Positions 1 to 59,918 of a stretch of DNA of 59,918 nucleotides are shown here, in pieces. The DNA comes from Syntrophaceae bacterium UBA1062 (GTDB taxonomy: Bacteria; Desulfobacterota; Desulfomonilia; UBA1062). The stretch lies in assembly GCA_002316295.1 (NCBI GenBank), contig DCDF01000173.1, forward strand, positions 1 to 59,918, in the 5' to 3' direction. The notes beneath the pieces are model-generated. The model was not told the origin of the DNA. It did not search any database and saw only the letters and a list, made by a program, of their open reading frames with translations. The stretch's first letter is position 1; every line of letters starts with the position of its first letter. A program made the position numbers and the translations under genes.

Positions 1-308
1 CCGATAAAAAGATAGATTTGTCGACTCTCGAGGAGATGGATAATGACGAGGCAACAGATTTTCTCCGCACTATCCGGGGCATCGGGCGGTGGAGTGCGGA
101 GTATGTTCTTCTGCGGGGGCTCGGAAGGATCGACTCTTTTCCGGGAGATGATGTCGGTGCACAGAACAACCTCAAGCGCGTCTTCAAACTCGACCACAAG
201 CCTGGATACGAGGAAATCAGGAAGCTCACGGCACCCTGGCGCCCGTACGAAGGCCTCGTTTATTTTCACCTGCTTCTTCAGAACCTGCACCTGAAAGGGG
301 TCATATGA
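1..308 (+). CDS. HhH-GPD superfamily DNA glycosylase (AlkA / 3-methyladenine glycosylase II-like), C-terminal fragment; the 5' end lies outside the window
   Basis: The frame is open from nt 3 to the stop at 306-308. The translation ...FLRTIRGIGRWSAEYVLLRGLGRIDSFPGDD... shows the helix-hairpin-helix GIG loop followed by the Asp region typical of HhH-GPD glycosylases. Confidence 0.7.
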   Translation, partial: DKKIDLSTLEEMDNDEATDFLRTIRGIGRWSAEYVLLRGLGRIDSFPGDDVGAQNNLKRVFKLDHKPGYEEIRKLTAPWRPYEGLVYFHLLLQNLHLKGVI

Positions 309-829
309 AGACTGTTGTGCATACGATCGGCCATTCAACACGTACGATCGAGGAGTTTGTCGCGCTGCTTCAGGAATATGGCATTGAAATGGTGATCGAC
401 GTCAGGAGAATTGCCAGGTCCCGCCGTAATCCTCACTTCAATGAAGACGTGCTGCGCGAAGCTTTGAAGAGGCACAGCATCGAATACAGACGGATGGAAG
501 GGCTCGGAGGGCTGCGGCGTGCGGCAATCACCTCGGTAAACAGGGCCTGGAAGAATCCATCTTTTCGAGGATATGCCGACTATATGCAGACCCCGGCATT
601 TGCAGAGAACATGGAAGAGCTCATCGGGACAGCCGGACGAAAACAAACCGTTATCATGTGCGCCGAGGCCGTTCCATGGCGCTGCCACCGGTCACTCATC
701 GGCGACGCGCTCGTCGTTCGAGGCATCCACGTGGAAGACATCCTGGGCAGCAGGGCGAGCCGCCCTCACAAGCTCACCCCCTTTGCACTGGTTGACGGGA
801 CGACAATCATCTATCCTGCGACCGCCTGA
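305..829 (+). CDS. DUF488 family protein
   Basis: 174 aa. The N-terminus MKTVVHTIGHSTRTIEEFVALLQEYGIEMVIDVR and the C-terminal CAEAVPWRCHR motif are typical of DUF488. The ATG overlaps the upstream stop (ATGA). Confidence 0.8.
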   Translation: MKTVVHTIGHSTRTIEEFVALLQEYGIEMVIDVRRIARSRRNPHFNEDVLREALKRHSIEYRRMEGLGGLRRAAITSVNRAWKNPSFRGYADYMQTPAFAENMEELIGTAGRKQTVIMCAEAVPWRCHRSLIGDALVVRGIHVEDILGSRASRPHKLTPFALVDGTTIIYPATA

Positions 830-973
830 TACGCAGCCATCGGATGTATCAGAAGATGATCCAGTATCCGGCCGTACGAGTCTCAAGGGTCTGAAACAGC
901 TGCCGGGGAATATCACCGGCAGCTTAAAAGTGCTGCTCGTTCAACTGCAGTGAGAATGAAACCTCCGGTGCTT

Positions 974-1504
974 TCAGAAGGATGCTATTTCCCACTCGTC
1001 GTCGCTGTTTTTCTCAAAGACCAGCATGTAAGAATATATTATTCCGTCCCTCACGACCCGGATATCGTATTCGGCATAGTGGCTCCCATCCATTTTTATC
1101 ATCTTGATGTCGGATAGTTCTCTTGACATCGCAGCGAGCTGGTCTCTTGACAGCTTGGATAAATGCTCCCGGCGGATGTCTCTCTTCTCCTTGCAGAAAA
1201 AGCTCACCGCAGTATCGATGTCTCCTTTTTCCAAAGCCTTTCTCATCTGCTCCCATTTCGAGACGAGAAGCGCATTCAGATCGTTCAGCTCTTCCTCGGA
1301 CCACTGCTTGTCCTTGCCATGCCTGACCCGAAGCATGAACCTGAGCTCTTCGATCTCTTCCACGGGTAAGCCTTTCTGCTCCATCTGATCAAGGAATTCT
1401 CTTTCATCAGGGGTGAACTCATCGGAATTTGTTGCCCATACGCCTTGGCTTGAGAGAAGCACGGCCACCAGTGACAGGAACACACCTATTCTCTTCATCA
1501 GCAA
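974..1504 (-). CDS. Secreted hypothetical protein
   Basis: 176 aa with an N-terminal signal peptide (MLMKRIGVFLSLVAVLLSSQGVWA). The remainder is charged and helical with no recognisable family. Confidence 0.6.
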   Translation of the reverse strand: MLMKRIGVFLSLVAVLLSSQGVWATNSDEFTPDEREFLDQMEQKGLPVEEIEELRFMLRVRHGKDKQWSEEELNDLNALLVSKWEQMRKALEKGDIDTAVSFFCKEKRDIRREHLSKLSRDQLAAMSRELSDIKMIKMDGSHYAEYDIRVVRDGIIYSYMLVFEKNSDDEWEIASF

Positions 1505-1623
1505 CCTCCTTAAAATTTTATCAGCAAGGCTGCATGCCGAAAGTCGGCATAGCCCATATCAGTCCGTGAATAAAAACAAGTTTCTCAACAGCAGAGAAAA
1601 TAGGGATGGAATTCATGGTGAAA

Positions 1624-1698
1624 TGGTGGGCCGCGTAGGATTTGAACCTACGACTTCTACCGTGTGAAGGTAGCGCTCTCCCCCTGAGCTAGCGGCCC
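1624..1698 (-). tRNA. tRNA-Val (anticodon CAC), CCA encoded
   Basis: The minus strand reads GGGCCGC-UA-GCUC-AGGGGGA-GAGC-G-CUACC-UUCACAC-GGUAG-AAGUC-GUAGG-UUCAAAU-CCUAC-GCGGCCC-A-CCA. This is a full cloverleaf with 7/4/5/5 bp stems, a GTTCAAATC T-loop and anticodon CAC preceded by U33. Confidence 0.93.
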
Positions 1699-1938
1699 CC
1701 AAATGGTGTCAGAAATATACAGAGCGCCCCCCGGAGTGTCAAGAAGAATGTCGTCAGAGAATTCAGCACCATGAACCCGTGATCGGCCCGTGATCCCCGC
1801 GCCCGAATCAGGTCTGCGGACATCGAATCCGTGCATTCGCATCATGGACACGCCCTCCGCGCTTTCGGCGGACATCTTTCAGCGCAAAGGAAGAAGCTGA
1901 CGAGCAAGGTTTTGCCCCTGTTTTTTCCCGGAGCCGCA

Positions 1939-3870
1939 TCACTCCACCGGGAGGGAGAAATAGAACACGGTCCCCCGGTCTTTTTCCGAGGTGAACCAGA
2001 CCTCGCCTCCCATGATGTTCACCGCTTTCTTCACGATAGCGAGGCCGATGCCCGTGCCTTCGGCGCGGCCTTCGTGGCCCCGAAAGAATATATCGAAGAC
2101 ATTGTCCGCATACTCGCGGGGAATGCCGATCCCGTTGTCTGCTACGGAAAAGATATGGGTGCTCGGCTCCTTGTGATACCCGATGCTGATCACGAGATCA
2201 CGCTGGGGGTGGGCATACTTGATGGCGTTGGAGATGAGGTTGGAGAACACCTGCATGAGCCTCACCCGGTCCGCCCTGACCTTGGGCAGGGGCGATTCCA
2301 CCACCAGGGCGCCATTCTTGGAATCGAGCTGCGGGGCGAGTTCCACGGAGATCTCGTCGATGAGCTTGTGCACGGGGAACTCCTCTTTCTTGAGCTTCAG
2401 GCTCTCCACGGCGGAAAGGGTCAGGAGGTCGGTCACGAACTTCTCCATGCGCTTCCCGCTTTCCTTGACTGCATTGATATATTCCAGCTCCCGCGCGTCA
2501 AGCTTGGGGCCGGCCGTTTTCAGGAAGCGTTCGCAGAAGCCGTTGATCGCAATGATGGGGTTCTTGAGGTCGTGCGAGACCGTAGACACCAGGGTCCTGA
2601 GCTCTTCGTTTCGCTGGTGGATGAGGTTTACGGCGTCTTTGAGGTCTTTGGATGTATTGGCGATCTCCTGGAAGAGCAGGATGTTTTCCATCACCGTGCC
2701 CATGTGCACGCCTATGGTTATGAGCAGGCGCTCGTCTTCTGGCGAAATGATCCTCTCTCCCAATGAGCCGATGTTCATGACACCGATGAGGCGGGTGCGC
2801 GAGAACAGCGGGATGGATGCGAACGATCTGATGCCCTGCTTCTTGAAGATGAGCGAGCTGATCCTCGGGTCTTTGGACGCATTCTCGATGATGATGGGCT
2901 CGCCCCTTTCCGCCACGCGTCCGGCGATTCCCTCGCCGATTCGGAGCTCCTTGATGCTGTATGCCACCTTTTCCGGAATGCCGTGGGAATAGGCGCACCT
3001 GAGAACCTGTTTCTCCTCGTCAAGCAGATAGATCCACCCTGTCTCGATGTCCATGAGCTGAAGTACCTGGGCCAGGGTGTTCTCAAGCACTTCCTTGAGA
3101 TCGATGGAAGAGCTCAGCGTCTTGGAAATCAGGTTCACCGCAGTCAGATCCTGGTTCTGCCTCAGCAGGCGCCTCTCCAACGCCACCTTTTCCGTGACGT
3201 CGCGCAGCAGGGCGATGGACGTGCCCGGCCGCTCCTCGATGAAGTGGAAGTTGCCCTCCAGGATCTTGACGCCTGCGGGCGTTTTCACGTTGAACCTGCT
3301 GAAGAATCCCGGGGCGAAGCTCTCCTTGAGCGGAAGCAGTTCCTGCCTGCCCTTCTCGTCCGCAAGCTTCGAGAGGTCCGTGCCAAGGATCTCCTCGGCG
3401 CTCATGCCCATGATATTGTTGAACGCAGGGTTGCTGAATGTGATCACGCCGCGGCTCATGATGATGATGGCGTCGGGCGCGTCCTCGATGATCCGCCGGT
3501 ACCTGCCCTCGCGGGACAGTCCTCCGCTCACGAAATCGCCGATGAGGATATAGATGGCATCGAGCTTGTAGCCGATGATATTGATGAACCCGGACGCCCT
3601 CACCCCGGGCACGCTCAGGGTCTCGACGATCAGGGAAAACGGCTTGTCGGTCTCGATCAGTCTCTTGAGACTCTTCTCCAGGCGCTCGTCCACGAGGAGC
3701 CTGTGGATGAGCTCATAGAGCGACTGCCCTACGATTGGTGAGATCGCCTGTCCGAGGTTCGACTCGAGCACCGAGTTGATGTAGATCACGGTGCCGCTCG
3801 CATCGAAGGCGCATACGGCGAACGGGGCCTTATGAAAAATGGTCTTTACCTGACTGATCAGCTTGTCCAT
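1939..3870 (-). CDS. PAS/GAF sensor histidine kinase
   Basis: PAS and GAF regions are followed by the H-box VSTVSHDLKNPI, N-box SNLISNAIKY, and G-boxes DNGIGI and GTGIGLAIV. The start is placed at MDKLISQ (ATG 3870), 5 nt after the upstream stop. The longer ORF start at 3924 would overlap the MBL gene. Confidence 0.85.
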   Translation of the reverse strand: MDKLISQVKTIFHKAPFAVCAFDASGTVIYINSVLESNLGQAISPIVGQSLYELIHRLLVDERLEKSLKRLIETDKPFSLIVETLSVPGVRASGFINIIGYKLDAIYILIGDFVSGGLSREGRYRRIIEDAPDAIIIMSRGVITFSNPAFNNIMGMSAEEILGTDLSKLADEKGRQELLPLKESFAPGFFSRFNVKTPAGVKILEGNFHFIEERPGTSIALLRDVTEKVALERRLLRQNQDLTAVNLISKTLSSSIDLKEVLENTLAQVLQLMDIETGWIYLLDEEKQVLRCAYSHGIPEKVAYSIKELRIGEGIAGRVAERGEPIIIENASKDPRISSLIFKKQGIRSFASIPLFSRTRLIGVMNIGSLGERIISPEDERLLITIGVHMGTVMENILLFQEIANTSKDLKDAVNLIHQRNEELRTLVSTVSHDLKNPIIAINGFCERFLKTAGPKLDARELEYINAVKESGKRMEKFVTDLLTLSAVESLKLKKEEFPVHKLIDEISVELAPQLDSKNGALVVESPLPKVRADRVRLMQVFSNLISNAIKYAHPQRDLVISIGYHKEPSTHIFSVADNGIGIPREYADNVFDIFFRGHEGRAEGTGIGLAIVKKAVNIMGGEVWFTSEKDRGTVFYFSLPVE

Positions 3871-3875
3871 AGTCC

Positions 3876-4496
3876 TTACGGGAGCGTGTACGCTTCTCCC
3901 GGCTCGAGGATGCGGACAGTGCACGCACAGTTCCGGGCGAACGCCTGCGCGTCATCCTTCGACCCCACGATGTCGCCGAAATGGATGGGGATTACCTCGC
4001 CTGCCCGGATGTCCTCCACGGCCGCGGCAGCCTCCCGGGCATCCATGGTGTAGGTCCCGCCTACAGGGATGAGGGCCAGATCCACCTTCAGGCCCTTCAT
4101 CTCGGGGATGCGGTCCGTGTCGCCTGCGTGGTATATCCTCCTGCCGTCGGCCGCAACCACATACCCCAGCCAGCCCTTCACCCGTGGATGAAAGCTCTTG
4201 GAGATATTATAGGCGGGAACGGTCTCTATCGCGACATCGCCGAAAGCGATTTTCTCTCCGGGGCCGACGACATCCGTCACAAGAGGCGCGGACATGGGCG
4301 CCGCCACCCGGGTGGACGCTCCTGCGAGCTGCATCACATCCGCTTCGGAGTAGTGATCGTAATGATCATGGGTGAGAAGTATGATGTCTGCTTTCGGTGA
4401 CGAGGGGCCCAGTTTCCACGGATCGATGTAGATGACCCCTGACCGGCTTCGGATCATGACGCTTGCATGTCCCAACCACACAACTTCGAGCGACAT
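3876..4496 (-). CDS. MBL-fold metallo-hydrolase
   Basis: 206 aa with the metallo-beta-lactamase motif LLTHDHYDHY and downstream His/Asp ligand positions. Confidence 0.8.
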   Translation of the reverse strand: MSLEVVWLGHASVMIRSRSGVIYIDPWKLGPSSPKADIILLTHDHYDHYSEADVMQLAGASTRVAAPMSAPLVTDVVGPGEKIAFGDVAIETVPAYNISKSFHPRVKGWLGYVVAADGRRIYHAGDTDRIPEMKGLKVDLALIPVGGTYTMDAREAAAAVEDIRAGEVIPIHFGDIVGSKDDAQAFARNCACTVRILEPGEAYTLP

Positions 4497-4752
4497 ATAT
4501 CACCCCCGGATAAAATTCGAACCCCAACAAATCATGAAAAAATATCATACAGAAGCGCAGGAGGTCTTTCAATAAAAAATCCTTTGCGTTCCTGCAAAAC
4601 GGCTTCAGGCCCTTCTTGAGCAACAGGTCGGAAACGATGTAATGCAGCCTGAATCGTATTCCGGGCGCGGGAAACGCCCGGCAGATGCGGCTCGCCCCTG
4701 CGCTTTCGTCAGGGAAATCACGCTGTAAAGTGAGGTGCCTGTGCGGGGGTGT

Positions 4753-5157
4753 CTACTTGCCCTTGAATGCGCCCAGCTGGCAGGGGGTCACCCTGATTCC
4801 CAGAGAGTCGGCAGCGTTTCCGACTTCGGAGCGTAAGATGCCTGCGGAGTCCGCAATGTCCCAGAGCTCCCTGCAGGGGATCCTTCCGCCCTTCGAGGCG
4901 CTTTTGATCCTGTCCAGCACCTCTCCGGGTATCTCTACCGGCCTGCCCACGATCTTGTATTCGGAAACACCCTTCCTGCCATAGCCGAACAGGCCGAGCT
5001 GGCACTGATAGAGTTTGACCTTGATCGCAGTCGCGACATCCCCGACCGCTTCGGGCGTCACATTCAAAGATGCAGCGATGAAATGGGCCACCGGACACGG
5101 GAGCTTGTCCTTCTCGGGATAAGTCCGGATCATCTCTTCGATTTTCTTGGTGTCCAT
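4753..5157 (-). CDS. Hypothetical protein with an internally duplicated Cys-X(~30)-CQLG module
   Basis: 134 aa. Two roughly 40-aa repeats, LPCPVAHFIAASLNVTPEAVGDVATAIKVKLYQCQLGLFG and IPCRELWDIADSAGILRSEVGNAADSLGIRVTPCQLGAFK. It lies 8 nt downstream of the ADP-forming synthetase gene. Confidence 0.6.
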   Translation of the reverse strand: MDTKKIEEMIRTYPEKDKLPCPVAHFIAASLNVTPEAVGDVATAIKVKLYQCQLGLFGYGRKGVSEYKIVGRPVEIPGEVLDRIKSASKGGRIPCRELWDIADSAGILRSEVGNAADSLGIRVTPCQLGAFKGK

Positions 5158-5165
5158 GTCTTCTC

Positions 5166-7406
5166 CTATCCGATAATCATGAGAGCGTCCGCCACCTTGG
5201 GGGCTCCGCCTGTGATAATGATCGGGTTCAGGTCTATCTCTTTTATCGCCGGGAAGTCAAGAGCGATGTCTCCGAGCCGTACGAGGAGATCGGCCAGCGC
5301 TTCGCGGTCCACCTTCTCCATATTGCGGTAAGGCCCCAGGAGCGCCTTGGCTCGGATGGATCCGATCATCTCATCGGCGTCGTTCTCGGTGAGCGGTGCG
5401 AGACGGATGGCGAAGTCCCGGTGAGCCTCTGCGAAGACGCCCCCGAGCCCGAACATGACACAGGGCGGAAACCCTGGAAAGTAGCTCACGCCCGCCATGA
5501 ACTCGCGCTTGCCCTTGATCATCTCCGCCACCAGGACCTGCGAGTCCGCATCGTATGCCCGGATGGCGTCGAATGCCCGCACGAGGGCGGTCTCGTCATT
5601 CACATCCAGAAACACCAGACCGTGCTCGGTCTTGTGTGCAATGGACGGAGAACACGCCTTCACCGCAACTGGATAACCCAGGCGCCGTGCAGCGTCGAGT
5701 GCCTCCTCGCGGCTGCCGGCAAGAGTCTCTTCCGCTGTGGGTATGCCGTAGGCCCTCAGGAGCTGCTTCGCCGAATACTCGTCCATGCCTTTCGGGTTGC
5801 AGCCCGCCACGATTTCCTGCGCCCTTTCGGGGACGGCTCTCCCGGCCGTCCGCCGGCCCGCGGCAGACGCCCGGTTGCGGATGAGATAGTGCCGGTAGAG
5901 GGCCGCCATTGCCTGGGCCGCCTTTTCCGGAGAATCGAAGGTGGGGATGGAGTGCTCGTGGAAGACCCGGACGGTGTGATCGCTTTCGTCGAAGAACGAG
6001 GATATCAGGAGGGGCTTCCCGTGGTCATGTGGCATGCGAACGAGCTCGTTCAGCTCGATCTCGCTGAATTTGATGAATTTTTCGTGGTCGATGGGCATGC
6101 GCTTGTTTATGGAAGGGTACAGGAGGTCCACGAACCCGGTGTCCATGATGCCATGGATGATGACGCCGTCGATCTCCGGTGCTGAGAAGAGGATTTCCGG
6201 TATTTTGATCGTGAGGGCCTCCATGCCGATGTGAAAGGTGAGGTCCACCGGATTGCGCGCGCTCGCGTGGCCCTGAAGATACCGGCTGACCTGATCCTGG
6301 ATCTCCGGAGAGAACTCCGGCACTTCGAGGCCCGATGCATTGCATGTGGTGGCGATGCCCGTGCCCGGCCCGCCCGAGTTGGTGAGCACCCCGATGCGAG
6401 GACCTCTCAGCGGCGGCTGGGTGGCCAGAGCCCAGCCGATGCGGTAGACATCCTCGATGGTGCTCACACGGATGATGCCGGCCTGCTCGAAGAGCCCGTC
6501 ATAGACATAATCCGGTCCCGCCATGGCGCCGGTATGGCTGGACCCGGAGCGCGCCCCTGCCTCGGTACCTCCCACATACTGGGCCACGATGGGCTTGCGC
6601 CTGCTGATTTTCCGGGCAACGTCAAGAAATCGCCCGGCGTCGCGGATGCCCTCGATATAGAGGCCGATGGCCTTTGTATGCTCGTCCTCGCCGAGATATT
6701 CCAGGCAGTCGGTGATCGTGATGTTCGCCTCGTTGCCCACGCTGATGGCCTTGCCCATGGCGATGCCGTTGCGTTGGAGAAACTGGACGCTCTGCGCAAT
6801 GTACGTGCCGCTCTGGGAAGCCAGTGAGAACCCCCCGCCATAGCGCAGGATAGGAGCCACCGTTACGTTCAAAGGCAGGTGAGTGTTCACGATGCCCAGG
6901 CAGTTGGGACCCAGAAACCGGATGCCGTAGGCATCCGCAATCTCGATGATGCGCTTTTCGAGCTCCCTGCCCTTCTCCCCGGTCTCGCGGAACCCCGCTG
7001 TGATGATGATGGCGTGGCGGGTGCCGATCTTGCCGAATTCCTCGAGCATCCCGGGCACGACCGCCGTGGGCACTACGAGAATGGCGAGATCAGGCGCATA
7101 CGGCAGCTCGCTGACAGTGCGGTATGCTTTTTTCCCCAGCACCTCGCTCTCCTTGGGGTGGATTGGCATAATCTCTCCGCCGAATCCGCTGTCGATCAGG
7201 TTGATCAGCTGGATCGTGCCCATTTTCCTCAGATTGTTGCTCGCGCCAGCCATGGAAATAGACGTGGGGTTCATGATTGTCTCAAGGGGTCCTGCCGCCA
7301 TGCTCACCTTCCTTTCACTCTCCATGCACACTGTAGAGATATAATTTGGAATATCAAGAAATTCTATCATATCAGTTCCTTGAGGCAACGGCAAGAGATC
7401 ATTCAC
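5166..7406 (-). CDS. Acetyl/acyl-CoA synthetase (ADP/NDP-forming), fused alpha-beta type
   Basis: Contains a CoA-binding Rossmann region, a succinyl-CoA-ligase-like domain (GPNCLGI, SQSGT) and a C-terminal ATP-grasp domain ending ...EIDLNPIII. The exact start is uncertain because there are several in-frame Met codons near the 5' end. Confidence 0.85.
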   Translation of the reverse strand: MNDLLPLPQGTDMIEFLDIPNYISTVCMESERKVSMAAGPLETIMNPTSISMAGASNNLRKMGTIQLINLIDSGFGGEIMPIHPKESEVLGKKAYRTVSELPYAPDLAILVVPTAVVPGMLEEFGKIGTRHAIIITAGFRETGEKGRELEKRIIEIADAYGIRFLGPNCLGIVNTHLPLNVTVAPILRYGGGFSLASQSGTYIAQSVQFLQRNGIAMGKAISVGNEANITITDCLEYLGEDEHTKAIGLYIEGIRDAGRFLDVARKISRRKPIVAQYVGGTEAGARSGSSHTGAMAGPDYVYDGLFEQAGIIRVSTIEDVYRIGWALATQPPLRGPRIGVLTNSGGPGTGIATTCNASGLEVPEFSPEIQDQVSRYLQGHASARNPVDLTFHIGMEALTIKIPEILFSAPEIDGVIIHGIMDTGFVDLLYPSINKRMPIDHEKFIKFSEIELNELVRMPHDHGKPLLISSFFDESDHTVRVFHEHSIPTFDSPEKAAQAMAALYRHYLIRNRASAAGRRTAGRAVPERAQEIVAGCNPKGMDEYSAKQLLRAYGIPTAEETLAGSREEALDAARRLGYPVAVKACSPSIAHKTEHGLVFLDVNDETALVRAFDAIRAYDADSQVLVAEMIKGKREFMAGVSYFPGFPPCVMFGLGGVFAEAHRDFAIRLAPLTENDADEMIGSIRAKALLGPYRNMEKVDREALADLLVRLGDIALDFPAIKEIDLNPIIITGGAPKVADALMIIG

Positions 7407-7463
7407 TATTCAATGAAGAAAAGGGGCGGGTCATGCATTATGCCGGCACTGTGAAACAGGCCA

Positions 7464-8252
7464 TTGCAAACAGCGGTGCCGGTGCCTATGATGTCTGTAA
7501 TGCCTGACCGCAACTTCATCACCTCTTCGCCCGCCTACCGGTATCTGGCCGGGCTGATCGACCGGTATCACCGGTTCATGCATTCACCTTCGAGGCTCAG
7601 GCGGGGCATCAGCTTTGCGGTGTTCTCCTGCATAGCCTTCTTCGCGGCGCTCTGCCTGTTTCAGGTGACCGACCCCTACCCGCTGAAAGGCTGGATATAT
7701 CTTCGGCTCACTCTGGAGGATCTCGGAATAGCCGGTGCGATCATCTTCGTTTTTCTCATCAGCATCCTGCCGCTCATCTCGCCGTTGAGCCTGCTGATCA
7801 TCACCGGGGCGGCGAGCTTCGGGCCGGTTCCCGGTATGGTCCTCTCCTATATCGGCTCTCTGATCAATGCAAACATCGCATTTCTGCTCGTCAAAGCTCT
7901 CGGCATCGAACACCGGTGGGGCCATGAGGCGCGGGCCGCCCGCATCAAGGAATCCATTCAGAGAAACGGCTACCCGATCGTTTTGCTCCTCCAGGCGGCC
8001 ACAATCTTTCCGTTCATCGCCATCAACTCCGCGGCCGCGGCCGCCGGGGTGGACTGGAAAGACTTCATGAAGGCCACCTCACTGGGCATCCTGCCGTCGA
8101 TCATGATCTATTCGTTCCTCGGAGAGGCTCTCGTGTCAAGGTTCTTGTCGCCGCAGGTGTATTTTTCTCTCATTATCATGGTGGTCCTGACCATCTTCAC
8201 CACTGCAATGAGAAAACAGAAGATCCGCCTGAGACGCAAACACATCAAGTAG
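7464..8252 (+). CDS. TVP38/TMEM64 (DedA-related, SNARE-associated) membrane protein
   Basis: Multi-pass membrane protein. The core LISILPLISPLSLLIITGAASFGPVPGMVLSYIGSLINANIAFLLVKALG is typical of the family. The start is uncertain. Confidence 0.7.
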   Translation: MQTAVPVPMMSVMPDRNFITSSPAYRYLAGLIDRYHRFMHSPSRLRRGISFAVFSCIAFFAALCLFQVTDPYPLKGWIYLRLTLEDLGIAGAIIFVFLISILPLISPLSLLIITGAASFGPVPGMVLSYIGSLINANIAFLLVKALGIEHRWGHEARAARIKESIQRNGYPIVLLLQAATIFPFIAINSAAAAAGVDWKDFMKATSLGILPSIMIYSFLGEALVSRFLSPQVYFSLIIMVVLTIFTTAMRKQKIRLRRKHIK

Positions 8253-8873
8253 GCGGGAGACAAACGTCTCCACGTGAAAGCCGGGTATATAATCGTGGAT
8301 TCCCTTCAGGCCCGGGTCGCCTTCCATGCCGAACACCCTGCGGGAGAGCGTGGCATCGACCGCGAGCGGAACGACTCCCTGGAAGAGCATGAAGCCCCTC
8401 TTCCTCAGAGCGGCCAGGCCGAGAACTTTCGAGCCCCCGATGCAGAGCTCCACCGGGGAAGAACGCCGGAAGCAGATGCTCGAAAACCCGGTTTCGTCAC
8501 CCTTCATTTCCACTGCCAGGCCGCAGTGTTCGAGGGCCGAGGCGAATATTCCGGTGACCGTTCTGCAGGAATCTTCGATTCCCCGGGAAAATCTGCCTCT
8601 GCAGGGCACGGACAGACTGAATGTGATGTCGCGCACATGCAGAACGGCGCCTCCGCCCGTGGGGCGTCTGAGCAGGGGGATATGAAGCGACGGGTCTGAA
8701 GGGGTGAATGCTTTCTGATGACGACCGAAGGTCACCGCGGGCTCGGACCAGTCATAGATCCGCAACACTCCGGAGCGTGAGCCTGAAATTACGGACTCGA
8801 ACATGGCCAGGTCCCTCGCCATGTTCGAACGGGAGTCGTATGAGCCGTCGAGAACCAGCTCCCATGCGCTCAT
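8136..8873 (-). CDS. Lipoate-protein ligase / octanoyltransferase family protein (BPL_LplA_LipB catalytic domain only)
   Basis: Starts at MSAWELV (ATG 8873-8871), overlapping the accB stop (ATGA). Motifs RRPTGGGAVLHV and GGSKVLGLAA (the conserved Lys region) match the LplA/LipM type. The N-terminal 115 codons of the longest ORF overlap accB and were rejected. Confidence 0.75.
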   Translation of the reverse strand: MSAWELVLDGSYDSRSNMARDLAMFESVISGSRSGVLRIYDWSEPAVTFGRHQKAFTPSDPSLHIPLLRRPTGGGAVLHVRDITFSLSVPCRGRFSRGIEDSCRTVTGIFASALEHCGLAVEMKGDETGFSSICFRRSSPVELCIGGSKVLGLAALRKRGFMLFQGVVPLAVDATLSRRVFGMEGDPGLKGIHDYIPGFHVETFVSRLLDVFASQADLLFSHCSGEDGQDHHDNERKIHLRRQEP

Positions 8874-9283
8874 AGCTCCTCGATGATGAAGAGCTGATCG
8901 CCGTAGCCCACCCGTTCTCCATCCTGCTTGAGGATGGCGGTCACGACCCCGTCGATCTGAGACTCGATCTCGTTCATGAGCTTCATGGCTTCGATGACGC
9001 AGAGCACCTGGTCTTTCTTGACTCGGTCTCCCACCTGGACAAAGGGCTGTGTTTCCGGTGAGGCCGAGCGATAAAAGGTACCCACGAGAGGCGACGTAAC
9101 AGTGACCGTGGGCTTTTCGGCCTGTACGGCCCTGCTCTTTTCCTGCTCCCTGCTCCGGGCCGCGGTCCTGTCCGGCTGGCCTGCGGCGCGGATGATGTGG
9201 ATTCTCTCGGGAGTCCACTCGATCTCCACCACGTCGGTGTTTTTGATCAGCTCCAAGAGTTCCTTGACAATCTTGAGATTCAT
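8870..9283 (-). CDS. accB: Biotin carboxyl carrier protein (AccB-type)
   Basis: 137 aa with an AccB-like N-terminal domain, a Pro/Ala/charged linker and the biotinyl domain with the EAMKLMNEIES attachment motif. Confidence 0.9.
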   Translation of the reverse strand: MNLKIVKELLELIKNTDVVEIEWTPERIHIIRAAGQPDRTAARSREQEKSRAVQAEKPTVTVTSPLVGTFYRSASPETQPFVQVGDRVKKDQVLCVIEAMKLMNEIESQIDGVVTAILKQDGERVGYGDQLFIIEEL

Positions 9284-9847
9284 TTAGCTCACTCTTTCGA
9301 TATAGGCCTTGGTGCGGGTATCCACCTTGATCACATCTCCCTCGCTGATAAAGAGGGGCACCTGAACCGTAACGCCGGTTTCGAGCTTCGCGGGCTTGGA
9401 GCCGCCGGATGCGGTGTTGCCCCGAATGCCCGGGTCGGTCTCGGCTACGGCGAGCTCGAGGAACATGGGCAGATCGATCCCGATCGGAGCGCCATTGTGA
9501 AAGAGGATGCCCACCTCCACGTTCTCCTTGAGAAACCCGATGGCGTCTTCGATGTGGTCCTCGGAAAGGTTCATCTGCTCAAAGGTCTGGGTATCCATGA
9601 ACCAGTATCCTGAATCGTCCTGGTAGAGAAAGCTCATTTTCCGCTCCTCGAGGTTTGGCACGTCCACTTTTTCGCCGGACCGGAATGTTTTTTCCAGAAC
9701 ATTACCCGTGATGAGGCTCTTCATCCGGGTGCGCACGAATGCACCGCCCTTACCGGGCTTGACGTGCTGAAAGTCGACGATGGTAAACGGTTCTCCGTCC
9801 AGTTCTATTTTCAATCCCTTACGGAACTGTGCGGTTGAGTACTGCAT
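9284..9847 (-). CDS. efp: Elongation factor P
   Basis: 187 aa. The N-terminus MQYSTAQFRKGLKIELDGEPFTIVDFQHVKPGKGGAFVRTRMK contains the conserved KPGKG loop. Confidence 0.95.
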   Translation of the reverse strand: MQYSTAQFRKGLKIELDGEPFTIVDFQHVKPGKGGAFVRTRMKSLITGNVLEKTFRSGEKVDVPNLEERKMSFLYQDDSGYWFMDTQTFEQMNLSEDHIEDAIGFLKENVEVGILFHNGAPIGIDLPMFLELAVAETDPGIRGNTASGGSKPAKLETGVTVQVPLFISEGDVIKVDTRTKAYIERVS

Positions 9848-9858
9848 ACATCTCTCTC

Positions 9859-10929
9859 CTACGTGATGACTTTTATGGCTTCCTTATCAATATTTGTAAT
9901 TCGCTTGCAAGAATTATCTGTTATCACGAACATATCCTCCAGCCGTATCCCGAATTTTCCCGGAAGATAGACCCCGGGCTCGATGGTGATGACCATACCT
10001 TCCTCGAGGGTGTCTTTCGAGATGGAGGACACGATAGGCATCTCGTGCACCTCCATGCCCACCCCATGGCCGAGGCTGTGTCCGAAGTATGCGCCCAGGC
10101 CGACCGAATCGAGGCGATCCCGCGCCAGCTTGTCGATGGAGGAAGCCTTCACTCCCGGAGCGAGGGCCGCTATGGCCAGCGACTGGGCCTCCAGCACGTG
10201 CCGGTAGGCCGCCGCGAACTCCCCGCCTGCGTCGCCGGTGCAGACGGTGACGGTCTGATCTGAAGAATAGCCCGCGTAAGTGCAGCCGAAGTCGATCACC
10301 ACGGGCTCGTTCTCCCGGATGATCTTTGCGGATGCGGCGCCGTGGGGCATCGCGGAGCGGGGACCCGACGCCACGATGATCTCGAAGGACGAACTGCTCG
10401 CGCCGAGCCTGCGCATCGCGCACTCGAGGTCAAAGGCGATGTCCGCCTCCCTGCGGCCGACGAGCCCCTGCGCCAGGACCTCGTCGAGCGCCTTCTCAGA
10501 AATTCGCGCCGCCTCGCGGATCAGTGAAACCTCGCCCGGATCCTTCACGGCGCGGAGATACTTGAGCTGGCCGCCGAGCGGAGTCATCTCGATGCCCTTG
10601 AGCAGGTCCTTGAGCAGGAGAAAGGTATCGACATCCACGACATTGGACTCGATGCCCAGGGTCGCGATGCCGAGCGACTTCAGGTGCTCGTAGATTTCTT
10701 CCCAGCGCTTCCTGATCTCGTGCACCCTGGCCGTTGACTCTTCCTGAGCCTGAAGGGTGTTGCGCGAATCCACGAAGATGTCGGTGTGCGACTCCGTATA
10801 GACCGCCACGGCGTCCGAGCCCGTGTATCCGGTGACATAGGTGACGTTCGGCCGCGAGGAGAGGAGGATGGCATCCAGCCCCTTGAGAAAGGATCGCGCC
10901 CTATCGATTCTTTGTGCGGAGTAACTCAT
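9859..10929 (-). CDS. pepP: Xaa-Pro aminopeptidase / M24B family peptidase
   Basis: 356 aa with a creatinase-like N-domain and a pita-bread fold carrying the metal-ligand motifs [12 protein letters not shown] and [13 protein letters not shown]. Confidence 0.85.
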
Positions 10930-11347
10930 GGAGAGCCTCTATTCCCAGGATGTACCCGTACGGGCCGAGCCCGGAGATGGTGCCCAAGGCGATGTCGGAA
11001 AACAGGTTTTTCTGCCGGAACGGCTCACGCGCCGCCACATTGCTGATGTGGACCTCCACGAATGGAATGTCGACTGCGAGCAGGGCATCGCGGATAGCGA
11101 CCGACGTGTGGGTGTATCCTCCCGGATTGATGAGGATGCCGCAGGATTGCGAGATCGCCGCTGCGTGTATCTTCTCGATGATCTCTCCTTCGTGATTCGA
11201 CTGGAAGGCCTCCAGCTCGATGCCGAGCTCGCGAGCCCTTTTCTGCGTGCGGGCCTCGATCTCGGGCAGGCTCGTACGGCCGTAGAGCGCGGTTTCGCGG
11301 GTGCCGAGCAGGTTGAGGTTGGGCCCGTTGATCATCAGAATCTTCAT
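10901..11347 (-). CDS. aroQ: 3-dehydroquinate dehydratase, type II
   Basis: 148 aa. [23 protein letters not shown] and the HISN motif are diagnostic. Confidence 0.92.
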
Positions 11348-11859
11348 CTTCGCATCCTTTCAAGCCACCCTTCGAGGGTCTTGATGAGGTGCATTCTCTG
11401 CACCCTGTCCGCCTCGCGGCTCACCTGGGGATCGCAGGCGGATGTTTTCAGGAGGTGCGAGTAGATCTCCAGCGCCTGCCGGTAGTGCCCCTGGCCGGCG
11501 TAGATCCGCGCGAGCTCGGGAGACGCCTCATTCATGAGGGGCGCCTCGTCCTGGTCCTCCTGCAGGAGGTCGAGCGCCTCGTCGTCGTCCGGATAAAAAG
11601 AAAGGTAGCTCTCCAGGCACGACCGTGCGGCCTCTTCGTCTCCTCTGCCTCGGTGCATGAGAGCCATGTAGTAGTATGCCCTGGCGAGCTCTCTCACTCT
11701 TTCGATAATCCCTGAGAGCACTGCCATGGCATCGGTTTCGCGTCCTACCTTGAAGAGCGATATCCCGACCATGAGATCCTCTTCGGGGGTGCGGCTCTCA
11801 GGTGCGGCGTCGGCGATCTCGAGAAACTTTCCCTGCTCAAATGCTTTTCTGATATCCAT
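11344..11859 (-). CDS. TPR-repeat protein
   Basis: TPR-like helical repeats ([55 protein letters not shown]). The start is placed at MDIRKAF (ATG 11859). The longer start at 11922 would overlap aroKB more deeply. Confidence 0.6.
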
Positions 11860-13411
11860 CAGCGAATCTCTGATAAGCCTCCAGCACTTCAATTTCAGTA
11901 AGTTTTTGTACGCTAACACCACCGATGTATGGTGTCAACACAAAGTGGACGCCCCCTTTTCCGCCCTTTTTGTCGATCCCGAGCGCCTGTTCCAACTCCG
12001 CCGCAGGAGGAAGCGCCAGGTTTTTGGGCAGGAGCCGCTCGCGCATCATGAGATCCATGATGCGTCTCAGATCTGCCGGAGGCAACATGCCCCTGTCATG
12101 GGAGAGCCAGGACGCGAAGGCCATGCCCACCGCCACAGCCTGGCCGTGGCTCACGGAATAACCGGTCGATCTCTCTATCGCGTGGCCAAGCGTGTGGCCG
12201 AAATTCAGGATTCTCCTCAGGCCTTCCTCCTTCTCATCGCGGGCAACCACCCGTGCCTTGACGGACGCGCACATCCGGACGATCCTCTCGTAGTCGAACG
12301 GGGGCCCGGCCTCGAGGTATTCGAAGAGCGGAGCATCGGTGATGATACCGTATTTGACCGCCTCGGCCATGGCGCTCATGATTTCAGTATCATCCAACGT
12401 AGCGAGAAAATCGATATCGCACACCACCATCAGGGGCTGGTGGAACGTACCGATGAGGTTCTTGCCGCATGCGTGGTTGACCGCGGTCTTTCCCCCGATG
12501 CCGGAGTCGATCTGGGCGAGCAGGGTGGTCGCGGCCTGGATGACCGGGATGCCCCGCATGTATATGCTTGCGGCGAACCCGGCAAGATCGCCGGTCACTC
12601 CTCCCCCTATCGCCAGGCACACCCACTGCCGGCTGACTCTGCACGAAAACATGGCGTCGAGCGCGTCGTTCAGAAACGCCATTGACTTCGACCGCTCGCC
12701 CGCGGGCACGGCCATGAAATGTGTCCGGTATCCTCTGATGGCTTCTTTGACCGCATCGCCATGAATGCGCAGGACGTTCTCGTCGATCATGACAAAGAGT
12801 CCCTCAGGGCGTGTGTGCCTCTCGAGCAGAGGAATGATCTTCCGGAAAACGCCGCTTCCGATATGTATGGGGTACGGGCGGTCCGGAAGGATGACTCCCA
12901 CGGGCCTGGGAAGCCCGGGCAGGGCTTTCACGATCTCGTGAGCGATATCTTGGGCCGTTCTGCCGTCAATGTCCACAGCGAGGTCCGCGTCTTCATAGGC
13001 GGGTATTCTCTTTTTAAGCAGATCGCGTGCGCCGCTGTTCCACAGGGGCCTGCTCCCGTCCTGGGCTATGCGCAACTCCAGGTTTTCGAAAGAGGACTTC
13101 AAATACACGATCGATCCGCACGACTTCATGAGCTTCCGGTTCAGCGGGCTGACCGGCAGTCCGCCGCCCGTCGCTACGATGCAGGAGGGGCCGCCTTGTG
13201 CGGCGGTCTCCTTCAGGGCGGTGTCTTCCAGGGCTCGAAACGCCTCTTCGCCCGCGCAGCGGAAGATGTCCGCGATCGATGTCCCGCTCTTGCGTGCGAT
13301 GACTTCGTCAAGGTCGACAAAGGGCGCGCCGGTCCGGTGGGCGAGATCTTCCCCAACCGTGGTTTTGCCTGAGCCCATGAATCCGGTGAGAAAGATCACA
13401 GCGACTCCCAA
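11837..13411 (-). CDS. aroKB: Bifunctional shikimate kinase / 3-dehydroquinate synthase
   Basis: The N-terminal P-loop GFMGSGKTTVG matches shikimate kinase. The C-terminal ~350 aa matches DHQ synthase (GGGVTGDLAGFAASIYMRGIPVIQAATTLLAQIDSGIGGKTAVNH, HTLGHAIE). Confidence 0.9.
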   Translation of the reverse strand: MGVAVIFLTGFMGSGKTTVGEDLAHRTGAPFVDLDEVIARKSGTSIADIFRCAGEEAFRALEDTALKETAAQGGPSCIVATGGGLPVSPLNRKLMKSCGSIVYLKSSFENLELRIAQDGSRPLWNSGARDLLKKRIPAYEDADLAVDIDGRTAQDIAHEIVKALPGLPRPVGVILPDRPYPIHIGSGVFRKIIPLLERHTRPEGLFVMIDENVLRIHGDAVKEAIRGYRTHFMAVPAGERSKSMAFLNDALDAMFSCRVSRQWVCLAIGGGVTGDLAGFAASIYMRGIPVIQAATTLLAQIDSGIGGKTAVNHACGKNLIGTFHQPLMVVCDIDFLATLDDTEIMSAMAEAVKYGIITDAPLFEYLEAGPPFDYERIVRMCASVKARVVARDEKEEGLRRILNFGHTLGHAIERSTGYSVSHGQAVAVGMAFASWLSHDRGMLPPADLRRIMDLMMRERLLPKNLALPPAAELEQALGIDKKGGKGGVHFVLTPYIGGVSVQKLTEIEVLEAYQRFADGYQKSI

Positions 13412-14529
13412 TAGGCGCGGTGGCTCTCGAACGCTTCCTTCACGGCCGCCATGGCGGGGAGCCCGAAGCTGAGCAGGACCGCCTGGCTCGCGGCAATGAT
13501 CACGGCCGCTTCCCCCACCACCGACGCGGCGGGCACAGCGCAGCAGTCCGACCGCTCATACTGAGCATGAACCGCGGCGCCGGTGCGGATATCGACAGAT
13601 CGCAGGCCCTTTTTCAGGGTAGGGATAGGCTTCATACTGCAGCGCATCTCGATCGGCTGGCCGTTGGACACCCCTCCCTCGATGCCTCCTGCGTTGTTGG
13701 TGTTGCGCCTCTTCGGCGATCCGGGGAAAATCTCGTCGTGCACCAGCGAGCCGGGAAGCTCTGCGGCTTCGGTCCCGATGCCCGTCTGCACCGCCTTGAT
13801 CCCGGGGATGGACATGAGCTGGGCGGCCAGCAGGGTGTCGAGGCGCTGGTCCCACTGAGTGTACGAGCCGATGCCAGCGGGCATGCCCCTGAGCACCACC
13901 CTGAACTCGCCGCCGAGGGTGTCTCCCTGCTCCATGGCCGCATCGACCAGGCGTTCCATGGCTGCGGTAGCGTCTCTGTCCGGGCAGAACACGCTGGAGG
14001 AATCTCTGAGTCCGCGGTCGTATTCGCCCGAGAACTCAACGTCCCCGATCCTCGTCACCCATGAATATATCTCCACACCGAGCTCGTCGAGCAGGCACCT
14101 GAGAAGCCCTCCGGCTGCAACCCTGCCCGCGGTCTCCCGGGCGCTCGAACGCTCAAGCACGTTCCTCAAATCCGCTTGACGGAACCGCGCGGCGCCGGCA
14201 AGGTCGGCATGACCCGGCCTCGGAGTATGGAGCTCTCTGCCCGGAGAGATATCCCACGGGTCCATGTATCCCTTCCAGTTCTCGAAGTCCCTGTTCCACA
14301 CCGCCAGGAGGATCGGACCGCCCAGGGTGCGGCCCCCTCTGACGCCCGAGAGCACGTCCACCCGGTCATCTTCGATGGCCATCCTTCCTCCCCTGCCGTA
14401 GCCTTTCTGGCGCCGGCTCAGGTCGGAGTCGATGATCTCCCTGTCTACCTTCAGGCCCGCAGGAATGCCGTCCAGAAAGGCGAACACGCCCCTGCCGTGA
14501 GACTCTCCGGCGGTATAAAACGTAAGCAT
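13396..14529 (-). CDS. aroC: Chorismate synthase
   Basis: Starts at MLTFYTAGESHGRG (ATG 14529, SD GGGGAGG upstream). Family signatures are present throughout (GRSSARETA-like SSARETAGRV, GGxSNG). Confidence 0.92.
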   Translation of the reverse strand: MLTFYTAGESHGRGVFAFLDGIPAGLKVDREIIDSDLSRRQKGYGRGGRMAIEDDRVDVLSGVRGGRTLGGPILLAVWNRDFENWKGYMDPWDISPGRELHTPRPGHADLAGAARFRQADLRNVLERSSARETAGRVAAGGLLRCLLDELGVEIYSWVTRIGDVEFSGEYDRGLRDSSSVFCPDRDATAAMERLVDAAMEQGDTLGGEFRVVLRGMPAGIGSYTQWDQRLDTLLAAQLMSIPGIKAVQTGIGTEAAELPGSLVHDEIFPGSPKRRNTNNAGGIEGGVSNGQPIEMRCSMKPIPTLKKGLRSVDIRTGAAVHAQYERSDCCAVPAASVVGEAAVIIAASQAVLLSFGLPAMAAVKEAFESHRAYWESL

Positions 14530-14558
14530 CGAACCTCCCCGGTCATTCAATTTCAGGG

Positions 14559-14588
14559 ATTATCGGGGATTCGCCGCCTGTTTGTCAA
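14559..14588 (-). promoter_or_regulatory. Candidate sigma70-type promoter of the aroC operon
   Basis: The minus strand reads TTGACA (14588-14583), an 18-nt spacer, then GATAAT (14564-14559), about 30 nt upstream of the aroC ATG. Confidence 0.4.
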
Positions 14589-14665
14589 CCGGTCTGAAAG
14601 CGTGTTGCCTGAAACACGCTCTCATGATAAAAACATCCGAAAAACATCCGGTGAAAGGAGCACTT

Positions 14666-14863
14666 ATGCTGTCGAAAAGCGGGAAGAAGCTCGAGGAAAT
14701 CATCAAGAAGGCCATTGAGGATCATGTGATAACGACCTCCGAGTACGAGGAGATCATCGCAATGGCGAACGAAGACGGTGTGATCGATGCGCACGAGAGG
14801 GTGCTCCTGCAGCAGCTCAACGACATGATCGCAGACAGGACCGTCAAGCGCATTGCAGGGTAG
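14666..14863 (+). CDS. Small hypothetical protein (65 aa)
   Basis: ATG 14666 is preceded by the SD AAAGGAG. The sequence is helical and acidic (…EYEEIIAMANEDGVIDAHERVLLQQLNDMI). No family is confidently recognised. Confidence 0.5.
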   Translation: MLSKSGKKLEEIIKKAIEDHVITTSEYEEIIAMANEDGVIDAHERVLLQQLNDMIADRTVKRIAG

Positions 14864-14890
14864 TGCATTGACGAAAAGGAAAGACAGGGG

Positions 14891-14938
14891 GGCGTTTCCA
14901 TTGCTCGGCGGGGCCAAAAAACGGAAACGCCTCTTTTT
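14891..14938 (+). terminator. Intrinsic-terminator-like hairpin between convergent genes
   Basis: GGCGTTTCC (14891-14899) pairs with GGAAACGCC (14923-14931) and is followed by TCTTTTT. It sits between the small + strand CDS and the acyl-CoA dehydrogenase stop. The loop is unusually long (23 nt). Confidence 0.45.
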
Positions 14939-14975
14939 GTCCTGAAGATATCGTATCTCTTGCGGCGCCCTTGAT

Positions 14976-16136
14976 TTATTTGCCCTGATTGAACCTTCTT
15001 CCGTAAATCATGCTCGCCATGGTGATCTTGAGCATCTGTAGCGTTCCTCCGGCGACGCTCCACGCCCTGCCGTCTCTGAACATCCTCTCGATGGGGAATT
15101 CCTTGCTGTATCCATATCCCCCGAAGATCTGCATGGCCCGGCCGGTGATGTCCATCACCATCTCGTTCGCATAGCATTTCCCCATAGATGCCTCATAGAT
15201 CGAAGGCAGTCCTTTCCCGGCCCCTGTGGCCGCCCGGTAAACCAGCAGACGTGCGGCTTCGAGCTTCATGGTCATATCCACCACCGCAAATTGAATATCC
15301 TGGAACTCGCATATGGGACGACCGAACGCTCTGCGCTCCTGAGAGTACTTAACCGCCTCTTCGATCGCCCCTGCCGCCACGCCGAGGCACATCGCGGCAT
15401 TTCCGCACCGCTCGATGTCAAACGTGGTCATGAGCTTCTTGAACTCGCCCTTGCCGATGATCAGGTTTTTCTTGGGAATGCGGACATCCTCGAAAATGAG
15501 ATCGCACGAGGGCATGCCTCTCAAGCCCATGAACTCTTCCTGTTTCCCGAAGGTGAACCCTGGCGTACCCTTTTCAACCAGCACGCCGCATATGCCTTTG
15601 TATCCGGGCACATCCTTGTAGCGCGCATAAACCAGATAGTGGCTGGCGTGGCCGCCGCCGGTTATGAATGTCTTGCGCCCGTTCAGGATGAGCTCGTCCC
15701 CGTCCTCCACGATATGTGTCGTGAGAGCCGTGAGATCGGAGCCGGCCCCGGGCTCTGTCATGCATACGGACACACTGTATTCTCCCCTGCACACGCCGGG
15801 TATTATGCGGCTCTTGTGCTCGTGCGATCCGAAGATGTCGATCACCCTCACCGCCCCCACACTCGATTCGAACACCGGTGCTGCGATGAGCGGGCTGAAC
15901 TTGGCGAGCTCCTCGATAGTGATCAGGGCATTCAGCGCCGGCTGCCCGCCGCCCCCGTATTCGGGCGAGAGGGTCATTCCGAGAAGGCCCATCCGGCCGA
16001 ACTTATCCATGAGCGCTTGAGGAAACTCGGCTCTGGCATCGATCTGCGCGGCCATCTGCTTGAAATTTTCCCGCTTTCCCATTGTCCGGATCGTATCGAT
16101 CAATATGAGTTGTTCATCAGAAAAATTGAAATCCAT
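14976..16136 (-). CDS. Acyl-CoA dehydrogenase
   Basis: 386 aa with the full ACAD architecture (N-terminal helical, middle beta and C-terminal helical domains) and a catalytic Glu region near the C-terminus. Confidence 0.9.
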   Translation of the reverse strand: MDFNFSDEQLILIDTIRTMGKRENFKQMAAQIDARAEFPQALMDKFGRMGLLGMTLSPEYGGGGQPALNALITIEELAKFSPLIAAPVFESSVGAVRVIDIFGSHEHKSRIIPGVCRGEYSVSVCMTEPGAGSDLTALTTHIVEDGDELILNGRKTFITGGGHASHYLVYARYKDVPGYKGICGVLVEKGTPGFTFGKQEEFMGLRGMPSCDLIFEDVRIPKKNLIIGKGEFKKLMTTFDIERCGNAAMCLGVAAGAIEEAVKYSQERRAFGRPICEFQDIQFAVVDMTMKLEAARLLVYRAATGAGKGLPSIYEASMGKCYANEMVMDITGRAMQIFGGYGYSKEFPIERMFRDGRAWSVAGGTLQMLKITMASMIYGRRFNQGK

Positions 16137-16174
16137 GGTGCCTCCGTTTCACGTCTGTTGTCTTGCTCCATCTC

Positions 16175-17551
16175 TCACATGATGCGTGCCAGTTCGCCGA
16201 TATCTTGTACTTTTTCGAGGTTCAGAATCATGTCTATGACCCGATCGACATTCTTGTTGTCTCGATTCGCCGCGAACTTCCTGACCTTGAGCGAGAGGGT
16301 TTCATCTCCCATGGGGTCTCTCGGGTCTCCGGAAGGGATATCGATCTGCCGGGATAATTTCCTGCCGCCCTCAAGGATTATTTCGACCCGGCTCGCCGTC
16401 TTGTCGGGATACATTGCGTTGAGGACCTCATCCTGATGCACCTTGACCTTCCCGGCAAGCTCCATCACCACGGGGTCGGCGAGCCGCCTTTCCGTAAGCT
16501 GCCTGGGACCGAACTCTTTGTCGATCAGGCAGACGGCGGCGACATATGGAATGGAAAACTGAGCCGAAACGATCGAGCAATTCCGCTCGACCCCTTTTCC
16601 TACAGCGATCTGGGCAATGCCGTAGGTGTACACGTTGACGTCCATCACCTCACGCGGGGCGATCCGGTTTTCATGGACAAGCTCGAGAACCGCCTGAGCC
16701 GTACCGTGCGTATGGCGGCATGCGGGATATGGTTTGAAATATACGTCCATGATGGAAAACGCCTCACCGAGGCCCGCGGTGATTCTCTCGAGATCGGGTT
16801 TCCCGCTGGTCCTGGCAGTCGTGATCTGGGTGAATCCTCCATGGTAGGCCGAGCCTTCGAGCACGCATGGCATTCCGGTAATGCCCGCGCCGGCAAGGCC
16901 TGCAGCCATTATCCCCGAGCTTGCAGCCTGCCCTCCCTGGACGATTTTCACGGTGCGCCCTTCCATGAGCTGTTCGGCCATGGACAGGGGGGCGAGGTAT
17001 CCGGCGTTTCCCAAGGCATTGAGCATCAGCTCGTTGTCATGGCCCAAAAGCTTCGCAGCCGCCGCGGCCGCGCCGAAGGTGCCGCTCGTTCCGGTAGGAA
17101 GGAACCCGGAGAGTGTATGGTGCGGGTGCATCGATGCGGAAATCCGATTCGCGACTTCATACCCCACCACGACCGCCTCAATGAGTTCGCTGCCGCCCTT
17201 CCCCGCTCTCTCGGCAACGGCGAGCGCGGCAGGGATCACCGCCACGCCTGCATGGTTGCCCCCGAACCGCAGCCCGTCCTGGGCCTCGATGGCCTCGGCC
17301 AGAGTGCCGTTCAGGAAGGCCGCGTTCTGGATGTCGGTCTTGAATCCGAATCCCAGGACCGTCGCTCCGGGGGTGTTTCCCAGAGACTTGATGTAAGCAG
17401 CTGTCCTGTTCACCGCGTCGAGCTCGAGCGATCCGTATATGCTTGCCGCAAAATCCAGGACGCACTGCTTCGCCTTGTGCACCACCCTGGCGGGCAAGCC
17501 GTCCATGGAGGCTGCGCTGCAGAACTCGGCAAGCCTTTTGGTGTACTCCAT
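16175..17551 (-). CDS. MmgE/PrpD family protein (2-methylcitrate dehydratase superfamily)
   Basis: 458 aa. The length and N-terminal pattern (LAEFCSAASMDGLPARVVHKAKQCVLDFAA) are typical of MmgE/PrpD. Confidence 0.85.
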   Translation of the reverse strand: MEYTKRLAEFCSAASMDGLPARVVHKAKQCVLDFAASIYGSLELDAVNRTAAYIKSLGNTPGATVLGFGFKTDIQNAAFLNGTLAEAIEAQDGLRFGGNHAGVAVIPAALAVAERAGKGGSELIEAVVVGYEVANRISASMHPHHTLSGFLPTGTSGTFGAAAAAAKLLGHDNELMLNALGNAGYLAPLSMAEQLMEGRTVKIVQGGQAASSGIMAAGLAGAGITGMPCVLEGSAYHGGFTQITTARTSGKPDLERITAGLGEAFSIMDVYFKPYPACRHTHGTAQAVLELVHENRIAPREVMDVNVYTYGIAQIAVGKGVERNCSIVSAQFSIPYVAAVCLIDKEFGPRQLTERRLADPVVMELAGKVKVHQDEVLNAMYPDKTASRVEIILEGGRKLSRQIDIPSGDPRDPMGDETLSLKVRKFAANRDNKNVDRVIDMILNLEKVQDIGELARIM

Positions 17552-17560
17552 GGCCTCCTC

Positions 17561-18355
17561 CTAAATATATCCGCGATTTTCGTATATCTTGATCATTCTC
17601 GCAGGGTCGATGAGCCTCAGGGCTTTCATTTCCGCTTCGGTGGGAGGCTCAGTCTCATGGACGTCCGGGGATACCGCCAGGGGCCACGGCGTCAGCTTCA
17701 GAATCTCCTCGACAGAGCTTCCCGGGTGATATGAGGCGAGATACGCCTCCTTTGTCGTATCATCGAATCTCATCACCGCCTTGTTCGTGATGATGACATG
17801 CGGACCGGTGTCCGGAGGGAGTCCGATCTTCTCCCTGGCACCAGGACCGTCCAGATACCCGGGCGTGGTGATGAAATCGACCCGTTCTGACAGCCTGCGC
17901 GTATCGTGCAGCGTCACGATCAGCGTCCTTTTGGCCAGCGCGCTGATGGGACTCGCCCCACCGCTTCCCGGCAGCCTGTTTTTAGGAGCGAGGTAATCAC
18001 CGATGACGGTCGTATTGATGTTGCCGTATTTATCCACCTGGCTGCCGGAGAGAAATCCGACATTCACATACCCGGCCTGGAGCATCATGCCCATGACCTC
18101 GACGAGCCCTCCGATCATGGCCGCTCCGGGATTCAGGCAGGGGTCGCCCACCGAGAGAGCCGGCCTCTTTGGCCTGGCGTCATACACGCCTGACTCCTGC
18201 ACCATCATAGAATGAGGGGCGTGTGTATGTTTCGCAATGTTGGCCGCCATGGCGGGAAAGCCGGTACCCACAATGACGAGGTCATAATCGCGGATTTCGC
18301 GCGATCCGCAGCAGGCCATCAACTCAGGCTTGATATAGTTCGCGTGATTTTCCAT
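17561..18355 (-). CDS. CoA-transferase subunit B (glutaconate/3-oxoacid CoA-transferase family I)
   Basis: Starts at MENHANY (ATG 18355, SD AAAGGAGA). Subunit-B-like sequence with the SGGASP/ESG-type region. Confidence 0.85.
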   Translation of the reverse strand: MENHANYIKPELMACCGSREIRDYDLVIVGTGFPAMAANIAKHTHAPHSMMVQESGVYDARPKRPALSVGDPCLNPGAAMIGGLVEVMGMMLQAGYVNVGFLSGSQVDKYGNINTTVIGDYLAPKNRLPGSGGASPISALAKRTLIVTLHDTRRLSERVDFITTPGYLDGPGAREKIGLPPDTGPHVIITNKAVMRFDDTTKEAYLASYHPGSSVEEILKLTPWPLAVSPDVHETEPPTEAEMKALRLIDPARMIKIYENRGYI

Positions 18356-18377
18356 ACGTTCTCCTTTTTGCGGGGCG

Positions 18378-19313
18378 TCAGTATGCGTAGCTGACCGGGA
18401 ACCCATAGTCGAAGCCCGCCTGCAGCTTCCGGAACTGGCCGAATCCGAATCGCTCGATATAATGGCTGATGTATGCGGAACGATCCTCGATATCGTATAC
18501 CCATTCCTTCATGAACGCCTGAAATCCCTCCACGGTGTTCGATGCCTGCTGGTACTGGTAGCCCATGGCGAAGTCCACGTCGTAGAACCCCGGGGTGTAT
18601 GCCGGATGCGCCGCAAAGGGTTCCTCGACCACGGCCGCTACACGGAAGGAGGGGACGATGGTCCTTGATGGATCCTTGCCGATTTCCTCCCTGCTGACCA
18701 GCCGTTCGCAGCTCACGATCACCTTCTTCGACGCATTGGCGCCGTACTGGCAGTCCCCCGCTATGCCCCATATCTGGGCATTGCCGTCTTCGTCGGCCTG
18801 TTGCACGTGGATGATCCCGACATCCGGGTTCAGCGCTGGAACGAGCAATGTCGGACTGCCGTCGAAAGGGGAATCGATGATCTTATACTTATTCTCCCCC
18901 AGGAAGGACTTCACATTGAGAAGATCGGTCCCCAGCATATCCCTGACCGGCACGAAGGGCATGCCCATCGATCCTGCCATCAGCATCATGGGCAGCGACA
19001 GGTTGGTGTATTCCTCTAATTCTATGCGGTGGGGGATCCCCTGCTCCAGGGATCTGCGAAAGCATCTGCCGAGGCCGTACACACCAAGAGAAAGAAAGGT
19101 GGAGATAAAACGTTTGACCGCTCCGGCCCCGATCATCATATCGAAATCATCGGCCGCATTGCTCCGCGTGATTGTGAGGTCCGTGATGCCCTGTCTGAGT
19201 ATCTCGTGAATGGCGGAGAATGGCGTCCTGCAGATATAACCGCCGATATACAGAAAATCCCCGCTCTTCACGTTGCGGGCAATCGCCTCTTTCATGGACA
19301 TGACTTTACTCAT
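18378..19313 (-). CDS. CoA-transferase subunit A (glutaconate CoA-transferase GctA-like)
   Basis: MSKVMSMKEAIARNVKSGDFLYIGG is a typical GctA N-terminus. The start ATG 19313 overlaps the padR stop by 8 nt. Confidence 0.85.
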   Translation of the reverse strand: MSKVMSMKEAIARNVKSGDFLYIGGYICRTPFSAIHEILRQGITDLTITRSNAADDFDMMIGAGAVKRFISTFLSLGVYGLGRCFRRSLEQGIPHRIELEEYTNLSLPMMLMAGSMGMPFVPVRDMLGTDLLNVKSFLGENKYKIIDSPFDGSPTLLVPALNPDVGIIHVQQADEDGNAQIWGIAGDCQYGANASKKVIVSCERLVSREEIGKDPSRTIVPSFRVAAVVEEPFAAHPAYTPGFYDVDFAMGYQYQQASNTVEGFQAFMKEWVYDIEDRSAYISHYIERFGFGQFRKLQAGFDYGFPVSYAY

Positions 19314-19863
19314 GATCAACCTCATTCGATGCATTCACGGCATCCCGCACGATTTCTTCGCGCGCCCTTTTCAGCCATGCGAGAAAGGCCTCGTTGAGCT
19401 CGATCCCCATCTCGGAGATCAGGCGAACATGAATCTCAAGGTTTTTCAGTTTCTTGAACTTCTCCTTCCTGGATGTGAGCTGTTCTGTATAAAGCCTGAT
19501 CTGATCATCGATCATTTCGACAGCCCGCCGCCGGTCGCCGAAGCCGAAAAAGACAAATTTCATGAGGAAGGGATCCCTCAAAGTCATGTTTTTATCGGGG
19601 GGCTCCATGATCCAGCGGGAGAAGGCCTTCCTGCCCTTGTCCGTGATGGAATACAGCTTTCGGCTCGGCCCCCTCATTCCCACCCGGTTTTCCTCGGTCA
19701 TGCTGATGAGTCCTTCATCCAGCAGGGATTTCAGGTTCGGATAGATCTGGCCGTAATTGATGGACCATACATGGCCGAAATTCTGTTCGATCTGCGCCTT
19801 GATCTTATAGCCGTGCATAGGCCGGTAATGGAGCAGCCCGAGAATCGCGTGTCTTATCGCCAT
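19306..19863 (-). CDS. PadR family transcriptional regulator
   Basis: MAIRHAILGLLHYRPMHGYKIKAQIEQNFGHVWSINYGQIYPNLKSLLDEGLI is a canonical PadR winged HTH. The C-terminal helical domain indicates the long PadR subtype. Confidence 0.9.
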   Translation of the reverse strand: MAIRHAILGLLHYRPMHGYKIKAQIEQNFGHVWSINYGQIYPNLKSLLDEGLISMTEENRVGMRGPSRKLYSITDKGRKAFSRWIMEPPDKNMTLRDPFLMKFVFFGFGDRRRAVEMIDDQIRLYTEQLTSRKEKFKKLKNLEIHVRLISEMGIELNEAFLAWLKRAREEIVRDAVNASNEVDHE

Positions 19864-19893
19864 GAATGAGCACCCTCCTGCATGAGAAAGTGA

Positions 19894-21321
19894 TTACGGA
19901 TTATACCCTATGAGTGCCTTGATCTCCAGGTACTCATCCAGGCCGTGCTTGCTCCTCTCGCGCCCGATACCGGACTGTTTGTAGCCCCCTGCCGGGGCAT
20001 TGATGTCGAAATCCGCCCCGTTGATGAAGACTTGACCCGAACGGATCCGCCTCGCGACCCTCCTCGCCCGGTCCGGGTCTCCCGACCATACAGAGCCTGA
20101 CAGACCGTAGATACTGTTGTTGGCGATCTCGACAGCCTCGTCCTCACTGCGGTACGGCATAATGCAAAGAACAGGACCGAAGATCTCCTCCTGGGCGATG
20201 GTCATTTCCGGGGTTACATCGGCAAATATCGTGGGCTTGACGAAATATCCCTTCTTCAGGCTTCCGGGCTGTTCCGGACCGCCCGTTACAAGGGTGGCTC
20301 CTTCGCGGATGCCTGATCTGATGTATTCCCTCACCGACTCCTGCTGCTGAGCGTCGACCATGGGGCCGAGATAAACGCCTTCCTCAAAGGCATCGCCCAT
20401 TTTCAGGGACTCGACTGTTGATTTGGCGAGCTCGACGATCTCTTTGTGCATATGCGACGGAACAATCATTCTCGACAGGGCGATGCATGTCTGGCCCGAG
20501 TTGAGGAAGCAGTTGAAGACTCCCTTCAGGACCGCCGTGGTGATATCCGCGTCTTCCAGGATGATGTTCGGGGATTTTCCCCCGAGCTCCAGAGTAACCC
20601 GCTTGATGGTCTCGGCAGCGGCCTGGGCGACCAGGACGCCGGACCTGGTGGACCCGGTGAGCGAAACCATGTCGATATCATGGTGAGAGGCAATGGCATG
20701 GCCAACCTCTGATCCTGCACCCACCACGAGATTGAAGACCCCCGGAGGGAGACCGACTTCATCCATGATCTCGGCGAGTATGTAGGAGTTCAGCGGGGCG
20801 AGCTGGCTCGGCTTCACGACCATTGTACATCCTGCCGCAAGCGCTGGCGCAACCTTGCCGATGATCTGATGCATGGGGTAATTCCATGGGGTTATGAACC
20901 CGCAGACACCGATGGCTTCCTTGACGACCAGGGTTGTCCCCATCGAGCACTCAAACTCGTAACTCTCGAGGATCGGTATGAAACTGTCCAATGTGGCAAT
21001 GGGGAGACCGACTTGGATCAGCCTGGACCATGCCGCAGGCATGCCCATCTCCAGGGCGATGGTGTCGCCGATCTCATTCTGGCGCGAAGCCATGGCCTTG
21101 GAGATCTTCGAAATATACTCCATCCGCTCCCGAATCGGGGTTCTCGACCAGGATGGAAACGCATCTCTGGCATAGCGAACGGCCATGTCCACGTCCTCAT
21201 TGTTGCCCAGGGAGACCTGTGCGATGGGTTCTTCATTGCAGGGGTTGATGACCGGGATGGTCTCCGTGCCGGCAGGGGCTACCCAATCTCCGTTCAGGTA
21301 GATATATTTTTTCTCCTTCAT
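19894..21321 (-). CDS. NAD(P)-dependent aldehyde dehydrogenase
   Basis: ALDH motifs ELGGKSP and the catalytic Cys context NSGQTCIA. The start is placed at MKEKKYIY (ATG 21321) behind the SD GAGGAGGG. Confidence 0.9.
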   Translation of the reverse strand: MKEKKYIYLNGDWVAPAGTETIPVINPCNEEPIAQVSLGNNEDVDMAVRYARDAFPSWSRTPIRERMEYISKISKAMASRQNEIGDTIALEMGMPAAWSRLIQVGLPIATLDSFIPILESYEFECSMGTTLVVKEAIGVCGFITPWNYPMHQIIGKVAPALAAGCTMVVKPSQLAPLNSYILAEIMDEVGLPPGVFNLVVGAGSEVGHAIASHHDIDMVSLTGSTRSGVLVAQAAAETIKRVTLELGGKSPNIILEDADITTAVLKGVFNCFLNSGQTCIALSRMIVPSHMHKEIVELAKSTVESLKMGDAFEEGVYLGPMVDAQQQESVREYIRSGIREGATLVTGGPEQPGSLKKGYFVKPTIFADVTPEMTIAQEEIFGPVLCIMPYRSEDEAVEIANNSIYGLSGSVWSGDPDRARRVARRIRSGQVFINGADFDINAPAGGYKQSGIGRERSKHGLDEYLEIKALIGYNP

Positions 21322-21351
21322 GATCCCTCCTCTCATGTCAAGACTATCGGC

Positions 21352-22533
21352 TCAGCCTTCGTACGCCTCGTGCAGCCAGCCGGTTATCTCTTCGTCCGTA
21401 GGTCTCTTCGGTGCGAGCATGTACCAAGTGCCCGTAACCGTATGGCGTATAATCTCCTCGACATCGGAAAGGCTCATCCCGAGCTCTCTGAGCGACGGGA
21501 CGCCGCACTCCCTGTAGAAGGATTGAATGGCCTGCTTCACCGCCGACCCGATTTCGGGAACGCTTTTCCCGCCCGGATCAACGTTTAGCAGAGTCGCCAG
21601 CTTGTTGAGCTTGTCGGGTATGAATTCAGCCATGAGTTCGACATTGTAGGGGATGATAGATGCGCACAGGAACCCATGATTGTGGATGCCGCACACCTCA
21701 CCGATAGCGTGCCCTACGCTGTGCCCCATGCTCAAGCCGCCGTGGGCGCCCAGAATGGACATGAATGCTGCGTACGACATGTCTGTCCTCGCTTTTATGT
21801 CATTCCCGTCCTTCATGGCTTTGACAAGGCTCTTGAGAACCAGTTCGATGGCGGTGAGGGCAAACGAATCCCTCATCGGCGAGGGGGTGAATATTGCCAG
21901 CCCCCCCATAAGGCCTTCCACTGCGTGTGAAAATGCATCCAGCCCGGTCGAGGCCGTGATATGGGGCGGGAGCCCGGTCATGAGCGCCGGGTCGATCAAT
22001 GCCATCGTCGGCTGCAGGTCCGGAGACATGACGGAAACCTTCAGCTTCAGCTCGTTGTCCGTCACCACCGCAGACGGAGATATCTCGCTCCCAGTTCCTG
22101 CAGTGGTCGGAAGCACGAAGAGGGGTTTCAGGGGCTTGTCGAAGGGCAGCACCTGGAGACCGTTCAGGTTGATCGCATGGGTTTTCAGTGTCCCGGGGTT
22201 CGTGCTGTTTGCATTGACCGCCTTGGCTGTATCGATAGAGCTGCCTCCGCCTACGGCCACAAATGCGTCCGGATTGACATCATTGGCGATCCGTGAGCAC
22301 TGTTCGATGACCTCCATGGGCGGGTCCGGCAGGACGCCGTCGAACCGCACGACTTCGACCCCGGCCGTCTCAAGGCTCGCGACCAGCGGTTCAACAATGC
22401 CTGCGGCCTCCACCCCCTTGTCGAAGATGCACATGACTCGCTTTGCCCCGGCAGATGCTACATTTGCCCCCAACTGACTGGAACACCCTTCGCCGATGGT
22501 AATCCTGGTAGGTAACTCGAACGTGTAATCCAT
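21352..22533 (-). CDS. Iron-containing (group III) alcohol dehydrogenase
   Basis: Starts at MDYTFELPTRI (ATG 22533, SD AAGGGGAGG). Fe-ADH features include GGGSSIDTAKA and His-rich metal ligands (HAVEG, HSVGHAIG). Confidence 0.9.
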   Translation of the reverse strand: MDYTFELPTRITIGEGCSSQLGANVASAGAKRVMCIFDKGVEAAGIVEPLVASLETAGVEVVRFDGVLPDPPMEVIEQCSRIANDVNPDAFVAVGGGSSIDTAKAVNANSTNPGTLKTHAINLNGLQVLPFDKPLKPLFVLPTTAGTGSEISPSAVVTDNELKLKVSVMSPDLQPTMALIDPALMTGLPPHITASTGLDAFSHAVEGLMGGLAIFTPSPMRDSFALTAIELVLKSLVKAMKDGNDIKARTDMSYAAFMSILGAHGGLSMGHSVGHAIGEVCGIHNHGFLCASIIPYNVELMAEFIPDKLNKLATLLNVDPGGKSVPEIGSAVKQAIQSFYRECGVPSLRELGMSLSDVEEIIRHTVTGTWYMLAPKRPTDEEITGWLHEAYEG

Positions 22534-22566
22534 CAATCCTCCCCTTTTTATGAATTGGAAAAGCAA

Positions 22567-22596
22567 TATATACTTTAAATATATATAAAGTATATA
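22567..22596. promoter_or_regulatory. Perfect 11-N8-11 inverted repeat, candidate operator in the promoter region of the ADH operon
   Basis: TATATACTTTA (22567-22577), then AATATATA, then TAAAGTATATA (22586-22596). It lies 34-63 nt upstream of the ADH start, in the only strongly AT-rich patch of this region. Confidence 0.45.
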
Positions 22597-22826
22597 ATCT
22601 GTCTCTGGTTCAGAGTCAAGCGTTTTCATTGCTTGGAACGAGACAAACCCCATAATGAAATTTAGGGACAGGATGACATTGTTCCTTCAGGAGCGGGCGA
22701 AGTTCGGGGAAGGGAATGTCGATGGTCGTCTTCCTGATGACCATCCGGCGGCTCAAGATATGATCAGACAGCAGATCTCACGAAAAGGGGGACCGAGCGG
22801 CAGGCCGTGCGGAAGCTGACACCAAT

Positions 22827-23408
22827 TCAGCAAAGATCGTCGAGATCAAGGTCTTGAGGCGCTCTGAGTCGTAAAGACATCGCGAAGACGTTCCCGTGCC
22901 TTTCTTCGACCTTGAAGTTGCACCGCTTCAGTATTTTGATCGCAGCGCGATTTTCCATGATCGTCTCCGAAAACACGCTCCCGACCCCCCAGAACTTTAC
23001 CAGCCCTATGCACATCTCGAGGAGAATCCGGCCCAGCGTCTTTTTTTGCCACGGGTCGGAGACGATCACGGCGAACTCCGCCTTGTCGTCGAACGAGAGT
23101 TTTATGAGACGGGCGATTCCGATGACTCTGCTTCGGACGCCTTCCTTCATCTCCGCGATGACGGCGAGCTCCTTCTCCGGATCGATGTCGCAAAACCTCC
23201 GCGCTCTCTCGGGGGTGGCGCTGAAAGGCACCATGAAGCGCTGCCAGAGGGACTCTTGGGAGCATCCGTTCACGAAATCGATCCACAGGTCCATGTCCTC
23301 TCTTCTCAGAAGCCTGAACCCGATCCTCCTGCCGTCGATCATGAACGACCTGTCACACAGACAGGTTTCGAGCATCTTCACAAGGGCCGTTCTGCGGTTG
23401 TCGTTCAT
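22827..23408 (-). CDS. GNAT family N-acetyltransferase (resembles the GNAT domain of Pat-type protein acetyltransferases)
   Basis: 193 aa. RLLRREDMDLWIDFVNGCSQESLWQRF...ELAVIAE...AEFAVIVSDPWQKKTLGRILLEMCI...ENRAAIKILKRCNFKV shows the acetyl-CoA binding Q/RxxGxG/A-like segment. Confidence 0.8.
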   Translation of the reverse strand: MNDNRRTALVKMLETCLCDRSFMIDGRRIGFRLLRREDMDLWIDFVNGCSQESLWQRFMVPFSATPERARRFCDIDPEKELAVIAEMKEGVRSRVIGIARLIKLSFDDKAEFAVIVSDPWQKKTLGRILLEMCIGLVKFWGVGSVFSETIMENRAAIKILKRCNFKVEERHGNVFAMSLRLRAPQDLDLDDLC

Positions 23409-23982
23409 AAGGGCGCGGTTCTCTCCGGTCTCTGAGGTATCAGCGCATCGAGCAAGGGCGATAAACCCCTTGCTCGAGCGGCGCGTGGGGCTGCTCTATC
23501 CATTTGTGTTTTTCTGTCTGGAACATGAGATCATCCCGAAACCGGTGATGCTCAACCGAAATCAGCCTTCCGGCCCTGACGCTCAAGGGGTCCAGGCAGA
23601 TGTTCATCACGCCGTATTCCGTGACCTTTACTCTACCTCATTTCGCATCGCGGTGGCAATATCCAGGCGGATCTCCTTCAAGAGTCATGCAACTCTGCTT
23701 TGATGTCGAATCCGCCCTATGTCTCGATTTTCATGCGATTCTACAGATCAATCAGGTACATCATTATCACGGCTAAACAGAGGCCGATATCAGGAATGTG
23801 CTTGTTTGTGTGTCGAACGTGATTGCAGTCCTGTCAGGCCATTTCCGACAGAATGTGTATCGCTCAAGGGCAAAAACCATCCCCTCGGCCGGGCAAAAGG
23901 GGGGCGCCAAAAAGAGTGAAACAGACTGTGCACGACGCCGGAGTCCGGGCTTCGGGCATGCTGCTCATCCCTCCTCCCCTTT

Positions 23983-24684
23983 TCATGGAGCGGGTTTTTG
24001 CTCATCTTTCGGGCATGTGGTCATGATGTCCACGGGAGGAGACGTGAGCCTATAGAACCTTATCTTGTGTGCGGGCAGGACCTCCCCGCCGATTCTCACA
24101 TCGCCGATGAACTTCAAGGCCTTGCTCTTCTCCCAGGGCGCAAAAGGGCTCTTCGCCTGTACCGACTGCGGATAGTAGAAGCCCACGACCAGAGAAAGTC
24201 CATACTTTTTTTCCCACGGTGTTTGGATGAAGGGGTTTCCCTCGCCGGCAAGGGCTTTCCGCGCGGCCTGCTCCGCCATACGCCATTGTGCCGGGTTCGA
24301 CGGGCACAGAAATTCCCGGGAAAACTGCGATTTTCTGGATACGGCCGGATTGAATTGCCCTTTCTTGAATGCCACTCCCCTGATTCCCCGGCCGTATATG
24401 ACATGCTTCGAGGGGCAGGCTTCGCTCAGTCGGACCCGGTTCATCACTCCCCAGGCGATGGCCTCGTAAACGGTCGGCTCGTCGGCATAGCCTGTCGATA
24501 TGCCTTCCGCGTAGACGAGCCTCGCAAGCACCTCCTGCTCGGGAATACCGCATTGCTCGATCATTGATTCCACGGTGGATGAGTTGTCCGGCTGCAGGCA
24601 GACCGGTGGCTGCCCGGCGATCAGGTATCCCGGGAGAAGGAATGCCGATAAAAACATGACCACGGCTGGAACGATCTTCTCCAC
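23983..24684 (-). CDS. Secreted cell-wall hydrolase (SleB/Hydrolase_2-like)
   Basis: A signal peptide (MEKIVPAVVMFLSAFLLPGYLIAG) followed by LARLVYAEG...EAIAWGVMNRV...GQFNP, the pattern characteristic of Hydrolase_2. Confidence 0.65.
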   Translation of the reverse strand: MEKIVPAVVMFLSAFLLPGYLIAGQPPVCLQPDNSSTVESMIEQCGIPEQEVLARLVYAEGISTGYADEPTVYEAIAWGVMNRVRLSEACPSKHVIYGRGIRGVAFKKGQFNPAVSRKSQFSREFLCPSNPAQWRMAEQAARKALAGEGNPFIQTPWEKKYGLSLVVGFYYPQSVQAKSPFAPWEKSKALKFIGDVRIGGEVLPAHKIRFYRLTSPPVDIMTTCPKDEQKPAP

Positions 24685-24936
24685 GTGCTCCTCCGGATGT
24701 GTGAGGTAGAGACTCCCACATTAACCACTAAGTATCCCTGACTTGTCAATGTCGGCCTTTCAGAAAGGTCCTGCAGGCCATGCCCATAGAGGAACAGATG
24801 GAAAAAATGACGCTGCTGCCTCTACTCTGCTATCCACTCGCTCCCGTTTGCCGAATATTCTCGACCGGCAAACACATTGATCCACGTGTCCGCAGACTCT
24901 AATGAAGAAAAATATATGAAGCACGAGGTATGCAGC

Positions 24937-25110
24937 ATGGCCAAGTACGGAAAGAAGGCGCAGGAAAAGGTCAAGGAAACCATGAAGGAATACAAGAAGG
25001 GTGAGCTCGAGAGCGGATCGAGAGGAAAAAAGGCGAAAAGTCGGAAGCAGGCGGTAGCCATCGGGCTCTCCAAGGCACGGAAAGAGGGAGCAAAGGTCCC
25101 TTCGAAATGA
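24937..25110 (+). CDS. Small basic protein (DUF6496-like)
   Basis: MAKYGKKAQEKVKETMKEYKKGELESGSRGKKAKSRKQAVAIGLSKARKEGAKVPSK. A conserved small Lys-rich family recognised by eye. The start is placed at ATG 24937. Confidence 0.55.
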   Translation: MAKYGKKAQEKVKETMKEYKKGELESGSRGKKAKSRKQAVAIGLSKARKEGAKVPSK

Positions 25111-25664
25111 CAATGATATCCCTGTAGAGATGACAGACAGTCTGCAGTCCCGGATCAGAGGCGCCTGAGAGTGCTCCGCGTAAGGGCCGATGCGCCGCCC
25201 AATTTTTCCGGGGTGATGCAGAGCTTCACCAGACCGTTTCCCAAAAACCGGCTTCGGTTGCCCGAGAAGTGGTATGAAAAGCAAGCGGCCGATCGGCCGG
25301 CATCGTATCCCAACCTGATCCGCGAGGAGCAGCGTGATAACGGAGAGCCTCCCGGTGTGATCCGGCATCGCCATCCGCTCTGTGGCTTTTTGCCGGTCAG
25401 GGAAATGCGATCGGGATCACCCGCTGGCCTGTGGAAGATGCGTTGGGGATCAAAGGCCGGGATTGAAAAAGTCTCCCAATCAACCTCTGCCATCTGTCTG
25501 CGCAGACAGATCCGGCCGGGAGCCCTTTTGACCTCCCGCTTGACGCGATACGCATCGACGTGTACCATTTTCACAGGGATAGCAGGCTGTTGAGCCTGTG
25601 AGGCCCCTGATGCCGAAGCGGCAAGATTCCGGGTGAGATCCCGGTCGTTGTGAGGAGGTTGTAC

Positions 25665-26450
25665 ATGGTCTTTGAGAATGTTCTGTTCGATCAATCCGAT
25701 GGTGTGGCCGTAATCCGCATGAACCGGCCGAAAGAGATGAACACACTCGACTTCGGCCTGACTTCGGATCTGCTCAAGGCGCTTGAGGTGTGCTGGGATG
25801 ACGGCGGCATCAGGGCGGTCGTCATAACGGGCAGCGGCAGGGCTTTCTGTGCCGGGGGAGACGTGGCGGCATTCTACAAATCTCCTGATCTCGGCGACAC
25901 GACACGGCAGATGACCAAGTCGTTCGACCCGCTCATCTCGGGCATAAGGAGAATGGGCAAGCCGGTCATCGCCATGATCAACGGTGCAGCCATGGGCGCC
26001 GGGCTTTCGATGGCGGCAGCCTGCGACCTGCGTATCTGCTCATCGTCGGCGACATTCCGACAGGCCTACACCTCGGTCGGGCTCGTTCCGGACGGAGCGT
26101 GGAGCCTGTTCGTGCCCCTGCTCATCGGGTTCGGCAGGGCGAGCGAGCTCATCTTCACCGACCCGGTTCTGGATGCGAAAAGGGCCCTGGAAATCGGCCT
26201 CGTAAATGATGTGGTGAACGACTCAGAGCTCGAACCGACAACGCTATCCCTCGCGAAGCGTCTTGCGAGAGGGCCTGTCGGATCATACGCCGTTGCCAAG
26301 GACAATCTCAACAGGGCCATGCTCACCCTGCTGGAAACTCAGCTCGAGCAGGAGCGTCTCGGAATCATGAGAGCGGGCCGCACCAAAGATGCCCGTGAAG
26401 GCCTTGAGGCCATGCTGAACAGGCGCAAGCCGGAATTCAGAGGAGAGTAG
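25665..26450 (+). CDS. Enoyl-CoA hydratase/isomerase (crotonase) family protein
   Basis: Starts at MVFENVLFDQSDGVAVIRMNRP behind the SD GAGGAGG. The oxyanion-hole segments FCAGGD and INGAAMGAG are present. Confidence 0.9.
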   Translation: MVFENVLFDQSDGVAVIRMNRPKEMNTLDFGLTSDLLKALEVCWDDGGIRAVVITGSGRAFCAGGDVAAFYKSPDLGDTTRQMTKSFDPLISGIRRMGKPVIAMINGAAMGAGLSMAAACDLRICSSSATFRQAYTSVGLVPDGAWSLFVPLLIGFGRASELIFTDPVLDAKRALEIGLVNDVVNDSELEPTTLSLAKRLARGPVGSYAVAKDNLNRAMLTLLETQLEQERLGIMRAGRTKDAREGLEAMLNRRKPEFRGE

Positions 26451-26457
26451 AGAAAAG

Positions 26458-26479
26458 GATGCGGGCAAAGGCCCGCATC
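26458..26479. terminator. Hairpin directly after the crotonase stop
   Basis: GATGCGGGC (26458-26466), loop AAAG, then GCCCGCATC (26471-26479). There is no clear U-tract on the + strand and only a T-rich run on the - strand. Confidence 0.35.
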
Positions 26480-26780
26480 GCCCTCCTCTCATGAGCGTCC
26501 GGGACATGACTCGCAGCAGGGAGGCGTCTGTGGCAACGACAGCACGCTCGGTATGCTTCTGGCGAGTTTGCCCCAAAAAGCCTCCGCTGGCCGGGCAGGC
26601 GCCCGGATTGCGTCACAGGATGCTGCGCGTCAGATGCCTGCGACGCCCCGGCGTGCCTCTTCTTTGACCCTCATGGCAAGGCCCCGGCACAAAGCCTTTT
26701 CTCAAGACGCTGTGCAACGATATCCTCCCCTATCATCTCCATACCGGGCGGTATGAGAAGTGCTTTTTATTGCCGGCGGC

Positions 26781-28676
26781 CTAAAACTTCATCTGCAGCG
26801 AAACACGATAGGTCCTGCCTGGCACAGGGTACCAGAAGCTGCCCCAGTCAGACTTGTCTTCGAATTCCACCGAGTCGTCGTCCAGAATATTGCTGATCTT
26901 GAAGGCTGCGGTTGCAAACCTGCTGATCTCGCAAGCGACGCCTGCATCGAGGATGTGGCGGTTGCCTGTTTTCTCGGTGTTGGCGTCGTCAGTGTACACC
27001 CCTTCCCTGAACTGGTAGGAGGCGAATATGTCGACCTGCCTCCCGAAAATCACGGGCAGATAGTCCGCTTGAAAAGTGAAGATGTCCTGGGGCTTGAGCC
27101 TGATCCTCTTGCTCTCGAAGGGGCCGCTGCCATATCTGAACTGGTTGAATGCATAGCCGAGCGAGAGCTTCAGCGGATCGAATGGCTTTACCCATGCATT
27201 GGCCTCCATTCCCGATGCATGGGCCCTGTCTATGTTCACATAGGTGAATGTCATCTCGGCGGGATAATCCATCTTGATCAGGTCGCTGTAGCGCGTCACG
27301 AAATAGCTCGCGCTCAGGCCGAACCGTTCGAATTCGATAACGGGCCCGACGTCCCAGCCGACGGACTTCTCGGGCTTCAAACCCGGATTGGAAAGAAAGG
27401 TATACCAGCTCGACGGAGTATAGAGATGGCCCATGGTCGGCTCGCGGTAGCCGGTGCCGGTGTTTGCCTTGAGACTAACATGCGGCGCGACGTTCCAGAG
27501 CACGCCGCCGTGGAAGGTCCACCGGCCTTCGAATGCCGTGCTGTAGTCGTGCCGTACGGCCAACGAAAAGAGAACCGGATCGAGGCTCAGATCCGATGTG
27601 ATGAGCCCCGATGTCACGGTTCGCGAATGGATCCCGTAGTCGTCGCTGCCGAGCCGCTCCCTGCGCACGGTGATTTCGGGGGCGAGGCGCAAGGGGCCTG
27701 CGCTTCGGGAATAGATGAGATCCAGATAGTCTGAGGTGAGCTTCGTGAAGACGTCGCCTGCATAAAAGGTGAGCGAGTGGTTGCGGTTATAGATCCTGGA
27801 AGCCTTGATCGCGAACGATGAATCACGATCGAGCTCGCGGCTGATGTCGAGCATGAGCGAGTACTGCCTGACGTTGACTTCGTCGTCCGGGGTCAGAACG
27901 CCCGCATCGCCCTCGCTGCCGGGAGAGCCCAGCTGCTGCTCGGCCGCAGAGCCCGAGAGGAGCGTATCCCATCCGTCGATGTCCATCCAGAGCTTGGAGA
28001 GGATAAAGGTGTTTTCCGTCTCGTTGTTTTCTCTGCGCGCCGTGGTGCCGTCCGGCCTCTCATAGAGAAAGTCGTTATCCGCCCAGCTCCGGGTCGCGTC
28101 CAGCAGAAAACCTGACCCACCTCTGGCGGTGTTCAGGAACAGATTATACAGGTTGTGTCCGTAGGTGCCGAGCGATGAGGTGAGCTCAAGGGCGTCGCCC
28201 GGCCTGGGGTTTCTGGTGACGATATTGACCGCTCCTCCCATGGCCGATCCGCCGAATGCGGCCGAATTGCTGCCTTTCACGATCTCGATCCGGTCGATCT
28301 CGGGAATCGCGTAGAGAGACAGGTCGACCAGATCACCGCTCGCAGAGGTGAGGGGAACACCGTCGAACATGACGAGCGTCTGCTGAAAATTCGACCCCCG
28401 CAGGCTGACCGGGACAGGGACCGCTCCCCCGTAGCTGGGCAGGTCGACGCTGACGGCCTTTCTGATCGCATCACGGGTATCGATGAGCCCGGATGCCAGG
28501 GGCCTGACCCGGACGACCTCGGTAAACGATGTGGGAGACTTGTCCGCAACGGAGCCGGAAGACGCATCATCGAGGGCAGTAGCCGTGACAATGATCTCCT
28601 CGGCTGGACAGGGGGAAAAAAGGAAACACGAAACAGTGAACGATACGATGCACAGTGCGGTGAAGCGGTGAAACAT
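26781..28676 (-). CDS. btuB: TonB-dependent outer-membrane receptor, probably a cobalamin/corrinoid transporter
   Basis: Has a signal peptide, the TonB box EEIIVTATA, plug and beta-barrel regions, and a C-terminal aromatic residue (…SLQMKF). It is preceded by a cobalamin riboswitch. Confidence 0.88.
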   Translation of the reverse strand: MFHRFTALCIVSFTVSCFLFSPCPAEEIIVTATALDDASSGSVADKSPTSFTEVVRVRPLASGLIDTRDAIRKAVSVDLPSYGGAVPVPVSLRGSNFQQTLVMFDGVPLTSASGDLVDLSLYAIPEIDRIEIVKGSNSAAFGGSAMGGAVNIVTRNPRPGDALELTSSLGTYGHNLYNLFLNTARGGSGFLLDATRSWADNDFLYERPDGTTARRENNETENTFILSKLWMDIDGWDTLLSGSAAEQQLGSPGSEGDAGVLTPDDEVNVRQYSLMLDISRELDRDSSFAIKASRIYNRNHSLTFYAGDVFTKLTSDYLDLIYSRSAGPLRLAPEITVRRERLGSDDYGIHSRTVTSGLITSDLSLDPVLFSLAVRHDYSTAFEGRWTFHGGVLWNVAPHVSLKANTGTGYREPTMGHLYTPSSWYTFLSNPGLKPEKSVGWDVGPVIEFERFGLSASYFVTRYSDLIKMDYPAEMTFTYVNIDRAHASGMEANAWVKPFDPLKLSLGYAFNQFRYGSGPFESKRIRLKPQDIFTFQADYLPVIFGRQVDIFASYQFREGVYTDDANTEKTGNRHILDAGVACEISRFATAAFKISNILDDDSVEFEDKSDWGSFWYPVPGRTYRVSLQMKF

Positions 28677-28689
28677 GGGACACCTCCTC

Positions 28690-28890
28690 AGGCGAATTCC
28701 CTCGGAGTCTCCATCTGGGTACGCAGATGCAGTCCTGTAACCGCGGATAGGTCTTCTGACTCACGGATCTCCCAGACGGCCTCACCTTCCCGCGTCTAAC
28801 AGCAGTGGTGGTCGGCGACCGCCTGTCCCCGTTCACAGCGGCGTCCCCGTCCCGGAATCGCACCGGGTTCCCTTGAATCCGCAGCAGGGT
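28690..28890 (-). promoter_or_regulatory. Cobalamin (B12) riboswitch in the 5' leader of the TonB-dependent receptor
   Basis: The minus strand reads ...CTGCGGATTCAAGGGAACCCGGTGCGATTCCGGGACGGGGACGCCGCTGTGAACGGGGAC...GAGTCAGAAGACCTATCCGCGG. This includes the conserved AAGGGAA/GGTG..ATTCC/GCCGCTG core and the B12 box AGTCAGAAGACCT (within 28745-28762). The P1 helix pairs CTGCGGAT (28884-28877) with ATCCGCGG (28748-28741). The SD GAGGAGG follows at 28689-28683. Confidence 0.85.
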
Positions 28891-28896
28891 GTTACA

Positions 28897-28925
28897 TAGC
28901 TAGCAGAGCGGTGATGGGATGTCAA
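28897..28925 (-). promoter_or_regulatory. Candidate promoter for the riboswitch-btuB transcript
   Basis: The minus strand reads TTGACA (28925-28920), a 17-nt spacer, then TAGCTA (28902-28897). The -10 is weak, but the predicted start falls just upstream of riboswitch P1. Confidence 0.3.
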
Positions 28926-29255
28926 CACGAAAGCCTTTGAAAATATTGATATTGTGAGGATAGAGACTCGTTTCATTGGTGTTTGGAGAGGAGCCGTCCG
29001 CGCATCTCTGCACTGCCGGCCCTCTCTTCAGACATGTCATCCGGTGCTGAGATGAATCGGATACAGGCGGGATGAGAATGTGTCCTTCGCTCATGGCATA
29101 AACCGGAGAAGCTCTGTCCCTGATGAGGGCTCCCTCTCCCTGATAAGGTGCGTAAGCCCCGGATACATCGGCTGTTTCTATCAAAAGAATCAAAATGCAT
29201 ATACACCCTGTTTTTGCCCTTGCGGCGCGGGGTGATTTCTGGCATATGCACAATC

Positions 29256-29330
29256 ATGACAACGACATCAGCTACCAGGTATTATGGGTTTTATTTCTGG
29301 TTTTTCGGGGGTGAACCGCCTGTGGGCTGA
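29256..29330 (+). CDS. Candidate aromatic-amino-acid leader peptide (24 aa, [24 protein letters not shown])
   Basis: Runs from ATG 29256 to TGA 29328-29330. Codons 29280-29306 read TAT TAT GGG TTT TAT TTC TGG TTT TTC. It is followed by antiterminator and terminator elements and then aroF. No good SD precedes it. Confidence 0.5.
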
Positions 29331-29375
29331 TCTGTTCGCACGATGAACAAAAAGGCCGTGGGTGGTTCAACCCCC
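29307..29375 (+). promoter_or_regulatory. Candidate antiterminator helix of the aroF leader
   Basis: GGGGGTGAACCGCC (29307-29320) is complementary to GGTGGTTCAACCCCC (29361-29375): 14 bp with one bulge and one G-U pair. It overlaps both arms and the loop of the terminator, so the two structures are mutually exclusive. Confidence 0.5.
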
Positions 29376-29387
29376 ACGGCCTTTTTT
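29354..29387 (+). terminator. Intrinsic terminator (attenuator) upstream of aroF
   Basis: GGCCGTGGG (29354-29362) pairs with CCCACGGCC (29373-29381) and is followed by TTTTTT (29382-29387). An A-run on the 5' side could extend the stem. Confidence 0.7.
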
Positions 29388-29434
29388 ATTGCCGTGGGTC
29401 CGCCTCATGGTCGTTCTCACATAAGGAGGCATGT

Positions 29435-30454
29435 ATGATCATATCGATGAAAAAGGGCGCGACACCGCAAGAGATCAGCCACGTCAGGAAGCTGATCGAA
29501 GAGCTCGGATACAAGGTGCACGAGAGCCAGGGCTCGGAACGGATGGTGTTCGGTGCGATAGGAGACGAGCGGAGCAAGCACCGGCTCACCTCCCTCGAGG
29601 CTCAGCCCGGGGTGGAGAAGGTGATTCCCATCCTCGCCCCGTACAAGCTGGCCTCGAGAGAGACGAAGCAGGAGTCCACCGTGATCGACCTGGGGCACGG
29701 GGTAAAGGTCGGGAACCGCAAGCTGCTCGTCATCGCCGGTCCCTGCGCGGTGGAGTCCCAGGATCAGATCATGGAGGTCGCCGCCGCGATGAAGGAGTGC
29801 GGCGCTCACATGCTCAGGGGCGGAGCGTTCAAACCCAGGACCTCGCCATATGCATTCCAGGGCCTCATGAACGACGGTCTGTACCTTCTTGCAAAGGCCA
29901 GAGAAGCCTACAGTCTGCCCGTGATCACCGAGGTCATGGACACGGCCAGCCTCGAGATCATTTCCGAGCATGCGGACTGCCTGCAGGTGGGCGCGCGCAA
30001 TATCCAGAATTTCCAGCTGCTCAAGGAGGTGGGCAAGACCCGGAAACCCGTCCTCCTCAAGCGGGGCATGTCCACGACCATCGAGGAGTTTCTCATGTCG
30101 GCCGAGTATGTTCTTTCGAACGGAAACCACCAGGTGATCCTCTGCGAGCGCGGTATCCGGACCTTCGAGACCGCCACCCGCAACACCCTGGATCTCTCCG
30201 CCGTGCCGGTGCTCAAGGAGAAGACCCATCTGCCCGTGATCGTGGACCCATCCCACGGCACCGGACACGCGCGCTATGTCATGCCCATGGCGTATGCAGC
30301 GGTTGCGGCCGGCGCCGACGGTCTCATGATCGAGGTGCATCCCAGGCCCGAGGAGGCGTTGAGCGACGGTCCGCAGTCTCTCAGACCGAATGAATTCAAG
30401 CACTTGATGGAAGGGTTGCGGCGCATCGCAAGTGCGGTGGACAGGGATATCTGA
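29435..30454 (+). CDS. aroF: 3-deoxy-7-phosphoheptulonate (DAHP) synthase, type I-beta with an N-terminal ferredoxin-like regulatory domain
   Basis: 339 aa, with the SD AAGGAGG 5 nt upstream. The catalytic motifs [12 protein letters not shown] and GARNIQNF are present. The ~65-aa N-terminal extension ([33 protein letters not shown]...) resembles that of the Thermotoga-type enzyme. Confidence 0.92.
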
Positions 30455-30493
30455 GCCCTTGATTTTCCAGGACAGCGGCACTAAGATATCGGC

Positions 30494-31027
30494 ATGGCAT
30501 ATTTCCAGCCTGAACACAGGAGCATGCTCATACAGGGCTCTCTGCTGGCGGAGCGTATTGTATCCAAAGAGACCCAATGGTGTGGAGACGGGCGCTATGA
30601 CGTTACAACCCTGGCTGAATCAGGAGAGGACGAACGCAAGGAGGGAGTGTTCGCCCATCTCCTCCTGCTCAGGCCTGAAGAGGAGAAAAAGCCCCCCCTG
30701 TTCAGGATCAGCCTGCAGGACATCGAGATATTCGATTTCGTCCGGAAGCACCGCGAAATCGACCTCGTATCGTTCTTCACCTTCATCATGACCCACGAGC
30801 TGCTCCACATCCACCGCTTTTCCACCGGCATGGCGGACTTCTACGAGACCCAAAAAGTCGAGGAGGAGGAGGCGTTCGTCGATTCCCTCACGCGTCTCCT
30901 TCTTGCCAAGAACCCGGTGACCGGGTTCAAGAATATTCTCACACTGCTTGACAAGGTAGAGGCGGCGCCTCTATACAGCCCCACAAAAATAGTAGATCGA
31001 GGGAGGTATTTTCATGCCTATCTATGA
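30494..31027 (+). CDS. Hypothetical protein with an HExxH motif
   Basis: 177 aa. The only recognisable feature is [13 protein letters not shown] (HELLH). It overlaps the next gene by 14 nt. The start is unsupported by an SD. Confidence 0.5.
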
Positions 31028-31274
31028 GTATAAGTGTCTGAAGTGTCATCACGAGTTCGAGGCGGTCCAGAAATTCAGCGATGCACCCGTCTGCCAGTGC
31101 TCCGTTTGCGGAGGGCCGGTGAAGAAGCTCATCTCCCGCTCATCTTTCCATCTCAAGGGCTCGGGCTGGTACCTGACGGATTATGCCAAGAAAAACGGCC
31201 CCACAGACTCCAAGTCGTCGTCGGAGACTTCTTCGTCATCGAAAGATACGTCGTCTTCGTCGGACTCCGATTGA
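31014..31274 (+). CDS. FmdB-family zinc-ribbon protein
   Basis: [34 protein letters not shown] has the CxxC...CxxC pattern of the FmdB/CxxC_CxxC_SSSS family. The tail is Ser-rich and acidic. Confidence 0.85.
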
Positions 31275-31287
31275 GCGATCCGGCGTC

Positions 31288-31761
31288 ATGGGGTTCACTC
31301 ATCTCGACGACAAAGGCCGGATATCCATGGTGGATGTCGCGGGCAAAGAGGCGACCGCCAGGGTCGCCGTCGCCCGCGGATCGATCACCATGAGCAGGGA
31401 CGCATTCAATGCGGTTACGAGCGACCAGGTGGCCAAGGGCAATGTGCTGGCGACGGCAAAGATCGCAGCCATCATGGCCGCAAAGACCACGGCGAACACA
31501 ATCCCGCTTTGCCACCCTCTTCCCATCGACCAGGTGATCGTGGAGTTCTTCCCGCACGAAGAGTCTTCCAGCATCGAAGTGGAGTCAACGGTCAAGGTCT
31601 CCGGGAAAACCGGCGTTGAAATGGAAGCACTGCACGCGGCGAGCATCGCGCTGCTCACCATTTACGACATGTGCAAGGCAATCGACAAGACCATGGTCAT
31701 CAGCGATATCCGACTCATGGAAAAATCAGGGGGCAAAAGCGGCCGCTTCAAGCGCCCCTGA
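31288..31761 (+). CDS. moaC: Cyclic pyranopterin monophosphate synthase accessory protein
   Basis: Starts at MGFTHLDDKGRISMVDVAGK. Contains AKGNVLATAKIAAIMAAKTTANTIPLCHPL and MEALHAASIALLTIYDMCKA, both typical MoaC segments. Confidence 0.92.
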   Translation: MGFTHLDDKGRISMVDVAGKEATARVAVARGSITMSRDAFNAVTSDQVAKGNVLATAKIAAIMAAKTTANTIPLCHPLPIDQVIVEFFPHEESSSIEVESTVKVSGKTGVEMEALHAASIALLTIYDMCKAIDKTMVISDIRLMEKSGGKSGRFKRP

Positions 31762-31764
31762 CAG

Positions 31765-32357
31765 TCATCGTCTCTTCAGCGTCATCTCATCGACAATCGA
31801 AAGAATGTCCCGGCTCACCAGATCGCGGGGACGGTCCGCGTCGATGACCCGGTGCCGTGCGCCGGTGGCGAGGTCGAGGAAGGCCTGCCGGAGCCTGCCG
31901 TGATATGCGAGGTCCCTGAGCTCGAACTTGTCTCCCGGCACGATCCTCTCGAGCGCGACACTGGGGTCGATGTCCAGGACAATGGTGAGGTCCGGCTCGA
32001 GCCAGGTTCCGGTCATTTCCATGATCGCCCGGACCTTTTCCACCCCGAGCCCGCCCATGACCCCCTGGTAGGCAAGCGTCGAGTCGATAAATCGGTCGAT
32101 GATCACGATCCTGCCTTCGGACAGCGCAGGAGTGATCATTTTCACGATGTTCTCACGGCGGGAAGAGAGCACCAGGAGCAGCTCGGTCATGACATCGATG
32201 TCTTCATGGAAAAAGAGCCCGCGGACTTTTTCAGAGAACGCTGAGCCGCCCGGCTCTCTGAGTGAGAGCCGGGGCAGCCCGTATTTATCGAGATGGGCGC
32301 AGAGAAGCTCTGTGTAGGTCGATTTGCCCGTTCCTTCTCCGCCCTCGAAGCTGATGA

Positions 32358-32361
<4 letters not shown>
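31765..32361 (-). CDS. tmk: Thymidylate kinase
   Basis: The GTG start overlaps the ppdK stop (GTGA). The P-loop ISFEGGEGTGKST and the DRF(I)DS motif are present. Confidence 0.9.
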
Positions 32362-35021
<2,660 letters not shown>

Positions 35022-35062
35022 GACATTCTCCCTCTTCGCTATATGTGTTGGAAATCAGGAAG

Positions 35063-35091
35063 ACGATAGTAAAATAAAGGTCTGTGTTCAA
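35063..35091 (-). promoter_or_regulatory. Candidate promoter of ppdK
   Basis: The minus strand reads TTGAAC (35091-35086), a 17-nt spacer, then TATCGT (35068-35063), about 40 nt upstream of the ATG. Confidence 0.3.
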
Positions 35092-35207
35092 GCAAAAAAT
35101 AGCATTGTGACAAAGCCGAAAAAGTGCCCGGAGATATCCGGTCGAACGATGTCACCCGAGACGCTCAGGCTCGTTTATCAAGACTCGTATGATATCCGCG
35201 GGCACGA

Positions 35208-36548
35208 TCACCTGCAGTGATTCAGCACCGATCTCGCGGCGACAATGCCGGAGCAGCTGGCCTGAATCAGGCCTCTGGTGATGCCGGCTCCGTCGCCGAT
35301 GACGTACAGGCCCTGAAGCTCTGTCTGCAGATTGCGGTCGAGATCGATGCGGTTGGAGTAGAACTTGACCTCGATCCCGTAGAGGAGCGTGTGCGCGGAA
35401 TTGACGCCCGGCGCGATCGCGTCGAGGCTGGCAAGCATCTCCATGATGTCCGTGAGGATCCGGTACGGCAGGCAGTAGCTCAGGTCGCCCGGCGTGGCGT
35501 TCTTCAAGGTCGGCCTGGTCAGGCTCCTCAGGAGCCGTGATGGGTTGGTCCTTCTGCCTGCCTGGAGATCCCCCAGTCGCTGGACGATGACCCCTTTGCC
35601 CAGCATATTGGCAAGCCTGGCCACGGACTGGCCGTACCCGATGGGGTCATCGAAGGGCTCGGTGAAATCAGCGCTCACGAGAATCGCGAAGTTGGTGTTC
35701 TCCGTGCGGGTCCGAGCCCAGGAATGGCCGTTGACCGTGAGGATGTCGCCCACAGTCTCTCTGACCACCTCGCCGTAGGGGTTCATGCAGAAGGTCCGCA
35801 CCCGGTCGTCGAATGTCGGGGAATAGTAGACGAATTTGGTCTCGTAGGCCTTGGAGGTGAGATCCTCCATGACCACGGCCGGAAGCTCCACCCTCACGCC
35901 CAGATCCACCGGGTTCGGGTGCATCTGAAGGCCGAGCCTCTTCGCCTGCTCGGACATCCATGAAGAGCCGACTCTGCCCGGCGCCGCAATAACGAAACGG
36001 GCCTCGACGAGGGTGCCGTCTTCAAGGCTCACGCCCGTGACCCGGTCACCGTCTTTGAGAATGTCCTTGGCCCTGGTGTTGAATTTTACGCGGACCCGAC
36101 TGCTCAGCTCGTCACGCATCCTTTTGAGGATGGTGTGGCAGTTCTCGGTTCCGATATGACGGACTTTGGTCGGCACGTAGATGAGACCGGCGAGCTTCGC
36201 CCGGGCGGATATCCGGGCTGCGTCGTCCGGTTCCACCGAATAGAGACCCCCGGAGAAGTCATGACTCGTGTAGATTCCATCGACCTCTTCCAGGAGCCCC
36301 ATGAGCTCGTCCTCGTTCAGAAGCGACGAGAGCTGGCCTCCCACGTCGGTGGATATGGTGAGCTTCCCGTCACTGTATGCGCCTGCGCCTCCCCAGCCGA
36401 TAAGCATGTCTCTGCCCGTCCTGCTCCGTTCGGTGATGTCCTTCCCCTGTTCGACGATGACGATGTCGAGCCCGTCCGAGTGCTTCGCCAGCTCCTGAGC
36501 CGCGAAGATCCCCGCAGGCCCTGCACCGATGATCACCACGTCAGCCAT
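35208..36548 (-). CDS. FAD-dependent oxidoreductase (COG2509-like)
   Basis: The N-terminal dinucleotide fold VVIIGAGPAGIFAA and a C-terminal GDGAG motif are present. The length and pattern match the uncharacterised NAD(FAD)-utilising dehydrogenase family. Confidence 0.75.
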   Translation of the reverse strand: MADVVIIGAGPAGIFAAQELAKHSDGLDIVIVEQGKDITERSRTGRDMLIGWGGAGAYSDGKLTISTDVGGQLSSLLNEDELMGLLEEVDGIYTSHDFSGGLYSVEPDDAARISARAKLAGLIYVPTKVRHIGTENCHTILKRMRDELSSRVRVKFNTRAKDILKDGDRVTGVSLEDGTLVEARFVIAAPGRVGSSWMSEQAKRLGLQMHPNPVDLGVRVELPAVVMEDLTSKAYETKFVYYSPTFDDRVRTFCMNPYGEVVRETVGDILTVNGHSWARTRTENTNFAILVSADFTEPFDDPIGYGQSVARLANMLGKGVIVQRLGDLQAGRRTNPSRLLRSLTRPTLKNATPGDLSYCLPYRILTDIMEMLASLDAIAPGVNSAHTLLYGIEVKFYSNRIDLDRNLQTELQGLYVIGDGAGITRGLIQASCSGIVAARSVLNHCR

Positions 36549-37626
36549 AGACAGCCCTCCTTTTGGCGATGAGTATGAAAAGAGCCAGAATCAATGCGGC
36601 TGCATTTGCGCTCCATGAGGCGATCAACGGATGGATGACGCCGGAGGCTCCAAGGCCGGTCATGCTGGAATGGAGGAACCAGTACGACAGCCCCAGCACC
36701 AGACCCAGCGAGATCCCCCGTGCTATTCCTCCCGCCCTGGGGAACCTCATCCCGAAGGGGATGACCAGAACCGCTATGATGAAGGGCGCCAGGGCGAAGC
36801 TGATCCTGCTGTGATACAGGGTTTCGGTTGCTGGGGATGTGACTCCGTCCGCTCTGAGCTGCTGAAGGTATTTCCTGAGCTCCGGCAGAGGGAGCACCTC
36901 GGTTTTCGTCTCAGCCATGATCAGATCCTCGGGTTTCCGGTCGAGAGGGAGGATCGTCGCCGTGCGCGCCTCAGAGATTCCTACCTCGCTCAGATCGAAG
37001 ACTTCCATGCCCTGCGCCAACCAGACATTTCCGTCCCAGCGGGCGCTCTCCGCACGAATGACCTGGACGAGCCTCCCGGAGGAAAACCGGTAACAGGTGA
37101 TGTTTTCCATGACTCCCAGGGTGATGTTGAGGTTGGCCACGGTATAGATGTCCTGGCCAACCTTGAACCTGCCGCCGCTCAATGTGAAGCTCCCGGCCAC
37201 CTCGGTCTTCTTGATGTGCAGGTTTTCGATCCGGTCGGCCTGCCGCTGGGCCGACGGGTAGATATAGAAGCTCGTGGATGCCATCAGCAGGGTCGCAAGG
37301 AGCCCCACGACGAGGTAGGGAATATAGATCTGTGCAAGGGACACCGAGCACGACTGCATGGCGATAATCTCGCTGTGGCGCGAAAAAGCGGCCTGGGCGG
37401 CCAGGATGCCGAGGCAGACCGAGAAAGGAAGGATCCAATGTATCATCTGCGGAACCGAATAAGCGAGGTAGAGCAGAATGGTCGGCAGCCCGGTGTCGTA
37501 CTCGGCGAAGGTGGTGAGTTTTCCGAACAGCTCGGATACCACCATGAGGAGTATGAGGCTCACCAGTGCGGCCAGGGTCATCGCCAGTGCCTTCCGGAAA
37601 ATATACCAGCGGACGATGGAGGCCAT
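36541..37626 (-). CDS. lptG: LPS export ABC transporter permease LptG (YjgP/YjgQ family)
   Basis: Starts at MASIVRWYIFRKAL, with the ATG overlapping the lptF stop (TGATG). Six-TM YjgP/YjgQ architecture with a periplasmic beta-jellyroll insert. Confidence 0.8.
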   Translation of the reverse strand: MASIVRWYIFRKALAMTLAALVSLILLMVVSELFGKLTTFAEYDTGLPTILLYLAYSVPQMIHWILPFSVCLGILAAQAAFSRHSEIIAMQSCSVSLAQIYIPYLVVGLLATLLMASTSFYIYPSAQRQADRIENLHIKKTEVAGSFTLSGGRFKVGQDIYTVANLNITLGVMENITCYRFSSGRLVQVIRAESARWDGNVWLAQGMEVFDLSEVGISEARTATILPLDRKPEDLIMAETKTEVLPLPELRKYLQQLRADGVTSPATETLYHSRISFALAPFIIAVLVIPFGMRFPRAGGIARGISLGLVLGLSYWFLHSSMTGLGASGVIHPLIASWSANAAALILALFILIAKRRAVYG

Positions 37627-38681
37627 CAGACGCCCCCCCTTCCCCGGCCGGAGCGCCTCCAGATGAACACTCCCAGGAGAATCAGGCTGAAGAATACGTT
37701 GGGCGTCCATGCCCCGATCACGGGATTCAGCAGCTCTCCTTTCACGAGCCGGTCCGCCAGGAGAAAGACGAGGTAGTAGCCCAGGATCGTGCCGAGCCCG
37801 AGCACGATCCCCGTGTGACGGGGAGATCTCGGCCGCTGGATGCCGAACTGCATCCCTACAAGGGCGAGAATGATGTTGATCACCGGGAAGGCGTAGCGGT
37901 TGTGATACTCCTTGATCAGCTTGGGCTTGGGCGTTTCCTCGATCAGATCCGCAAGCTCCGGCTGCGTGAGCGCGTCCGCCGCCCTGATCCGGAGTTCGCG
38001 TCGAAAATCAGCCTCAAGGGTGAAGAAATACTCTTCAAAGGTGATGTAGCGTAAATTCTGCCCTGATTCCATGAACACGCTGCCGTCCGTGAGCCTCATG
38101 ACAATGCCGGAATCGGAGAAGTCTATGGTTCCCTTCTCGGCCGAGACGATTGTCCGACCGTTGCCGCCGGTTTCGATATATACGTTGTTGAGCTGCCTGG
38201 CTACCTGGTTGACCGACTCCACATAGAGCGTGACGCCCGTGAATGTATCCACGAACTCCCGCTCCTCGATGAAGGAGTAGATCTTCTCCGGCGCCTTTTC
38301 AACGAGGCGTTGCTGTATCTTCTGCATGGAAAGCGGGCCCAGGAAAGTGGAAATGCCGGCATGCAGGACAAGACATACGACGGCCGCCGCCAGGAAGGGA
38401 GCGTAGAGGGTGCGAAGGCGGATCCCGCAGGCCTGCATTGCGATGATCTCCGACTCGGTGGAGAGCTTCTCCAGGACCATGAGGACACCGAAGATCAGTG
38501 CCATGGGCAGGACGAACACCGCCAGAGGCACCAGCGCGAGGAGCAGGACGTCGAGATCCTCCAGCGAGACGATCTGTCCGATGCGTATCCACTGGACCAC
38601 GAACATGACGCCATACAGCACCAGCGAGGCACCGAGAAAGATCTTGATAAAATGGCTTAAGATGTATCGCTGAATGATCAT
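37626..38681 (-). CDS. lptF: LPS export ABC transporter permease LptF (YjgP/YjgQ family)
   Basis: Starts at MIIQRYILSHFIKIF, a typical family N-terminus. Same architecture as lptG. Confidence 0.8.
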   Translation of the reverse strand: MIIQRYILSHFIKIFLGASLVLYGVMFVVQWIRIGQIVSLEDLDVLLLALVPLAVFVLPMALIFGVLMVLEKLSTESEIIAMQACGIRLRTLYAPFLAAAVVCLVLHAGISTFLGPLSMQKIQQRLVEKAPEKIYSFIEEREFVDTFTGVTLYVESVNQVARQLNNVYIETGGNGRTIVSAEKGTIDFSDSGIVMRLTDGSVFMESGQNLRYITFEEYFFTLEADFRRELRIRAADALTQPELADLIEETPKPKLIKEYHNRYAFPVINIILALVGMQFGIQRPRSPRHTGIVLGLGTILGYYLVFLLADRLVKGELLNPVIGAWTPNVFFSLILLGVFIWRRSGRGRGGV

Positions 38682-38797
38682 GGCGCACGGATTATACTCA
38701 CTGTCCGTTGACGTGTCCATATCATAAGACAGCATTGGAGGAACCTTTATCCGGGGAAGAGTATCGGGGGCTCTCCGGCAGACTGCTGTGCTGACGA

Positions 38798-38826
38798 TTG
38801 ACAGTCACCCGAGAACCTAGTATGTT
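38798..38826 (+). promoter_or_regulatory. Candidate sigma70-type promoter directly abutting the OmpA-like gene
   Basis: TTGACA (38798-38803), a 17-nt spacer, then TATGTT (38821-38826). The ATG at 38835 lies only 8 nt after the -10 element. Confidence 0.35.
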
Positions 38827-38834
38827 TTTACTCA

Positions 38835-39632
38835 ATGAAAACATATTGTCTGCGTATCCTTCCCGTACTCTTCATTCCGCTGGTCTTCGGATGCGCTCAC
38901 AAATACAGTGAGGCCGAATATCTCGCCGTCGCCGACCAGCTGAACGCCTGCAGCCAGGAGCTCAAGATGGTCAGGGAGGACAACATTCAGCTCTCGGACA
39001 AGCTGAGCCGCGTCCAGGAGGAGCTCGACAAAACGAACGCCTCCCTCACCTCTTCGCTCGCAGAAAAGCAGGACCTGCTGGACAGGAACATCCTCTGTCT
39101 CGAGGAAAAGAAGGCCCTCATGAAGCAGATCTCCCAGAGCAACACCGCCCTCCAGGAGAAGAAAGAGGCGCAGTGGCGCATGAGCAAGGGCTATGAATAC
39201 ATTGTGTCTTTCATGGAGGCCGAGCGTGTCAAAGACCAGGTGTATATCATCCGCACTTCAGACAGGATAAAGGTCGTTCTCCCCCAGAGGACACTCTTTC
39301 CCACACCGGCGAGCGCCTGGCTGACCCCTCGGGGTTCGCAACTCGTCAAGAAGGTCGCGACCGGGCTCAAGCAGCTCAACCCGGTGGCGATCGAGATCGC
39401 CGGACATACCGACAATACACCCGCAGCGAGCTCGGCCAACAGCGCATATCCTACGAACTGGCACCTGGCTCAGGCGCGCGCCATCTCCGTTCTTCTCGTC
39501 TTGGGCGAATCAGGCGTCGCGAAAGATAAAATGAGCGCCGTCTCCTTCGGCGACACCAGACCCATTGCGGACAACGCGTCGGAAGAAGGCAGGGCCATGA
39601 ACAGACGGGTGGAAATAGTCATCACTCCATAG
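38835..39632 (+). CDS. OmpA/MotB-domain lipoprotein with a coiled-coil region
   Basis: Has a lipobox (LVFGC), a long heptad-like segment, and a C-terminal OmpA-like domain (GHTDNTP...NWHLAQARA...NRRVEIVI). Confidence 0.85.
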   Translation: MKTYCLRILPVLFIPLVFGCAHKYSEAEYLAVADQLNACSQELKMVREDNIQLSDKLSRVQEELDKTNASLTSSLAEKQDLLDRNILCLEEKKALMKQISQSNTALQEKKEAQWRMSKGYEYIVSFMEAERVKDQVYIIRTSDRIKVVLPQRTLFPTPASAWLTPRGSQLVKKVATGLKQLNPVAIEIAGHTDNTPAASSANSAYPTNWHLAQARAISVLLVLGESGVAKDKMSAVSFGDTRPIADNASEEGRAMNRRVEIVITP

Positions 39633-39704
39633 GGCCTCTCCCCGCCGTCTCCTGCGTATAAAGTTTTATATCGCGGCTCCCGATAGTATCCACCAAGGCG
39701 TGCG

Positions 39705-41960
39705 ATGGCGAGCGAGAAGTATCGGAAAATACTCGAAGATATGCAGGAGGGCTATTACGAGATAGACCTCGAAGGCACCTTTACCTATGTCAACGAATCC
39801 CTCTGCAGGATAGCCGAAGAGAACATCGACAAGATCATCGGCGTGAATTTCACCAGTTACACCACAAAGGCCACCGCCAAAAAGGTGTTCAGGGCGTTCA
39901 ACGAGGCATTCAGGACAGGCATTCCCAAGAGAATCGAGTATGAGATCATCCTCCCATCCGGGAAAAGAAAGATCATAGACAACTCCGCAAGTCTGCTCAA
40001 GGACGACGGCGGTAATATCGTAGGGTTCTGCGGGCTTGTCACCGATATCACGAAGCGGCGCCGCCTTGAAGACCAGATCCGCGAAAACCGGAGGCGCTAC
40101 GAGGCGCTCTTCGAGAATGCCAACGAGCTGATCATCACGACCGACGAATACGGCTACATCAAGCGCATGAACAAGAAGGTCGAGGAGATATCCGGCTACA
40201 CCAGAAAGGAGATGATCGGGCAGAGCATTCTCATTATAGCCCATCCGGAAGACCGGAGCGTCTATATCGAATTCTGGAAGGAGATCCTGGCTGGAAATAC
40301 TCCGCGGTTCGAACTCAGGGCGACGGCGAAAGGGGGCGAGACGGAGTATCTGCTCGCAAGCGGATCCGTGGTGAAGAAAGGCGGGAAGATCGTCGAGATC
40401 CAGTACAACGCCCAGGTGATCTCGGACCTCAAGGAAGCCCAGCACACCATCGTCGATCTGTCGAACTATCTCAACAGCATCATCGAATCCAGCCCCAATG
40501 TGATCATATGCCTCGACCGATCCGGAAAGATCCGGATGGCCAACCCCGTTACTACCAGGATTTTCCGCAAATCCCCCTCCTCGATCATCGACAGGGAGAT
40601 CTCATATCTCAGCTCCGACATGAAGGAGTTCGAGAGCGTGATCAGAGAGGTTCAGGAGAGGCGTGTGCCGCAGTTCTTCCATGGAAGGACGCTCGACGGC
40701 GTTTCCCACCAGATCTTCGATATCAGCATTTACCCCCTCATTGATCCCGTACACGGCGGGGTCGTGTTCACCGCCGTGGACATCACGGAAAAGAAGAACA
40801 TGGAGATTCAGCTGATCCATGCCCAGAAAATGGAGACGATCGGCGAGCTCGCGGGCGGCGTGGCCCACGACTTCAACAATATTCTGACCGGGATTTCCGG
40901 GAACCTCGCCATGCTGCGCTATACCACCGACCGCGCGAAACAGCTCGCATATCTCGACACCCTCGAGAAGATCGGCGACCGGGCCAGAGATCTCATCCGG
41001 CAGATGCTGGTGTTCACCAAACGGCACGAAGGACGGCCCGAAAATATCTCCATCTGCCAGGTGATCGAAGAAGTCATAGACATGGCCTCGAAATCCATCC
41101 CGAAAAACATTTGCTTGAGCATCGGGAATATGGACAGAGACGCCACGGTGTACATGGATCATACCCATCTCACCCAGGTCATGCTGAACCTCATCGTGAA
41201 TGCAAAAGACGCCATCGGCAACAAACAGCGGGGACGCATATCCATCGACACGAAGATCATCTCGGTCGATAAGGGCCTCAAACGGCAATACCTTCTCGGC
41301 ACACCTGGCAGGTACGTGAAGATAGAAGTGTCTGACAACGGGTGCGGAATGAGCGACGAAATACTCCCGAAGATTTTCGACCCCTTCTTTTCCACCAAGC
41401 AGAAAGGCACTGCAAAGGGAACCGGGCTGGGGCTCTCCATCACCTACAATATCGTCAAGAATGCAGACGGCGGCATTCAGGTGCAGTCCGAAGAAGGCAA
41501 GGGCTCCCGGTTCACCATACTCCTTCCTCTGTCGAAGACCAGAAATAAAACCCTTCGTGCCGGGGACGGGCCTGCCGGCGGTTCGGAACAGAACAAGGCC
41601 AGAATTCTTCTGGTGGACGACGAGGACATGCTGCGTGACATCGGCAAGGAGATGCTCGAATACCTGGGCCACGAGGTAGAGACAGCCCATGACGGCTACA
41701 GCTGCCTGGAAAAGCTCAAGAATATCAAGCCGGGCTTCGATCTCGTCATCCTCGACATGATCATGCCCGGGCTCGACGGGTATCATACCCTGCAAGAGAT
41801 GCTCAAACGCGGCATCACCACCAAAGTGATCATTTCGTCCGGATTCTCGTTCGAGCATGAGCGGCAGGAGATGTTCAGTAATCCGCTCATTGTCGCGAAG
41901 CTGAACAAGCCGTTCAACATGAATGAGCTGTCCTCGGTTCTCGTAGATGTGCTCAACTGA
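39705..41960 (+). CDS. Multi-PAS hybrid sensor histidine kinase / response regulator
   Basis: Several PAS repeats, the H-box GGVAHDFNNILTGI, HATPase motifs (DNGCGM, GTGLGLS), and a C-terminal receiver domain (ILLVDDEDM...DLVILDMIMPGLDG). Confidence 0.9.
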   Translation: MASEKYRKILEDMQEGYYEIDLEGTFTYVNESLCRIAEENIDKIIGVNFTSYTTKATAKKVFRAFNEAFRTGIPKRIEYEIILPSGKRKIIDNSASLLKDDGGNIVGFCGLVTDITKRRRLEDQIRENRRRYEALFENANELIITTDEYGYIKRMNKKVEEISGYTRKEMIGQSILIIAHPEDRSVYIEFWKEILAGNTPRFELRATAKGGETEYLLASGSVVKKGGKIVEIQYNAQVISDLKEAQHTIVDLSNYLNSIIESSPNVIICLDRSGKIRMANPVTTRIFRKSPSSIIDREISYLSSDMKEFESVIREVQERRVPQFFHGRTLDGVSHQIFDISIYPLIDPVHGGVVFTAVDITEKKNMEIQLIHAQKMETIGELAGGVAHDFNNILTGISGNLAMLRYTTDRAKQLAYLDTLEKIGDRARDLIRQMLVFTKRHEGRPENISICQVIEEVIDMASKSIPKNICLSIGNMDRDATVYMDHTHLTQVMLNLIVNAKDAIGNKQRGRISIDTKIISVDKGLKRQYLLGTPGRYVKIEVSDNGCGMSDEILPKIFDPFFSTKQKGTAKGTGLGLSITYNIVKNADGGIQVQSEEGKGSRFTILLPLSKTRNKTLRAGDGPAGGSEQNKARILLVDDEDMLRDIGKEMLEYLGHEVETAHDGYSCLEKLKNIKPGFDLVILDMIMPGLDGYHTLQEMLKRGITTKVIISSGFSFEHERQEMFSNPLIVAKLNKPFNMNELSSVLVDVLN

Positions 41961-42145
41961 AACAGGTCATCCGGGAATGAGCCGATTGCAGAGCATAACC
42001 CCCGGTGCATCTTGAGCGTCACTCTCTCGTCCGCGGAGCGACGGATTCCATGAACAGGTCGAGCGGCTTAAATATGCCCGCATGAATGCCGATAAGGGGA
42101 ATACCTGGAGGCCTGAGGTCCGAACATCTTGAAAAGGAGCGTGTC

Positions 42146-44050
42146 ATGGAAAATATGCAGCCCTCTGACGCCGTACTGGAAAGCTTCGCATCCGTTGCAC
42201 TGGATGCGCTCGATACCCTGAGCGCACCGGTTTACATCAAGGATTCGAACCTCCGGTTTGTCTGGTTGAACAGGGCGTATCTCGGCATGCTCAAGCTCGC
42301 CGCAAGGGAAGAAGCCCTCGGGAAGACCGACAGTGACATCTATGATCCGGAAACGGCGGTGACCCTCCACGACGCGGAAAAGGCCCTGCTGGACGGCAAA
42401 CGCCCAATCCGGGATATGCTTGCGGACATACCCTGCCCTGACGGGGTCCGCAGATCGTTTGTGAGGAATCTGGCCCCTGTTCTCAGACAGGGATCACTGG
42501 CGGGGCTGATAGGCTTCTGCGCCGAGGCGGCCCGCCCGGTCAGTGAGCAGAAGGCTTTCTTCGAAGACCTCTTTGTCAACGCCGCATCCGTGGCTGCGGT
42601 CACGGATGAGAAGGGCGACATCATCAGGATAAACAAAAAGGCAGCCCTGATGTTTTTCGGCGAGGAGGGCAATGAGCATTCGGCCGAGGGAAAAAACATC
42701 CTGGACTTCATCCATGCCGACGACCGGCAGAAGGCGGTGAAGCTGTGGAAAAAGAGCATCGCGGAAAAGAAAGAGGTCAATTATCAGATCCGCATGAAGA
42801 CATACGACGGCCGTGTTCTGTACCTGCTCATCAGCGGCAGGCCGATCGTCAGGGAAGGCCGCGTCGTTTCTCTGCACTATCAGGCCCTGGATATGATTGA
42901 TCAGAAGGCGCAGGAAAAGAACCTGCTCCACTCCGAGAGCGTCGAGATGCTCGGTCAGCTGGTAGGAGGTTTTGCACACGATTTCAACAATCTTCTTACG
43001 GTCATCAACGGCTATTCCGAGATGATGCTGAGGACGATAGACAGTTCTCATCCGTTCTACGGCAAGCTATCCCAGATCTGTCAGGCCGGCGGCCAGGCAT
43101 CCATGCTGACTCAGAAGATTCTGGAGTTCAGCAGGAAGAACAGGTCAGAGCCCAAGGAAATCGATATCAGCGAGGAGCTGGCCAACCAGGAGGCGATTCT
43201 CAAGCACGTCATCGACGAGAACGTGAAACTGACCGTCCAGAAGGCTGAAGGGCTCGGAAAGATAAAAATCGACCCGGCCCAGTTCGCCAAGGTGCTGCTG
43301 AATCTCGTGATCAACGCCAAGGAAGCCATACAGGGGAGCGGAGAGATCGTCGTTTCTGCAGGCGCCATTATCGTCGACGAATCAAACGCACACCTCTTCC
43401 ACAATATCCAGCCCGGCAAATACCTTCTTCTGCGGGTGAGGGACACGGGCTCGGGCATGAGCGATGAGGTGAAACAGCACATTTTCGATCCTTTTTTCAC
43501 CACGCGGGAAGGCGGGAAAGGCATCGGTCTGTGGGCCGTCAATAGCATTGTCAAGGATGCGAAAGGCTCGATTCATGTGGAAAGTGCACCGGCCGGGGGC
43601 ACTACCTTTACGATCCTCCTGCCGTTCTCCGGAGAGGTGCACGCCGACCCGGCGCCCGCCCCTTCGGATATCACGGGGAAAACTATTCTCGTAGTCGAGG
43701 ACGACGATACCGTTCGTGAGCTCGTCAGCGAGATACTCAAGCATAAAGGACATCACATTCTGACCGCCATAAACGGCGGAGACGCGCTCCAACTCGCGAG
43801 GCAGTACGAAGGCGGTATCGATCTTCTCATTACCGATATGGTGATGAGAAGAATCGACGGCATTATGCTCTCGAAAAAAATGCGCTCCATACTGCCGGAC
43901 ATACGGGTCATGCTCATGTCCGGGTACGGGGAAGACGTCATCAGGCCCGAGGAGCTCAAAGATATCACCTTTCTGCAGAAGCCGTTCCTGCCCCAGGACC
44001 TCATTGCCCGGGTGGACGTGATCTTCAGCAATGATGCGAAGACCGTGTAG
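42146..44050 (+). CDS. PAS hybrid sensor histidine kinase / response regulator
   Basis: Starts at MENMQPSD behind the SD AAGGAG. Has PAS domains, the H-box GGFAHDFNNLLTVI, HATPase motifs and a receiver domain (ILVVEDDDT...DLLITDMVM). Confidence 0.9.
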   Translation: MENMQPSDAVLESFASVALDALDTLSAPVYIKDSNLRFVWLNRAYLGMLKLAAREEALGKTDSDIYDPETAVTLHDAEKALLDGKRPIRDMLADIPCPDGVRRSFVRNLAPVLRQGSLAGLIGFCAEAARPVSEQKAFFEDLFVNAASVAAVTDEKGDIIRINKKAALMFFGEEGNEHSAEGKNILDFIHADDRQKAVKLWKKSIAEKKEVNYQIRMKTYDGRVLYLLISGRPIVREGRVVSLHYQALDMIDQKAQEKNLLHSESVEMLGQLVGGFAHDFNNLLTVINGYSEMMLRTIDSSHPFYGKLSQICQAGGQASMLTQKILEFSRKNRSEPKEIDISEELANQEAILKHVIDENVKLTVQKAEGLGKIKIDPAQFAKVLLNLVINAKEAIQGSGEIVVSAGAIIVDESNAHLFHNIQPGKYLLLRVRDTGSGMSDEVKQHIFDPFFTTREGGKGIGLWAVNSIVKDAKGSIHVESAPAGGTTFTILLPFSGEVHADPAPAPSDITGKTILVVEDDDTVRELVSEILKHKGHHILTAINGGDALQLARQYEGGIDLLITDMVMRRIDGIMLSKKMRSILPDIRVMLMSGYGEDVIRPEELKDITFLQKPFLPQDLIARVDVIFSNDAKTV

Positions 44051-44151
44051 TTGTCCGCCGGGTCTGGGGTAAAGACTTTCCGCCCTATCCATCTGTTTCA
44101 CGATACTTTCTCCTGCTTCTCCGAAGGCCTTTCCTCTGATACAGTATCGCA

Positions 44152-44835
44152 ATGCCCTGGCATGGATGGACGGTATCTCCGAAAGAGGCGCGCGCACTCC
44201 AGGAGCGCCTTCGCCCGCAGCGGATCCTGACCGATTCGTTCCCCCCGCTCGCGCACGTGGGAGGAGTCGATGTCGCATACAGTCGGATGACGGGCGGCGC
44301 CTGCTGCATTATCTCTGTGTTCACGTATCCAGAGCTCGGCCTGAAGAGTATCGCACAGGCCTGCGGGACAGTCGACTTCCCCTATATCCCCGGGCTCCTG
44401 ACATTCCGGGAAGGCCCGCTCATCGAGGAGGCGTTCGGCCGGCTCGAGATCAGGCCCGAGGTGCTTCTCTTCGACGGCCACGGCATCAGCCATCCGCGAG
44501 GAATGGGTGTGGCGACGCACATGGGCATTCTCCTGGACTGTGCTGCCGTCGGCTGTGCAAAGACGCCGTTGACAGGCGCGTTCGACCCGCCGGGAGAACA
44601 CAAGGGCAGCATGTCGCTGGTCAGGCTCAGGGGCGAAACCGTAGGATGCGTTCTCAGGACCCGGGACAGGGTCAGGCCGGTGTTCGTGTCTCAGGGACAC
44701 CGGGTCGGCCTGGAGAGCGCAGTCCGGATCTGCCTTTCCTGCGTGAGGGGATACCGGATTCCCGAGCCCCTTCGGTGGGCCCACATCATAGCGCGCAGGA
44801 CTGTCCGGGCGATGTTCGAATCCGCCCCGGCGTAA
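44152..44835 (+). CDS. nfi: Endonuclease V
   Basis: 227 aa. Contains VGGVDVAY, FPYIPGLLTFREGP and LLFDGHGISHPRGMGVATHMG, the canonical Nfi motifs. Confidence 0.9.
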   Translation: MPWHGWTVSPKEARALQERLRPQRILTDSFPPLAHVGGVDVAYSRMTGGACCIISVFTYPELGLKSIAQACGTVDFPYIPGLLTFREGPLIEEAFGRLEIRPEVLLFDGHGISHPRGMGVATHMGILLDCAAVGCAKTPLTGAFDPPGEHKGSMSLVRLRGETVGCVLRTRDRVRPVFVSQGHRVGLESAVRICLSCVRGYRIPEPLRWAHIIARRTVRAMFESAPA

Positions 44836-44870
44836 TACGCTACGGCGGGGCTTCACCGAAGACCGGCCGC

Positions 44871-45587
44871 TTATCGTACGGAGAGCCGGCCCACGAACCC
44901 GATGAGCATATCTGCGATGGAGGAGATCTCCTCTTCGGCAAAGGATCCGGCCTGCGCGAAACGCTCATCGAGGTGTTTGGAGACCACGAACCTCTGGAGG
45001 ATATAATGCCGCGCGCCTTTTATCATACAGCCGATCGCCTTGAAATCTTCAAGATTCAGGAGCCCTTTCACCATGGTCGTCCGGAATTCGTACGGCAGGC
45101 CGGATCTCATGACAATCCCGATGCTCTCCTCAACGGCGGCAGGATCGCATGTGATTCGAACCGTTTCCTCATACCGGGAAAGCGGCGCCTTTACGTCCAT
45201 GGCGATGTAGTCGACGAGCCCCGACATGGTCGCCTCAAAGAGGACCTCCGGGAAGGACCCGTTGGTGTCGAGCTTCACCAGGTACCCCATTTCCTTGACT
45301 TCTTTGATGAACGACAGAAGCCCGGCCTGCATGCAGGGCTCACCGCCCGTGATCGTCACCGCGTCGCACCGCCCCCGCCTGGTTTCGAGAAAGGAGAATA
45401 TATCCTGGATATCAAGAGGTGGCGTAAACCGCGAAGGATCGACCAGCTCCGGGTTATGGCAGTACGGACAGCGGAAGTTGCATCCCTGTGTGAACACCAC
45501 TGCGCTGATCTTTCCGGGGTATTCGATGAGAGATGTCTTCTGCAGATACCCGATCCTCATGCCTGCATGGTCTGTTATTTTGGGCAT
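44871..45587 (-). CDS. nrdG: Anaerobic ribonucleoside-triphosphate reductase activating protein (radical SAM)
   Basis: Has the CNFRCPYCHN cluster motif, and the length and pattern of the NrdG/PflA-like activases. Confidence 0.88.
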   Translation of the reverse strand: MPKITDHAGMRIGYLQKTSLIEYPGKISAVVFTQGCNFRCPYCHNPELVDPSRFTPPLDIQDIFSFLETRRGRCDAVTITGGEPCMQAGLLSFIKEVKEMGYLVKLDTNGSFPEVLFEATMSGLVDYIAMDVKAPLSRYEETVRITCDPAAVEESIGIVMRSGLPYEFRTTMVKGLLNLEDFKAIGCMIKGARHYILQRFVVSKHLDERFAQAGSFAEEEISSIADMLIGFVGRLSVR

Positions 45588-45979
45588 AGCTCTTCCTTAG
45601 CACAGGTTCTTTTCGAAACGGACAAGAAAAACAATGCCGGCCCTCATAACAGCGATCATGCAAAACACTTCCGAACGAAATGTGAAGTCGAGATGCCGCA
45701 TAGTTCATAATAACTGTTATTATCCTTGATTCATGGCGTCATGTTGTGAAAAAATTACGGGCGATATCGGTGAGCGATATACCATGGCGGGCCGCTACAC
45801 AAATGCGGCCTTTGCAGTTCAGGGCACAGGGATGAGAGAGGTCGGCTGATCTCAGGCCTTGACTCCAGCCGTGGATGGCCCCCCTTATGGGCGGGCGTGG
45901 CCTTTTCCCGATTACTTCGATGGTCGCGTGGAAAAGGCCGGGCACCACTGACAAGGAATGAGATGAAAGGAGCTCACCC

Positions 45980-46357
45980 ATGAGCATCGGTCGAATACTT
46001 GTCATGGATGACGAAGAGATTATCCGGGATGTCCTGAGCAGCATGCTCGATTTCCTGGGCTATGAAGTCCAGGTCGCTTCCGACGGTGCTCAGGCCCTGA
46101 GCATGTACCGGGAAGCAATGGATGCCGGCAAGCCCTTCGATGCGGTTATCATGGACCTTACTGTGCCGGGGGGTATGGGCGGCAAGGAAGCGATTCACGA
46201 TCTGCTTGAGATGGATCCGAATGCAAAGGCCATTGTATCCAGCGGATACTCCACCGATCCGGTGGTGACGAACTATCAGGATTACGGGTTCAAAGGCGTC
46301 ATTTCCAAGCCCTTCAAGATCGAAGAACTCAAAGAGGCCGTTCAGGCCCTCGTCTGA
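45980..46357 (+). CDS. Stand-alone receiver-domain response regulator (CheY-like)
   Basis: 125 aa. ILVMDDEE...DAVIMDLTVPGGMGG...SSGYS...KPF. There is no output domain. Confidence 0.9.
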   Translation: MSIGRILVMDDEEIIRDVLSSMLDFLGYEVQVASDGAQALSMYREAMDAGKPFDAVIMDLTVPGGMGGKEAIHDLLEMDPNAKAIVSSGYSTDPVVTNYQDYGFKGVISKPFKIEELKEAVQALV

Positions 46358-46383
46358 GACGGCTCCGCCGTTACCCGGCCTTT

Positions 46384-46413
46384 CTCCGAGGGGTGCGCAC
46401 GGCGCCCTCGGAG
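46384..46413. terminator. Hairpin between the convergent response-regulator and nrdD genes
   Basis: CTCCGAGGG (46384-46392) pairs with CCCTCGGAG (46405-46413) around a 12-nt loop. There is no U-tract on either strand. Confidence 0.3.
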
Positions 46414-46457
46414 TCCTGCTCGAACATCTCCGGGCCAGCCGTGCGGACGTGAACGGA

Positions 46458-48668
46458 TCAATGGTGGGAGTACACTCCTTCCGCCTTCTCGGTTGTCTGG
46501 TGCAGATGCCCTTCGGCTCGCGGGGCGCTCAGATCCACCGCTCGTACCTGCCGTAAGAAGGGCCGCTCCGCGGTATGCGCCTTCATGATTGAGAACGACT
46601 TTCTTTCCTTGAACTCCTCCTTCTTCCCGTTGTTCCACTGCGCAACCGGCCTCAGATATCCCACCACCCGGGAGTAGACCTCGGTCGTCTCGCCGCACTG
46701 GGGGCAAGCGGGTTGATTTCCGGTGAGATATCCGTGACTCGGACAGACGCTGAATGTGGGGCTGAAGGTGAAGTAGGGCATTTTGTAGGTGTAGCAGATC
46801 TTTCTCACAAGGTTTTTGATCACCTCGGGATCTTCCACCTGCTCGCCTGCAAAGATGTGAAGCACGGTTCCGCCGGTGTACTTCGACTGAATCTCGTCCT
46901 GCAGGTCCATGGCCTCGAATATGTCGTCGGTGTAGTTCACCGGAAGCTGTGAAGAATTGGTGTAATACGGCTCCGCGCCTCTCCGGTAGGCCTCTTCGTT
47001 GGCGCAGATAATGTCCGGATATTTGCTCTTGTCGATCCTGGCCATGCGGTAAGAGGTGCCTTCGGCCGGTGTAGCTTCAAAATTGTAGTTGCTCCCGGTC
47101 TCTTTCTGCAGGGTGATGAGGCGGTCCCTGATGAAGTCGGCTACCTCCAGTGCGAACCTTCTCCCGGGCTCGCTTCCGATGTTCTCTCCCAGGAGATTCA
47201 GGCACGCCTCGTTCATCCCCAGGATCCCGATGGTGGAGAAGTGGTTCTTCCAGTATTCGCCGAATCGCTTCTTGATCCCGGTGAGGTAGTATTTGGTGTA
47301 GGGGTAGAGATTCGTTTCCGTGAAGTTCTCGAGGATCTTGCGCTTGATCTCGAGGCTCATGCTGGCCAACGTGATGAGATTGTCGAGGCGCTGGATGAAC
47401 TCTTCCTTGTCCCTGCTCAAATAGCCGATGCGGGGCAGGTTGATGGTGACCACGCCGATGGAGCCGGTCAGGGGGTTCGACCCGAACAGGCCCCCTCCCC
47501 TTACCTCCAGCTGGCGGTTGTCGATCCTCAGCCTGCAGCACATGCTCCGCGCATCCTCGGGGTCCATGTCCGAGTTGATGAAGTTCGAGAAATAAGGGAC
47601 GCCGTATTTCGCCGTCATCTTCCAGAGATTGGAGATATAGGGGCTGTCCCAGTTGAAATCCCGGGTGATGTTATAGGTCGGGATGGGGAATGTGAACACC
47701 CTGCCCTTTGCATCGCCCTCGGCCATCACCTCCACGAAGGCCTGGTTGAACAGATCCATCTCATGCTGATACTCACCGTAGGTGGTGTTCTGGACCTCGC
47801 CGCCGACGATCACGCCCTGGTCGGCCAGATACGAAGGAACCTCGAGGTCGAGCGTCACGTTGGTAAACGGCGTCTGGAAACCCACCCGGGTGGGAACATT
47901 GATATTGAAAATGAACTCCTGGAGCGACTGCTTCACCTGGGCGTAATCGAGCCCGTCGAACCTGATAAACGGGGCAAGCAGGGTGTCGAAGTTGGAAAAC
48001 GCCTGGGCGCCTGCGGCCTCGCCCTGCAGGGTGTAGAAGAAGTTTACGATCTGACCGAGCGCGGTTCGGAAATGCCTGGCCGGCTTGCTTTCCACCTTCC
48101 CCTGTGCGCCTTTGAAGCCCTGGAGCAGCAGGTCGTAGAGGTCCCACCCCACGCAGTACACCGAAATAATGTTGAGGTCGTGGATGTGGAAGTCGCCGTT
48201 TGAGTGGGCGCTACGCACCTCGGGCGGGTAGATCTTGTTGAGCCAGTAGAGCTTGCTGATCTCGGAGGAGAGATAATTGTTAAGGCCCTGAAGCGAGAAG
48301 GCCATGTTGCTGTTCTCGTTTACCTTCCAGTCGATCTTTGTCAGATACTGGTCGATCAGATCCACGCCCATGCCTGTCTTGATCTCGCGGATCTTGGCGT
48401 GCTGGTCACGGTATATGATGTAAGCCTTTGCCGTTCTGCGGTAGGGGGAAGAAAGCAGAACCTCCTCCACGATATCCTGGATCTCTTCCACCGAAGGCGT
48501 GTCCGCCAGGGTGCCCTGTGCGATGCTCAGAACCTTGAGCATCAGCCGGTGGGCCATATCCGGACCGAACTCTCCGGTGGCGGCTCCCGCCTTTGCGATC
48601 GCATTCGTGATCTTCGTGGCATTGAAAGACGCTAGTCTCCCATCGCGTTTTTTGATCTTGCTAAACAT
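46458..48668 (-). CDS. nrdD: Anaerobic ribonucleoside-triphosphate reductase (class III)
   Basis: 736 aa. Has an N-terminal ATP-cone (MFSKIKKRDGRLASFNATKITNAI), a C-terminal Zn ribbon (CPQCGE) and the glycyl-radical motif RVVGY. About 45 residues follow the usual end of the family. Confidence 0.93.
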   Translation of the reverse strand: MFSKIKKRDGRLASFNATKITNAIAKAGAATGEFGPDMAHRLMLKVLSIAQGTLADTPSVEEIQDIVEEVLLSSPYRRTAKAYIIYRDQHAKIREIKTGMGVDLIDQYLTKIDWKVNENSNMAFSLQGLNNYLSSEISKLYWLNKIYPPEVRSAHSNGDFHIHDLNIISVYCVGWDLYDLLLQGFKGAQGKVESKPARHFRTALGQIVNFFYTLQGEAAGAQAFSNFDTLLAPFIRFDGLDYAQVKQSLQEFIFNINVPTRVGFQTPFTNVTLDLEVPSYLADQGVIVGGEVQNTTYGEYQHEMDLFNQAFVEVMAEGDAKGRVFTFPIPTYNITRDFNWDSPYISNLWKMTAKYGVPYFSNFINSDMDPEDARSMCCRLRIDNRQLEVRGGGLFGSNPLTGSIGVVTINLPRIGYLSRDKEEFIQRLDNLITLASMSLEIKRKILENFTETNLYPYTKYYLTGIKKRFGEYWKNHFSTIGILGMNEACLNLLGENIGSEPGRRFALEVADFIRDRLITLQKETGSNYNFEATPAEGTSYRMARIDKSKYPDIICANEEAYRRGAEPYYTNSSQLPVNYTDDIFEAMDLQDEIQSKYTGGTVLHIFAGEQVEDPEVIKNLVRKICYTYKMPYFTFSPTFSVCPSHGYLTGNQPACPQCGETTEVYSRVVGYLRPVAQWNNGKKEEFKERKSFSIMKAHTAERPFLRQVRAVDLSAPRAEGHLHQTTEKAEGVYSHH

Positions 48669-48683
48669 TCACTCCCCCTCTTT

Positions 48684-48730
48684 ATACTAGATGTGGTGCT
48701 TTATGGAAAACTCCATACTATATATAGGTC
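48684..48730 (-). promoter_or_regulatory. Two NrdR-box-like sites upstream of nrdD
   Basis: ATACTAGATGTGGTGC (48684-48699) and ATACTATATATAGGTC (48715-48730, with the perfect palindromic core CTATATATAG). The start-to-start spacing is 31 bp, which matches the roughly 3-helical-turn tandem arrangement reported for NrdR boxes (consensus acaCwAtATaTwGtgt). Confidence 0.55.
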
Positions 48731-49026
48731 TCCTAAAAATATTTGCAAGGAGAAAAATGCTTATTCAGTGAAATCTTCGAGCCTTGGGAAGACCCTCTGT
48801 GAGAGCAGATAAAAAATGAATCCAGAGAGAAGAATTGAACAGATTCACGTTTCCGGTCATTTCCCTTTAGCTCCGGGAATCACAGGAACAATCGTTCACT
48901 GCAGAAACCGCTCCTGACCAGGCCTTTCCTTCCGGAGTTATGCAAGATCAGGACGTCTTCGGTGACGGGGCCGCATGAGCGGATGATTATCGGCCTTTGC
49001 CGCAGAGGCGGAGTCTCTTTCGATTG

Positions 49027-49052
49027 CAGGGGCAGCTCCTGGGCTGCCCCTG
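49027..49052 (-). terminator. Stable hairpin 9 nt after the fadD-like stop
   Basis: CAGGGGCAGC (49027-49036) pairs with GCTGCCCCTG (49043-49052) around a 6-nt loop. There is no clear U-tract. Confidence 0.35.
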
Positions 49053-49061
49053 GCGAACGTG

Positions 49062-50861
49062 TCATTCTTTGTACATTGCCTCGATCTCGCCGGCAAAGTT
49101 CTGGTTGATGATCTTTCGCTTTATCTTGAGCGTGGGTGTGAGCTCGCCGGATTCGATGCTGAATTCCCTGGGCAGCAGAGTGAATTTGCGGATCTGCTCG
49201 ACGCGGGCGTAATCCTTCATGAGTGTCTTGATTTTCTCGTCAAAGAAGGAGACGATCTCGGGCTTTCTGATCAGATCGGCCTTGTCGTCGAAAGGTATTC
49301 CCTGATTCTTGGCATATGAGATCAGCTCGGAGAAGTTGGGGATGATCAGGGCGCTCAGGTATTTCCTCCCCTCCCCGATCACGATGGCCTGTTCGATGAA
49401 GGGGTCGGTGACCAGGGTGTTTTCGATGTTCTGCGGGGCAACGTTCTTGCCGCCCGCAGTGATGATGATGTCCTTCTTGCGGTCTGTGATGTAGAGACAT
49501 CCGCGCTCGTCCAGCCGGCCGATGTCGCCTGTCATGAACCAGCCGTCAGCGGTGAAGGTCGCCTTGGTGTCGTCCGGCTTGTTGAAGTAGCCTTTCATCA
49601 CCTGTGGCCCCTTGATCAGTATCTCACCGTCTTCGGCGATCTTCACCTGGGTATCTGGTAAGGACGGGCCGACAGAGCCGAACTCGAAGACTTCAAAGGT
49701 GTTGACGTTGGTGACCGGAGAGGTCTCGGTGAGACCGTATCCGTTGTGGAGATTCACGCCGATGCCGTTGAAGAAGCGGTCGATATCGACGGCGAGCGCT
49801 CCGCCGCCGTTGATGAAGATTCTGATCCGGTCCATGCCCAAGGCATGCCTGAGCTTGGAGTAGATGAGACTCTCGGCGAGGTCGTACTGTATCTTGAGCG
49901 ACCAGGGCATGGGCTTGCGCTGTACCCGGTAGTCCACCGCCCTCATCGCCACGTCCACCGCCCAGAAGAACAGCTTCTTTTTGGTCGGGCTCGCCTTTTC
50001 CACCTTGGAGAAAATCCCGGCGTGGATCTTTTCGAAGAGTCTCGGCACGGATACCATGAGCGTCGGACGTATCTCGGTCATGTTTTCCATGACAGTGCCG
50101 AAGCTCTCCGCCAGGCTCAGGATCGCTCCGATGTGAAGCATCAGATATACGCTCACGGTCCTGCCCAGGGAATGGCTCCAGGGAAGAAGCGTGAGCGCCA
50201 CGTCCTGATGCCCGATGATGGGATGGGAGGCATAGCACTGGAGGATATTTGCCGTGAGGTTTGCGTGCGTGAGCATCACTCCCTTGGGCGGGCCGGTAGT
50301 GCCGGAGGTGTAGATGAGAGTGGCGAGAGCCTCCGGCTCAATAGAGAGCAGCCGCTCATCGAAGCTCTTCTTGTCCTTGTACTCCTCCCCCAGCTTGATG
50401 ACCTCGTCGAGCGAAATAATGTCCTTGTCGCCTGCCGAGATGGGGTCGAAGGTGATGATCTTCTTGAGCCCCTTGAGGGTGGACTTCACACCAAGGACCC
50501 TGTTCAGGTGATCCTGATCGGAGACGAACAGGAATCTCGAGCCCGAGTCGTTGATGATGTATGCCGCCTCCTCTCCGGAGTTCGTGGCATAAATGGGCGC
50601 GTCCGCGGCGCCGATGGAGAGGCTTGCGAGGTCCGCAACCAGCCACTGCCAGCAGTTCTCGGAGAAGATCGTGACGATATCGTCCTTTTCCACTCCCAGA
50701 GAGATGAGGCCCAGGCCCAGATTGGTGACCATACGCTGCATCTCTTTCCAGCTGATGTCCGTGTATCTGCCCTCTTTCTTGTACCGTACACAGGGTTCAT
50801 ACTGATATTTTTCCGCCCTGTTGTGAAAAATACCCGCGATGCTTTTTTCAGAATAACCCAT
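49062..50861 (-). CDS. fadD: Long-chain-fatty-acid--CoA ligase (AMP-forming)
   Basis: 599 aa. Has the AMP-binding motif YTSGTTGPPKGVMLTH, the GYGLTE and TGD motifs, and the extended C-terminus of the long-chain FACS type. Confidence 0.85.
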   Translation of the reverse strand: MGYSEKSIAGIFHNRAEKYQYEPCVRYKKEGRYTDISWKEMQRMVTNLGLGLISLGVEKDDIVTIFSENCWQWLVADLASLSIGAADAPIYATNSGEEAAYIINDSGSRFLFVSDQDHLNRVLGVKSTLKGLKKIITFDPISAGDKDIISLDEVIKLGEEYKDKKSFDERLLSIEPEALATLIYTSGTTGPPKGVMLTHANLTANILQCYASHPIIGHQDVALTLLPWSHSLGRTVSVYLMLHIGAILSLAESFGTVMENMTEIRPTLMVSVPRLFEKIHAGIFSKVEKASPTKKKLFFWAVDVAMRAVDYRVQRKPMPWSLKIQYDLAESLIYSKLRHALGMDRIRIFINGGGALAVDIDRFFNGIGVNLHNGYGLTETSPVTNVNTFEVFEFGSVGPSLPDTQVKIAEDGEILIKGPQVMKGYFNKPDDTKATFTADGWFMTGDIGRLDERGCLYITDRKKDIIITAGGKNVAPQNIENTLVTDPFIEQAIVIGEGRKYLSALIIPNFSELISYAKNQGIPFDDKADLIRKPEIVSFFDEKIKTLMKDYARVEQIRKFTLLPREFSIESGELTPTLKIKRKIINQNFAGEIEAMYKE

Positions 50862-51324
50862 GTCGCCCTCCTTAAGTGTCGTAAAGGTTTCTCTTCTCGT
50901 TTATGAAACGCTCACAGGATCATCCCGCCAATGTGTCCCGATGGTCCGATCCCGGGAATTCGATCTGGAATGGTGATTTGCATAAGGAATTGATATTCCG
51001 TCTTTCCCGATAGAACAGACCATAAAGAGAGAAAACAAAAAACGGTCTTATGTTCCTCATTCCCCATGCCCGTCATGAACACTGTGTACGAACGAAATAC
51101 CTCGATAAGCAAAAGCGCAATCAGCGGTGATTACCCGGCAGCCCTCATCCTCTCGTTCTCGCATCCGGCATGGATCGCCGTTCGAGAGCGCTTCTCTTGT
51201 ATATCATTTTGAATGATTCATCAATCACTTTTCCAGAATTTCCGATGGATTGCGTACCGGGAGCCGGGGCGGGCGTTTCAGTGGTTGCTATAAATCTCTT
51301 CTCCCTTTATTATATTACGGTAGT

Positions 51325-52167
51325 ATGAAACATGCGCTGACGATAGATGTGGAAGAATATTTCCAGATCCATGCTTTTTCGTGCGTCATTCCCACCGGCT
51401 CGTGGGACAGCTATCCCTCCGCCGTGGAGATCAACACGGAGCGGATTCTCGATCTCCTCGATGAACAGGGCGTTTCAGCGACATTTTTCTGTCTGGGCTG
51501 GATAGCCGAACGCAACAGGGAGCTTATCCGGTCCATCCACAAGCGAGGACATGAGGTGGCATGCCACGGACACATGCACCAGGTCATATCGAATCAGGAC
51601 CCTGCCGCGTTTCGTGAAGATGTCGCCAGGGCGAAGGACATCCTCGAAGACTGCATCGGCCGAAGCGTGATCGGCTATCGCGCCCCCACCTATTCAATCA
51701 CCAGTCGAACCCTATGGGCGCTCGATATCCTGGAAGATCTGGGGTTCAGATACGATTCAAGCATTTTCCCCATCTATCACGACAACTACGGCATTCCCGA
51801 CGCGCCTCGTATTCCTCACAGGCTCCGGCACAGCTCCATGGTGGAGTTCCCCATCTCGACGTTCAGGATCGGCTCGGTCAACCTGCCTGTTTCGGGCGGC
51901 GGCTACTTCAGGCTCCTGCCCTATTTCGTCACCCGATCGGCGCTCAGATCCATCCAGAGGCTTGGACAGCCGTTCGTATTCTACATCCACCCATGGGAGC
52001 TCAACCCTGAGACACCGAGGATCACAGAGGCGCCCGCGCTGTCCAGGTTCAGGACCTACATCGGCATCAATCGTTCATTCTCGAGATTCCGGCGCCTGCT
52101 TCAGGATTTCGATTTTACCACAGTCCATGAAGTACTCAAAGACTGCGGACTTGCGGTGGCGGCCTGA
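51325..52167 (+). CDS. Polysaccharide deacetylase family protein with a DUF3473-like C-terminus (the type linked to PEP-CTERM/exosortase EPS loci)
   Basis: Starts at MKHALTIDVEEYFQ. Has a NodB-like core (FFCLGWIAE, HGHMH) and C-terminal GGGYFRLLPY...FYIHPWEL. Confidence 0.8.
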   Translation: MKHALTIDVEEYFQIHAFSCVIPTGSWDSYPSAVEINTERILDLLDEQGVSATFFCLGWIAERNRELIRSIHKRGHEVACHGHMHQVISNQDPAAFREDVARAKDILEDCIGRSVIGYRAPTYSITSRTLWALDILEDLGFRYDSSIFPIYHDNYGIPDAPRIPHRLRHSSMVEFPISTFRIGSVNLPVSGGGYFRLLPYFVTRSALRSIQRLGQPFVFYIHPWELNPETPRITEAPALSRFRTYIGINRSFSRFRRLLQDFDFTTVHEVLKDCGLAVAA

Positions 52168-52187
52168 TGCCGCGGTCAGGACTCCGG

Positions 52188-52214
52188 GCACTGAAGCGCT
52201 CAGTGCAGGGTTTT
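52188..52214 (+). terminator. Terminator-like hairpin after the deacetylase gene
   Basis: GCACTGA (52188-52194), loop AGCGC, then TCAGTGC (52200-52206), followed by AGGGTTTT. Confidence 0.4.
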
Positions 52215-52328
52215 CGGAAACCGCTTGAATGCGGGACAGAGCGACTCACGGAAGTGACGATGCAACGCGTGGGTGACGGCGCCATCACGTTTTTGCAGAT
52301 GCTATCTCCCGCCGGAGAGAAAATCCCA

Positions 52329-52357
52329 TTGAAATTATCATTTTTGCTTTATAAGAT
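52329..52357 (+). promoter_or_regulatory. Candidate sigma70-type promoter of the ACP-ligase-PP-loop operon
   Basis: TTGAAA (52329-52334), a 17-nt spacer, then TAAGAT (52352-52357), about 40 nt upstream of the ACP ATG. Confidence 0.4.
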
Positions 52358-52398
52358 GCCGATAGCTTGTGCACAGAGAATGTTTACGCGAGGATGAG

Positions 52399-52650
52399 AT
52401 GTCAGATGTACTGAAGAATGTCGTAGATTTCATCAAAGAGAATTTCATTATGGGCAGATCCGATGCATGCATCGATCCGGACGAGTCCCTGATAGAAAGC
52501 GGCATCATGGATTCAACCGGCGTGCTCGAACTCGTGGAATTCCTCGAGGCGACCTATGAAATTCAGATCCAGGACGAAGAGCTGATCCCGGAAAACCTCG
52601 AGACCGTCAACAATATCGTCAATTTCCTGAAAACCAAAGGAATCTCTTAG
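52399..52650 (+). CDS. Acyl/peptidyl carrier protein
   Basis: 83 aa with the SD GAGGA. The phosphopantetheine attachment context is SGIMDSTGVLELVEFLE. Confidence 0.85.
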   Translation: MSDVLKNVVDFIKENFIMGRSDACIDPDESLIESGIMDSTGVLELVEFLEATYEIQIQDEELIPENLETVNNIVNFLKTKGIS

Positions 52651-54158
52651 TGGCCGGACTCGTCCACCAGTTCCTTGAAACATCTGCAGGCGTTTATCCG
52701 GACAAGACAGCCCTGCTGGACGGAGAACTGGAAGCAACGTATTCGGAGATCGATTCCCTTGCCAACAGGCTTGCGCGCCTGCTCACTCTCCATGGGCTTC
52801 AGAAGGGGGACCGGGTCCTCATGATCATGGAGAACTCACTGAAGAGCGTAGTGGGCTATTACGGCGTGCTGAAGGCCGGCGGGGTGTGCGTCGAGGTCCC
52901 GGAAAGGACTACGGGCGCCGAGGCGTCATATTATATCCAGAACTCGGGAGCGAAGATCTGCATTCTGTCGTCCTCGAGTGCGAAGCGGCTCAGCGATATC
53001 GATGTGCCCTGTGTCATCGGCCCTGATGTGGACCTGATCAACGGGAGCATCACGCGCCTCACGTGGAGCGACGTCAAGGCGATGCCGGACAGAGCGCCCG
53101 AGAACCGCGTAACCGAGTGCGACCTGGCTGCGATCGTCTACACCTCTGGAAGCACCGGCAGGCCTAAGGGCGTCATGCTCACGCACAAGAATATCTGCAC
53201 CAACACGGCCTCCATTGTCTCCTATTTGAATCTGACCGAGGCCGACAGGGTCATGGCGGTGCTCCCCTTCTACTACGTCTACGGAAAGACCCTGCTGAAC
53301 ACCCATTTCATGGTGGGCGGCTCTGTGGTCGTCAACAACCGCTTCGCCTTTCCCAATTCCGTGGTCAAGGACATGTCTGACAAGGAAGTGACGGGCTTTG
53401 CCGGTGTTCCATCGACATTCGCCATCCTTCTGAACCGATCGGTGTTTCCGAAAACACGCATTCCGAGCCTGAGGTATATCACCCAGGCGGGAGGAGCCAT
53501 GGCGCCCGCACTGACCAAGCGTCTTCTGGACTGCATCGGAAGCACTTCCCTCTATATCATGTACGGCGCCACCGAGGCTTCAGCCCGGCTCACCTACCTG
53601 CCGCCGGAGAGGCTTCTCCGTGACAAGCTCGGTTCCGTCGGGATCCCGATCCCGCAGGTCGAGATCACCATCCGCGACGAGAGCGGAAGGGTTCTGGGCC
53701 CGCATGAGGTGGGGAACATCTGCGCAACGGGCGATAATATTATGATGGGTTACTGGAAGGACACCGAGGAAACCAGGAAGGTCCTGAAGCCGTGGGGCCT
53801 CGTAACAGGAGACCTGGGCCACAAGGACGAAGAAGGGTTCATCTTCCTGACCGGAAGAAAGAAGGAAATGCTCAAGATCGGCGGCGAACGGGTGTCTCCG
53901 AAGGAAATCGAGGACGCGATCGTGGAATCCGGAATGGTTCACGAGGTGGCCGTGATCGGGAGGCCCGACGAGTATCTCTCCGAGGTGCCGGAGGCGTTTC
54001 TGGTGCCCCTGGACGAAAAATCGTTCGATCTCGACATGCTGAGGGCCTTTATCGGGCAGCGGCTTGCCTCTCATAAGCACCCCAGACATTTCAACATCGT
54101 GAGGTCCCTGCCCAAGAAGCCTTCGGGCAAGATAGACAAGGAGGCGCTGAAGAGATGA
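52650..54158 (+). CDS. AMP-dependent synthetase/ligase (adenylate-forming; carrier-protein or CoA ligase)
   Basis: The GTG start overlaps the ACP stop (TAGTG). Has the motifs YTSGSTGRPKGVMLTH, YGATE, TGD and the C-terminal K of the ANL superfamily. Confidence 0.88.
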   Translation: MAGLVHQFLETSAGVYPDKTALLDGELEATYSEIDSLANRLARLLTLHGLQKGDRVLMIMENSLKSVVGYYGVLKAGGVCVEVPERTTGAEASYYIQNSGAKICILSSSSAKRLSDIDVPCVIGPDVDLINGSITRLTWSDVKAMPDRAPENRVTECDLAAIVYTSGSTGRPKGVMLTHKNICTNTASIVSYLNLTEADRVMAVLPFYYVYGKTLLNTHFMVGGSVVVNNRFAFPNSVVKDMSDKEVTGFAGVPSTFAILLNRSVFPKTRIPSLRYITQAGGAMAPALTKRLLDCIGSTSLYIMYGATEASARLTYLPPERLLRDKLGSVGIPIPQVEITIRDESGRVLGPHEVGNICATGDNIMMGYWKDTEETRKVLKPWGLVTGDLGHKDEEGFIFLTGRKKEMLKIGGERVSPKEIEDAIVESGMVHEVAVIGRPDEYLSEVPEAFLVPLDEKSFDLDMLRAFIGQRLASHKHPRHFNIVRSLPKKPSGKIDKEALKR

Positions 54159-55156
54159 GTATCTGCTCGCGATGCGTTCTGCCGGATACCTTTCCCGGTA
54201 TCTCGTTCGATGACCAAGGGGTCTGCAACTACTGCAGGAATATGCCGGTGCCGGACAGCGACGAAAAACAGGCTTACCGGAAAAAATTCGAAGACCTGCT
54301 CGAGAACAGGAGAACCAGTGACTCCTTCGATGTGCTGCTCGCATACAGCGGAGGCAAGGACTCGACCTATACGCTCTACCTCCTGACAAAAAAATTCAAT
54401 CTCAAGGTGCTGGCCTTTGTCTTCGACAACGGCTTCATCTCAGAGCAGGCCATGAAGAATATCAAGCACATGACCGATACTCTCGGCGCGGCGTGCACGG
54501 TATTCAGACCGCCCTTTCACCTCATGCAGAAAGTCTTCGGGCTCGCCGCCGGCCATGATATCTACAGCCCCAAGACCCTGGATCGCGCGAGCTCCATCTG
54601 CACCACGTGCATCGGGATGGTCAAGGCCATGATCCTCAAGACCGCACTTTCCTACCGCATCCCACTGGTGGCATTCGGCTGGTCTCCCGGACAGGCCCCC
54701 ATCAGCTCGGCCATCATGCAGACCAATCCGAGGCTGCAGAGGTTTTCGCACCGTTCTGTGCGGGACCCGCTCATCGATCTCGCCGGAGCCGAGGTGAGGC
54801 CCTTTTTCCTGAGCGATGGAGACCTCGCCGTCGATCCTTCTCGCTGGCCGGTGAACATCCATCCCCTGGCCTTCATGGAATACGACGAAGACGCAATTGT
54901 CGAAACAATCTCATCGCTGGGATGGGTGAAGCCGCTGGACACCGATCCCAACTCCACCAACTGCCTGCTGAACGCGCTGGCGAACCATCTGCACCGGAAG
55001 CGCTTCAAGTTCCATCCCTATGCGTGGGAAATTGCCGGTATTGTCAGGTCGGGATGCATGGACAGAGACCAGGGGTTCGCCAAGGTCAACCAGGAAGAAG
55101 ACCGGAACATGGTGAACTACGCCGCCCGGATATTAGGGATTGACCCCGGGCTCTGA
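54155..55156 (+). CDS. PP-loop ATP pyrophosphatase with an N-terminal Cys4 zinc ribbon (N-acetyl sugar amidotransferase-like)
   Basis: The ATG overlaps the ligase stop (ATGA). Has CSRCVLPDTFPGISFDDQGVCNYC followed by the PP-loop LAYSGGKDST. Confidence 0.7.
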   Translation: MSICSRCVLPDTFPGISFDDQGVCNYCRNMPVPDSDEKQAYRKKFEDLLENRRTSDSFDVLLAYSGGKDSTYTLYLLTKKFNLKVLAFVFDNGFISEQAMKNIKHMTDTLGAACTVFRPPFHLMQKVFGLAAGHDIYSPKTLDRASSICTTCIGMVKAMILKTALSYRIPLVAFGWSPGQAPISSAIMQTNPRLQRFSHRSVRDPLIDLAGAEVRPFFLSDGDLAVDPSRWPVNIHPLAFMEYDEDAIVETISSLGWVKPLDTDPNSTNCLLNALANHLHRKRFKFHPYAWEIAGIVRSGCMDRDQGFAKVNQEEDRNMVNYAARILGIDPGL

Positions 55157-56215
55157 GGGCTTGATCTCCGCCTTGTCGCGGGTGATGAGCATCGTGGGCT
55201 CCATGCCCCGCGGGGACACTTCCTTGAGAAACCGCTTCACGAGGATATCTTCGGGGTCTTTCACCTTTTTCAGCGCCTGGGCGATGTCGATTTTGCCTGC
55301 GGCAAAGGTCTCGTGCCCGCCGCCCTTGCCGATGCCGTGGCAGATCTTGTGCGCGAGGACGCCCGCCATGTGACTCGACCGAGTGGTCCGGATGGAGAAA
55401 AGGATCGACCCGTTGTGCCGGCCGTAGCACATGCACCACCTGATCCCTTCGATCTGGATGAGCTCGTCGGCATACTCGCCGATCATCTCCGGCCATCCGA
55501 TCATGTCCACCCGGGCCACAACCACGTCGCCGTAGATCATTGCATTGTTGAGCACGGAATAGAGCTCTATGAAGTATTCCTTGGGCTTTTCCGGGTGTTC
55601 GATCCGGGCGAGCTTTTTCTGCAGGGTGCTGGGGAAGAGATGGACGGACGCCCGGATGTCTGCGTCGGAGGACTGTCGGCCCAGGTCCCGGGTGTCGGAT
55701 TTGATGCCATAGAACAGGGCCGTCGCCACCCTCCGGTCCATGGGCAGGTTCAGCTGTCTGATATACTGGGTGATAATGGTCGACGTACTCCCGATGCCCT
55801 TGCGCACATCGATGTATTCCGCCTTGGTGGAGGATTTTCTCAGAGGATGGTGGTCGATGACCGCGGTCGGGATGACGCCGGAAGGGAGGACGACGTTGCC
55901 GGTGTGAGGCTGGCAGTCGACCAGGATCACGACCGAGGAGTTGCGGAGATTGACCGAGCTCAGAGGCACCATGTCGATGCCCAGGAGCTTGACCATGCAC
56001 TGATTCTCCACCCTGCCGATGATGCCGCTGTAGACGATCACGGCGTTGACGCCCAGCGCCCTTCTGAAGATGTACTTGAGGCCGAATGCAGAGGCGATGC
56101 TGTCAGGGTCCGGGTTCTCGTGCGTCAGGATGAGGACCTTCCGTTTGCCTTTCACGATGGACAGCAGCTGTTCGGGGTCCGGCTTGCTCATCGTCTTGCT
56201 TGCTGATTTGCTCAT
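55133..56215 (-). CDS. DHH/DHHA1 family phosphoesterase (NrnA-like)
   Basis: Starts at MSKSASK, with the ATG overlapping the upstream stop (ATGA). Has the motifs THENPDPDSIAS, DHH (VIDHHP) and a C-terminal GGGH. Confidence 0.8.
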   Translation of the reverse strand: MSKSASKTMSKPDPEQLLSIVKGKRKVLILTHENPDPDSIASAFGLKYIFRRALGVNAVIVYSGIIGRVENQCMVKLLGIDMVPLSSVNLRNSSVVILVDCQPHTGNVVLPSGVIPTAVIDHHPLRKSSTKAEYIDVRKGIGSTSTIITQYIRQLNLPMDRRVATALFYGIKSDTRDLGRQSSDADIRASVHLFPSTLQKKLARIEHPEKPKEYFIELYSVLNNAMIYGDVVVARVDMIGWPEMIGEYADELIQIEGIRWCMCYGRHNGSILFSIRTTRSSHMAGVLAHKICHGIGKGGGHETFAAGKIDIAQALKKVKDPEDILVKRFLKEVSPRGMEPTMLITRDKAEIKPSEPGVNP

Positions 56216-56694
56216 ACGTTCACCCTGACCGAGAAGAGGCTGCGCATGGTCTCGTTCGCCCTGTTCGTATGAGTGCCCTTCCAGTAGATCCTCGAGCACT
56301 TCGGGCATCTGGCGAAAGTTTCCCGGGTTGCACTGACGTATTCCGGTACAAGGTTTTTCACGTCCTGTGCTTTAACATACTTGAGAGACACATTGCAAAC
56401 GATGCAGCGAGAATAAGGCCGAAGATTTTCTTTGAGATTCAGACGTTTATCAAGATATCGAAGCTGATCTTTCAGAAAATCGCTTTCCAGGACGATTGAT
56501 CCCTCTTTCATCGCGAAATCCCTCCTCCGGGTGAGAAGAATTCTGCCGGCAGCCCGGGCTGCGGCGATTTTCTCCTCACTCCATGCACGCATATACTCCG
56601 CGTCAAAGCCCATCATCCTCAGCCATCTGGCGAGACGGCCCAGGTTCTGGTCACATAAAAAACTCATCGGCGGGCCTGAATGCGTCTTCGACAT
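56212..56694 (-). CDS. Mut7-C RNase domain (DUF82, PIN-like) protein
   Basis: FLCDQNLGRLARWLRMMGFD at the N-terminus and a C-terminal Zn ribbon (CIVCN...CPKCSRIYWKGTH). The start is at ATG 56694 (SD GGGAGAG); ATG 56667 is an alternative. Confidence 0.8.
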   Translation of the reverse strand: MSKTHSGPPMSFLCDQNLGRLARWLRMMGFDAEYMRAWSEEKIAAARAAGRILLTRRRDFAMKEGSIVLESDFLKDQLRYLDKRLNLKENLRPYSRCIVCNVSLKYVKAQDVKNLVPEYVSATRETFARCPKCSRIYWKGTHTNRANETMRSLFSVRVNV

Positions 56695-57028
56695 GGCACA
56701 CTCTCCCTGCGGGGTCGACAGCCACCACATCGTATCGCACCTGAGAGTCGTTGAGACGATTTCTGATGAGATATTCCTGGGAGACCCGGATGATCCGCCT
56801 CTGTTTCCAGGGAGGAATCCAGCTCAGGGGGTCGCCGAACACCTCGCCGGTCGACATCTTGACTTCTATGAATACCACGATACCGCTGTAAGCCGCAATG
56901 ATGTCGATCTCGCCGATGTGGGTGCGGTAGTTTACATCGAGGATACGATAGCCTTTCGCCCTGAGGTGTTTCCGGGCGATTTTCTCGCCGCTACCGCCCT
57001 TTTCCCTTGTCGATCGAGGAGACGCCAC
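56651..57028 (-). CDS. yraN: YraN family (UPF0102) endonuclease-like protein
   Basis: GEKIARKHLRAKGYRILDVNYRTHIGEIDIIAAYSGIVVFIEVK. The start is placed at GTG 57028, which has a strong SD (AGGAGGAG, 5-nt spacer). The longest ORF start at 57121 was rejected. Confidence 0.75.
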   Translation of the reverse strand: MASPRSTREKGGSGEKIARKHLRAKGYRILDVNYRTHIGEIDIIAAYSGIVVFIEVKMSTGEVFGDPLSWIPPWKQRRIIRVSQEYLIRNRLNDSQVRYDVVAVDPAGRVCHVEDAFRPADEFFM

Positions 57029-57605
57029 GGAAGCTCCTCCTGTGAATCGGACAGGCGCCGAGGCGGCGGATGGCTTCATAATGGGCCCTGGTGGGATATC
57101 CCTTGTGCCGTGCAAAACCATACCCCGGATACAGCCTGTCCATCTGTTCCATATGCGTATCCCGGATGACCTTTGCTACGATGCTCGCAGCCGATATGGA
57201 AGGTTCAAATTCGTCGCCCCTGACCACGGTATAGCACGTGCACGGGAGCACGGGGGCGATATTCCCGTCGACAACGGCGCACAGGGGCTTCAGATCCAGG
57301 CACAGCACCGCCTCTCTCATGGCCTTGAGCGCGGCCTGGAGGATGTTTATTTCATCGATGCACCGCTCATCCACAAGGGAATACCCCACATGGACACCCG
57401 GTGCCGACATGATGGATTCGAAGATGTCCCGCCGCCGGGAATGACTCAGCTGTTTGGAGTCGCGGACAAGAAGCCTGAGCTCGTGACCGGGCTCCATAAT
57501 CACGGCAGCCGCGACGACAGGACCTGCCAGCGGCCCTCTCCCCGCTTCGTCGACGCCGCACAGAGGCCAGCATCCCCGGGAGATGAGGGAATCCTCGAGG
57601 GACAT
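56991..57605 (-). CDS. rnhB: Ribonuclease HII
   Basis: 204 aa. CGVDEAGRGPLAGPVVAAAV and the DSK and ASI(V)AK motifs are present. Confidence 0.92.
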   Translation of the reverse strand: MSLEDSLISRGCWPLCGVDEAGRGPLAGPVVAAAVIMEPGHELRLLVRDSKQLSHSRRRDIFESIMSAPGVHVGYSLVDERCIDEINILQAALKAMREAVLCLDLKPLCAVVDGNIAPVLPCTCYTVVRGDEFEPSISAASIVAKVIRDTHMEQMDRLYPGYGFARHKGYPTRAHYEAIRRLGACPIHRRSFRGVSSIDKGKGR

Positions 57606-57606
57606 G

Positions 57607-57951
57607 CTAGCCGCGCAGTTCTTTTAACCTGGCCGCCTTGCCTTTCTTCGCACGCAGATAGTAGAGTTTTGCCTTCCTGACCTTGGCGTGGCTGACCACC
57701 TCGACCTTTTCCACCACCGGCGCGTGCAGGGGAAACACCCTCTCGACGCCGACGGCGTAGGACTGCTTGCGCACGGTGATGGACTCACGGTTGTTCCCGC
57801 GGTGCCTGGCGATGACCACGCCCTCGAAGACCTGGAGCCTTTCCCTCGTCCCCTCGACGATCCGCGTCGAAATGCGGACCTTGTCGCCGATTCTTATCTC
57901 AGGCAGATTGTCCTTCATCTGCTCCTTTTCGTATTTGTCGATGATATTCAT
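57607..57951 (-). CDS. rplS: 50S ribosomal protein L19
   Basis: 114 aa. FRIGDKVRISTRIVEGTRERLQVFEGVVIARH... is a typical L19 sequence. Confidence 0.95.
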   Translation of the reverse strand: MNIIDKYEKEQMKDNLPEIRIGDKVRISTRIVEGTRERLQVFEGVVIARHRGNNRESITVRKQSYAVGVERVFPLHAPVVEKVEVVSHAKVRKAKLYYLRAKKGKAARLKELRG

Positions 57952-58481
57952 ACTCCACCTCCTGCAATCCGGTCTATGGTTATTGAAACGGCGGAACGGA
58001 CGGATAAATGGTTGAACCCGGTCCCTGCGTCGATAGGCTCCAAAACCGCATCAAGGCTCTTCAACAGCCGCGGGGCGATGCCCCACCCTGTCCCGAACAC
58101 CAGGCACACGTCTTTCGCGGACGCGATCGTCCGTGCCTGTTCCCAGGAAATACAGCCATCCATGCGTGCAGCGGAAGTCCCTACCATATATGCACCGGTC
58201 TGCCGTTTTATGTCTTCTATGTCTTTTACCAGGGAAATCACCTCAAGGGCCTTTTTACGAACGGGATTATACTCTCCCCCATACCCTTTGAGCCAGTGAT
58301 TCATGATCCTTTCGGCAAAAGCCAACTGGACATCGTTTGGGTGAACGATATAGAGCGTATTTATACCATATGTCAAGCATACTCTTGCAAGATCGTGCAA
58401 GTCCAGGTTGGTGATGGCCGTGGCGATCTCCTCACCGTTCTTGTCAATGCACGGCCAGTGGATCAGTGCTGCATACAGCAC
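57948..58481 (-). CDS. Putative SPOUT-class RNA methyltransferase (Methyltrn_RNA_4/DUF2168-like)
   Basis: MLYAALIHWPCIDKNGEEIATAITNLDLHDLARVCLTYGINTLYIVHP. It occupies the trmD-X-rplS position, as the homologous uncharacterised SPOUT protein does in other bacteria. Confidence 0.6.
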   Translation of the reverse strand: MLYAALIHWPCIDKNGEEIATAITNLDLHDLARVCLTYGINTLYIVHPNDVQLAFAERIMNHWLKGYGGEYNPVRKKALEVISLVKDIEDIKRQTGAYMVGTSAARMDGCISWEQARTIASAKDVCLVFGTGWGIAPRLLKSLDAVLEPIDAGTGFNHLSVRSAVSITIDRIAGGGV

Positions 58482-58525
58482 GACATCTCCTTTTTCTCGG
58501 GCGCTCCACCGGACGGACGCGGAAT

Positions 58526-59227
58526 TTACGCGTCATCCCGATCCGGAGTGCCGCCCGGAGATTTGTCGAGAAGATCCGGCCTCATCTCACGGGTCTTCAT
58601 GACAGACATTTCCTTCCGCCAGGCCCTGATCCGCTCGTGGTTTCCCGAGAGCAGAACCTCGGGAACGGCAAGCCCCCTGAACTCCCGCGGCCGGGTGTAG
58701 TGGGGATATTCCAGCAGTCCTTCGTAATGCGAATCTCCGCTCTGTGAGGTATCGTGTCCCAGAACGCCCGGTATCAGGCGGACGAAGGCGTCCACGATCA
58801 CCATGGCCGGAAGCTCGCCGCCGGTCAGCACGTAGTCTCCGATCGAGAGCTCCTCGTGAACAAAGAGCTCGCTCACGCGCTCGTCCACCCCCTCGTAGTG
58901 CCCGCAGACGATGGTGACGGCATCGAGCGAGCTGAGGCGCAGGGCGTCCGCCTGCCGGAAGAGCCTGCCCCGGGGTGATGTGAGGATCACGTGCCCCCTC
59001 TCGGGTATGTCCTCGAGTGCTCCCGCGATGGGCTCTGGCTTCAGGATCATGCCTCCGCCTCCGCCGTATGGGGTGTCGTCCACCACCCGGTGGCTGCCGA
59101 GGCCGTACTCGCGGAGGTTGACGATCCGGACGCTCAGATGCCCGTTCGTTATGGCCCGGCTGAGTATGCTCTCACTGAATACGCCGGAGAACATGTCCGG
59201 GAACAGGGTTATGATATTGACGATCAT
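58526..59227 (-). CDS. trmD: tRNA (guanine37-N1)-methyltransferase
   Basis: MIVNIITLFPDMF... and GGGGMILKPEP, CGHYEGVDERV, SIGDYVLTGGELPAM are the diagnostic TrmD motifs. Confidence 0.95.
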   Translation of the reverse strand: MIVNIITLFPDMFSGVFSESILSRAITNGHLSVRIVNLREYGLGSHRVVDDTPYGGGGGMILKPEPIAGALEDIPERGHVILTSPRGRLFRQADALRLSSLDAVTIVCGHYEGVDERVSELFVHEELSIGDYVLTGGELPAMVIVDAFVRLIPGVLGHDTSQSGDSHYEGLLEYPHYTRPREFRGLAVPEVLLSGNHERIRAWRKEMSVMKTREMRPDLLDKSPGGTPDRDDA

Positions 59228-59246
59228 GAAGGCCTCTGAAATCGGT

Positions 59247-59753
59247 CTAGTCGAGAAGATCTTCGAGAAGCGAGGCGTCGATGAGCACTGTTCCTTTTTC
59301 CGGCGAGATCTCTTTGATCACGTCTTTGGTGGCCGGGATGTAATACTCTTTGACAGGGTCCACCACGTAGACGTCGTTGCTCCCGGTGGAAAAGATCTTG
59401 TCGATCTCTCCAATCTCTCTGCCGTTCTCGTCGACCACCTTCAGGCCGATGAGATCCCTCCAGTAGTACTCTTCCTCATCGAGGGGCTCGAGCTGGTCCT
59501 CGGTTATGAAGAGGGTTTCGCCCCTGAACGTCTCGACGGTATCGATATCGTTTATGCCTTCGAGCTCAAGAACGAATCTTCCTTTGTGCGGGGTACAGGA
59601 AAGAACCTTCCTCGGTTTTTTCTCATCACCGATGATAAGATGAGTATAAGAACTGAACCTCTCAGGAGAATCCCCGTACGGGGTAATCCACATCTTTCCT
59701 TTGAGCCCTTTCGGGCTCGAGATCCTTGCGATCTCGACGAGATCGTGTTTCAT
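59247..59753 (-). CDS. rimM: 16S rRNA processing protein RimM
   Basis: 168 aa. ARISSPKGLKGKMWI matches the N-terminal RimM domain, followed by a PRC-barrel C-terminus. Conserved synteny with trmD. Confidence 0.92.
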   Translation of the reverse strand: MKHDLVEIARISSPKGLKGKMWITPYGDSPERFSSYTHLIIGDEKKPRKVLSCTPHKGRFVLELEGINDIDTVETFRGETLFITEDQLEPLDEEEYYWRDLIGLKVVDENGREIGEIDKIFSTGSNDVYVVDPVKEYYIPATKDVIKEISPEKGTVLIDASLLEDLLD

Positions 59754-59918
59754 TTACTCTATGATTTCCAGTACAGCCCTCTTCTTGATCTTGGTGGAAG
59801 CCGCCGTGAGTAGTGTTCGCATTGCCCGTGCAGTCCGGCCTTCTTTTCCGATAACCTTACCCAAATCGGATTTCGCAACCCTGAGCTCGATTACAGAGGT
59901 CACCTCACCCTCGACTTC
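59754..59918 (-). CDS. KH-domain RNA-binding protein (UPF0109/YlqC-like), C-terminal part; the 5' end lies outside the window
   Basis: The minus-strand frame is open from the window edge to TAA 59756-59754. It translates to [54 protein letters not shown], with the GKxGR KH signature. It sits between rpsP (expected upstream) and rimM. Confidence 0.8.

Follow-up and report, generated by a model that had tools for sequence, protein, structure and literature searches.

Upstream of the gene for a type I-beta DAHP synthase in Syntrophaceae bacterium UBA1062, a short open reading frame (ORF) with a dense run of tyrosine, phenylalanine and tryptophan codons is followed by an intrinsic terminator, and the codons behind the run can pair with the 5' arm of that terminator in a helix that excludes it. 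Judging from the sequence and its conservation among relatives, we consider it likely that this arrangement is a ribosome-mediated leader-peptide attenuator, which would control the DAHP synthase gene and probably also the 177-amino-acid ORF next to it. All features described here lie on the forward strand of contig DCDF01000173.1, and "the window" denotes the whole stretch of 59,918 nt (about 60 kb) that was analysed.

The leader ORF and the gene behind it

The leader ORF has 24 codons and extends from an ATG at 29256 to a TGA at 29328–29330 (29256–29330). Its codons at 29280–29306 read TAT TAT GGG TTT TAT TTC TGG TTT TTC (Y Y G F Y F W F F), that is, eight of nine are aromatic, with three Tyr, four Phe and one Trp. 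The coordinates and the translation agree with the first-pass annotation, an earlier reading of this DNA that had claimed such an ORF with all three aromatic amino acids. Across all six frames of the window, no other site has at least seven aromatic codons in nine, and none of 200 local shuffles reached eight in nine.

Orthologous leaders were collected from 30 genome loci and 29 metagenome loci, the sources being metagenomes and MAGs of Desulfomonilia or "Deltaproteobacteria", and they represent 40 distinct nucleotide versions; of the 64 matches from the metagenome pattern scan, 35 fell by chance within unrelated sequence and were dropped. All 40 versions keep the ORF intact at 22–26 codons, its length differs between orthologues by whole codons only, and Tyr, Phe and Trp are all present in 38 of the 40. 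The conservation of the short ORF and its run in relatives, a point that the first-pass annotation had left to be checked, is thus found throughout this set. The N-terminal third of the peptide is variable and the C-terminal two thirds are conserved: the aromatic run follows a consensus of roughly (Y/F)(F/Y)G(Y/F)YFW(F/Y), the PPVG-TGA end is kept, and nearly all leaders have the UGA stop, a conserved Trp and the Pro-Pro pair. At the nucleotide level, the run and PPVG hardly vary even at synonymous positions, which points to a strong constraint acting on the RNA.

The regulated gene, aroF, begins with an ATG at 29435 and ends at 30454, and its Shine-Dalgarno (SD) sequence AAGGAGG lies at 29423–29429, with GGAG invariant in 30 sequences. 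Pfam and NCBIfam matches (PF00793, 1.3e-87; PF18152, 3.7e-21; NF006421, 510 bits against a cut-off of 335) identify a type I-beta DAHP synthase with an N-terminal ferredoxin-like regulatory domain, in agreement with the earlier assignment of a DAHP synthase that carries an N-terminal allosteric domain. The association between leader and gene is exclusive in our set: a DAHP synthase orthologue stands 105–123 nt downstream in all 28 metagenome leaders with sufficient downstream sequence, every leader with enough flanking sequence keeps this spacing, and the element was seen solely ahead of DAHP synthase. A covariance model of the leader finds a single copy in the window. The 177-amino-acid ORF with an HELLH motif (30494–31027) starts 39 nt after aroF and has no Pfam or NCBIfam match. 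It is directly downstream in 27 of 29 full orthologous loci, and also in one truncated locus (L008), and it is probably co-transcribed with aroF and hence subject to the same attenuator.

No SD sequence was found ahead of the leader ATG at 29256. A probable sigma-70-type promoter occupies 29220–29248, with the -35 element TTGCGG at 29220–29225, a 17-nt spacer, and TGG plus the -10 element CATATG at 29240–29248 (hexamer 29243–29248), and the leader ATG follows 7 nt after the -10 element. The pattern TTG(C/A)NN-N17-(C/T)ATAnn with its 17-nt spacer recurs in 40 of 43 distinct upstream sequences, and of these 43, 20 have 6 nt and 18 have 7 nt between the -10 element and the ATG. Because the -10 element stands at this conserved distance of 6–7 nt, translation of the leader probably takes place on a leaderless mRNA whose start is at or near the ATG; since an SD sequence is lacking, translation of the ORF would depend on such a leaderless start. 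The first-pass annotation had noticed the same TTGCGG-N17-CATATG element and called it weak. The element is indeed there, but its conservation makes a leaderless start likelier than the weak translation that had also been considered.

Three other candidate signals in this region were rejected. An ATG at 29246, previously listed as the start of a second short ORF, belongs to the -10 hexamer, and relatives with CATATA or CATAAG there lack it. Within the ORF, the promoter-like ATGACA-N18-TATTAT was set aside as well, since relatives have TATTAT at another codon position and without a -35 element. A sigma-54 reading of TGGCAT fails for want of a conserved TTGC at the -12 position.

Alternative helices in the leader RNA

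The intrinsic terminator (regions 3 and 4) spans 29349–29387. In its core, GGCCGTGGG (29354–29362) pairs with CCCACGGCC (29373–29381); an A:U extension enlarges the stem, and TTTTTT (29382–29387) forms the U-tract, 47 nt before the DAHP synthase gene. The hairpin at 29349–29386 has a predicted energy of -27.7 kcal/mol and is part of the minimum-free-energy fold; relative to shuffles, the fold of the 201-nt leader scores z = -3.6. Among the orthologues the GC pairs of the core are nearly invariant, four sequences carry a compensatory UA to CG change, and RNAalifold applied to the whole 269-column alignment recovers the terminator alone. The canonical terminator previously proposed before aroF is therefore supported by folding, conservation and covariation. 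The 47-nt spacer between the terminator and the SD sequence gave no consistent fold or anti-SD structure (mean z = -0.16).

The antiterminator is formed by region 2, GGGGGTGAACCGCCTGTGGGCT (29307–29328), which comprises codons 18–24 and the first base of the stop codon, and by region 3 (29353–29375), which comprises the 5' arm of the terminator, its loop and the first 3 nt of the 3' arm. The two strands make about 21 bp and take up the whole 5' arm, so that antiterminator and terminator are mutually exclusive. The first-pass annotation had proposed pairing of 29307–29320 with 29361–29375. This pairing is real and does cross the terminator, but it is merely part of the longer helix, and the entire 5' arm is sequestered rather than just the loop and the ends of the stem. 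With the 3' arm removed, folds of all 30 orthologues have 10–12 of the 12 nucleotides of the arm paired to region 2.

Comparative evidence for this helix came from two kinds of alignment. In an unfitted MAFFT alignment, 87% of antiterminator cells are paired against 39–50% for slid partners, and 29 cells are changed on both sides, a count reached by none of 500 shuffles; in a model-fitted alignment of 41 sequences the corresponding values are 88% against 40–51%, with 59 double-change cells against a shuffle mean of 17.6, and since the leaders are related by descent these shuffle controls overstate the significance. An earlier cmsearch alignment (A3) had taken in 13 weak matches (E 0.088–0.94) and was superseded by A4. 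It should also be mentioned that most stem positions are invariant, and many pairs are thus uninformative on structure either way. RNAalifold run on transcripts that end before the 3' arm independently found the same 15-pair antiterminator core, with the compensatory pairs UA/GC, GC/AU and CG/UA. In one orthologue (L027), CCGCC is changed to CUACC, which replaces Pro with Leu, and the partner strand is changed from GGUGG to GGUAG. The terminator loop co-varies with the codons that follow the run: duplexes between cognate loops and post-run codons average -8.5 kcal/mol, against -7.4 kcal/mol for non-cognate ones (permutation p = 0.0002). Compensatory changes, for which the first-pass annotation had suggested that orthologous leaders be searched, are accordingly present in the terminator and in the antiterminator.

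Upstream of region 2, region 1 (29267–29300) provides the 5' strand of an anti-antiterminator. Its outer part (29267–29280) pairs with 29318–29331, and its inner part (29287–29300), which consists of aromatic codons, pairs with 29305–29317. In this 1:2 helix 70% of cells are paired against 34–51% in slid controls, with 12 pairs changed on both sides, and in folds of the ORF only, region 2 is paired upstream at 70–96% in 27 of 30 sequences (0.62 in L024). The support is weaker than that for the 2:3 and 3:4 helices. The 1:2 helix completes a four-region design of the trpL type; it had been overlooked in the earlier annotation.

A small conserved hairpin at 29333–29349 (29333–29338 with 29344–29349) lies inside the antiterminator and is common to both conformations. 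It is 89% paired across the alignment, its innermost pair is GC in 14, AU in 12 and UA in 6 sequences, and relatives show variants such as GTTCTC...GAGAAC.

A second leader family with unrelated sequence and the same layout was found in other Thermodesulfobacteriota (L032, L033, L039, L041, L052 and L074). In this family, too, pairing joins the 5' arm of the terminator to the 3' codons of an aromatic ORF; the peptide tail is VCPSLRRT, and the codons for it are complementary to the terminator arm of the same leader.

The proposed mechanism and competing readings

The trpL/pheL-type logic suggested in the first-pass annotation has gained in weight from an ORF kept in 40 of 40 leaders, from its exclusive linkage to DAHP synthase, and from compensatory changes in both helices. 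We propose that transcription would begin at the leader ATG or a few bases from it. When charged aromatic tRNAs are plentiful, the ribosome would reach PPVG-UGA and cover region 2 (29307–29328), the terminator would form, and transcription would stop before aroF. When charged Tyr-, Phe- or Trp-tRNA is scarce, the ribosome would stall within 29280–29306, melt or occlude region 1 and free region 2, which could then pair with 29353–29375 ahead of the synthesis of the 3' arm, and RNA polymerase would read into aroF. In the absence of translation, region 1 with its aromatic codons would pair with region 2, and again the terminator would form.

Constrained folding is consistent with this scheme. The antiterminator has an energy of about -41 kcal/mol and forms when the A site is placed on codons 9–14, and a ribosome placed on the stop codon abolishes it. 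The comparison of masked and unmasked folds, which the first-pass annotation had recommended, therefore comes out as it expected: the terminator forms when the stop codon is occupied. A stall at the early codons, Y9 to Y13, would leave the entire region 2 free, and a stall at the later ones, W15 to F17, would leave just the invariant core CCGCCUGUGGGCU. With a ribosome on codons 14–17, the full-length RNA at equilibrium favours the terminator, so read-through from late codons, including the single Trp, would need kinetic trapping. In addition, the presence of a codon alone is no proof that its amino acid is sensed, as the Corynebacterium glutamicum aroR leader shows: there, Phe limitation is effective and Tyr limitation is not.

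The strong constraint on the RNA, with almost invariant synonymous positions in the run and in PPVG, could also be expected of an attenuator controlled by a ligand or a protein (a riboswitch, a T-box or a TRAP-like system), in which the switch would be real and the short ORF incidental and untranslated. The lack of an SD sequence before the leader ATG fits such a reading, as does the fact that the same gene is elsewhere under a T-box (L065) or (G/U)AG repeat arrays (Bacillota loci). We nevertheless regard it as unlikely. An incidental ORF does not account for a frame intact in 40 of 40 leaders with differences of whole codons, for a start codon fixed 6–7 nt from the -10 box, or for conserved amino acids that are exactly the three end products of the pathway. 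The second family, with its unrelated RNA sequence, encodes an aromatic run too; no Rfam family reaches its gathering score on the leader, and no aptamer-like domain is seen besides the alternative helices.

Two further readings place the selected function in the peptide, and we give both of them very little credence. According to one, the ORF is an independent micro-gene for a functional small hydrophobic protein, a neighbour of aroF by chance; it has a conserved C-terminal two thirds and a transcript with its own promoter and strong terminator. Against this, the N-terminal third varies freely, synonymous sites are conserved as well, the terminator loop changes in step with the codons that follow the run, and the element is confined to positions a fixed distance ahead of DAHP synthase. 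That the Pro to Leu change in L027 is matched by a compensating change in the pairing strand of the RNA suggests that selection acts on the RNA rather than on the peptide. According to the other, the leader encodes a TnaC-like arrest peptide that senses a free amino acid, and a stall at W...PPVG-UGA would hold region 2 and enforce termination when aromatics are high. The length of 24 codons and the Trp, Pro-Pro and UGA stop conserved in nearly all leaders recall such peptides, and in constrained folds a ribosome at the stop does mask region 2 and let the terminator form. However, the PPVG codons lie within the antiterminator core, which explains their conservation at the RNA level; L027 (LPVG), L028 (LSVG) and L015 (PPVD) alter the peptide and retain the pairing; a long run of aromatic codons would be superfluous; and the tail of the second family is different, being complementary to its own terminator arm. 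Ribosome-mediated attenuation through stalling at the aromatic codons thus remains our preferred reading. An extended form of it is conceivable, albeit improbable as a whole: in a leaderless leader, PPVG-UGA would serve both as the antiterminator core and as a slow-elongation or slow-release module that parks the first ribosome on region 2, hunger for three tRNAs would be combined with peptide arrest, and the two families would be the main transcriptional control of entry into the shikimate pathway across the Thermodesulfobacteriota.

Relation to known attenuators

The first-pass annotation knew of no earlier description of such an attenuator. Precedents do exist, and the present leader adds another case of a textbook mechanism that has already been described for DAHP synthase in other bacteria. 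The understanding of attenuation as such is unchanged by it. According to the literature cited here, the aroR leader of C. glutamicum encodes Phe-Tyr-Phe ahead of the aroF (cg1129) operon (Neshat et al. 2014, J Biotechnol 190:55; PMC11802643, PMC4046766, PMC7356990), aroR-aroF responds to Phe limitation (PMC11802643, PMC4046766) and not to Tyr limitation (PMC11802643), and the leader of the ilvB attenuator in the same species can be translated without a ribosome-binding site (RBS) (Morbach 2000, as cited in PMC4046766). Like the present leader, aroR is a short ORF with mixed aromatic codons directly upstream of a DAHP synthase gene, and stalling of the ribosome raises downstream transcription, as we propose here. 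The likeness is a functional analogy drawn from papers. The two differ in phylum, aroR belonging to the Actinomycetota and the present leader to the Thermodesulfobacteriota (Desulfomonilia); moreover, aroR has a motif of three codons, whereas the present leader has eight aromatic codons including Trp. The present leader precedes a gene for a type I-beta DAHP synthase that carries a ferredoxin-like domain, and AroF of C. glutamicum probably belongs to a different DAHP synthase subclass.

The second precedent is uORFC-13-1, an upstream ORF with Phe codons that lies just before an intrinsic terminator and exclusively upstream of aroF in Acholeplasma (Brewer et al. 2021; PMC8632094). It shares with our leader the bioinformatic definition, the adjacent terminator and the restriction to DAHP synthase genes. 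On the other hand, uORFC-13-1 is confined to Acholeplasma and combines an RBS with a U-run that encodes at least one Phe, whereas the present leader lacks an RBS, has a run of Tyr, Phe and Trp codons, and differs in lineage and sequence. The trpL, pheL and hisL leaders of Escherichia coli resemble it in the codons within region 1, the alternative 1:2, 2:3 and 3:4 helices, the masking of region 2 by a ribosome at the stop codon, and a terminator about 50 nt before the structural gene. They differ in that each is devoted to one amino acid, has an SD-led ORF and controls a terminal-branch operon, whereas the present leader fronts the entry enzyme of the common pathway.

None of the Rfam leader models (Trp_leader, Phe_leader, His_leader, Leu_leader, Thr_leader and the trpB motif) reaches its gathering score on the leader; at E <= 10 there are matches at chance level only (trpB motif, 21.9 bits against 59; Thr_leader, 16.1 against 55; and ar35), and the orthologous loci and the second family have no match to an Rfam leader family. 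This leader family is not in Rfam, where a new entry could be built from our alignment and covariance model. The element adds well-supported regulatory annotation for the entry into the aromatic pathway in uncultured and poorly studied Desulfomonilia, among them relatives of the phosphite oxidiser Phox-21, and in other Thermodesulfobacteriota. As a natural single-transcript sensor with Tyr, Phe and Trp codons, and one that is probably leaderless, it would lend itself to studies of codon position versus sensitivity, and it might be usable as a compact biosensor part.

The T-box model (RF00230) has no match in the window even at E <= 10. In L065, by contrast with the window, a T-box (RF00230, 130 bits) lies upstream of the DAHP synthase gene. 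T-boxes of this kind in the Bacillota share with the present leader the target gene, the terminator/antiterminator output and tRNA charging as the class of signal, whereas they sense uncharged tRNA by direct binding of tRNA to RNA, without translation.

An aromatic leader ORF ahead of the DAHP synthase gene

The region upstream of aroF is best explained by a ribosome-mediated attenuator, a reading that we consider quite probable. On the forward strand, a leader ORF of 24 codons (ATG 29256 to TGA 29328-29330) carries the aromatic run TAT TAT GGG TTT TAT TTC TGG TTT TTC (29280-29306) and is followed by a terminator (GGCCGTGGG at 29354-29362 with CCCACGGCC at 29373-29381, then T6 at 29382-29387), the Shine-Dalgarno (SD) sequence AAGGAGG of aroF (29423-29429), and the 339-aa DAHP synthase ORF with its ATG at 29435; the window sequence has all of these elements as the first-pass annotation described them. 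Pfam (PF00793 at 1.3e-87, PF18152 at 3.7e-21) and NCBIfam (NF006421 at 510 bits, cut-off 335) identify the product as a DAHP synthase carrying an N-terminal ferredoxin-like regulatory domain; these matches bear out the regulatory domain ascribed to the enzyme from sequence. Composition does not explain the aromatic run: across all six frames of the 60-kb window, no other place has seven or more aromatic codons out of nine, and none of the locally shuffled windows reached its eight of nine. The window holds no upstream forward-strand gene that the terminator could serve, and the upstream neighbour is a divergent TonB-dependent receptor gene behind a cobalamin riboswitch.

A protein-guided scan, with one genome per species, gave at least 80 DAHP synthase loci. 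In the 29 closest (complete upstream sequence, 70-90% protein identity), which come from Desulfomonilia, 'Deltaproteobacteria', and Thermodesulfobacteriota MAGs and include the phosphite oxidiser Phox-21, a short ORF that includes an aromatic run stops about 97-122 nt short of the DAHP synthase start. Metagenomes scanned with a DNA pattern returned 64 matches, of which 29 are true leaders; in all 28 that have enough downstream sequence, a DAHP synthase orthologue follows at a distance of 105-123 nt. Pooled, the genome and metagenome leaders represent 40 different nucleotide sequences, which encode 37 different peptides. The short ORF and its aromatic run are kept in 40/40 distinct leaders, always as an intact ATG-to-stop frame of 22-26 codons with length differences of whole codons only, and Tyr, Phe, and Trp are all present in 38 of the 40 (on average 3.3 Tyr, 3.2 Phe, and 1.45 Trp per leader). 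Residues 1-8 are free to vary; the run, approximately (Y/F)(F/Y)G(Y/F)YFW(F/Y), and the PPVG-TGA end are kept. The family covariance model finds one copy only in the window. The element is real and not a chance arrangement.

No SD precedes the leader ATG. The motif TTGCGG-N17-CATATG, initially called weak, is instead conserved: TTG(C/A)NN and (C/T)ATAnn recur among 43 distinct upstream sequences, in 40 of them with a 17-nt spacer; TGn usually precedes the -10 box, and the ATG follows this box by 6 nt in 20 sequences and by 7 nt in 18. Sigma-70 transcription usually starts 6-7 nt past the -10 box. Because the ATG sits at this place, the missing SD is best explained by an mRNA that would be leaderless, beginning at or beside the AUG. 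Translation of a leader peptide without a ribosome-binding site is documented for C. glutamicum ilvB (cited in PMC4046766). Inside the leader ORF there is also a promoter-like ATGACA-N18-TATTAT (29256-29285, forward strand; 10/12 match), the position of which is not conserved in relatives and which is therefore probably due to chance.

Alternative helices and their covariation

The 201-nt leader folds better than 200 of 200 dinucleotide shuffles (z = -3.6), with the terminator in its MFE structure. When the window was folded with a 28-nt ribosome footprint placed on one codon after another, and with transcripts ending at successive positions, a complete four-region attenuator was obtained, all on the forward strand. 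Regions 1:2, the anti-antiterminator, join the aromatic codons at 29287-29300 with 29305-29317 and 29267-29280 with 29318-29331 (-24.8 kcal/mol); regions 2:3, the antiterminator, join 29307-29328 with 29353-29375 (about 21 bp, one bulge, one mismatch; -41.1 kcal/mol) around a small hairpin at 29333-29349; and regions 3:4 form the terminator (-27.7 kcal/mol). The 14-bp antiterminator pairing proposed earlier is real and constitutes the distal part of 2:3, but the helix is longer, and its proximal part, CCGCCUGUGGGCU with AGGCCGUGGGUGG, sequesters the terminator 5' arm. If the ribosomal A site is at any of codons 9-14, the antiterminator becomes the MFE structure as region 3 emerges; it remains so for codons 9-13 with the 3' arm complete (3' end 29381), and for codons 9-10 even with the U-tract (-43.2 vs -42.9 kcal/mol). 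The terminator forms when no ribosome is present or when one occupies the stop codon. Stalls on W15, F16, and F17 free only the antiterminator core and the terminator wins at equilibrium; those codons would therefore work only kinetically.

The trpL-type logic suggested for aroF is complete in the folds, and it is supported by covariation, compensatory changes having been sought and found in both terminator and antiterminator. The terminator core is nearly invariant among orthologues; U29359:A29376 becomes C:G in four sequences, and two further positions alternate between G-C and G-U. In a MAFFT alignment fitted to no structure, 87% of antiterminator cells pair (39-50% with slid partners) and 29 cells are changed on both sides, which 0/500 shuffles reached; because the sequences are related, such counts should not be read as probabilities. 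When 41 sequences were realigned to the covariance model (R1), a step that leans towards the structure, 88% of cells pair (40-51% with slid partners), 59 cells are changed on both sides where shuffles average 17.6, and eight pairs have compensatory change. In these tests most core positions are invariant and the structure derives from one alignment member. RNAalifold, applied to transcripts ending before the 3' arm with no input from the window fold, gave the same 15-pair antiterminator core, with alternations UA/GC (12 and 9 sequences), GC/AU, and CG/UA. In one orthologous locus, L027, the first Pro codon changes from CCGCC to CUACC (Pro to Leu) and its partner from GGUGG to GGUAG. Terminator loops are normally unconstrained; here the loop co-varies with the codons after the aromatic run (GGGGGUGAA/UUCAACCCCC, GGAAGUGG/UCACAUUCC, GGGGAGGA/UUCUUCCU), with duplexes of -8.5 kcal/mol for cognate and -7.4 for non-cognate partners (permutation p = 0.0002). 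With the 3' arm withheld, 10-12 of the first 12 terminator nucleotides pair with region 2 in 30/30 orthologues. The 1:2 helix is backed by covariation more weakly (70% paired against 34-51%; 12 pairs changed on both sides).

Known systems and a second leader family

The first-pass annotation was aware of no such attenuator, and precedents do exist. In C. glutamicum, the Phe-Tyr-Phe leader aroR lies upstream of the aroF operon (Neshat 2014 via PMC11802643; PMC4046766; PMC7356990), whose transcription, as summarized there, rises under Phe limitation with no Tyr effect (Neshat 2014 via PMC11802643). The uORFC-13-1 motif, in which a uORF that encodes Phe precedes a terminator, occurs exclusively upstream of Acholeplasma aroF (PMC8632094). 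The literature searched yielded no description of such an attenuator in Desulfomonilia or Thermodesulfobacteriota, and no Rfam family reaches its gathering score on the leader, which therefore represents a new family of a mechanistic class that is itself well known. Its special features are modest: codons for all three aromatic amino acids stand in a single run, the start is probably leaderless, and the antiterminator makes use of the terminator loop.

Six more distant loci (L032, L033, L039, L041, L052, and L074), from Thermodesulfobacteriota, Syntrophaceae, and Dissulfurispiraceae MAGs, carry a different leader, located some 115-225 nt before the DAHP synthase start, with peptides such as ...FWYGFYFYYYFLPVCPKLRRTS and tails such as ...VCPSLRRT. 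The codons after its aromatic run (GGUCUGCCCAUCG) show complementarity to its own terminator 5' arm (GCCAUGGGUAGAC), and a second terminator-like hairpin with its own U-tract follows the first in most of the six, the clear cases being L032, L033, L041, and L074. Because the logic is the same and the sequence different, this family strongly supports the attenuation mechanism. It shows the conserved peptide tails (PPVG, VCPS) as probable by-products of RNA pairing.

Just past the U-tract of the window, GCCGTGGG (29391-29398, forward strand) repeats the core of the terminator 5' arm, and similar (G)CC(N)UGGG motifs are present in relatives. The repeat could pair with the terminator 3' arm in read-through transcripts and is possibly what remains of the second hairpin of the other family; no consistent fold emerged for the terminator-to-SD spacer (mean z = -0.16).

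Other RNA elements and neighbouring genes

In Bacillota, the DAHP synthase gene can carry a T-box instead, as in locus L065 (3639-3881; RF00230, 130 bits). Upstream of the DAHP synthase start, four Bacillota-type loci (L046, L059, L065, and L068) have arrays of (G/U)AG triplets at 2-3 nt spacing, reminiscent of TRAP binding sites. With leader attenuators, triplet arrays, and T-box, the gene would thus be under at least three RNA-based controls in different phyla. In relatives with a GTG-start aroF (L006, L010, L012, L014, and similar loci), the last ~35 nt before the gene contain a conserved ACACACACGGC, complementary to GCYRGUGUG around the start codon and paired with the start region in MFE folds, possibly as an additional translational control that the window lacks.

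The 177-aa ORF 39 nt after aroF (30494-31027, forward strand) contains the HExxH-like motif HELLH and matched nothing in Pfam or NCBIfam. It is kept after aroF and ahead of moaC in 27/29 full orthologous loci (plus the partial L008); the ORF and aroF are probably co-transcribed, which would place the ORF under aromatic control. On the reverse strand, the cobalamin riboswitch (28729-28897; RF00174, 76 bits) precedes the TonB-dependent receptor gene (26781-28676; Plug and beta-barrel), which is divergent from the aroF leader; receptor relatives lie upstream in 22 orthologous loci, and the riboswitch was confirmed in both loci scanned, L006 and L016. A tRNA gene lies at 1627-1698 on the reverse strand (RF00005, 67.5 bits).
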